The translations under genes were made by a program, and so were the position numbers. From assembly GCA_027858635.1 (NCBI GenBank), contig JAQICG010000192.1:1-28237 (forward strand): 28,237 bases of DNA, in the 5' to 3' direction. The notes beneath the pieces were generated by a model. It saw only the letters and a program-made list of their open reading frames with translations. It was not told the DNA's origin and made no database searches. Shown here in pieces: positions 1 through 28,237 of the stretch; position 1 is the first letter of the stretch, and each line of letters starts with the position of its first letter. Source of the stretch: Gammaproteobacteria bacterium (GTDB taxonomy: Bacteria; Pseudomonadota; Gammaproteobacteria; SZUA-229).

Positions 1-13
1 ATCATCAATCCAC

Positions 14-3000
14 CTAAACGTCCGAGATTTCATTCCAGTAAGCCTTCAGTCTTTTTTCCGAGACGGGAAACTGCGTTTTCAACTCCTGCGCAAACAACGA
101 CACCCGATACTCTTCAAGCATCCAGCGGTAATGATTCAGTTGCGGCGAGTCGATGTGTTGTTTTTCCAGGCTGTGCTGACGTTTCAGGTAGGCGTCCCAT
201 AAGGAGGAAATTTGCAAGCGGTGCTGGCGGTCGCGTACTGGGTCGCCATGTGCCTTGTCGAGACGTTTGATGATGGCGCTGAGGTAGCGCGGATAATGGG
301 CCAGCCACTGCTTGTCGATGTTGAGCAGCGGGTGCGGCGGGAATAGATGGGTCAGCTGGTTTTGTATGTCGCTGACGATGTCGAGCCTTGTCAGGGGCGG
401 ATTTTTCAATGATTTTTTAACAGTTCGGTACTGCTTGAGTATGCCGGCGAGTAGCTGACACCATTGCGTTGCTACGCTCATTAGTTCACTGCGACCGGCG
501 GCCAGCACCTGTGAAAAATCTTGCTGGCTGTGGATGGGCTGCTGCATAAAACACTGTTCGATGACGACATTGATGAGGTCCTGCTTCAGTTCGTCACAGC
601 GGCCAAAGTCGGCGTATTGGAGACACAGGTTCTGAATGTCGGGCAGGTTGTTTTTAAGGTGCTTGATCTGCGGGGGCAGTGCCTGGATAAACAGCTGGCG
701 CAGACCCCTGTGGGTTTCCGCCTCGGCCTGCTGTTTTGAGTTGATCAGGCGCAGGGTGACGGATTTGCCTTCGTTCACCAGCGCGGGGTAGGCCTTGATG
801 GTTACCCCGTGCTGTTCAAGTTCGATGCTCTGCTCCAGCAGATCAATCGCTTCAGCGCCGACGTCATCCTGTTCCAGCGGGTGTTTTGTCGGCGGCGCAG
901 TGCCGGCGTCTCTGGCAGTGATCGAATCGACATGAGTCGTCTGAGCGTTTTCCTGAGTGCCGAGCTGCTCTTTCAGGGCGGGCAGGTCGCGGCTCTGCGC
1001 AACCACTTTGCCCTGGCTGTCGATGACACGGAAATTCATAAACAGATGGTCGTCGATCAGTTCGGTGCGCCAGGCGTCGTAGGAAATTTCCATGCCGGTC
1101 ATGGCTTTCAGATGTTTTGACATGGCGGCAGTGAGCGGCGAGGTCGACGGCTCCAGTGCCTCCATGCAGGCGTCGGCGAAATTGGGTGCGGGTACAAAGT
1201 TGCGCCGGATTGATTTGGGCAGCGAGCGCAACAGCGCGATAATTTTTTCGCGCAGCATGCCGGGCACCAGCCATTCGCAACGCTGCGCGTTGATGGCGTG
1301 CAGCGCGGCCAGCGGCGCAGTCAGGGTGATGCCGTCATGATGATGGTTGATGTCGAAATGGTAGTCGAGCGGATAGCTGACCTCGTTCATCTCCAGATGG
1401 TCGGGGAACTGCTCGCCGCAGACGTGGCCGGCATCCTGCTGCATTAGATCCTGTTCGCTGAGCAAAAGCGCTTGCAGTTTTTCCGGCTCGGCCTTGCTGC
1501 ATGCTTTCAGCCAGGTATTAAATAACACGCCGTTGTGAATGTGCTCCGGAATCTGTTTATCATAAAACTGAAACAGAATAGCGTCATCGACGAGAATATC
1601 CTGACGGCGGGACTTGGCTTCGAGCTTTTCCAGCTGCGCTATTAATTTTTTGTTGTGGATGAAAAAGTCAGTCTTGCAGTCGAAGTCCTGCTGCACCAGC
1701 GCGCACTGGATAAATATTTCACGCGACAGCCGGGGGTCAACCTTGCCGTAGTTGACGTTTTTTTCAGGGTTGATAATCAGGCCGTAAAGCGTGGTCTGTT
1801 CCGAGGCGACGACCTGCGCCGGGTGTTTTTCCCAGTGCGGATTACTGTAGCTACGCTTTAGTAGATGTTCCGCTTTCTGCTCGACCCACTGCGGTTCAAT
1901 TTTGGCGTTGGTGCGGGCGAACACCCGTGAGGTTTCCACGATTTCGGCGGCCATCAGCCATTTGGGCGGGCTTTTGAACAGGCCGGAGCCGGGGAAAATC
2001 TGAAATTTTTTGTTGCGCGCGCCCAGATACTCCTTGTTCTCCTGCTTGAAGCCGAGGTTGCCGAGCAGCCCGGTGAGCAGCGCCCGGTGGATGGCATCGT
2101 AATTGCTGCTGCCGATGCTGTTGTTATCAGTACCGTTGCTAAAGCGGATGTTCAGCTCCTGTAACATTTTTTTAATCTGTTTGTGGGTGTCGCTCCATTC
2201 GCGGATGCGCATCCATGACAGGTAATTCTGCGTACACCATTTGCGCAGCTGGTTGTTGGAGAGTGCTTTTTTCTGGGCGTGAAACTCGTTCCAAAGATTG
2301 AGAAAGAAAACAAAGTCCGATTTCACATCTTTCCAGACCTGATGCTTCTGGTCGGCGGCCTGCTGTTTGGCCATGGGCCGTTCTCTGGGATCCTGCGTCG
2401 CCAGCGCGGCGATGATGATCAGCACCTCATTGAGCGAGGACTCTTGTTCCGTTTCGATCAGCATGCGCCCCAGTCTGGGGTCGATGGGTAGCCGCGCCAG
2501 TTTCTTGCCGATGCGGGTGAGGTTGCTGTTTTCATCAATAGCACCCAGCTCGAACAGAAGTTTGTAGCCGTCGGTGATCAGCCGTTGATCGGGCGCTTCC
2601 ACAAAGGGGAAATCGTCGATGTGACCGAGTTGCAGGTTTTCCATCTGCAGAATCACTGCCGCCAGGTTGGTGCGCTGGATTTCCGGCTGGGTGAACTCGC
2701 TGCGGGCCATAAAATCCGCCTCGTCATAGAGCCTGATGCAGATGCCGTTGGAGATGCGCCCGCAGCGCCCCTTGCGCTGATTGGCCGAGGCCTGTGAGAT
2801 CTTTTCAATTGGCAGGCGCTGAATTTTACTGCGCCAGGAATAGCGCGAAATTCGTGCCAGCCCGGTATCAATCACATATTTGATGCCGGGCACGGTGAGT
2901 GAAGTCTCGGCCACATTGGTGGCCAGAATGATGCGGCGCTGGCTGGAGCCCTTGAATATTTTGTTCTGTTCACTGGCGGAGAGCCGGGCCAGCAGCGGCA

Positions 3001-3964
3001 GAATTTCGGTGTGCTGCAACTGCTGTTTTTTCAGCGCCTCGGTGGTTTCGCGAATGTCGCGTTCACCGGCGAGAAATACCCGAATATCGCCGCGATCAAT
3101 TTTGGTGGTTTCCAGCACCGCATCGACAATGCCCTGCTGCATGTCTTTGGGGTCGTTGTCTTCCTCGGCATCATCGCTTTTGTGTAGCGGCCGATACAGA
3201 ACCTCCACCGGATAGGTGCGCCCGGAAACATTGATGATCGGCGCGTTATTAAAGTGTCGGGAAAAGCGTTCCGGGTCGATGGTGGCCGAGGTGATGATGA
3301 TTTTCAGGTCGGGGCGTCTGGCAATGAGCTGCTTGATGTAGCCCAGCAGAAAATCGATATTCAGGCTGCGTTCGTGCGCCTCATCAATAATGATCGTGTC
3401 GTACTGATTCAGGTATGGGTCGTGGTGACATTCGGCGAGCAGGATGCCATCGGTCATCAGCTTGATGTAACTGCGCTCGCTGGTCTGGTCGGAAAAGCGC
3501 ACCTTGAAGCCCACCTGCTGGCCGGGTTCGGTACGCAGCTCTTCGGCGATGCGCGTCGCCACCGAACGCGCCGCCAGCCGACGGGGCTGAGTGTGGCCGA
3601 TCAGCCCGCGCATGCCCAGCCCCAGTTGCAGGCAGATTTTGGGCAGCTGGGTGGTTTTGCCCGAGCCGGTTTCACCGCAGAGGATGGTGACCTGGTTAGC
3701 CCTGATCACCTCAAGAATCCCATCGCGCTTCTGGCTGATGGGCAGCTCTTCGGGAAAATTCAGCGCCGGCACCTGCTGCTGGCGGAGTTTAACCTGGGCG
3801 ACCGACAGCTCCAGATCGCGACTGAGTTGGTTCAGGCTTTCATCAAAGCCCGGTTTATTAAGGTTCTTCTGGAGTTTGCGCAGCCGCCGGTAAAAGCCCT
3901 GACGGTCTTTTAACATGCATAAATCGAGTTGTTGGAAAAGGGGCTGAAGTACGGATGTGCTCAT
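14..3964 (-). CDS. hrpA: ATP-dependent RNA helicase HrpA (DEAH box)
   Basis: Motifs GETGSGKTTQ, DEAHER, SAT, ATNVAETSLT and QRKGRCGR, an HA2 region and the C-terminal EEYRVSLFAQEL segment. Start placed at ATG 3964 (MSTSVLQ); the ORF-track extension to 4057 does not look like HrpA. Confidence 0.96.
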   Translation of the reverse strand: MSTSVLQPLFQQLDLCMLKDRQGFYRRLRKLQKNLNKPGFDESLNQLSRDLELSVAQVKLRQQQVPALNFPEELPISQKRDGILEVIRANQVTILCGETGSGKTTQLPKICLQLGLGMRGLIGHTQPRRLAARSVATRIAEELRTEPGQQVGFKVRFSDQTSERSYIKLMTDGILLAECHHDPYLNQYDTIIIDEAHERSLNIDFLLGYIKQLIARRPDLKIIITSATIDPERFSRHFNNAPIINVSGRTYPVEVLYRPLHKSDDAEEDNDPKDMQQGIVDAVLETTKIDRGDIRVFLAGERDIRETTEALKKQQLQHTEILPLLARLSASEQNKIFKGSSQRRIILATNVAETSLTVPGIKYVIDTGLARISRYSWRSKIQRLPIEKISQASANQRKGRCGRISNGICIRLYDEADFMARSEFTQPEIQRTNLAAVILQMENLQLGHIDDFPFVEAPDQRLITDGYKLLFELGAIDENSNLTRIGKKLARLPIDPRLGRMLIETEQESSLNEVLIIIAALATQDPRERPMAKQQAADQKHQVWKDVKSDFVFFLNLWNEFHAQKKALSNNQLRKWCTQNYLSWMRIREWSDTHKQIKKMLQELNIRFSNGTDNNSIGSSNYDAIHRALLTGLLGNLGFKQENKEYLGARNKKFQIFPGSGLFKSPPKWLMAAEIVETSRVFARTNAKIEPQWVEQKAEHLLKRSYSNPHWEKHPAQVVASEQTTLYGLIINPEKNVNYGKVDPRLSREIFIQCALVQQDFDCKTDFFIHNKKLIAQLEKLEAKSRRQDILVDDAILFQFYDKQIPEHIHNGVLFNTWLKACSKAEPEKLQALLLSEQDLMQQDAGHVCGEQFPDHLEMNEVSYPLDYHFDINHHHDGITLTAPLAALHAINAQRCEWLVPGMLREKIIALLRSLPKSIRRNFVPAPNFADACMEALEPSTSPLTAAMSKHLKAMTGMEISYDAWRTELIDDHLFMNFRVIDSQGKVVAQSRDLPALKEQLGTQENAQTTHVDSITARDAGTAPPTKHPLEQDDVGAEAIDLLEQSIELEQHGVTIKAYPALVNEGKSVTLRLINSKQQAEAETHRGLRQLFIQALPPQIKHLKNNLPDIQNLCLQYADFGRCDELKQDLINVVIEQCFMQQPIHSQQDFSQVLAAGRSELMSVATQWCQLLAGILKQYRTVKKSLKNPPLTRLDIVSDIQNQLTHLFPPHPLLNIDKQWLAHYPRYLSAIIKRLDKAHGDPVRDRQHRLQISSLWDAYLKRQHSLEKQHIDSPQLNHYRWMLEEYRVSLFAQELKTQFPVSEKRLKAYWNEISDV

Positions 3965-4160
3965 AGGATGCGTATAAGTGTAACGGGCAGGGCTATTATG
4001 GGGAGCTCGCGGCAGGATGCAAGTCGCCTGTGGCGGCTGAATCTTCAGCAATGACAAAAGAAAGGGATTCCGCTATTCTAGCTACAGTTTGGATATGGCT
4101 GTGGCTTCGGTTCACAGTCATTAACGAATATTCAGCACCATTACAGCTTGAGGAACTATT

Positions 4161-5114
4161 ATGCAGGATTTATTTAATTTAATTTTTAATTTCTGGGTCG
4201 GGTTTGCGGTGCTGGCGATTGTGCTCGCCAAAACCTCGATCAAATTCGTGCCGCAGAATCGCGCCTACGTGGTCGAGCGTTTCGGTAAATACAACAAGAC
4301 CATGGTCGCGGGCCTGAATTTTCTCTTGCCCTTCTTCGATAAGATTGCCTACGAACGTTCCCTGAAAGAGCAGGCTTTTGACGTGCCCAGCCAGGCGGCG
4401 ATTACGCGCGATAATATTTCCCTGATCGTCGATGGCGTGCTCTACCTCAAGGTGCTGGACCCCTACAAGGCTTCATACGGGGTGGATGATTATGTTTACG
4501 CCGTCACCCAGCTGGCGCAAACCACCATGCGCAGTGAGATCGGCAAGATCGAGCTGGATAAAACCTTCGAGGAACGCGAGGTGCTGAACATTAATATAGT
4601 GGCGTCGATCAATGAAGCCGCAGGCCCCTGGGGTGTGCAGGTAATGCGTTACGAAATCAAGGACATCGAACCGCCTCGCACCGTGCTGGAAGCCATGGAA
4701 CGGCAGATGAAGGCCGAGCGTGAGAAGCGCGCGGTGATTCTGGAATCGGAAGGCGACCGACAGTCGGCGATCAATGTGGCCCAGGGTAACAAGCAGTCCA
4801 TCGTGCTGGCGGCCGAAGCGGACAGGGAACAGCAGATTCTGCGTGCTGAAGGTGAGGCGCAGGCGATTATTGCCGTGGCCGAAGCCAAAGCCCGAGCGCT
4901 GGAAGTGGTCGGTAATGTTGCCATTGAGGAAAGAGGTCAGAAAGCGATTCAGCTGGATCTGGCCAGTCAGGCCATCGCCGCGAAAGAGGCCATTGCCAGA
5001 CAGTCTTCAGTGGTGCTGCTGAGCGATGAGAAAACCGGCGCCGCCAATGTCGTGGCTGAGGCGATGACGATTATCAATATGCTGAATAAAAACAAGCCCG
5101 GTGATGCTTCATGA
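4161..5114 (+). CDS. SPFH/band 7 (stomatin-like) membrane protein
   Basis: N-terminal TM segment, VVERFGKY, PSQAAITRDN, AGPWG and coiled-coil QMKAEREKRA. GAGGAA Shine-Dalgarno upstream. Confidence 0.93.
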   Translation: MQDLFNLIFNFWVGFAVLAIVLAKTSIKFVPQNRAYVVERFGKYNKTMVAGLNFLLPFFDKIAYERSLKEQAFDVPSQAAITRDNISLIVDGVLYLKVLDPYKASYGVDDYVYAVTQLAQTTMRSEIGKIELDKTFEEREVLNINIVASINEAAGPWGVQVMRYEIKDIEPPRTVLEAMERQMKAEREKRAVILESEGDRQSAINVAQGNKQSIVLAAEADREQQILRAEGEAQAIIAVAEAKARALEVVGNVAIEERGQKAIQLDLASQAIAAKEAIARQSSVVLLSDEKTGAANVVAEAMTIINMLNKNKPGDAS

Positions 5115-5584
5115 TCGAGTACATTCAATCGCACCAGTCCGGCTTCTGGATTACCGCGGGCTTTATCCTGCTGGCGGCGGAAGCGCTAGTGTTCGGCTTC
5201 GCCACCATCATCATCCTGTTCGCCGGCATCGGCGCGCTGATAACCGGCCTGCTGATGGCGGTGGGTGTGCTGCCCGAGACCTGGATAGCAGGCGTCTCCA
5301 GCTTCGGCCTCTCCACCGGAATAGTCAGCATGCTGCTGTGGAAACCGATGCGCCGATTGCAGAACGACAACGTCTCCCCCCAGAGTAACAGCAGCGATCT
5401 GATTGGCTATGAGTTCGTGCTGCAGGAAGATATCAGCCCGATGAAAACTGGCCATCACCGCTATTCCGGTATCGACTGGACCATTGAACTGGACCCGAGT
5501 GCAGCGACAGACAGCCTGTTAGCCGGACAGCGGGTGAGAGTGGTCTCGGTGGACGCGGGTATTTTTAGAGTGAAATCGGTTTGA
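5111..5584 (+). CDS. NfeD-family membrane protein, partner of the SPFH protein
   Basis: Three hydrophobic segments (FW...LLAAE) then an OB-fold-like tail (LIG...G..W...GQRVRVVSVD). ATGA overlap with the SPFH stop; the canonical SPFH-NfeD pairing. Confidence 0.9.
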   Translation: MIEYIQSHQSGFWITAGFILLAAEALVFGFATIIILFAGIGALITGLLMAVGVLPETWIAGVSSFGLSTGIVSMLLWKPMRRLQNDNVSPQSNSSDLIGYEFVLQEDISPMKTGHHRYSGIDWTIELDPSAATDSLLAGQRVRVVSVDAGIFRVKSV

Positions 5585-5604
5585 GAAGTGCGGGTAGGTA
5601 AAAA

Positions 5605-5862
5605 CATTCACCGCAGAGGCGCGGAGAAATTCCTGTTTGGTTATGAAATCTTATTCAGCGTTGCAAAAATTCGAACAAGTTCACATTAGCACCGTAGGTT
5701 GGGTTAGGCGTTTTTTGCCGTAACCCAACATTTGCAAACCCGTCGGGCTTCATAAAAAACATTCAGCCCAACCTACAATAGATTTTGATTTTCCTCTGCG
5801 TTCTCTGCGACCTCTGCGGTAAAAGGCTTTTAAAACATTCAAAGATTTTCTCTGCGGTGAAC
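5605..5862. repeat. GCAGAG inverted-repeat family, locus 1 (arms 5605-5629 +, 5793-5822 -, 5850-5861 -)
   Basis: CATTCACCGCAGAGGCGCGGAG and the complementary CTCTGCGTTCTCTGCGACCTCTGCGGT and CTCTGCGGTGAA. Same family as 22472-22578 and 26001-26106; lies between convergent genes. Confidence 0.85.
5694..5776. repeat. Inverted doublet of GTAG-type REP sequences (REPIN-like)
   Basis: GTAG-GTTGGGTTA-N14-TAACCCAAC at 5694-5729 (+) and GTAG-GTTGGGCT...AGCCCGAC at 5742-5776 (-), separated by 12 bp. Confidence 0.8.
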
Positions 5863-5901
5863 AAGGTTTGTTACATACGTTCAAATAAAAGCCAATAATG
5901 C

Positions 5902-6369
5902 TCAGGCCTCAAAGTCTCTGATCACGCCGGTGACTATGCCCAGAACCTGCACCTCTTCGTTCTTCAGTCGAATCGCTTCCATCTCCGGGTTGGCGGGTTG
6001 CAGGCGGATGCCGTCGGCTTCAATGTAGAATTTTTTCAGCGTCACCTGTTCGTCATTAATCAGCGCAACCACTGACTGGCCGTTTTCCGCCCATTCGCGT
6101 TTTTCCACGATAATAATGTCACCATCCTGAATGTTGTCGTCCACCATGGAGTGGCCGGTGACTCTCAGCGCGTAGGTGTTTTTGCGCACCATATTGGCGG
6201 GTATCTTGACGCGCTCGTTCTGCTCCACCCGTTCGATGGGCTGACCGGCTGTGATGCAGCCCAGCAGGGGGATTTCGAGCATTTCGATGGTTTCGATTTC
6301 AGCTTCATCGAGACCTTCGATCCAGGTGGGGCGCTGATGCTTGGGGATAAGTAGGCTTACATTTTTCAT
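5902..6369 (-). CDS. LexA-like S24 peptidase domain protein lacking the N-terminal DNA-binding domain
   Basis: IPLLGCITAGQP (Ala41-Gly42 cleavage site), GHSM catalytic Ser, TLKK catalytic Lys, LQPANP. Only about 30 aa precede the domain, and an in-frame stop lies 3 codons upstream of the ATG. Confidence 0.85.
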   Translation of the reverse strand: MKNVSLLIPKHQRPTWIEGLDEAEIETIEMLEIPLLGCITAGQPIERVEQNERVKIPANMVRKNTYALRVTGHSMVDDNIQDGDIIIVEKREWAENGQSVVALINDEQVTLKKFYIEADGIRLQPANPEMEAIRLKNEEVQVLGIVTGVIRDFEA

Positions 6370-6518
6370 TGTTATTCAACTTTTATTGAAGAGTTAGAAT
6401 TAAATATAGATGAATTGTTGAGCAAAAGTATAACGTTTACAAATAATTTTATAAATGAGAATGAGTCTGAATTTCTGGTATTGTTGGTCTGTGGCTAATA
6501 ATTATAAGGAGAAACAAC

Positions 6519-6923
6519 ATGAATGATTTATTAAAAAATGATGATCTGGGAAAATTAATCCTGCGTCTAACCCTGGGAATTTTGATTCTGTTTCACGGTG
6601 TGGCAAAAATCCAGAGTCCCGCAACGCTTGAATTTATCATGGGTAGCCTGTCCAGTAACGGCTTGCCGTCCTTTCTCGCCTACGGCGTATTCATTGGTGA
6701 GGTACTGGCACCGCTGCTGATTATACTGGGCCTGTTTACGCGTTACAGCGCCATTTTAATTATCATCAACATGTTGTTTGCCGTTTTTCTGGTACACGCT
6801 GCGGAAATCTTTATGTTGTCCGAACACGGTGGCTGGCAGCTTGAGCTGCAGGGCTTCTATCTGTTTACGGCGCTGGCCGTGATTTTTCTGGGTAGCGGCA
6901 GATACGCTATTAAGCCGGATTAA
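6519..6923 (+). CDS. DoxX-family membrane protein
   Basis: LILRLTLG...FHG, GEVLAPLLIILG.FTR, GG..LELQGFY and LGSGRY; four TM segments; AAGGAG Shine-Dalgarno. Confidence 0.9.
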   Translation: MNDLLKNDDLGKLILRLTLGILILFHGVAKIQSPATLEFIMGSLSSNGLPSFLAYGVFIGEVLAPLLIILGLFTRYSAILIIINMLFAVFLVHAAEIFMLSEHGGWQLELQGFYLFTALAVIFLGSGRYAIKPD

Positions 6924-6930
6924 TTTTGCG

Positions 6931-6977
6931 AGGTAAAAACTCTGTCCCCCCGATGTTGGAGAAACAGGTTTTTACCT
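6931..6977. terminator. Stem-loop between convergent doxX and pilZ genes, possible bidirectional terminator
   Basis: Perfect 10-bp inverted repeat AGGTAAAAAC (6931-6940) / GTTTTTACCT (6968-6977), extended by CTGT/ACAG. Confidence 0.5.
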
Positions 6978-6990
6978 ATCCGGGCTTCGC

Positions 6991-7347
6991 CTATTTGACG
7001 ATCTTGCGCCAGCGTTTGTAGTCGGTTTCGGTGTTGATTAAATCCTGAATGGCAATCCCGATTTCATAAATACCTTCCTCATCGCTTTCATTGCACCAGC
7101 GCACTTTGCCGGACAGGAAGTAGGTATAGGGGTCATCTTTGAGCTTGGTGGATACATCAATGGTGCTGTCCGCAGGCAGTGGCGTTTTCAGCATAATGCG
7201 CAGGCCGGAGGCGGAGATATCGATGGTCGAACCCTTGATGGTTCTGCCGAGAAGCGCTGGGTTCTGGGAGGTAAAAACAATGGTCAGACTGAGCGCCTCT
7301 TTTTGGTTAAGGCGTTTGTCGGCTCGGCGGTTATGATGATCGGACAT
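6991..7347 (-). CDS. Single-domain PilZ protein (c-di-GMP receptor)
   Basis: RxxxR (RADKR) and DxSxxG (DISASG) motifs, plus GKVRW and IGI beta-strand pattern. Confidence 0.85.
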   Translation of the reverse strand: MSDHHNRRADKRLNQKEALSLTIVFTSQNPALLGRTIKGSTIDISASGLRIMLKTPLPADSTIDVSTKLKDDPYTYFLSGKVRWCNESDEEGIYEIGIAIQDLINTETDYKRWRKIVK

Positions 7348-7665
7348 AGTTATAATTCTTTTTGTAGTGAAACTGTGTTTAAGTGTTTAAGTTTGTGCTC
7401 TACACAATAATATTGTCCCTGTTCAAATGAGCTTGTATCAGGTTGTTTATACACTATGAGCCAATATAAACAATACTTAAAGTAGGTTAGCTTAGCTTAG
7501 TTTATATAGATTGCGATAGCATCAAAAATATATCGCGACAAGGTTGTCCGCTAACTACTTCATTCTAAAGCTATTTTTGCAAAGAGCTGTCAGGCATATT
7601 TGCCATTCATGTTATTTTGTAATTGGGTTTCAATTAGTTATTGCAGTCGACATGTGTAAGCAGCA

Positions 7666-10046
7666 TCAGTCCTGCTCAATTTCCCGCTTAAGGGCATTAG
7701 CCATCGCCCTTCCACTGACATAACGTTTTTCCGGGTTCTTCTGTAAGGCTTTATTAATGATACGTGTCGCACTGGCGGGTAAGTTCGTGCGCAGGTTTTT
7801 CACCGGAGCGTGTTTATCGTTGGCTATTTTATAGGCCAGATTAGCCAGACTGTCTGCACTGAACGGCAGTCGCCCGGTCAGCAGTTGATAAAAACTGATG
7901 CCCAGCGAATAGATATCCGCCCGGCCATCAACATGCGCGCCGGTGATCTGCTCCGGCGCCATATAAGAGGGGCTGCCCAGAAAGCTGCCGGTTTTGGTGT
8001 TAGCTGAATCGGTCAGGCGTGCTATGCCAAAGTCGGTGACTTTTATCTGTCTGCTTTCCGGGTGATAGATGATATTGCCGGGCTTGATGTCACGGTGAAC
8101 GATGTTCTGTTGGTGGGCGTAATCCAGCGCCTGTGCAACCACCAGGATAATGCGATAGACCTCCTGCATTGGCAGCAGATTTTCCGCAGCTGTGTAATTC
8201 GATAAGGGCACGCCGGTAACGTAATCCATGGCAATAAAAGCAAGAATCGTCTTCTTCGCCGACATCGTAAACGGTGACAATGTCGCTATGGTTAAGCCGC
8301 GCCGCCGCCTCTGCTTCACGGAAAAATCGTGACTTCACCGTTTGGAGCTCTTTGGGTGAAAACTGCGTGTAGTCGAGCGTTTTAATCGCGACCTTGCGGT
8401 TTATCTTGGGATCAATGCCCCAGATAGACCACGCCCATCGCGCCCCGGCCTAATTCTTTTTCTATTTTATAGCGCCCGAATTCCGGCATTTCCATTTGTG
8501 ACATGACCAGTGTCTTCTGCGACTGGTTTGGCAATGAGATTTGCGGCGATGACGAGGAAATGCCAATAATAGAACTGAGGCGTTTCTCTATATCCTTATA
8601 ATTTTTTCGCCGGACATTTATTTCCGAATAAACTTGCAGCGCCTTATCATACTGCCGTTTGTGTTCAAAGCGCAGACCAATTTCGTACAGGTCTGACAGG
8701 ACTTCATCATCGCCGTAACATTTCAACAGGCTGGTTAGCGCCGGCTCATAATCGCTTTTCTCGTATTGATAATGGCCGAGTTGAAACCATGCATTGTGCT
8801 GAGTTTGTAAAAGACCGTTTAAAATCTCCCTGCCGGACAGGTAAACATAAACCGCCAGCTGGCCGGTCAACATTAACAGAAATATGCTGATGGTGGGCCA
8901 CCAGATACCCTTCATGATCAGCAGCACCGGCTGCACGGAAATCATTCCCATGATCAGAAATGCGCCGAGAAACAGTCCGCTCTGTTTCGAGAACAGCGGT
9001 AACAGCCACAGCAGGTAAACGGTCACTAGTGCCAGTAGCAGAGGCAGCATCCACCAGCTTTCGGTGGGTGTGTAGTAGGTCGCGCCAGTCTGCAAATTGC
9101 TGAGTGAATCCGCCAGGGTTTGAAGTTGCCGCTCATCCTGACCTATCAATATTATTTTATTGCGAAAGGTGGCATTGGATTTTGCCGCCGCGCTCTGAAG
9201 TGTCTGTATATTCAGGTCAGCGTGACGACCGGTCAGGGCTGAAAAGTAGCTGTACACTCGGCCCGAAAGGTCAGCAGGAATCTGTGAGTTATCCAGACTG
9301 ATCAACCCGCTTTCGTTCAGGTGCAACTGCCGGCTGTTCTGGTAACGGCTGAATACCGCCAGGCTCAAATCGGGCAGGGACATACTTCTGGCCTCGTTGT
9401 ACCAGATTACGGCCTGTTTTTTTGAACTGTCGGCATCAAATGGATAGACGCGATATGGCAGGCGGGTATTGGTTTGTCTGAAGGTACTTGTGGCGGGCAG
9501 AAACAGGGCGGGGATATACTGCCCCCAGCTATCCTGATAGAGCAGTGATTCAGTGTAGGGAATGTTTTTCTGCTGCGCCGGGGCGTTGCTGTATTAAGTC
9601 AGGAAGACACGCTGATGCTCAAGCATCCAGGCCAATTTGTTGCGTTCACCCTGCGTGGGTTGCCATTGTTTTTCTGCATCGTTATCTTCTTCAGTATCGG
9701 CAGAGGTGACCGCCTGACTTGCGGTGTCGGTATCCTCTTCGAGCGGAGCATAATCCATCTGTGGAAAATCATCGCTCAGCCAGACAATTTCAGCGGCATC
9801 GGCTTTTCTTAATTTACGCAACAGAAAACGAAACTCACGTATGCCCTGCGGCGTTTGCAGGCGCGCATCATCCAGCTTGATGATCTGAACGTCTTTAGAG
9901 GCTGCCTGAGCAGGCAGTAAATGACTGGCAAAGCGGAACATCTGTGTATCCAGCCAGAGAACATTGCTATTCTGAGACAGTAATAAAGTCATCATGAAAC
10001 AGATGACTATGAATATCGAAAAATAGAGTCGACGATGCTTGTTCAA
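7666..10046 (-). pseudogene. Disrupted CHASE2-like sensor / TM / TPR-like / Ser-Thr protein kinase (about 792 aa when repaired)
   Basis: Pieces 9594-10046 and 8412-9383 share a frame, split by an in-frame TAA at 9594-9596; the frame stays open 9384-9593. One extra base in CCCC at 8418-8421 and one extra A at 8245-8246. The repaired product has GRGAMGVV, VAIK, HRDIKPGN, DFG and APE; 2381-2=2379 nt = 793 codons. May be an assembly artefact. Confidence 0.85.
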
Positions 10047-10176
10047 TAATGAATCCGTTATGTGGTTCGGTCTTAAAACCTCCCTAGTATAGTTGAAGTA
10101 TCTGTTTTTTCATCAGGACGGGTGCCGCGTAATGATGATGGTTAACGGATGCCGGCAACGCTATTCAGTGTGAAAA

Positions 10177-11658
10177 TCAGGAAGAGCAGCTTACTGAAAT
10201 TTTCTGCGCCCACTCGGGCGGGTGGCCGGCGTAATGTTCTAACGGGGTATGTTCATCAAACGGACTTTTCAGCAGTTCCAGCAGCACATCGATTTCAGAA
10301 TAGTGCTGTTCATCAAGGGCTTTTCTGATCGCAATTTCCACCATGTAATTTCTTAAGATGTATTTCGGATTCACCAGCCGCATTCTGCGGCTGCGTTCTG
10401 CGCCATCAATATTTTCTTCCGCGATACGTTGTTCATATTTTTCCAGCCAGCCATCAAAGGCTTCGCGCTGGATAAACAGATCGCGGAGATTGTTTGTATA
10501 ATCATCACCGGGCAGCTGGGACAGTCGGCGGAACAGCAGCGTGTAGTCCACCTGGTTGTCGTGCATCAGCGCCAGCAGTTCTGAGCATAAAGCCTGATCG
10601 CCCTTTCGCTCTTCATACAGGCCGAGTTTTTCACGCATCAAGGCGGAGTAACGTTCGACATAATAGTGGCGATATTTTTTCAGCTCGCTTTTGGCTTTTT
10701 CCACGGCACGGTCCGGGTCATCATCCAGCAGCGGTAACAGGGCCTGCGCCAAACAGCTGACATTAAATAGGCCGATGTCAGGCTGTTGGTCAAAGGCGTA
10801 TCGGCCCTGATGGTCGGAGTGGTTGCAGATGAAATCGCGGTTGTACTGGTCGAGAAAACCATAAGGGCCGTAGTCCAGCGTCAGGCCCAGAATCGACATG
10901 TTGTCGGTGTTCATCACGCCATGCGCAAAACCCACCGCCTGCCACTGCGCGATCAGTTCAGCAGTGGATTTAATGGCTTCACTCAGTAGGGCAAGATAGG
11001 GTTCATCACGTTTTGCGAAATCAGGATGATGCTGTGCAATAACATGGTCGGCCAGCTGCCTGAGTTCATCAAAGCGCTGGTTGTAATACAGGTATTCAAA
11101 CGAGCCAAAGCGCACATGGCTGGGTGCCATGCGCAGCAGCATCGCGCCGGTCTCAATCTGCTCGCGATAAACTTCATGGTCGCTGCCGAGAATACAGAGT
11201 GCGCGCGTCGTCGGTATGCCCAGCCCGTGCATGGCTTCGCTGCACAAATATTCGCGAATGGTCGAGCGCAACACCGCACGGCCATCACTGCCGCGCGAGT
11301 AAAGCGTCGGCCCGCCGCCCTTCACCTGCAAATCCCATTTCTCACCCGAATCGGTTTTGACCTCACCCAGAAGAATGGCTCGGCCATCACCCAGGCGCGG
11401 TACATACTGGCCAAACTGATGACCGGCGTAGCACATCGCCAGCGGATCAAAACCATCGAGATGTCCAGCACCACTGATGATGTCTGCAAAATCTTCTCGC
11501 TTCGATTCCTCAGGGTCGAGTTCAATCAGCTCAGCCGCGTCGGCATTGAAGCTGATGAGGTGCTGGTTGCTGAGGGGGATTGTCGTGTGGCGGCTGTAAA
11601 ATATTTCGGGCAGACGGCTGTAGCTGTTTTCGAACTTCAGTTCTTCAAGTTTTTTCAT
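10177..11658 (-). CDS. selO: Protein adenylyltransferase SelO/YdiU
   Basis: YAGHQFG, LGDGRAILLGE, LQVKGGGPTLYSRGSDGRAVLRSTIREYL, HGVMNTDNMS, DYGPYGF, NPKYILRNY and C-terminal SCSS. Confidence 0.95.
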   Translation of the reverse strand: MKKLEELKFENSYSRLPEIFYSRHTTIPLSNQHLISFNADAAELIELDPEESKREDFADIISGAGHLDGFDPLAMCYAGHQFGQYVPRLGDGRAILLGEVKTDSGEKWDLQVKGGGPTLYSRGSDGRAVLRSTIREYLCSEAMHGLGIPTTRALCILGSDHEVYREQIETGAMLLRMAPSHVRFGSFEYLYYNQRFDELRQLADHVIAQHHPDFAKRDEPYLALLSEAIKSTAELIAQWQAVGFAHGVMNTDNMSILGLTLDYGPYGFLDQYNRDFICNHSDHQGRYAFDQQPDIGLFNVSCLAQALLPLLDDDPDRAVEKAKSELKKYRHYYVERYSALMREKLGLYEERKGDQALCSELLALMHDNQVDYTLLFRRLSQLPGDDYTNNLRDLFIQREAFDGWLEKYEQRIAEENIDGAERSRRMRLVNPKYILRNYMVEIAIRKALDEQHYSEIDVLLELLKSPFDEHTPLEHYAGHPPEWAQKISVSCSS

Positions 11659-11884
11659 GTGGCCATTGTGGACGGAAACCGGCTGTCATCAACCGGATAT
11701 TCATGTGGAATTGGTGTTGTTTTTACAATAGTGGTGACTGATTTTTCGTCATTAAGTTCGAGCAGTTACAGGGTAGGCGGATTTTCGGTGCCAGCGCTGT
11801 GAAGTCTGACGTAATGCCCATGAACGCCACCGGTTTTTCTCAGCGTACCGAAGAGGCTGAATCAGAGGAGAGGCTTAAGCCGTT

Positions 11885-12228
11885 TTAAAACACCTGTACC
11901 TTATCGGCATTGATAGTCTGTTCGGCAAGTTCTTTCATGGTGCTGCGCCGGGCGCCTTCGATGATCTCTTCATCAGTAACGCCGCGCGCGTCCATGCAGG
12001 TGCCGCAGAGCAGTACCGTACCGTTACGCAATACCGCCTTGAGCATCAGCTCGATGCTATAAAAACCTTTTGGCACTTTCTGGTCGTGTTTGCGCAGCTC
12101 ACGCCATCAGCTATTAAAAATACGGTGACGCTGGCATCGGCGGCAATCAGCGCCTTGGCCAGGCGCAGGCCGTTATAACTGCGCTCGTTACCATAGGGAG
12201 GTTCATTGATGATGATCAGGGTGTTCAT
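11885..12228 (-). pseudogene. DsrE/DsrF-like (YchN-type) protein with a -1 frameshift
   Basis: N-half IIINEPPYGNERSYNGLRLA..VFLIADGV and C-half PKGFYSIELML..LCGTCMDARG..ADKVQVF. Adding one base to the TTT run at 12089-12091 joins them into 114 aa. GGAG precedes ATG 12228. Confidence 0.85.
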
Positions 12229-12357
12229 AGTCATTCTCCGTCATGTCTGCTTCAGTCAGTTTTTATCAAGTTGCTGCAGTATCTATAACATGTATCTCAT
12301 TGAGTAAACACGCCGTATAAACGGGGGAGTCACCGGGAAATATATACAGGTTTCATT

Positions 12358-13581
12358 TCAACGGGTTTCAAAAGCAGGGCTGGACTGGAGTCGATGCCGT
12401 TTCAGCCACCACAGGATGACCACCAGGGTGATCAAAATCGGCAGGAGCGCGCTCAGATTGAGCAGCGACCAGCCGAGGTAATGCACCAGCACCCCGGATA
12501 GCAGTGAGCTGGTCACTACCGTGCCGTAAACGATCAGATCATTCACCCCCTGGGTGATGCCGCGCTCGGTGGGGGTGTGGGTGAGCGTCAGCAGGTCGCT
12601 GCCGCCAACAAAAAGAAAATTCCAGCCGACGCCGAGTAGTACCAGTGCCAGCCAGTAATGAGACAGGGTCTGTCCGACAGCCGCAGTCAGGACCGAAATC
12701 ACCAGTAACACGCAACCCGTAAGCAGGATTTTGCCCAGTCCAAAACGGGTGATCAGGAAACCGGTGAAGAAGGAGGGAGCGAACATGCCCAGTACATGCC
12801 ACTGCATGATGAAGGAAATATCGGACATGGCGAAACCGGCGGCGCGCATGCCCAGCGGGGTGGCGCTCATCAGCATCACCATGACTGCATAGGCGACGGC
12901 ACCGGCCAGCACGGCAACCCTGAAGTCGAGCTGAGCGGTGATGGCACGCAGGGGGCGGTGCGGCAGATCCGCGCCCGGTTCGCGGCTGGGTGGTACACGT
13001 AACATGCTCAGCAACAGCATCGCCAGCACAGACAATGCGGTGATGACGGCGTAGGGGCCTGCGTTCGGTACTGCAGGTAGCAGGTCCAGCGTGGCGCTGG
13101 CGTTCCACGGGCCGAGAAAGGCGGCAATCACACCGCCGGCCAGCACCAGCGAGATGGCGCGGCTGTGCCACTGCGGGCGCACCACATCGACCGCCGCAAA
13201 ACGGTAATACATAGCAAAGCCCTGGTAGATTCCTAGTAGCAGACTGGCGAAGCAGAACAGCCAGAAGGAGGCGTTGGCGATGGCCAGCACACTGAGCGCG
13301 CCGCCGAGAAAGCCACCAAGGCTGGTGCCCAGCAGGAACCCGGTTCGCCGCCCGAACCGCTGCATGAACAGGGAAGCCGGCAGCGTTGACATCAGCGTGC
13401 CTAGCATCATCGCTGAAATGGGCAACGTGGCCAGCATTGAATCGGGCGCCAGTTCGCGTCCCACCAACCCGCTCAGGGTCATCACCGTGATCGCGGTGAT
13501 ATTGAACAGTGACTGGGCGATGGCCAGCAGCGCGATGTTGAAGCGTTCGCGCGGGAAGGCATTTGCTGGTGTTATGGGCAT
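12358..13581 (-). CDS. MFS transporter
   Basis: About 12 hydrophobic segments, MQRFGRRTGF loop, YRFAAVD, QWHVLGMFAPSFFTG and GWNFLFVGGS. Confidence 0.92.
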   Translation of the reverse strand: MPITPANAFPRERFNIALLAIAQSLFNITAITVMTLSGLVGRELAPDSMLATLPISAMMLGTLMSTLPASLFMQRFGRRTGFLLGTSLGGFLGGALSVLAIANASFWLFCFASLLLGIYQGFAMYYRFAAVDVVRPQWHSRAISLVLAGGVIAAFLGPWNASATLDLLPAVPNAGPYAVITALSVLAMLLLSMLRVPPSREPGADLPHRPLRAITAQLDFRVAVLAGAVAYAVMVMLMSATPLGMRAAGFAMSDISFIMQWHVLGMFAPSFFTGFLITRFGLGKILLTGCVLLVISVLTAAVGQTLSHYWLALVLLGVGWNFLFVGGSDLLTLTHTPTERGITQGVNDLIVYGTVVTSSLLSGVLVHYLGWSLLNLSALLPILITLVVILWWLKRHRLQSSPAFETR

Positions 13582-13665
13582 TCTGGTTTCCGTCTGGAGT
13601 TGGTAGCATCGGGCGCGCAGTTTTCTGTGCGCCGCGCCGGCGTTATTATTGCACAGGTTTTGTGC

Positions 13666-14469
13666 TTATTTATCGGCATCGCCCGTGTTCTGTTGCCTAT
13701 TGCTGATGAAACCCTTGATGCGCAGCAGATCCCCGTCCAGCGCTGGCTGACCGTGCCACCACTGGTAATCCGGGGACTGGTGGAAGGCGCCGAGATAGAC
13801 GTTGCGCAGGTGTTTTTTCGTCTGTTGCATGAGGCCGGTGAGCTCGGCATCGGCCGGTGCCTGATGTTCATTGGCATACTCACCAACCAGCTGCCGGGCC
13901 TCGCGAACTTTCATCCGGGCAATCTCGATCATGCTCACGGCATTGTCATTGAGCCGGTTAATGTAACTGATGCCATGGCAATCAAGGCAGCTGCCGGCAA
14001 TGCGATCCATGTCCGTCTCTGCCGGCTTGAGCGGTTTGGCTTTTGCGGTTAAATGATTGCCATAGTGAAAATGGCAATAGGCGCAGCCCGGCGCCCGGTA
14101 GTTGGCTTCGCGTAGCGGCTGGTTCCAGTCATAATTTTTCTGCTCCAGCTGCATGATAATGCCGTGCTTGGAGGTGGCGTAACTGTGCACCACCGGCGAT
14201 GTGCCGCCGCCGTGGCAGTCAACGCAGCTATCATTGCGCCGACTGCGAGCCGCCGCCCCCTGGTGATCACGGCCATGACAGCTGGTGCAGAGCGCCACCG
14301 GTTTGGTGGAGGCGTGAACGCTCTGTTGCCAGTCGGCCACCAGTGTGGGCTCGGTGGACTGGTGACAGGTGATGCACTCTTCGTGGCTGAAATCCCCCTG
14401 TACGGCCTCCCGGCTTTCTGCGTAGGAGAATGGCAGCAGACAGGTCAGCAGAAATAATGGGCGCAGCAT
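13666..14469 (-). CDS. Periplasmic pentaheme cytochrome c, truncated HAO-family paralog
   Basis: Signal peptide; five CxxCH (CITCH, CTSCH, CVDCH, CAYCH, CLDCH); SKHG, DW..PL...NY.AP.CAYCH and GAFHQSPDYQWWHG. TGATG overlap with the upstream gene. Confidence 0.88.
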   Translation of the reverse strand: MLRPLFLLTCLLPFSYAESREAVQGDFSHEECITCHQSTEPTLVADWQQSVHASTKPVALCTSCHGRDHQGAAARSRRNDSCVDCHGGGTSPVVHSYATSKHGIIMQLEQKNYDWNQPLREANYRAPGCAYCHFHYGNHLTAKAKPLKPAETDMDRIAGSCLDCHGISYINRLNDNAVSMIEIARMKVREARQLVGEYANEHQAPADAELTGLMQQTKKHLRNVYLGAFHQSPDYQWWHGQPALDGDLLRIKGFISNRQQNTGDADK

Positions 14470-15806
14470 CAGTTATGCTCCCGGTTGTATTCGGTGTATT
14501 CGCCTTTCAACCAGATGTTTTCCGGATCGGTTTTATCCGCCTCGGTTTTGCCGGCGGCGCGGATGTTTGTGACTTTCCGCCTGATATCCTCAAGCTGTTG
14601 ATCCATGGCCTTATGGCCCTTGTTGATGAACGAAACATCGCCATGCGCCGAGCCTTTATAAGCACCGAGGTTACTGAAATACCACATATCAAAATAGTCA
14701 CGCTCGATCGGCGAGACGTTATAAAAAGCCGAAGCCTGACCTTCAAAGAAGCCGATGCGCTCGCGTTGCAGCAAGGTATGCGCGTCATCACCGGGATAGG
14801 GCGGGCGCTGATGAATCGAGGGCGACAGCAGATCATCGGAGCGCAGGCCTTTTAACAGGGCTTCGGCTTCATCCAGTTTGCTCCACGCCTGCTTGCGTTC
14901 CCGGTCCATGGCGCTCAGTTGTTGTGCCGACCACTCGGCTTCGTGGCAATCGCTGCACAGTTCGATCCACTGCTGGCGTTTGACGACATTGCCGGAACTG
15001 AGCGGGTTGATCTGCTTGATGCCGAATTTCCAGATGGACTTGTCCGCCACCTGATGCTTGCCTTCGCTCATGTGACAGTAGGCGCAGGTGGGTGCAGGAT
15101 AATTGCCTTTCTGCAGGGGTTTGGACCAGTCCCAGTCCTGGCCCTCATTCAGATAAAGCTGGCCGTGGGCGGAGTTGAAATAGGTCTCATCGTCCGGGTG
15201 CGGCGGGCCGCTGTGGCAGGTGATGCAGGCTTCCGGCCGGCGCGCTTCGGCGGCGCTGAATTTGTGCCGGCTGTGGCAGGAGTCGCATTTGGTCGCCACC
15301 GAATGGCATTGCAAACAGGCGGTAACTTCGGCCTTGGGTTTATCGACAAAATGTTTGGCGTCCAGCGCCCGCTCCATGGCCAGGGCGTGGCTGGGAAAGC
15401 CGTAGCGTTTTTCATCCATGAACTGATCGTGCTGGGTGGCATGGCAGGTGGCGCAAATATCCGGCGTCGGCAGGTGCAGGTTCTGATGGTCACTGCCGTG
15501 GCAGGCGCTGCAATAGACTTTGGGTTCGGCCTGCGCATGGCGTGAAGCCTGCCAGTCCTTGACGATGCCGGGGCTCATATCACGATGGCAGGCGACACAC
15601 TCTTCGCCCTCGAATTCACCCACTACCGTATCCACCGACTGGTAAAAATCATCCGGATTCCAGTAGCCGAAAACCGCTTCCGGCAACCAGTCGCGTGAAT
15701 ACAGGCCGGCGCCGTCGCCGCTCTTGCTCCAGTCTACATACCAGAAACCGGCGGGAATCAGGATGCTGAGGATGAGCAGGGTGATCCAGATATAGGCCAG
15801 ACGCAT
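14469..15806 (-). CDS. Octaheme cytochrome c of the hydroxylamine oxidoreductase (HAO) structural family, N-terminally membrane anchored
   Basis: Eight CxxCH (CVACH, CSACH, CATCH, CLQCH, CDSCH, CITCH, CAYCH, CSDCH) and the family signature CDSCHSRHKFSAAEARRPEACITCH..Y..S.HG. Hydrophobic N-terminus. Confidence 0.9.
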   Translation of the reverse strand: MRLAYIWITLLILSILIPAGFWYVDWSKSGDGAGLYSRDWLPEAVFGYWNPDDFYQSVDTVVGEFEGEECVACHRDMSPGIVKDWQASRHAQAEPKVYCSACHGSDHQNLHLPTPDICATCHATQHDQFMDEKRYGFPSHALAMERALDAKHFVDKPKAEVTACLQCHSVATKCDSCHSRHKFSAAEARRPEACITCHSGPPHPDDETYFNSAHGQLYLNEGQDWDWSKPLQKGNYPAPTCAYCHMSEGKHQVADKSIWKFGIKQINPLSSGNVVKRQQWIELCSDCHEAEWSAQQLSAMDRERKQAWSKLDEAEALLKGLRSDDLLSPSIHQRPPYPGDDAHTLLQRERIGFFEGQASAFYNVSPIERDYFDMWYFSNLGAYKGSAHGDVSFINKGHKAMDQQLEDIRRKVTNIRAAGKTEADKTDPENIWLKGEYTEYNREHN

Positions 15807-15808
15807 GG

Positions 15809-16555
15809 TTATTTCAATCCTGTGTGGTGTTTTTTATTGTGGCCGATGCGCCAGCGTAGCAGGCCGATGAATACCAGTAGTAGAAAGGGCCCCAGCGCCA
15901 GCGCTATCGACTTAAACCAGCTGCTGTGCACAGTCGGCGCGGGCGCGAGCCGGGGTTCGGCTAATGCGGTGCCGGCCGCATGTCCGGTTTGCAGATAAAG
16001 CTGGATCTGCATCAGGCTGTCCGCCGAAGGCGCGTCGTAACGCATGATCTGCATGTTGCGCTGCATGCGTTTGATAACCTCTGACCATTCGCTGACGCTG
16101 TGCTGAGCCGGGTCCGGCAGGGCATGGCAGGCGCTGCAATGTTGCGTAAAGGTACTCGCGCCCAGTCCCTCGGGTGTGGTGCTCAGGGGGTGCAGGCTGT
16201 GGCGATTTAGATAATCGACCAGCTGCCGGTATTCGGCTGGCGTCGGCATCTTGACGTTGCCCAGCAGGCCGCCAAAGCGGTTGGCCACCGCCATCAGGGT
16301 GTTCATTCGCTCCAGCACCTCTGGCCACTCTTCAAGGGTATGCCGACCCGGCCCCGGCAGTTCATGGCACTGCGTGCAGTAATTCTGTAATGCCAGCGCA
16401 CCGGCACTTTCCGCCTCCGGCAGTTGCGCAAGCGGCATCCCCGGCGGCATCACTTCCGGGTAGAGCGCGCACATATCCAGCCCGCCAAAGCTGTGGCTGG
16501 CCTGCGCTGCCGTGGCGGTCATGCTCAGCAACATAATTAGCGACAGCTTTCGCAT
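15809..16555 (-). CDS. Diheme cytochrome c with signal peptide and C-terminal membrane anchor
   Basis: Two repeats of CxxCHxLPxPxxHxxxEWxxVxxRM (CTQCH, CSACH), an AQA signal-peptidase site and a C-terminal TM (IALALGPFLLLVFIGLL) followed by a basic tail. Confidence 0.88.
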   Translation of the reverse strand: MRKLSLIMLLSMTATAAQASHSFGGLDMCALYPEVMPPGMPLAQLPEAESAGALALQNYCTQCHELPGPGRHTLEEWPEVLERMNTLMAVANRFGGLLGNVKMPTPAEYRQLVDYLNRHSLHPLSTTPEGLGASTFTQHCSACHALPDPAQHSVSEWSEVIKRMQRNMQIMRYDAPSADSLMQIQLYLQTGHAAGTALAEPRLAPAPTVHSSWFKSIALALGPFLLLVFIGLLRWRIGHNKKHHTGLK

Positions 16556-18981
16556 GCTGCGGCACTGCTGGTCGCATCGGCCACGGTGACCGGGCCGGTG
16601 AGAGCGTGAGGGGATTTGAATGCAGTTTTGAATTTAGGGGCCCATTGTCGCCAGGGCTGAAAATCTTTGAGTATGGCCTCGGCGGCGCGGCGACCGGCTG
16701 AAATAGCCGTCACCACCAGTTCCGGCCCCAGCGTGTTATCGCCGCCGGCATAGATCTGCGGATGGCGGGTGCGGCCATGAGTATCGACATGGATAGCGCC
16801 TACAGAATCGGTGGTGACGCCCAGTCGCCCCATCCAGTCATCGGCCTGTGTGACCTGGCCCACCGCCAGAATGAGCTGGTCGCAGGTGATACAGGGGCGA
16901 TCATCGCCGGTGGTTTTGAACTGCACCGCCACCACCTGCTGCTTGCCGATGACATGAATCGGGCTGTGTTCGAACTGAAAAACAACACCTTCATCGCATG
17001 CCGTCTGCTGCTCTTTCGGCGAGGCGCGCATCGCCTGTGCAGCGCCGCGATAGGCCAGCGTGACTTTGGCTGCACCCTGACGGATAGCGGCGCGAGCGCA
17101 GTCCATGGCGCTGTCGCCACCGCCGATCACCAGCACTTCTTTATTGGTGAGGGCGCTGCTGTCCATCTGTTGATTGACTGCGGCCAGATAAGTAATGGCA
17201 TCGGTGACGCCGGCCAGATTTTGATTCGGCAGATTCAGATCGCGGGAGGTCTGCGCCCCCGTCGCCAGAAACAGCGCGTCGTGATCGAGCAGTAGCTGTT
17301 GCAGTCGGGGCTCATCGACATCCGTACCCAGATGAAAAACCACGCCCTGTTGCAGCAACTGCTGCTGACGGCGCTCCAGCAGGTTCCGATCCAGCTTGAA
17401 GGTCGGCACGCCCGAGGCCAGCAGGCCGCCGATGCGATCCAGTCGATCATAAACATTCACTCTGAGGCCGATGCGGCTGAGTTCATCGGCGCAGGTCAGC
17501 CCCGCCGGGCCGGCACCGATGATGGCCACGCTGCGGTGTTGATGCTGTTTTGAAGGCGTGTCCTGCTGATGTGGTCGCCAGCCACGCTTGAAGGCCTCGG
17601 TGACCAGAAAGCGCTCAGCCGCGCCGATGGTGACCGCGCCGCCAGGTTCTTTGGCCTTGGTGCAGGCGCCTTCGCATAAGCGGTGTTGCGGGCACAGCGT
17701 GCCACAGATTTCCGGGAAGTTGCTGGTGCTGTGGGCCAGCTCTGCCGCCTGTTCGATGTTGCCTTTGGCCAGTGCTTCCAGCCACTCCGGGATACGGTTT
17801 TGCAGCGGGCAGGCATTGATGCAGCTGGGCATGCCGCAGTCCAGACAGCGGCTGGCCTGAGCCTGGATCTCGGCCAGCGTTGGCGACAGCGTAATCTCTG
17901 CCCAATCCTGAACGCGCTGTTCAGCCGTGCGAACTGGCGCTTCCTCGCGCATCACCGGCGCCACCGTTTTGCGTTTCATCAGGTGGCTGGCATTCTGCAC
18001 CAGCGACTTATTGAACAGGTTGCGCACATCGCGAATCTCCAGCGCATCAGTCGGGCAGGAGACCACACAACGGGCGCAGCCCATGCAATCTTCCAGCCCG
18101 GTGATCTGGCCACTGGCCCTGCCCTGAGTCCAAACCGGGATGCCCATGTCGCATACCTGTTCGCAGCGCTGGCAGTCGATGCATTTATCCTGATCCATTT
18201 TGACGCGAAAAAACCCGGCATGGTTGAGCAGGCCGAAAGTGGCGCCGTAGGGGCAGAGATAGCGGCAGTAGAAGCGGTTGCCGACCAGCGGCGCAATATA
18301 GAAGCTGCCGAAGTAGGTGAGCGCCACCATGGCATAAAAGCCGCCGACGAAACTCACCGTCCACGAGCTGGGCGGGAACTGAGTGACAATCATGACGCCG
18401 ACATAATAGATGAAGAAAAACCATTTGCTGTGGCGCAGCGCCCGGCCCCAGCTGGAGCGCACGGTGCGGTCACGAAAGGCGAAACCGACAGTTTCGCGGA
18501 TGCCGACACAGGGGCAGTTGAAGCCGCAGATGATGCGCCGTCCGAACAGAAACACCAGACCGAGAATCAGGAAAAAGCTCACCGTACCCGGCACATGCAG
18601 GGAAGGGAATACCGGCTGCGACCAGAGGAAACCCACATAGGGTTCGTAGAAGGGGTAGAGCCAGGGCACCAGCCACCAGAACGCGGTGACCATGCCGACC
18701 AGAATGATCAGGCGTTTGCGGGTATAGCTGTTTTTCTCGGCAACGATGCGCCAGATGCCAAAGCCCAGAATAATGCCGTATTCAGTATAGCGATTCAGCC
18801 AGATGGGGTTCTCAAACCACATCAGCCAGGTTTCGTTGAGCCAGCCGACGAACGCCAGCGTGAAGGCGGCCATGCTGAGCAACTGGATAGCGATGCTGTA
18901 ACGTGCGGGCATCAGATCCTGGGTGTTCGCCGAGTTCGATCGCGGCATGTGGTAAACAGGATAGTCGTTGCTCATAGCCAT
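16537..18981 (-). CDS. Fusion of a NapH/MauN-like membrane polyferredoxin and a GltD-like FAD/NAD(P)H Fe-S oxidoreductase
   Basis: About 6 TM segments, two CxxxCP motifs (CGFNCP, CRYLCP), two ferredoxin-type 4Fe-4S motifs (CIDCQRCEQVC, CMGCARCVVSCP), then CLDCGMPSCINACP, ICGTLCP...CEGAC, GAGPAG, GGGDSAMD and YAGGD. Start placed at ATG 18981 (GGAG 8 nt upstream); the ORF track starts at 18987. Confidence 0.92.
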   Translation of the reverse strand: MAMSNDYPVYHMPRSNSANTQDLMPARYSIAIQLLSMAAFTLAFVGWLNETWLMWFENPIWLNRYTEYGIILGFGIWRIVAEKNSYTRKRLIILVGMVTAFWWLVPWLYPFYEPYVGFLWSQPVFPSLHVPGTVSFFLILGLVFLFGRRIICGFNCPCVGIRETVGFAFRDRTVRSSWGRALRHSKWFFFIYYVGVMIVTQFPPSSWTVSFVGGFYAMVALTYFGSFYIAPLVGNRFYCRYLCPYGATFGLLNHAGFFRVKMDQDKCIDCQRCEQVCDMGIPVWTQGRASGQITGLEDCMGCARCVVSCPTDALEIRDVRNLFNKSLVQNASHLMKRKTVAPVMREEAPVRTAEQRVQDWAEITLSPTLAEIQAQASRCLDCGMPSCINACPLQNRIPEWLEALAKGNIEQAAELAHSTSNFPEICGTLCPQHRLCEGACTKAKEPGGAVTIGAAERFLVTEAFKRGWRPHQQDTPSKQHQHRSVAIIGAGPAGLTCADELSRIGLRVNVYDRLDRIGGLLASGVPTFKLDRNLLERRQQQLLQQGVVFHLGTDVDEPRLQQLLLDHDALFLATGAQTSRDLNLPNQNLAGVTDAITYLAAVNQQMDSSALTNKEVLVIGGGDSAMDCARAAIRQGAAKVTLAYRGAAQAMRASPKEQQTACDEGVVFQFEHSPIHVIGKQQVVAVQFKTTGDDRPCITCDQLILAVGQVTQADDWMGRLGVTTDSVGAIHVDTHGRTRHPQIYAGGDNTLGPELVVTAISAGRRAAEAILKDFQPWRQWAPKFKTAFKSPHALTGPVTVADATSSAAACESCR

Positions 18982-18992
18982 AATCAATGCTC

Positions 18993-19346
18993 CTAGAACA
19001 CCATCACCTGATCGCTGTCTTTGACCCAGGCCGCCAGTGCTTTCATCGAGCCGCGCTCGATACCGGGAATCATGGTGGCTTCATCAATGGCGCAATCGTT
19101 CAGGGACATGCCGCAGGCGCGCACCTCGAGGCCGCACTCCATCAGCTCGGCCAGCAGCTCTTCCAGATTCACCGCGCCTGCGGGTGGCTGCTGGTTAATG
19201 CGGCCGACCTCAACACCATTATCCAGCAGGTGTACGCGCACCACCATGTCTTCAGTCAGGGCGGCGCCGGCAAAACGCAACGCGTGCCAGGCCTTGTTGT
19301 CGGCTTGATAGGGGGCGTTTTGAATAACGACAGTGACGGTACTCAT
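18993..19346 (-). CDS. DsrE/DsrF-family protein (putative sulfur carrier)
   Basis: VVIQNAPY..ALRFA..VHLLDNGV, the conserved Cys in VRACG, and SMKALAAWVKDSDQVMVF. TAATG overlap with tauE. Confidence 0.88.
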   Translation of the reverse strand: MSTVTVVIQNAPYQADNKAWHALRFAGAALTEDMVVRVHLLDNGVEVGRINQQPPAGAVNLEELLAELMECGLEVRACGMSLNDCAIDEATMIPGIERGSMKALAAWVKDSDQVMVF

Positions 19347-20131
19347 TATGAAAACTCCTGGATTAGTTGCTGGATTAATATGTAACTGGCGACCAGTAAC
19401 AGGAAGATGCCAAAGCCTTTTTTCAGCAGGGCAGCGGGCAGGCGATGCGCCAGATGGCTGCCGGCCAGACTGCCGACGATAGCGATCAGGGTAAAGGTAG
19501 CCATGAGCGAATAGTCGATCGCCACCGCGCCGGCATAGCCAGCAAAACCGGCCACCGATTTCAGGGTGACGATGCCCAGCGATGTGCCTACCGCCTGTTT
19601 CATGGGCAGGCCGGATAGCAGGACCAGTGCCGGCACAATCAGAAAGCCGCCGCCAACACCCACCAGCCCGGTGAGTACGCCGATGGCAATGCCGTGAACA
19701 GCAATTTCACGGTAATTCAGGTCATCGCAAAAACCGTCTGCGCATTCGGTACTGGCGGCGCCGACCGATTTGTGCAGAGCGACCGGTTTGAGCATTCTCC
19801 AGGCGGCGAGGTACATTACCAGCGCGAACAGGGTGAGCTGGATAAAGACCGGGGTGATTACGCCCAGACGCGCACCGGCATAGGTGCCGAGTACGCCAAA
19901 CAGACCAAAAACAAGGGTGACCTTCATGTTGACGTTGCCGCGATGCCAGTGCTGTAGCGCAGTGATGCCGGCGGTAATGGCGACAATGCCCAGGCTCATG
20001 GCGATGGCCGATTTGGGCTCGACATCCAGCAGGTAAAGCAGTGCCGGCACGGTAACGATGGAACCACCACTACCGAAAATGCCGAGTAACACACCGGTCA
20101 TAATACCGGCCACAATGACAGCGAAAGACAT
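19346..20131 (-). CDS. TauE/SafE (TSUP) sulfite-exporter-family transporter
   Basis: Duplicated G-rich motifs [16 protein letters not shown] and [21 protein letters not shown], and about 8 TM segments. Confidence 0.92.
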
Positions 20132-20143
20132 GTTAAATACTCA

Positions 20144-21121
20144 CTATTGATTAATGGGATAACCCTGTTTATTCCAGTCGACCATGCCCATCTTCACCAC
20201 GTGCACATCGGCAAAGCCGTGCTGCGCCAGCAGCTGCGCCGCCTGCGAGGACATTTTGTCGGTGCGGCAGATGGTGAGCACCGGCTGTTCCAGATAACCG
20301 CCCAGTTCATCCAGGCGCTGCGGCAGTTCGTTGAGCGGAATGTGGGTGGCCTCGGCAATGTGGCCGAGATCGCCGTGGTAACCCTCTTCAGGGCGCACAT
20401 CCAGCAGCAGCAGTTTTTCGCCGGTATCCAGCCGCTGCTTGAGCTGCTCGGTGCTGACCATGGGTTTGCGGCGCAGCATGGCGATCAGCCGGGGCAAAAA
20501 GCCCACCACAGCCAGCAGGGCGATGGCCAGCAGGATCTTCTGGATCATGCCTTCACCACCGGCGATGGCCTCCTTACCGGCGTAACCCAGATAGGTGTAG
20601 GCGATGGCACCGGGCAGCATGCAGACATAGGTGGCGATGCTGTACTGGGCGAAACTGATGCGGGTCAGGCCCAGCGCGTAGTTCAGCAGGTTGAACGGGA
20701 ACAGCGGCACCAGCCGGGTGAAAGCGACAAAGCGCCAGCCCTCGTTTTCCACACCGGAGACCAGCTGTTTCATTTTGCCGCCGGTCTGAGCATCCATTTT
20801 TTTGGCCACCCAGTCGGCGGCCAGATAGCGCGCCACCAGAAATGAGAGCATGGCGCCCACCGTGGCGGCGGTTAGATTATAAAAAGTACCCCAGTAAGGT
20901 CCGAACAGGGCGCCGCCGAGCAGGGTAAGTAGTGAGCCGGGCAGGAAAAAAACCGCACCCAGCGCGTAGATCACCATGAACAAAATCGGCGCGGCACCAC
21001 CGGCGCTCTGAATCCACTGTTCCAGTGCGTCGGCATTGATCTGATCCCGGTACATCACGACAATGGCAATGCCAGTGAGCAGTATCAGTGCCAGTAGCAG
21101 TTTGGTAGTCGTATTTTTCAT
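20144..21121 (-). CDS. VTT/TVP38 (DedA-like) membrane domain fused to a C-terminal rhodanese
   Basis: FFLPGSLLTLLGGALFG, RLVPLFPFNLLNYALG and LPG..AY; then LLDVR..E..GHI..A.HIP and the active-site loop ICRTDKMS. TAATG overlap at 21121. Confidence 0.92.
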   Translation of the reverse strand: MKNTTTKLLLALILLTGIAIVVMYRDQINADALEQWIQSAGGAAPILFMVIYALGAVFFLPGSLLTLLGGALFGPYWGTFYNLTAATVGAMLSFLVARYLAADWVAKKMDAQTGGKMKQLVSGVENEGWRFVAFTRLVPLFPFNLLNYALGLTRISFAQYSIATYVCMLPGAIAYTYLGYAGKEAIAGGEGMIQKILLAIALLAVVGFLPRLIAMLRRKPMVSTEQLKQRLDTGEKLLLLDVRPEEGYHGDLGHIAEATHIPLNELPQRLDELGGYLEQPVLTICRTDKMSSQAAQLLAQHGFADVHVVKMGMVDWNKQGYPINQ

Positions 21122-22002
21122 TATTTGTTGTCCTCAGAATCGTCCTCGGAATCTTCTGTCCACTGACGGCGGTTAATGGTGTAACCGCTCACCTTGCCGG
21201 TAAAAGGCATGACCAGCAGGCCGGTGATCCAGGAGGACTGTCTGGTTGTGCGGAAATTTCTGATGCCGATGGTCATGCCCAGATGGCCCGCGCGCGGCTG
21301 GTCGCGGTAGGTGCCGAGCAGACGATCCCACCAGCTCAGGTTGAAACCGAAATTGCTGTTGGTCTCATCATCTTCAATGGAGTGGTGCACGCGGTGCATG
21401 TCCGGAGTGACGACGAACCAGCGCAGGAACCTGTCCAGCGCCGGTGGCAGTCCGACATTGCCGTGGTTGAACATGGACATGGCGTTGAGCACTACTTCAA
21501 AAATGACGACCGCCACTACGGGTGCACCGATGACTACAATGGTGGCGAACTTGATCACCATCGACAGCAGAATCTCAATTGGATGAAAGCGCGCGCCGGT
21601 GGTCAGGTCAAAATCCAGATCGGCATGGTGCACCCGGTGCAGTCGCCACAGCGCAGGTACAGCGTGCACCATGACATGCTGCAAATAGATGATCAGATCC
21701 ATTATCACCACCGAGAGGATGATGGTCACGGCCAGCGGCAACTGGAAATAGTTAAACAGCCCCCAGCCCTGTTGGCTGACGAAGGCGGCCATGCCCACTG
21801 CGGCGGCAGGAAAAATCAGACGCAATAGAATAGTGTTAAAAAATACCAGTCCCAGATTATTGCCCCAACGCAGAGCCTTGGAAACCGTTAGTGCACGTTT
21901 GGGGGCGAGCACTTCCCAGAGTGCCATGATCGCCAGCACGCCCAGAAAAAAACTCAGACGGATGGTTTGTTCGTGTTGGGCAATTGAGTTAATCAGGTTC
22001 AT
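21121..22002 (-). CDS. Sterol desaturase / fatty acid hydroxylase superfamily membrane di-iron protein
   Basis: His boxes HVMVH, LHRVHH, FNHGN and MHRVHHS, plus NFGFNLSWWDRLLGTY and several TM segments. Confidence 0.92.
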   Translation of the reverse strand: MNLINSIAQHEQTIRLSFFLGVLAIMALWEVLAPKRALTVSKALRWGNNLGLVFFNTILLRLIFPAAAVGMAAFVSQQGWGLFNYFQLPLAVTIILSVVIMDLIIYLQHVMVHAVPALWRLHRVHHADLDFDLTTGARFHPIEILLSMVIKFATIVVIGAPVVAVVIFEVVLNAMSMFNHGNVGLPPALDRFLRWFVVTPDMHRVHHSIEDDETNSNFGFNLSWWDRLLGTYRDQPRAGHLGMTIGIRNFRTTRQSSWITGLLVMPFTGKVSGYTINRRQWTEDSEDDSEDNK

Positions 22003-22066
22003 GGAAGTCTTCTCCGGCGGTACTTGTGAAAGCCGACAATCAGGTTATGATAATATCTGCATAAAG

Positions 22067-22088
22067 TATTCAATTAATCTCTTGAATA
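22067..22088. promoter_or_regulatory. Putative ArsR/SmtB-type operator in the divergent promoter
   Basis: Perfect 7-8-7 inverted repeat TATTCAA-TTAATCTC-TTGAATA in the 110-bp AT-rich gap between the operon start and the arsR remnant. Confidence 0.6.
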
Positions 22089-22112
22089 GTAGAATAGAGG
22101 AAGTAACATAAT

Positions 22113-22424
22113 ATGTCAAGCGGAAATTTCGAACACGCTCTTTTTTCCCAGTTTGCCCGGGTGGGTAAGACAATGAGTAGTGTTAATCATCTGGAGCTGC
22201 TGGAGTTTCTGGCCCAGGGTGAATGCAGTGTCGACGAACTGGCGAAAGTCGCCGGCAGAAAACAGAGACTTAAAGTCTATTACAGCCTGGGCAACGATGA
22301 TGTCATCACCCTGTTCCATGCCCTGCACAAAGTCGCCAGAGTAAAGCAAAAAAGCCTGAAAGCGCGAGGACTGGAAGAGGGTTTCACGGAATGGAAAATA
22401 GCCGGATTGCTGGTGGAGCGTTAG
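22113..22424 (+). pseudogene. Internally deleted ArsR-HTH/rhodanese fusion regulator
   Basis: LFSQFARVGK..LELLEFLAQGECSVDELAKVAG jumps to RKQRLKVYYSL, so the recognition helix is missing. LHKVA jumps to ..LKARGLEEGFTEWKIAGL, which is only the last rhodanese segment with no catalytic Cys loop. Confidence 0.8.
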
Positions 22425-22441
22425 CTGTAAGCAAAAAGTTT

Positions 22442-22578
22442 TTTGGCAGGGAAGGGGTAAAGGCAAAAACCAAAGCATTCACCGCAGAGGCGCAGAGGGC
22501 GCAGAGAAAACCTAATTCTTAATAGTTTGTGCAAAGCACAAATAAAACCTCTGCGTTCTTTGCGTCCTCTGCGGTGAA
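22442..22578. repeat. GCAGAG inverted-repeat element, locus 2 (flank, left arm, 42-bp core, right arm)
   Basis: Left arm 22472-22506 is identical over 35 nt to 26001-26035. Core 22507-22548. Right arm 22549-22578 is an imperfect complement of the left arm. Confidence 0.9.
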
Positions 22579-22613
22579 AGATTTGACATTTATCATCAAG
22601 AAAGTAGGCATGC

Positions 22614-22643
22614 GTACGATTATGCTGCGCTAATCGTACCTAC
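22614..22643 (-). repeat. GTAG-type REP
   Basis: Minus strand reads GTAG-GTACGATTA-GCGCAGCA-TAATCGTAC, a perfect 9-bp stem directly after GTAG. Confidence 0.75.
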
Positions 22644-22678
22644 GGGCTCTGATTTTTATTTATCTCTTCCCTGAATAG

Positions 22679-22717
22679 AAAAACCCCCCCGCAGACACTC
22701 GTCTGCGAGGGGTTTTT
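22679..22717 (-). terminator. Rho-independent terminator of the phoX-like gene
   Basis: Minus strand CCCCTCGCAGAC-GAGT-GTCTGCGGGGGG followed by a U tract. The stem is perfect on this strand with one G-U pair; about 20 nt after the stop codon. Confidence 0.85.
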
Positions 22718-22736
22718 ATTTGCTTAATGACGGCTG

Positions 22737-24257
22737 TTATTTGCCGCAGTTTGAGCTTGCAGCCAGATCCATCAGGGCATCTTTCTTATCACCTTTGATA
22801 CCTAGATCCCTGGCGGCATGTGCTACACAGGAAACATATTTACCATGGTTTTTAGCGGACTGACAATCACATGACTCGGTTACTTCATGCTTGATGATCC
22901 ATAGTGAATCATTGTTATTATGTGCACTGGGGTGTTGAACATTAACGTAGAAAGTCATTGGGTCGCGTGGATCGGCTTTGAAACCGGTTGGTTCTGAGCC
23001 GTATTTACCCAGTCCAGCGAACAATGCAACGTGTTCAGCAACACCATTCTTGTCAGCATCAACCGCCTGCCATATATCACCGGGGTTTTCGTCTTCGATG
23101 ATGTAAATGTTACCCGCCGCATCCGTTGCCAGGTTATCAGGATCATCCAGACCATAAGATGAATCATTGCTACCGGCACCTACCGGGTAATTGCCAAGCA
23201 GATCAGGTGTGACAGCGTTGTTCATGAATTCACGAACCATGGCAGTCTCATCAGATAACAGCTCGATACCATAAACGATGTTTTCACTGGTTGTAGCAAA
23301 CAGCAGGTATTCGTTACCGTTGGCTATTGTCATGGTCACATCTTCAGGTCGACCGTATGGTGTGCCGTTGATTTCGTCTGTAGCAGCACGGCCACCACGA
23401 TTAGTAAAATCAAACGGGTTAGCAGTGATGCCAGGCGCGGCAGCGGTGCCGGAGGCATCTGTCAGCGCAACCCATGTGGCATAACCTGTACGAGTATCAG
23501 CCGGATTATAATTGGCACTGGCATCACCGGTGAAGGCATCCACTGACAATACAAAAGTCTGACCTTGTGTGTATATACCCGCAACAGAAGGTACAAACTT
23601 GTAAATAGACCCTGAATTGTTTTCATCGACAAAGTACAGATTACCGGCCTTGTCAAATTTCAGGCCTTCATGGGAAATCGAAGGAATATTACTTAGCCAT
23701 GTCCACTGTGCATCAATAGCACTTGTTGCTGTAGTAGGGTTAGCCAGTTCGAAGATACGGCCGCCACCTGCCCATTCTTCAGCAGTCAGTAAGGTGCCTG
23801 TGGGTGTAACCGTGGCAGGATCAAGACCACCAAAGTTATCGTTCGTGTGATCCCAACCATCAGTAGGGTCGGTATCGTAGTCTGATCCGGGAATACCCTG
23901 TAAAAGAACGGCTGCTTCACCAGTATCACGATTTAAACGTGTTACGCCGGCGCCATCACCAACCTCGTGTGGAATATAAATAAATTCAGCATTCTGACCG
24001 CCGAAGTCCAGCATGTCCCAGTTACCGAAAGTCGCCGGGTATGTCTCACCTTTTGCAGCAAAATCAGCAGCAAGGGTTTCGCGACTGGCTACGAAAGACT
24101 GTGAGAAGTTCTCAGGAATAGTGAAGGGGTTATTGTTGTATGAGTCAGCATCTGTGTTTGTATTTGGTGCGGACAGTGGCTCAAAAAAAGTACCGGCATT
24201 TACAGAGCAGGATACGGTTGCGGTTACTGCAGCTATTAGAAGTTTTTTTGATATCAT
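22737..24257 (-). CDS. PhoX/DUF839-family secreted phosphatase-like protein with a Cys-rich C-terminal tail
   Basis: TPTGTLLTAEEW, SHEG, YFVDE, GRPED, DDPDNL, IIED, SEPTG and VNVQHP follow the PhoX motif order. Sec-type signal peptide; GGAG precedes ATG 24257 (ORF track starts at 24272); Pho box upstream. Confidence 0.85.
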   Translation of the reverse strand: MISKKLLIAAVTATVSCSVNAGTFFEPLSAPNTNTDADSYNNNPFTIPENFSQSFVASRETLAADFAAKGETYPATFGNWDMLDFGGQNAEFIYIPHEVGDGAGVTRLNRDTGEAAVLLQGIPGSDYDTDPTDGWDHTNDNFGGLDPATVTPTGTLLTAEEWAGGGRIFELANPTTATSAIDAQWTWLSNIPSISHEGLKFDKAGNLYFVDENNSGSIYKFVPSVAGIYTQGQTFVLSVDAFTGDASANYNPADTRTGYATWVALTDASGTAAAPGITANPFDFTNRGGRAATDEINGTPYGRPEDVTMTIANGNEYLLFATTSENIVYGIELLSDETAMVREFMNNAVTPDLLGNYPVGAGSNDSSYGLDDPDNLATDAAGNIYIIEDENPGDIWQAVDADKNGVAEHVALFAGLGKYGSEPTGFKADPRDPMTFYVNVQHPSAHNNNDSLWIIKHEVTESCDCQSAKNHGKYVSCVAHAARDLGIKGDKKDALMDLAASSNCGK

Positions 24258-24320
24258 TTTTACATTCTCCATTTAGAATGAGGGTTAATAAATACAGCGT
24301 GTGTATTATTTCTAACCAGT

Positions 24321-24360
24321 CTTTCAGTTTTATTATGAATTGGTGATAGTTTTATTACAG
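24321..24360 (-). promoter_or_regulatory. PhoB binding site (tandem Pho boxes)
   Basis: Minus strand CTGTAAT-AAAA-CTATCAC-CAAT-TCATAAT-AAAA-CTGAAAG with 11-bp periodicity. The first 18 nt match 16/18 of the E. coli consensus CTGTCATAWAWCTGTMAY. AATAAT (-10-like) lies 10 nt downstream. Confidence 0.8.
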
Positions 24361-24497
24361 TTTTATTTGCCATGAGAAATCATTGGCTTAGACTGATATT
24401 TTTTCAGAAAATAATAACTGCGCTGTGGCTTCAGATATCGGGGAGGGGTGAATATGATTGCATGTAATAAAGACAAATAAGGGAAATGGACAAAGCA

Positions 24498-25883
24498 TCA
24501 ATCCAGACGATTTTTCATGACGTGCTGGTATTCGCGGATGCGTTGTACATAGCGGATGGGTTCGGTGCCGCGGGCGTAACCGTATTTGAGATCCTTGTAG
24601 TATTTTTTTTTGGCCAGCAGTGGTAGTACCTGCTTGATGTCACGCCAGTGATGCGGGCTGAGGCCCTGCTTTCTGGCCAGTGTCTGGGCATCGTGCATGT
24701 GGGCGCGGCCGACATTGTAGGCGGCCAATGCCAGCCAGATGCGATCCTCGCCGGTGACTTCGTCAGAGAAGCGGTTCATCATCCGAGACAGATAATCGGC
24801 GCCGCCGAAGATACTCTGTTTCGGGTCGAGGCGGTTTTCTACGCCCACGGCTCTGGCGGTGTTGAGGGTCAGCATCATAATGCCGCGTACTCCGGTTGGA
24901 GATATTGCTTTCGCATTCCAGTGTGATTCCTGATAACCCTGCGCGGCGAGAACAGTGTAGGGAACATTGTATTTTTCGGCGGCCAATTTGAAATATTCCT
25001 GATACTGAGGAAAGCGATCATCAATGCGGCGGAGGTAAGTCTGAATGTCGACATAGTCGAAGGCTTCGAAAAAACCGTAGTAGCGTTCCAGCAGACTGGC
25101 GAGGTGATCGTTGTCGTGAAATTGCTGAAGCCATTTGCTTACTTCCGCCTGCAGCGATTTGCTCTGCTGTGGCATCGCCCACCCAAGTGACTGCGATTTT
25201 GAAAGGTTCATGGGTGCAATCAACTCCGGAAAATAGCGACGGTTGATGTCAACGATGTTGGAGTCGGCCACGGTGCAGTCCAGCTTCCTTTCCCAGACAT
25301 CCTGCATCAGCTGTTCGGTGGTCTTGTCTTCGGTCTCTGCCCACGCCAGTTCCGGATACTGGGTAAGTTTCAGTGTTTGCAGGCGGCGGGCGTAACTACT
25401 ATCGGCCAGCACTTTAATATTTAGCCCAATCAGCGATTCCACCTCCTCGGGTTGCACATTATCACGACGGCAAACCACCTGCTGAGTCACATCCTGATAG
25501 GCGGTACCGAAGCGAAAGCGCTGCTTACGTTCATCAAAAATAGTGAGCCCGGCCGCCGCAAGATCACCTTCACCCTGCATAAGCGCATCCAGAATCTCTG
25601 GAACCGTCTCCTTAATGCGAAACTCCGTCTTAACCCCGAGATAAGCGGCAAAGGCTTCGGCCATATCGTGTTCGATACCCGTCGACTCGCCATCACGTCC
25701 GATATACCAGGTGGTTGGGGCATTGCGAGTGAGAACGATCAATGTGCCGGATTCCTTAATGGCAGAGAGATCACGCGCCGAGCCGGCGGGTTGATCGTCG
25801 CAGCCGGCCAGTGCGAATAGCGTTATCAGAAAAGTTAAAGAGCGACGATAGTGAAACATATAACAGAGTCCTGTTCTGAGCAT
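24498..25883 (-). CDS. mltF: Membrane-bound lytic murein transglycosylase MltF
   Basis: Lipobox LAGC; substrate-binding domain (G.EHDMA..FA..LG, AAAGLT); SLT domain (YQESHW, GIMMLT, ALAAYNVG, YGYARG.EP..YV). The start could be ATG 25859. Confidence 0.93.
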   Translation of the reverse strand: MLRTGLCYMFHYRRSLTFLITLFALAGCDDQPAGSARDLSAIKESGTLIVLTRNAPTTWYIGRDGESTGIEHDMAEAFAAYLGVKTEFRIKETVPEILDALMQGEGDLAAAGLTIFDERKQRFRFGTAYQDVTQQVVCRRDNVQPEEVESLIGLNIKVLADSSYARRLQTLKLTQYPELAWAETEDKTTEQLMQDVWERKLDCTVADSNIVDINRRYFPELIAPMNLSKSQSLGWAMPQQSKSLQAEVSKWLQQFHDNDHLASLLERYYGFFEAFDYVDIQTYLRRIDDRFPQYQEYFKLAAEKYNVPYTVLAAQGYQESHWNAKAISPTGVRGIMMLTLNTARAVGVENRLDPKQSIFGGADYLSRMMNRFSDEVTGEDRIWLALAAYNVGRAHMHDAQTLARKQGLSPHHWRDIKQVLPLLAKKKYYKDLKYGYARGTEPIRYVQRIREYQHVMKNRLD

Positions 25884-25975
25884 AGGGTTGAATAGGGGGC
25901 ATTCTACGCGTGCAGCAAGCGCCTATCCAATCGGGTTTATGAATGGGGTCTTAGTTAAGGCTGTTATACGGGTTA

Positions 25976-26106
25976 TTTGGCAGGGAAAGGGATAAAAGCA
26001 AAAGCATTCACCGCAGAGGCGCAGAGGGCGCAGAGGTTTTAATTGTGCTTCGCACAAACTATTAAGAATTAGGTTTTCTCTGCGCTCTCTGCGCCTCTGC
26101 GGTGAA
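25976..26106. repeat. GCAGAG inverted-repeat element, locus 3
   Basis: Arms 26007-26035 and 26078-26106 pair at 28/29. Core 26036-26077 is the reverse complement of the locus 2 core at 40/42. Confidence 0.9.
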
Positions 26107-26111
26107 TAGCT

Positions 26112-26471
26112 TTAAACCAAAACCCCAATCCAGATAATCACTGCCATAGTAATCGCCACAAAAACCGCCGATGAGCCCATGTCTTTGGCGCGGCCGGATA
26201 GTTCGTGGGGGGCGTCGCTGATGCGGTCGACGACGGTTTCGATGGCGGAGTTGAGTAATTCGATGAGCATGATAAATAACAGGCTGCTGATCAGAATCAC
26301 TTTGTCTAACAGGGTTTCACCGAGATAGAGGGCGACGGGGGTGAGTGCGATGCACAGCCACAGTTCCTGGCGAAAGGCGGCTTCGTTTTTGTAGGCGGCC
26401 ATGAAGCCCAGCCAGGAATAACCTGCGGCATTGATGATTCGGGTGAGGCCTGTTGCACCGGCTTTTGCCAT
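26112..26471 (-). CDS. dgkA: Diacylglycerol kinase
   Basis: GYSW.G..AA..NEAAFRQE, ELLNSAIETVVDRIS and HELSGRAKDMGSSAV. ATG 26471 has GGAG upstream. Confidence 0.93.
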   Translation of the reverse strand: MAKAGATGLTRIINAAGYSWLGFMAAYKNEAAFRQELWLCIALTPVALYLGETLLDKVILISSLLFIMLIELLNSAIETVVDRISDAPHELSGRAKDMGSSAVFVAITMAVIIWIGVLV

Positions 26472-26484
26472 GATAGGTCTCCTT

Positions 26485-27153
26485 TTATTTTGAAGAATGT
26501 AGTGAGTCATTTAACTGTTGCAGACGCTCGATGGTGCCGACGTCGGTCCAGGCGTTCTGGTATAACTCGCCGCTGACTTTTTGCCGGGCGATTTTTTCTT
26601 TCAGGATCGGCGCGAGTGCGGCAACGCCTTCGGGGTAGTCGGCGAAAAACGGTTGGCTGTAAACGCCGATACCGCTGTAGGTGTAAAGCGGCTGACCGTT
26701 ATTTTGCAGGTAGCCGTTTTCTAGTGCGAAATCGCCGCTGCTGTTGTGATCGGGATTTTCAACCATAACCAGATGTGCTTCGCTATTTAGTTCCAGATGA
26801 GTTAATTTCTCGAAATCGTAATCGGTGTAGATGTCGCCGTTGATGATTAAAAAACTCTCGCCGAGCAGGGGCAGGGCCTTGATGATGCCGCCGGCGGTTT
26901 CCAGCGCTTGCGCGCCTTCGTCGGAGTAATGAATGTTCAATCCGAATTTTTCACCGTTGCCGAGGCTTTGTTGTATCTGCTCACCCAGCCAGGCGATATT
27001 GATGATGACATCGTCAATGCCTGCACGTTTGAGTTTGTATAGATGATGTTCGATGAGGCTGTGCGCGCCGACTTTGAGCAGAGGTTTGGGCGTGTGGTCG
27101 GTGAGCGGGCGCAGGCGTTCACCGCGACCGGCGGCCAGGATCATCGCTTTCAT
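26485..27153 (-). CDS. murU: N-acetylmuramate alpha-1-phosphate uridylyltransferase
   Basis: MKAMILAAGRGERLRPLTDHTPKPLL, LETAGGI, NGDI and WTDVGT; overlaps the amgK stop. Confidence 0.92.
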   Translation of the reverse strand: MKAMILAAGRGERLRPLTDHTPKPLLKVGAHSLIEHHLYKLKRAGIDDVIINIAWLGEQIQQSLGNGEKFGLNIHYSDEGAQALETAGGIIKALPLLGESFLIINGDIYTDYDFEKLTHLELNSEAHLVMVENPDHNSSGDFALENGYLQNNGQPLYTYSGIGVYSQPFFADYPEGVAALAPILKEKIARQKVSGELYQNAWTDVGTIERLQQLNDSLHSSK

Positions 27154-28178
27154 GGTTGCTCAACTTTGGGGTGATGCAGTACGGTCTGTTCCAGCAGCTG
27201 TTGCAGCGGCGCGAGTTCTTCATAGCGGGCGCAGGCGTTGAGTACGTATTTCAAAGTCAGCGGCAGGTCGTTGAGATACTGCGTCTTGCCGTCGCGATAG
27301 TTGAGGCGGGCAAAGATGCCGAGCACTTTGAGGTGGCGTTGTACGCCCATAAAATCGAACCACCGGATAAACTGCGGCAGTTGTAGTTCATATTGATGGG
27401 CGACTCTGGATTTTAGAAAATAATCGTGCAGCCAATGTTCAATTTTTTCACGCGGCCATTCGATGTAACAGTCTTTCAGCAGAGAAACCAGATCGTAGCT
27501 GCACGGGCCGACGACTGCATCCTGATAATCGATGACGCCGGGGTTGTCGTGCGCGGTGAGCATTAAATTGCGTGAATGGTAATCGCGGTGTACAAACACC
27601 TGTGGCTGCTCCAGCGCGCTCGCAATCAGCAGATCGAACATGGCATCGAGGCTGGCGCTCTGCTGCGCATCGAGCTGCACACCAAGGTGGCGATTCAGAT
27701 ACCAGTCTTCAAACAGCTGCATTTCATCGCGCAGGCGCGGTGCATCATAGACGGGCAGTTCGTGTAGGGCCTCGTCCTTGATATTCTGCATGCGCACCAG
27801 CGCGGTAATGGCGTCGCTGTACAGCGTTTCGGCGTGCTGGTCGTTGAGGTGGTTGAGATAAGGCTGATCGCCCAGATCGGTGAGCAGCAAAAAACCCTGC
27901 GCACTATCTTGCGCAAGAATCTCCGGTGCGTTGACGCCTGCGCTGCGCAGTATTTGGGTTACCCGAATGAACGGCTCGCAGTCTTCCTGCTCGGGGGGTG
28001 CATCCATAACGATAAAAGAGCGCCCCGAGTTTTCATCGCGGGTGCGGAAATAACGGCGGAAGCTGGCATCGGCCGAGGCGGGCGTAATCGCTGAAAAGCG
28101 GTAGCCGGAAAGCGTGCCCAGCCAGTGCTGCAATAATTGTTTGCGATCCAGGTCGCTATTTTTCGATGAAGGATTCAA
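27150..28178 (-). CDS. amgK: Anomeric MurNAc/GlcNAc kinase
   Basis: DASFRRYFR, VMDAPP, HRDYHSRNLM, DYQDAV.GP..YDLVSLLKDCY and QRHLKVLGIFARL..RDGK; canonical amgK-murU pair. The TTG start is uncertain. Confidence 0.92.
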   Translation of the reverse strand: MNPSSKNSDLDRKQLLQHWLGTLSGYRFSAITPASADASFRRYFRTRDENSGRSFIVMDAPPEQEDCEPFIRVTQILRSAGVNAPEILAQDSAQGFLLLTDLGDQPYLNHLNDQHAETLYSDAITALVRMQNIKDEALHELPVYDAPRLRDEMQLFEDWYLNRHLGVQLDAQQSASLDAMFDLLIASALEQPQVFVHRDYHSRNLMLTAHDNPGVIDYQDAVVGPCSYDLVSLLKDCYIEWPREKIEHWLHDYFLKSRVAHQYELQLPQFIRWFDFMGVQRHLKVLGIFARLNYRDGKTQYLNDLPLTLKYVLNACARYEELAPLQQLLEQTVLHHPKVEQP

Positions 28179-28237
28179 TGTACTGTGAGTTGTGTTTAAA
28201 ATGTTGGCGCTAATTCTAGCAGTTGTTAATACATTAA

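Follow-up and report, generated by a model that had tools for sequence, protein, structure and literature searches.

For anammox Rieske/cytochrome b complexes that contain an HAO-like octahaem cytochrome and an NAD(P) oxidoreductase, a bifurcation of quinol electrons to NAD(P)+ and nitrite has been proposed (PMC12954380). HAO-family proteins without the cross-linking tyrosine have, as far as they are characterized, so far been reductases (Ferousi 2021, PMC8042395). In the window analyzed here, i.e., the whole stretch of 28,237 nucleotides from a gammaproteobacterium (GCA_027858635.1, JAQICG010000192.1:1-28237), an octahaem cytochrome of this family is encoded together with a NapH-GltD fusion protein and sulfur-relay genes. 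The original prediction had read this locus as a complete transmembrane chain from NAD(P)H to a "15-heme HAO-family module" inside a sulfur-trafficking operon, an interpretation of which the gene content and the linkage to sulfur genes stood, whereas the complete chain is not supported and the 15-heme module is overstated. The anammox Rieske/cytochrome b analogue, the ArsM/ArsS neighbors, the enrichment of NirS-type genes, and the broken state of the regulator and of one DsrE gene had been overlooked in it. Its statement that no operon of this composition has been characterized is in line with our full-text literature searches, in which no paper describing the operon was found. The module is real, widespread and uncharacterized, with no described function.

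Gene content and organization of the locus

The features are listed below with coordinates, strand and description.

11885-12234, minus: second DsrE-family gene, frameshifted, intact in the congeners G005 and G002
12358-13581, minus: MFS transporter (PF07690, 79 bits), a lineage-specific accessory
13666-14469, minus: pentahaem paralog of the octahaem cytochrome, five CxxCH motifs, cleavable signal peptide
14469-15806, minus: HAO-family octahaem cytochrome c, eight CxxCH motifs (PF13447, 143 bits)
15809-16555, minus: dihaem c-type cytochrome, two CxxCH motifs, signal peptide, C-terminal membrane anchor
16537-18987, minus: NapH-GltD fusion, 816 aa (NCBIfam, Pfam and PDB sequence matches)
18993-19346, minus: DsrE-family small sulfur-carrier protein (PF02635, 61.5 bits)
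19346-20131, minus: TauE/SafE-family anion permease (PF01925, 166 bits), an accessory
20144-21121, minus: VTT/DedA protein with C-terminal rhodanese (PF09335, 97.5 bits; PF00581, 61.9 bits)
21121-22002, minus: FA_hydroxylase/sterol-desaturase-family di-iron membrane protein (PF04116, 98 bits, cut-off 31), first operon gene
22003-22119, minus: divergent control region with a sigma-70-like promoter, TTGACA-17-TATTCT, at 22119-22091
22113-22424, plus: divergent ArsR-rhodanese regulator remnant, 103 aa, compared with a 219-aa orthologue

According to the ORF listing, ten minus-strand genes, all co-oriented, span 11885-22002, with assignments backed by Pfam and NCBIfam searches above the Pfam gathering scores. 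Both the predicted content and the predicted tight junctions were borne out: neighboring genes overlap by 1 nt at 21121, 19346 and 14469 and by 19 bp at 16537-16555 (fusion gene and dihaem gene), and gaps of 12 bp (20132-20143), 5 bp (18988-18992) and 2 bp (15807-15808, between 15806 and 15809) separate others. Longer gaps precede the MFS gene (84 bp) and the second DsrE gene (123 bp). The operon observation is confirmed; with at least 13 families of the class sharing the arrangement, it goes far beyond what chance would produce. The tenth gene, left unnamed before, encodes the FA_hydroxylase-family di-iron membrane protein; its His boxes are conserved in 33 orthologues, and it is found in 32 of the 43 related loci in which 4.5 kb or more of sequence precedes the fusion gene, always directly upstream of the VTT-rhodanese gene. 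As predicted, N-cycle catalytic genes are absent here, no N-cycle enzyme being found among the annotated window ORFs. The scanned flanks encode HrpA, Band 7, S24 peptidase, kinase, MltF-like and similar proteins; two further flank labels, SelO and PhoX-like, come from reading translations, with no tool behind them. The candidate operon promoter has 10/12 matches and is placed correctly upstream of the first gene, but it is weak evidence, since the number of promoter-like sites in the region overall was not above shuffled expectation.

The predicted gene list needs correction at two points. Relative to the congeners G005 and G002, the second DsrE gene carries a 1-nt deletion that splits it into frames of 62 and 63 aa, and of the ArsR-rhodanese regulator the divergent gene is indeed there, but only as a remnant. 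Compared with the 219-aa orthologue of G002, this remnant has suffered two internal in-frame losses; missing are the recognition helix of the HTH and the core of the rhodanese, catalytic Cys included. It has no match in Pfam and reaches only 21 bits (cut-off 55) with the NCBIfam ArsR/SmtB model. With its repressor reduced to a remnant, the operon may be expressed constitutively in this window. A full-length regulator (about 220-230 aa; HTH_5 and Rhodanese) is encoded divergently in 33 of the 43 related loci and combines a rhodanese CRGxxC loop with an ArsR domain lacking a conserved Cys triad.

Among the same 43 loci, VTT-rhodanese was found in 30, a DsrE gene upstream of the fusion gene in 27, and TauE in only 7. 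At least one of rhodanese, DsrE, TauE and ArsR-rhodanese was present in all 43, which bears out the linkage of the cytochrome and oxidoreductase genes to sulfur-carrier genes; that this linkage might be rare elsewhere had been named as a refutation beforehand, and the count came out against it. The rhodanese domain of the VTT-rhodanese is predicted to be cytoplasmic, with positive residues after the last helix, and its catalytic loop CRTD(K/R)xS is conserved in 28 orthologues, as is the Cys of the DsrE ACG motif in 31. Identical contigs covering 20248-20602 occur in two metatranscriptome runs of the source study. The MFS gene follows the pentahaem gene only in the two closest congeners, and in some related loci cysteine desulfurase or metallo-beta-lactamase genes are inserted.

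The conserved three-gene core and its hosts

The fusion protein begins with a NapH-like part, in which six helices are predicted and two CX3CP motifs occur together with a 2x[4Fe-4S] ferredoxin domain, and it continues at the C-terminus as a GltD-like Fe-S flavoprotein that has a fold for NAD(P) binding; an alternative start, ATG at 18981, lies six bases downstream. Matches to NapH/MauN (TIGR02163, residues 139-318, 73.9 bits, cut-off 213) and to the gltD family (TIGR01318, residues 346-775, 399 bits, cut-off 483) stay below the cut-offs, which are exceeded by the Pfam domains Fer4_20 and Pyr_redox_2, and residues 345-782 match GltD, NfnB and DPD-like chains in the PDB. All Cys motifs are invariant across 14 homologues. 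The topology prediction places all Fe-S and flavin motifs on the cytoplasmic side, and neither the membrane part nor the periplasmic loops show a cofactor motif, so that the proposed complete transmembrane chain is not supported. The AF2 model of the membrane part has a pLDDT below 50 and is unreliable.

The octahaem cytochrome matches anammox HAO-like, HOX, HAOr and HDH proteins in the PDB over residues 31-439 (E 1e-59 to 1e-64) and carries an N-terminal membrane helix that is conserved in 14 orthologues. It lacks the cross-linking Tyr, for which it has Phe393, as well as the catalytic Asp (GPPH for GxDH). In 78 orthologues, the Tyr column holds F, G, A or R and never Y, and GPPH is found in 75 of them, although almost all other HAO-family representatives, reductive ones included, retain the Asp of the Asp-His pair. 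Given the loss of both residues, the octahaem protein, the presumed catalytic subunit, probably acts as a reductase. Such genes are routinely mislabelled as nitrification genes. Aligned to it, the pentahaem paralog keeps haem motifs 1, 2, 6, 7 and 8, residues 111-184 being deleted together with motifs 3-5 and hence the catalytic haem 4. With five CxxCH motifs in 61 of 63 orthologues, it is presumed to be an electron-transfer or structural partner. The dihaem protein (helix 215-233 followed by a basic tail in the topology prediction) showed no sequence match to solved structures, the Kustc0457 partner included. Across 73 loci its position is occupied by a dihaem cytochrome in 21 and a monohaem cytochrome in 17, and is empty in 35, so that it is a dispensable, variable accessory and not part of the conserved core. 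Although 2+8+5 c-type haems are indeed encoded, the 15-heme description conflates the one catalytic octahaem protein, its non-catalytic pentahaem paralog and an unrelated small cytochrome.

The co-occurrence check suggested with the original prediction gave a clear result: the fusion gene lies upstream of the octahaem gene in 63/63 orthologous loci with enough upstream DNA, and the pentahaem gene follows it in 68/68 loci with downstream DNA. NapH-GltD fusion, octahaem and pentahaem proteins thus form the core, a near-obligate three-gene linkage. In a sample of 400 genomes of the class, octahaem and fusion genes were each found in 15 genomes and both, adjacent, in 14, the two unpaired cases being located at contig ends. 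Regarding host metabolism, also proposed for checking, the named hosts (Thiohalobacter, Thiogranum, Thiohalophilus, Sulfuricaulis, Sedimenticola, Thiobacillus, Ca. Thiodiazotropha and tubeworm symbionts) are sulfur oxidizers. The module is conserved across many sulfur-oxidizing bacteria, animal symbionts included, and is probably horizontally mobile in sulfur-oxidizing Proteobacteria.

Possible substrates and direction of electron flow

Tentatively, and with a probability of roughly 0.4, we favor a conserved NAD(P)H-linked redox module whose octahaem reductase acts on an extracytoplasmic sulfur or chalcogen compound rather than on a free nitrogen oxide. Electrons from cytoplasmic NAD(P)H would enter at FAD, move along the Fe-S chain to the NapH-type membrane part and continue to the periplasmic haems, most plausibly by way of a quinone, either bound or from the pool, as happens in quinol dehydrogenases of the NapGH type. 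There, the membrane-anchored, periplasm-facing octahaem protein would reduce zero-valent sulfur or polysulfide, sulfite, or a selenium or arsenic analogue. The sulfane-sulfur relay (VTT-rhodanese, DsrE, in some cases TauE or cysteine desulfurase) might then take up the product and hand it on inward, and in relatives ArsR-rhodanese would exert control, its two-Cys rhodanese loop being suited to persulfide or metalloid sensing. It is this relay in the operon, together with the ArsR-rhodanese control in relatives, that makes a sulfur or chalcogen substrate appear likelier; the sulfur genes are, moreover, translationally coupled in the window, the catalytic Cys of rhodanese and DsrE is conserved, and the named hosts are sulfur oxidizers. 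Against this stand the fact that the biochemically characterized HAO-family enzymes all act on nitrogen compounds (PMC8042395), the strong enrichment of the hosts for cytochrome-d1 genes, and the apparent lack, as judged from sequence motifs, of a cofactor able to carry electrons across the membrane. In addition, spending NAD(P)H on a periplasmic reduction is costly for an autotroph, and the relay genes could serve cofactor maturation or be co-regulated neighbors.

Somewhat less probable is that the Tyr-less octahaem protein, supplied with NAD(P)H or quinol electrons via NapH-GltD, reduces NO, nitrite or hydroxylamine leaking from NirS-type denitrification and so serves to detoxify them or to recover ammonium, with the sulfur genes being co-regulated since stress by sulfide and by NO would occur together. 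Among family members, HAOr (Kustc0458/7) and epsilon-Hao are reductases of nitrite, NO and hydroxylamine (PMC8042395), all relatives act in vitro as nitrite or NO reductases, and by sequence the octahaem protein is matched best in the PDB by anammox HAO-like proteins. Cytochrome-d1 (NirS-type) genes occur in 16 of 19 module genomes as compared to 48 of 300 in the class sample (40/290, about 14%, among sample genomes without the module), NirK in 0/19, and d1 genes are missing from a complete genome in which the octahaem gene is riddled with stop codons. This enrichment is, however, confounded by shared ancestry and niche, and another genome (97% complete) has an intact module and no d1 gene. 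Furthermore, the recurrent annotated gene clusters of 80 loci contain no nir, nor, nap, nrf, hcp, amt or other nitrogen-cycle gene, which favors a sulfur substrate, and the catalytic Asp is replaced by Pro in nearly all orthologues, even though reductive HAO-family members mostly keep it. It is unlikely, though electrons would then not need to cross the whole membrane, that the NapH-type part instead oxidizes quinol, with one electron running downhill over the periplasmic haems to the octahaem protein, which would reduce a high-potential acceptor, and the other uphill via the Fe-S chain and FAD to NAD(P)+. NapH is known to have partners on both sides, NapG in the periplasm and the Fe-S protein NapF in the cytoplasm, in keeping with such a branching, and the hosts are all chemolithoautotroph-type sulfur oxidizers needing NAD(P)H, which they would thereby gain without reverse electron flow through complex I. 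In an anammox-type genome, genes for a Rieske protein and cytochrome b adjoin that of the nearest out-of-clade octahaem representative (P0244, 38% identity, also without the Asp), and the anammox Kuste4569-4574 complex unites the same trio of functions under the same proposed mechanism (Hauser 2025, PMC12954380), a mechanism that is itself an unproven proposal. Yet neither a Rieske protein nor cytochrome b nor any other known bifurcating site is encoded among the annotated genes; if the quinone is ubiquinone, the uphill step would call for an acceptor above about +500 mV, by our estimate from standard potentials, and the sulfur-relay genes would be left unexplained.

The least probable of these readings, and a rather improbable one, is a periplasmic haem reductase for arsenic (arsenate, pentavalent methylarsenicals), selenium or tellurium oxyanions, with adjacent ArsM/ArsS-type enzymes methylating the products or building arsenosugars and the ArsR-type regulator sensing the metalloid via its two-Cys rhodanese loop. 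Of the 59 loci in which the downstream sequence extends for 1.5 kb or more, 28 encode ArsM-like proteins (15), UbiE-type methyltransferases (15), ArsS (7), DUF2064 (8) or GT2 (3), often directly after the pentahaem gene. ArsS scores 462 bits (cut-off 300). Of 14 genomes with the module, 4 have arsS no more than 6 kb away from it, far more than would be expected by chance of a gene present in one copy; downstream of the module of Thiohalobacter sp. IOR34, arsS and arsM are encoded on the module's strand, and MerA/GR-like flavoprotein genes occur in 12 loci. But ArsS is common regardless (185/400 class genomes), about half of the loci are without ArsM/ArsS-type genes, and in the genome studied here none adjoins the module, arsS being located on other contigs. 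The ArsR domain's want of a conserved Cys triad also speaks against this reading, and haem enzymes are not known to reduce arsenic species.

Comparison with known systems

With HAOr (Kustc0458/Kustc0457) and epsilon-Hao, the octahaem protein shares the HAO fold without the Tyr cross-link, which by precedent suggests a reductase, and the GPxHPD frame of the distal loop. It differs from both in the Pro of the Asp-His pair, in its N-terminal membrane anchor and in its donor, here the NapH-GltD fusion, there soluble cytochromes or NapC/NrfH-type proteins. HAOr also works with a dihaem partner, to which, however, the often absent dihaem protein of the window is unrelated in sequence. The fusion resembles NapGH/MauMN/NosGH-type polyferredoxin quinol dehydrogenases in its two CX3CP motifs, the ferredoxin domain following them at the C-terminus, and in being a polytopic membrane protein serving a periplasmic redox enzyme; in contrast to these, it has six predicted helices instead of four, falls below the NapH family cut-off, comes without a NapG-like periplasmic ferredoxin and continues into a GltD-type NAD(P)(H) flavoprotein. 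The latter has the Fer4_20 and Pyr_redox_2 architecture of the GltD family (GltD, NfnB, SudA, DsrL, AegA/YgfK) but is membrane-tethered, remains below the gltD subfamily cut-off and has a periplasmic cytochrome set as partner, where family members have glutamate synthase, ferredoxin or DsrAB.

An ArsR-family regulator divergent from a membrane-rhodanese operon with TauE-like or DsrE-like sulfur handlers is also known from the persulfide-responsive BigR/SqrR and YgaV-YgaP systems. In the present module, the regulator carries a fused rhodanese of its own (CRGxxC) and has no conserved Cys in its HTH domain, the operon includes a multihaem reductase module, and the regulator is degraded in the window. 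The closest functional analogue found would appear to be the anammox Rieske/cytochrome b complex Kuste4569-4574 (R/b-3, Kuenenia stuttgartiensis), which likewise comprises a membrane quinol-interacting module, a positive-side HAO-like octahaem protein and a cytoplasmic Fe-S/FAD NAD(P) oxidoreductase. Here, a NapH-type membrane part fused to the flavoprotein stands where the anammox complex has Rieske protein and cytochrome b, the octahaem protein is only 38% identical to the anammox-type one and has an HAO-derived pentahaem partner, and the whole is set in a sulfur-relay operon of sulfur-oxidizing Proteobacteria.

Gene content and layout of the operon

Ten consecutive genes on the minus strand span positions 11885-22002 of the window. 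Each gene assignment of the original prediction is backed by Pfam and NCBIfam; ten genes had been counted with one left unnamed, and this tenth gene encodes an FA hydroxylase.

Genes of the operon in the window (assignments by Pfam/NCBIfam)
21121-22002, minus: FA_hydroxylase-family di-iron membrane protein
20144-21121, minus: VTT/DedA-rhodanese fusion
19346-20131, minus: TauE
18993-19346, minus: DsrE
16537-18987, minus: NapH-like + GltD-like fusion, 816 aa
15809-16555, minus: dihaem cytochrome c with C-terminal anchor
14469-15806, minus: octahaem HAO-family cytochrome
13666-14469, minus: pentahaem cytochrome
12358-13581, minus: MFS transporter
11885-12234, minus: second DsrE

The tight packing described before was recovered as well: neighbours among the first eight genes overlap by 1 nt or 19 nt, or are 2-12 bp apart. 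In line with the claimed absence of nitrogen-cycle catalytic genes, the scanned flanks contained housekeeping genes and no nitrogen-cycle enzyme. Of the two predicted DsrE proteins only the first holds; the second is broken by a single-base deletion at about position 12092 relative to the congeners G005 and G002, which would fit a pseudogene as well as an error in the MAG assembly. Since many of the loci compared here derive from MAGs, frameshifts including this one may be assembly errors. What had been taken for an ArsR-rhodanese regulator, a divergent gene at 22113-22424, is a 103-aa remnant lacking the recognition helix and the rhodanese core, and scores 21 bits against an ArsR/SmtB cut-off of 55. 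The shortening results from two internal in-frame losses and was also observed in the closest congener G005 (about 103 aa; L009 3625-3921), and G002 retains a 219-aa ArsR-rhodanese; orthologues elsewhere are intact. As the repressor is reduced to a remnant in both the window's genome and G005, the operon may be derepressed in this lineage.

The G+C content of the operon (12000-22000) is 0.57-0.63 vs 0.45-0.52 in the flanks, and its proteins are 60-77% identical across family and order boundaries, with Burkholderiales (Thiobacillus) among the orders compared. Taken together, the base composition and this identity suggest that the operon spread laterally. The window's organism is present in saline and cold-spring metagenomes. 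In two of three metatranscriptome runs of the saline-spring study from which the window stems, 100%-identical contigs of 197 and 283 nt were found (20248-20602); these fall only inside the VTT-rhodanese gene, are too little to indicate co-transcription and could represent DNA carry-over.

A conserved core and its hosts

The original prediction had proposed searching genomes for co-occurrence of the NapH-GltD fusion with the octahaem/pentahaem pair. Orthologous regions were taken from relatives, a 400-genome class sample and 80 named genome contigs, and the window's proteins were mapped onto them. The NapH-GltD gene was located upstream of the octahaem gene in all 63 orthologues whose upstream DNA reached 3.8 kb or more, and the pentahaem gene followed in all 68 loci with at least 1 kb downstream. 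Within the class sample, the octahaem and the fusion gene were each present in 15 genomes and adjacent in 14; in the two genomes containing only one of them the locus ends at a contig edge. The module occurs in about 3.5% of this sample, and 13 or more families are represented. The small cytochrome between fusion and octahaem, which had been counted into a "15-heme" module, is variable (dihaem in 21 loci, monohaem in 17, absent in 35) and therefore lies outside the core. It was also considered as an obligate Kustc0457-like partner, a candidate rejected for lack of sequence similarity and its absence in 35 of 73 loci.

When a protein library is clustered at 50% identity, a single full-length representative (56% identity) stands for the entire octahaem clade, with the next full-length relatives at 38-42% identity or lower, which marks it as a sharply delimited orthologous group. 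Apparently un-fused NapH and GltD genes in one genome (G225) proved to be a single 890-aa ORF with an insertion; further apparent splits of this kind are seen in MAG contigs. In the closed 3.4-Mb genome G068 (C1:2093512-2095140; L027 13513-15139) the octahaem gene has decayed, with several TGA/TAA stops and shifted frames, and the NapH-GltD gene upstream of it is intact. Some relatives contain, at a site away from the module, a more distant HAO-like paralog of about 495-500 aa, fragments of which show 35-48% identity (G002:C103:1418-2152, G021:C81:9775-10470, G013:C574:3045-3740); no such second paralog was found in the window's genome.

Named carriers comprise Thiohalobacter, Thiogranum, Thiohalophilus, Thioalkalispiraceae, Thiotrichaceae, Sulfuricaulis/Sulfurifustaceae, Sedimenticola, the endosymbionts of Escarpia and Lamellibrachia, Ca. 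Thiodiazotropha, Thiobacillus and Sulfuricellaceae. Ecologically important sulfur oxidisers are among the carriers: lucinid and tubeworm symbionts, Sedimenticola, Thiobacillus, and Gammaproteobacteria of vents and springs. Cytochrome-d1 genes (NirS/NirN/NirF) were detected in 16 of 19 module genomes vs 48 of 300 class genomes searched at 1e-100 as background, or 40 of 290 when genomes with the module are left aside; these counts are not phylogenetically independent. NirK was found in none of the 19 module-bearing genomes. G068, the complete genome with the decayed octahaem gene, has no d1 gene, and the same applies to G141, in which the module is intact.

Features of the core proteins

The octahaem protein contains eight CxxCH motifs in the order typical of HAO, which places it in the HAO family. 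Its PF13447 score is 143 bits vs a cut-off of 21.9, and over residues 31-439 it matches the anammox HAO-like structures 6T5E, 4N4J, 6H5L and 6HIF with E-values of 1e-59 to 1e-64. In oxidative enzymes of the P460 subgroup, haem 4 of one subunit is cross-linked to a Tyr of its neighbour (Tyr467 in NeHAO, Tyr449 in 6T5E; bioRxiv 10.64898/2026.07.28.741245). The aligned position is Phe393 in the window's protein, and the column contains F, G, A or R, never Y, in 78 orthologues. In the distal loop after haem 6, oxidative and known reductive HAOs have an Asp-His pair (GxDH), of which the Asp is replaced by Pro here, the sequence being GPPH in 75 of 78 orthologues; GxDH is kept in 14 of 17 other HAO-family representatives. 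With 199.7 bits, the protein stays below the cut-off of 900 of the hydrazine dehydrogenase equivalog NF052343. A conserved N-terminal hydrophobic helix suggests a membrane anchor. The pentahaem protein is a paralog of the octahaem protein which kept haem motifs 1, 2, 6, 7 and 8 and lost 3-5, including catalytic haem 4. In Thiohalobacter-like loci (L055 and seven more), the pentahaem gene is directly followed by one for an additional multihaem cytochrome (about 415-430 aa; L055:10499-11794), after which a MerA/GR-like flavoprotein is encoded (L055:11791-13203). Public annotations widely list the octahaem protein as 'hydroxylamine oxidoreductase/dehydrogenase' and the fusion as 'glutamate synthase small chain'. 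Metagenomic surveys may consequently count the mislabelled octahaem protein as nitrification potential, even though both hallmarks of oxidative HAOs are missing.

The fusion protein comprises about six helices, two CX3CP motifs (C154-x3-C158-P159 and C241-x3-C245-P246, as in NapH/MauN), and a 2x[4Fe-4S] domain (cluster motifs C269-C279 and C301-C311), followed by a GltD-type part that is complete in its Fe-S, FAD and NAD(P) elements. The CX3CP pair and both cluster motifs are invariant in 14 homologues. Scores remain below the cut-offs of NapH/MauN TIGR02163 (73.9 vs 213.05 bits), the NapH equivalog (66.6 vs 234) and the gltD family TIGR01318 (399 vs 483), and exceed those of PF14691 (Fer4_20, the N-terminal Fe-S domain; 108.8 bits) and PF07992 (121.6 bits), in agreement with a GltD architecture. 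According to the positive-inside rule, the CX3CP motifs and the Fe-S and flavin parts are all predicted to be cytoplasmic. The periplasmic loops (residues 52-69 and 113-134) are almost invariant, no cofactor motif was seen within the membrane or on these loops, and the sequence does not reveal a route between the cytoplasmic Fe-S chain and the haems of the periplasm. An AF2 model (14-sequence alignment) had a mean pLDDT of 55, with the membrane part below 50, and was used for helix positions only.

Accessory genes and candidate reactions

The original prediction had further linked the cytochrome/oxidoreductase genes to sulfur-carrier genes, and this linkage recurs throughout, with at least one sulfur-type gene upstream in every locus evaluated.

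Genes upstream of the core in 43 loci with enough upstream DNA
Divergent ArsR(-rhodanese): 33/43
FA hydroxylase: 32/43
VTT-rhodanese: 30/43
A DsrE: 27/43
TauE: 7/43
At least one sulfur-type gene: 43/43

In some loci, a cysteine desulfurase or metallo-beta-lactamase gene is inserted. The six-residue active-site loop with the catalytic Cys in the rhodanese domain (PF00581) of the VTT-rhodanese protein, C-R-T-D-K-M, is conserved in 28 orthologues, and DsrE (DsrE/TusD, PF02635) scores 61.5 bits vs 22.7 with the catalytic Cys of its ACG motif conserved. The regulator's rhodanese domain has a conserved CRGxxC loop, and its HTH domain contains no conserved Cys.

Downstream, 28 of 59 loci contain genes for SAM methyltransferases (15 UbiE-type, 15 ArsM-like), the arsenosugar radical-SAM enzyme ArsS (7; 462 bits vs a cut-off of 300), DUF2064 (8) or GT2 (3); a MerA/GR-like flavoprotein was present in 12 of the 59 and a further multihaem cytochrome in 7. 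Thiohalobacter sp. IOR34 has arsS and arsM downstream of the module and in the same orientation. ArsS is common in the class (185 of 400 genomes, 46%), so that across whole genomes the arsenic link is weaker than it seems from the genes around the module, and the window's genome has its arsS on other contigs, split over two contig ends (G000:C272:3-533 and G000:C15:10457-10885). The link of the module to methylation and arsenic genes is thus real but facultative.

No description of the operon was found in the full-text literature searched (most subscription journals lie outside this coverage), and the same applies to the NapH-GltD fusion, the pentahaem partner derived from an HAO, the Asp-to-Pro exchange in the active site and the sulfur-relay context. 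Once known, the module's reaction would reveal the role of a Tyr-less, Asp-less HAO and of a NapH-type polyferredoxin wired to NAD(P)(H). It also bears either on the way in which sulfur, nitrogen or metalloid species outside the cytoplasm are mobilised or detoxified by sulfur oxidisers, or on the way in which these bacteria make NAD(P)H. With Thiohalobacter sp. IOR34, at least one named, non-MAG host has a closed genome, and the question may therefore be experimentally tractable.

All Tyr-less HAOs examined to date act as reductases (Ferousi 2021, PMC8042395), so that a reductive role of the octahaem protein is the most economical reading. Regarding its substrate, the neighbouring genes speak for a sulfur or chalcogen compound and a persulfide relay. 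NO, nitrite or hydroxylamine is favoured by the precedent of the family and by the physiology of the hosts, and the methylation genes raise the option of a metalloid. As the simplest assumption, a quinone would mediate electron transfer between the Fe-S chain of the fusion and the periplasmic haems, similar to the situation in quinol dehydrogenases of the NapGH type.

For the direction of electron flow, a serious rival has to be considered here. The anammox complex Kuste4569-4574 combines a quinol-oxidising membrane core with an HAO-like octahaem protein and an NAD(P) oxidoreductase, and electron bifurcation with nitrite and NAD(P)+ as the two acceptors was proposed for it (Hauser 2025, PMC12954380); the module might bifurcate likewise. 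Such a function would be in line with the nearest out-of-clade octahaem relative, which also lacks the Asp and adjoins Rieske/cytochrome b genes in an anammox-type genome. Unlike in the anammox R/b-type complexes, where a Rieske Fe-S protein and cytochrome b form the part that oxidises quinol, however, neither a Rieske nor a cytochrome b domain was found in the scanned ORFs of the window or among the recurrent neighbours in 80 loci. The module could nevertheless be a NapH-scaffolded, quinol-bifurcating NAD(P)+ reductase, in which exergonic reduction of a high-potential periplasmic oxidant (e.g., NO from NirS) by the Tyr-less, Asp-less HAO would drive the formation of NAD(P)H with which sulfur-oxidising denitrifiers and symbionts fix CO2. 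We regard this as unlikely, at roughly one chance in six; it would make the module a second, independent solution to the problem that the anammox Rieske/cytochrome b-HAO complexes are proposed to solve. Each part of the module can be assigned to a known superfamily, and anammox bacteria have a functional analogue; the module is therefore not categorically new.

Follow-up and report, generated by a model that had tools for sequence, protein, structure and literature searches.

Within the window analysed here (28,237 nucleotides of a gammaproteobacterial contig), a gene for an octahaem cytochrome c of the HAO family is followed directly by a gene for a shortened relative that has kept five haems and lost the catalytic one. 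Among several possible roles for this pentahaem protein, we consider it probable, with fair confidence, that it is a non-catalytic electron-transfer protein and the dedicated redox partner of the octahaem. Enzymes of the HAO family play a central part in the nitrogen cycle, and the direction in which they work is believed to be determined by quaternary structure and the Tyr cross-link. What would be new here is that the partner of an HAO-family octahaem is itself a pruned, non-catalytic paralog, a natural example of module pruning that leads to a partner protein instead of a new enzyme. Full-text searches yielded no description of either the pentahaem family or the gene pair, and the five-haem relative is apparently undescribed. 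The pair is a sign of a so far uncharacterised redox system in the periplasm, linked to a NapH-GltD fusion, and its substrate, once identified, may reveal a further step in the nitrogen or sulfur cycle of sulfidic habitats and of chemosynthetic symbioses.

The gene pair and the excised haem segment

Both genes are encoded on the minus strand, with eight and five CxxCH motifs, as the original prediction had them. The octahaem protein (P0001, 445 aa; 14469..15806) carries its CxxCH motifs at residues 70, 99, 118, 164, 174, 194, 241 and 284, in the order of the HAO/HDH octahaem family, and scores 143 bits against PF13447 (cut-off 21.9). The pentahaem protein (P0002, 267 aa; 13666..14469), with motifs at residues 32, 61, 82, 129 and 161, scores 53 bits against the same model. 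At the TGATG junction between them (14467..14471, minus strand), read in the sequence, the octahaem stop codon and the pentahaem start codon share one base. An N-terminal hydrophobic helix of P0001 (residues 2–27) looks like a membrane anchor, although the AF2 model in which it was seen (pLDDT 66) was too poor for further analysis, while P0002 has a cleavable-looking Sec-type signal peptide and no anchor.

The genes upstream lie on the same strand. The nearest encodes a dihaem c-type cytochrome (P0003; 15809..16555) with two CxxCH motifs, a signal peptide, a C-terminal membrane helix and a weak Cytochrome_CBB3 match in Pfam; no similarity to solved chains, including Kustc0457, was found. It is preceded by a fusion (P0004, 816 aa; 16537..18987) of a NapH-like membrane polyferredoxin with a GltD-like FAD/NAD(P)H iron-sulfur flavoprotein, which scores 399 bits against TIGR01318 and 74 bits against NapH/MauN (Pfam and NCBIfam), and by genes for DsrE, TauE, VTT-rhodanese and fatty-acid-hydroxylase-family proteins (18993..22002; Pfam), an upstream context that recurs elsewhere. 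No transcripts of the window were found in RNA runs from the same spring studies.

P0001 and P0002 are homologous proteins. BLASTP gives two significant segments (2e-21 and 5e-17), and a profile-profile comparison of the two families by hhalign pairs them end to end (probability 100, E 6.4e-47). The motifs on which the original prediction relied are all present (EECVACH/EECITCH, DWQASRHA/DWQQSVHA, CSACHGSDH/CTSCHGRDH and the S.HG..DW..PL...NY.AP.CAYCH block), and the predicted absence of some 70–75 residues with haems 3–5 is seen in hhalign as a single large gap of 74 aa, covering P0001 residues 110–183, which holds haems 3, 4 and 5 and also removes two invariant distal His (H140 and H181 of P0001). 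The corresponding deletion junction in the P0002 gene lies at codons 71/72 (14254..14259, minus strand) and is a hybrid, with the CHG.DH spacing typical of haem 2 and then the AAxxRR linker that is otherwise found after haem 5; in BLAST, the second P0002 haem motif aligns with P0001 haem 5 as well. Two smaller differences had not been noted before, a second gap of about 30 residues (about 325–360 of P0001) and the lack of the P0001 C-terminal tail in P0002.

The haems kept in P0002 are thus, by hhalign, the homologues of haems 1, 2, 6, 7 and 8. In the second BLAST segment, haems 3–4 of the small protein are paired with haems 3–4 of the large one, a register that we attribute to an internal HAO repeat and reject, as hhalign picks the haem 6–7 alignment, which is much the stronger. 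The large family has eight haems with seven invariant distal His plus an active-site His, whereas in the small family there are five haems, five homologous distal His (H52, H102, H139 and H230 invariant, H69 at least 90%), and Ser at the active-site position. Judged by these retained ligands, all five haems of P0002 are predicted to be bis-His coordinated, which leaves no obvious open coordination site, and they would form a continuous five-haem wire. P0002 also has a further conserved His (H220) and a 93%-conserved Tyr235 beyond the ligand set.

The fold of the small protein is that of the HAO family. Its AF2 model (pLDDT 87.5, modelled without haems) matches only HAO-family folds, with VIA-align Z of 16–18 to nine HAO-family chains, while matches to NrfA structures are weak (Z about 9). 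In a family-model search there was no significant match to NrfA families, and scores against NrfB models were below cut-off (TIGR03146 23.4 vs 166.6 bits; PF22678 18.8 vs 27). In low-rmsd fits the N-terminal dihaem module is placed at HDH residues 143 onward, beside the haem-6 region. Both proteins match HAO, HOX and HDH best, in sequence as in structure, and Nitrosomonas HAO (1fgj), Kuenenia HOX (4n4j) and HDH (6hif) share fold and haem-motif order with both, although P0002, which lacks haems 3–5 and the active-site His, does not have the eight haems of the HAO/HDH family.

The octahaem enzyme and the loop of its small relative

P0001 had been taken for a catalytic octahaem HAO. Its eight haems and its family agree with this, and among solved structures it is closest to anammox HOX, HAO-like and HDH chains (E 1e-59 to 1e-64), but it is not a classical HAO. 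HAO, HOX and HDH are homotrimers or multiples of trimers, with eight-haem subunits joined by a Tyr-haem-4 cross-link; unlike these, the P0001 family has the Tyr column deleted or variable, and P0002 has no haem 4 at all. In the alignment concerned (A2), the Tyr column common to HOX (NQTY) and HDH-like proteins (DATY) stands beside a deletion of 2–3 residues in the P0001 family, the members of which have Val, Ile or other variable residues there. After haem 6, the motif GPPH is conserved throughout the P0001 family where relatives have GxDH (GKDH in the HDH-like P0161, GVDH in P0185, GIDH in KsHOX), an Asp-His pair that we take to lie in the distal pocket of HAO-family enzymes. With GPPH at this position and without a conserved Tyr for the cross-link, the octahaem looks like a reductive-type enzyme.

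A candidate for identity with P0001 was BOGUAY_0691 of orange Beggiatoa. This is described as a soluble protein of 511 aa in a different gene neighbourhood (PMC6449678), which argues against identity, and a search of one Halobeggiatoa genome gave only distant HAO-like genes.

The most conserved part of P0002 is a loop with the start of a helix (residues 230–252, HQSPDYQWWHGQPALDGDLLRIK; 13714..13782, minus strand), with 96% identity across 73 sequences compared with 53% for the whole protein. In the large family the homologous stretch behaves in the opposite way (43% vs 69%). Retrieval of the genomic loci relied on patterns from the conserved loop, so among them its conservation is biased, but the protein-based sets are free of this bias. 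The counterpart of the loop (HQSPDYQWWHG...) in HAO is the homologous segment in which the cross-link Tyr is found, with Trp in its place in reductive members, and the loop resembles the Kustc0458 sequence HAQQDVSWWWGQAP. In HAO the homologous loop reaches the active site of the neighbouring subunit. The asymmetry between a near-invariant loop in the small protein and a degenerate one in the large is the main hint of a physical octahaem-pentahaem heteromer, which we regard as plausible.

Could the small protein donate a cross-link Tyr in trans? Tyr235 was considered and rejected, as it lies 5 residues after the distal His whereas the HOX/HDH Tyr is at +8, a position that in P0002 corresponds to Trp237/238, as in reductive HAOs. 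One small-family member with an adjacent octahaem has His at the Trp237/238 site. Judging from these residues, a P460-type cross-link from the small protein is unlikely.

Age, selection and co-inheritance of the pair

A small protein without a catalytic haem might be a decaying or functionless octahaem duplicate produced by a local deletion, and one complete genome does contain a degraded copy. This explanation is, in our view, next to untenable, as the family has hundreds of members with five intact haem motifs and conserved ligands. Of the 677 relatives found, the 120 listed all have five CxxCH; in an unbiased HMMER search the same holds for 10 of 11 full-length representatives, with four in the other one. 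The deletion would have been local if orthologues of the small gene had eight haems; in the 131 full-length sequences counted there were 130 with five, one with four and none with eight. Purifying selection, also anticipated in the original prediction, is apparent from a dN/dS of 0.20–0.27 for the small gene, and a value of about 0.2 argues against loss of function. The tree shows a single origin of the pentahaem family (100* support) on a long stem, and the family is spread over several proteobacterial orders. The small form is an old single-origin family, not a local deletion. The two genes had been called a paralog pair, which holds in so far as they are homologues; a recent tandem duplication is ruled out by the long stem and by a tree in which the pentahaem family is not resolved as sister of the adjacent octahaem family. 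Carriers of the pair include many sulfur-oxidising Gammaproteobacteria, Magnetococcales, and tubeworm and lucinid symbionts.

Of 80 loci from many lineages, nearly all have the order NapH-GltD, optional dihaem, octahaem, pentahaem. Where the flank is long enough, the small gene almost always comes after the octahaem gene, and in most such loci the NapH-GltD fusion is upstream. The dihaem cytochrome is an optional cluster member, detected by tblastn in 38 of the 80 loci; in many of the negative ones the gap between NapH-GltD and octahaem is too short to hold its gene. Further neighbours found by tblastn within 6-kb flanks of the same loci were VTT-rhodanese (33), DsrE (21), fatty-acid hydroxylase (20) and TauE (8). 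The one-base stop/start overlap occurs in 56 of 62 related loci, and pairwise protein distances of octahaem and pentahaem are correlated (r = 0.82), with the pentahaem evolving 1.65 times faster. Four of five sampled genomes with the small gene have an intact octahaem orthologue, next to it in three and at a contig end in one; in the fifth, which is complete (G046), both genes are decaying together while NapH-GltD is intact. Inheritance of the two genes is tightly linked, and their translation is coupled.

There are exceptions. The pentahaem is present but a P0001-type octahaem absent in a Halobeggiatoa genome and a Magnetococcales MAG, which have only distant HAO-like genes, so the partner of the pentahaem may be non-exclusive. 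Orphan pentahaem copies adjoin VTT-rhodanese in one locus (L073), and some loci have a further five-haem c554-like gene downstream. Both observations, and the conserved H220 and Tyr235 with no assigned role, could be read as signs that the pentahaem merely shares an operon with the octahaem and has a function of its own, either binding or turning over a small molecule at one of its haems or serving another terminal enzyme. We consider this improbable, given that each of the five haems has its distal His, that the active-site His is lost, and that the synteny with the octahaem is near-universal and accompanied by co-divergence and by joint decay in one genome.

A more serious competitor, though still the less likely one, is a freely diffusing periplasmic shuttle like c554 or NrfB, which would dock transiently and perhaps serve other acceptors without being a subunit. 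For multihaem carriers that serve catalytic multihaem enzymes there is precedent, with NrfB delivering electrons to NrfA and HAO passing them to c554. A shuttle would explain why P0002 has a cleavable-looking signal peptide and no anchor while octahaem and dihaem look anchored, and it agrees with the orphan copies in two genomes and with the faster evolution of the pentahaem. A fixed interface fits better with the frequency of the one-base coupling and with a loop that hardly varies and lies where HAO has its inter-subunit contact. The distance correlation and the joint decay in G046 likewise lend indirect support to a stable association. For a stable complex, as opposed to transient docking, we see roughly even chances.

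The proposed redox partnership and its relation to known systems

The partnership that we favour would have begun with a single event, the excision of the segment with haems 3, 4 and 5 from an HAO-family octahaem. The resulting pentahaem would be secreted into the periplasm, and the one-base overlap would keep its synthesis in step with that of the membrane-anchored octahaem. Its role would be that of an electron relay, with the NapH-GltD module of the membrane (in some cases together with the dihaem cytochrome) at one end and the haem network of the octahaem at the other. Electron flow is most likely toward the octahaem, because the latter has no Tyr cross-link, and a periplasmic nitrogen or sulfur compound would be reduced.

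A bolder version, which we put forward only tentatively and think rather unlikely, is an obligate HAO-family heteromer with divided labour. The octahaem would supply the catalytic haem, having lost the loop that in HAO trimers caps the active site of a neighbour, and the pentahaem, having lost the catalytic haem, would have kept the five-haem wire and the loop, completing each active site in trans. Such an enzyme would require a quaternary arrangement other than the classical homotrimer. Its 13 haems (15 with the dihaem) would form the periplasmic end of an NAD(P)H- or quinol-linked NapH-GltD conduit. In sulfur oxidisers and chemosynthetic symbionts its substrate would be a nitrogen oxide or a sulfur compound, the latter coming into question because of the recurrent rhodanese, DsrE and TauE neighbours.

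For the favoured redox partnership, one of the closest known parallels is the reductive HAO Kustc0458 of Kuenenia stuttgartiensis, which occurs in complex with the dihaem Kustc0457 (PDB 6h5l; PMC8042395) and is an earlier case of a reductive HAO with a stable cytochrome partner. A heteromeric HAO-like enzyme had originally been called an architecture not known from the family, which does not hold in view of this complex (PMC8042395); new is the pruned-paralog partner. In both systems an octahaem without Tyr cross-link has a small c-type cytochrome partner encoded adjacently, and the WWW loop of Kustc0458 is similar to the conserved loop of P0002. The Kuenenia proteins are made and purified together, in a complex that extends the haem network. 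Kustc0457 is an unrelated dihaem cytochrome, while P0002 is a pruned paralog with five haems and the HAO fold; Kustc0458 has GPDH where P0001 has GPPH together with an N-terminal hydrophobic helix; and the host is an anammox bacterium rather than a sulfur-oxidising proteobacterium.

Haem pruning of octahaem ancestors has itself precedents, in NrfA and c554 (PMC9250108). NrfA retains the catalytic haem, its haems corresponding to HAO haems 4–8, whereas P0002 has haems 1, 2, 6, 7 and 8 and has lost the catalytic one. Another octahaem reductase without the Tyr is the epsilon-Hao of Campylobacterota (reverse-HURM pathway), with Trp at the Tyr position (PMC8940962). In the literature searched, no epsilon-Hao was found reported with a pentahaem paralog or a NapH-GltD fusion, and the Trp-bearing loop, which in epsilon-Hao belongs to the octahaem, is here found in the small protein instead.

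A five-haem derivative of the HAO family

Four genes form a compact row on the minus strand of the window: an 816 aa fusion protein (NapH-GltD, 16537-18987) that joins a NapH-like membrane polyferredoxin to a GltD-like FAD/NAD(P)H iron-sulfur flavoprotein, a 248 aa c-type cytochrome with two haems, a signal peptide and a C-terminal membrane helix (dihaem cytochrome, 15809-16555), for which no solved relative was found, the 445 aa HAO-family protein P0001 with eight CxxCH motifs (14469-15806), and the 267 aa protein P0002 with five (13666-14469). At the boundary of the last two, TGATG, the large-gene stop codon and the small-gene ATG overlap by one base. The stretch was absent from the RNA runs searched.

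The original prediction saw P0001 and P0002 as paralogues, the smaller lacking haems 3-5, and the motifs it quoted are all readable in the two translations. BLASTP aligns the proteins in two segments (E 2e-21 and 5e-17). A profile-profile comparison of family alignments built for the small (73 sequences) and the large protein (23 sequences) spans the entire small protein (probability 100, E 6.4e-47), with a single large gap at large residues 110-183; these 74 aa include haems 3, 4 and 5 and agree with the predicted 70-75. Further on, roughly 30 residues of the large protein fall in a second gap, and the small protein has no counterpart of its conserved C-terminal tail. The deletion junction is a hybrid, in which the small haem-2 motif shows CHG.DH spacing, as large haem 2 does, and precedes the AAxxRR linker that comes after large haem 5, which is why the second haem aligns to either large haem 2 or 5 in BLAST. 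The tail itself (W..GEYT.(Y/F)NRE.N; P0001 residues 432-445, window 14472-15806, minus strand) is near-invariant in the large family and partly common to anammox HOX (FW.HGEY).

A word-indexed search returned 677 relatives of the small protein, and the 120 listed are 245-322 aa long, each with exactly five CxxCH. In an exhaustive HMMER search, about 20 cluster representatives form a distinct group below E 1e-30, whose full-length members carry five motifs (one exception has four); full-length octahaems come next, from E 1e-24. A tree of 81 HAO-family sequences recovers the small family as a single, long-stemmed clade (support 100*). A wider starred group unites this clade with the P0001 family and with anammox HOX-, HDH- and HAOr-like proteins; a sister relationship to the neighbour-encoded P0001 family is not resolved. 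The small gene is thus no product of a local deletion, and dN/dS against two close relatives (0.20-0.27, vs 0.10-0.14 for the large gene) reveals purifying selection. The single clade on its long stem and the conserved five-haem form indicate that the haems were pruned once, long ago. AlphaFold DB groups the small family in a single fold cluster, labelled only 'Uncharacterized protein', and the ESM Atlas cluster of 161 members is without a functional name.

One HMMER representative, the HOX-like P0153 (448 aa, seven CxxCH), is a full-length family member that reads FALRH at the haem-4 motif and seems to have no attachment for the catalytic haem.

Predicted haem ligands and modelled fold of the small protein

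Outside the motifs of its eight haems, the large family has eight invariant histidines, namely seven candidate distal ligands and H203 of the motif GPPH. Exactly the five homologous histidines are retained in the small family (H52, H102, H139 and H230 invariant, H69 in at least 90%), with Ser at the H203 position. This self-consistent count fits a small protein that has lost the catalytic site and whose five haems are bis-His electron-transfer centres.

AF2 models the small protein with confidence (pLDDT 87.5, pTM 0.81) and the large one poorly. Foldseek and VIA-align gave strong matches of the small-protein model to HAO-family structures only (Z 16-18), with NrfA at Z about 9. In the two low-rmsd fits (3.4 angstroms; 6t5e and 6hif), model residues 15-267 match the part of the chain that starts at about residue 143-149, and the N-terminal dihaem module is consequently modelled as packed against the haem-6 region, not where HAO has haems 1-2. 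This packing, in a model without haems, and the hybrid junction suggest that the five haems form a continuous wire in which the second lies near the haem-5 site.

Linkage of the two genes across genomes

From species-representative genomes, 80 loci were retrieved by patterns drawn from the small protein's conserved loop; their hosts are Thioalkalispiraceae, Thiogranum, Thiohalobacter, Sulfuricaulis, Sedimenticola, Thiodiazotropha, Lamellibrachia and Escarpia symbionts, Magnetococcales, Hydrogenophilales and others. Where enough upstream DNA is present, nearly all loci have the order NapH-GltD, optional dihaem cytochrome, octahaem, pentahaem, and in 56 of the 62 loci where both genes are complete a small-gene start codon shares one base with the octahaem stop. 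The membrane-anchored dihaem cytochrome is considered optional because it has a tblastn match in 38 of the 80 loci and because many of the others leave only about 300 bases between NapH-GltD and the octahaem gene. Pairwise distances of the large and small proteins are correlated (r = 0.82), the small protein evolving 1.65 times faster.

The small gene is present in five genomes among 150 sampled families of the same class. Four of these genomes have an intact octahaem orthologue, which is adjacent in three and lies at a contig end in the other. The fifth, G046, is one complete contig; here the octahaem gene lies in fragments in three frames (L092, G046:C1:2089500-2097500, about 4000-6250), the pentahaem gene is cut to three CxxCH with a frameshift, and the upstream NapH-GltD is intact. 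The two genes are decaying together. Exceptions to the pairing are a Halobeggiatoa genome and a Magnetococcales MAG, which have a pentahaem gene (L048:2085-2966 and L073:1147-2031) and only distant HAO-like genes; a P0001-type octahaem was found in neither genome. The Halobeggiatoa copy lies among unrelated genes; that of the MAG directly follows a VTT-rhodanese gene, and Asp replaces its Tyr235.

In the Lamellibrachia barhami endosymbiont (L061:3960-5830) the pentahaem is intact and the octahaem frame is in pieces of 291 aa and 380 aa, which may reflect a pseudogene or a sequencing error. An extra five-haem ORF of 405-457 aa directly follows the pentahaem gene at L014:6831-8162, L019:6820-8193, L051:6834-8051 and L052:6834-8129; the two scanned (L014 and L051) have weak cytochrome c554/c7 matches. 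The window has an MFS transporter at this place.

Catalytic type and a conserved loop

KsHOX (NQTY) and an HDH-like representative (DATY) have one Tyr in common 8 residues past the last distal His, the only Tyr of the C-terminal stretch common to both cross-linked enzymes. For this reason, and by residue arithmetic from the Tyr numbers of KsHOX and Nitrosomonas HAO, we take it to be the cross-link Tyr. The P0001 family has Val, Ile or a variable residue at this position, beside a 2-3 residue deletion, and its post-haem-6 GxDH motif is GPPH throughout. Loss of the cross-link accompanies reductive catalysis (PMC8042395, PMC12758564), and by this published rule P0001 would be a reductive-type enzyme with an altered pocket. 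The predicted catalytic octahaem therefore stands as an HAO-family protein with eight CxxCH, but not as a classical HAO. Judged by napA, cd1-type nir genes and a dsrA fragment, the host is a denitrifying sulfur oxidiser; genes for DsrE, TauE, VTT-rhodanese and a fatty-acid-hydroxylase-family protein often lie upstream of the cluster, and the substrate may be either a nitrogen or a sulfur compound.

Residues 230-252 of the small protein (HQSPDYQWWHGQPALDGDLLRIK) show 96% identity over 73 sequences, vs 53% for the whole protein, while the homologous stretch in the large family shows 43% vs 69% overall. As the 80 loci had been picked by loop patterns, this statistic uses protein sets from non-locus searches, including the HMMER representatives. 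In HAO the homologous segment provides the residue that extends to the catalytic haem of the neighbouring subunit (PMC8042395), a Tyr in oxidative members and a Trp in epsilon-Hao (summarised in PMC8940962); Kustc0458, of the reductive HAO complex of Kuenenia stuttgartiensis, has HAQQDVSWWWGQAP at the homologous loop position. The 'donor' loop is thus kept by the non-catalytic small protein and has drifted in the catalytic large one, as division of labour in a heteromer would predict. A serious rival is that the pentahaem shuttles freely, like c554 or NrfB, as the small protein looks soluble and orphan copies exist; the 96% loop conservation, however, favours a fixed interface with the octahaem. 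A cross-link Tyr donated in trans by the small protein was also considered, but the loop register does not support it.

The proposed architecture had been thought unfamiliar in the family, which is only partly so, as Kustc0458 and the dihaem Kustc0457 form a heteromeric alpha6beta6 complex (PMC8042395). Haem pruning, too, is an accepted route in multihaem cytochrome evolution (NrfA, c554; PMC9250108). In full-text literature searches, we found no description of a pentahaem HAO derivative lacking the catalytic haem, or of such a protein paired with an octahaem and a NapH-GltD fusion.

The window also has a DsrE-like gene (11885-12234, minus strand) in two overlapping pieces, ORFs 12046-12234 and 11885-12076, which differ in frame. 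Both matching pieces are in one frame in the close relative L001, and the split in the window comes either from a frameshift or from an assembly error.
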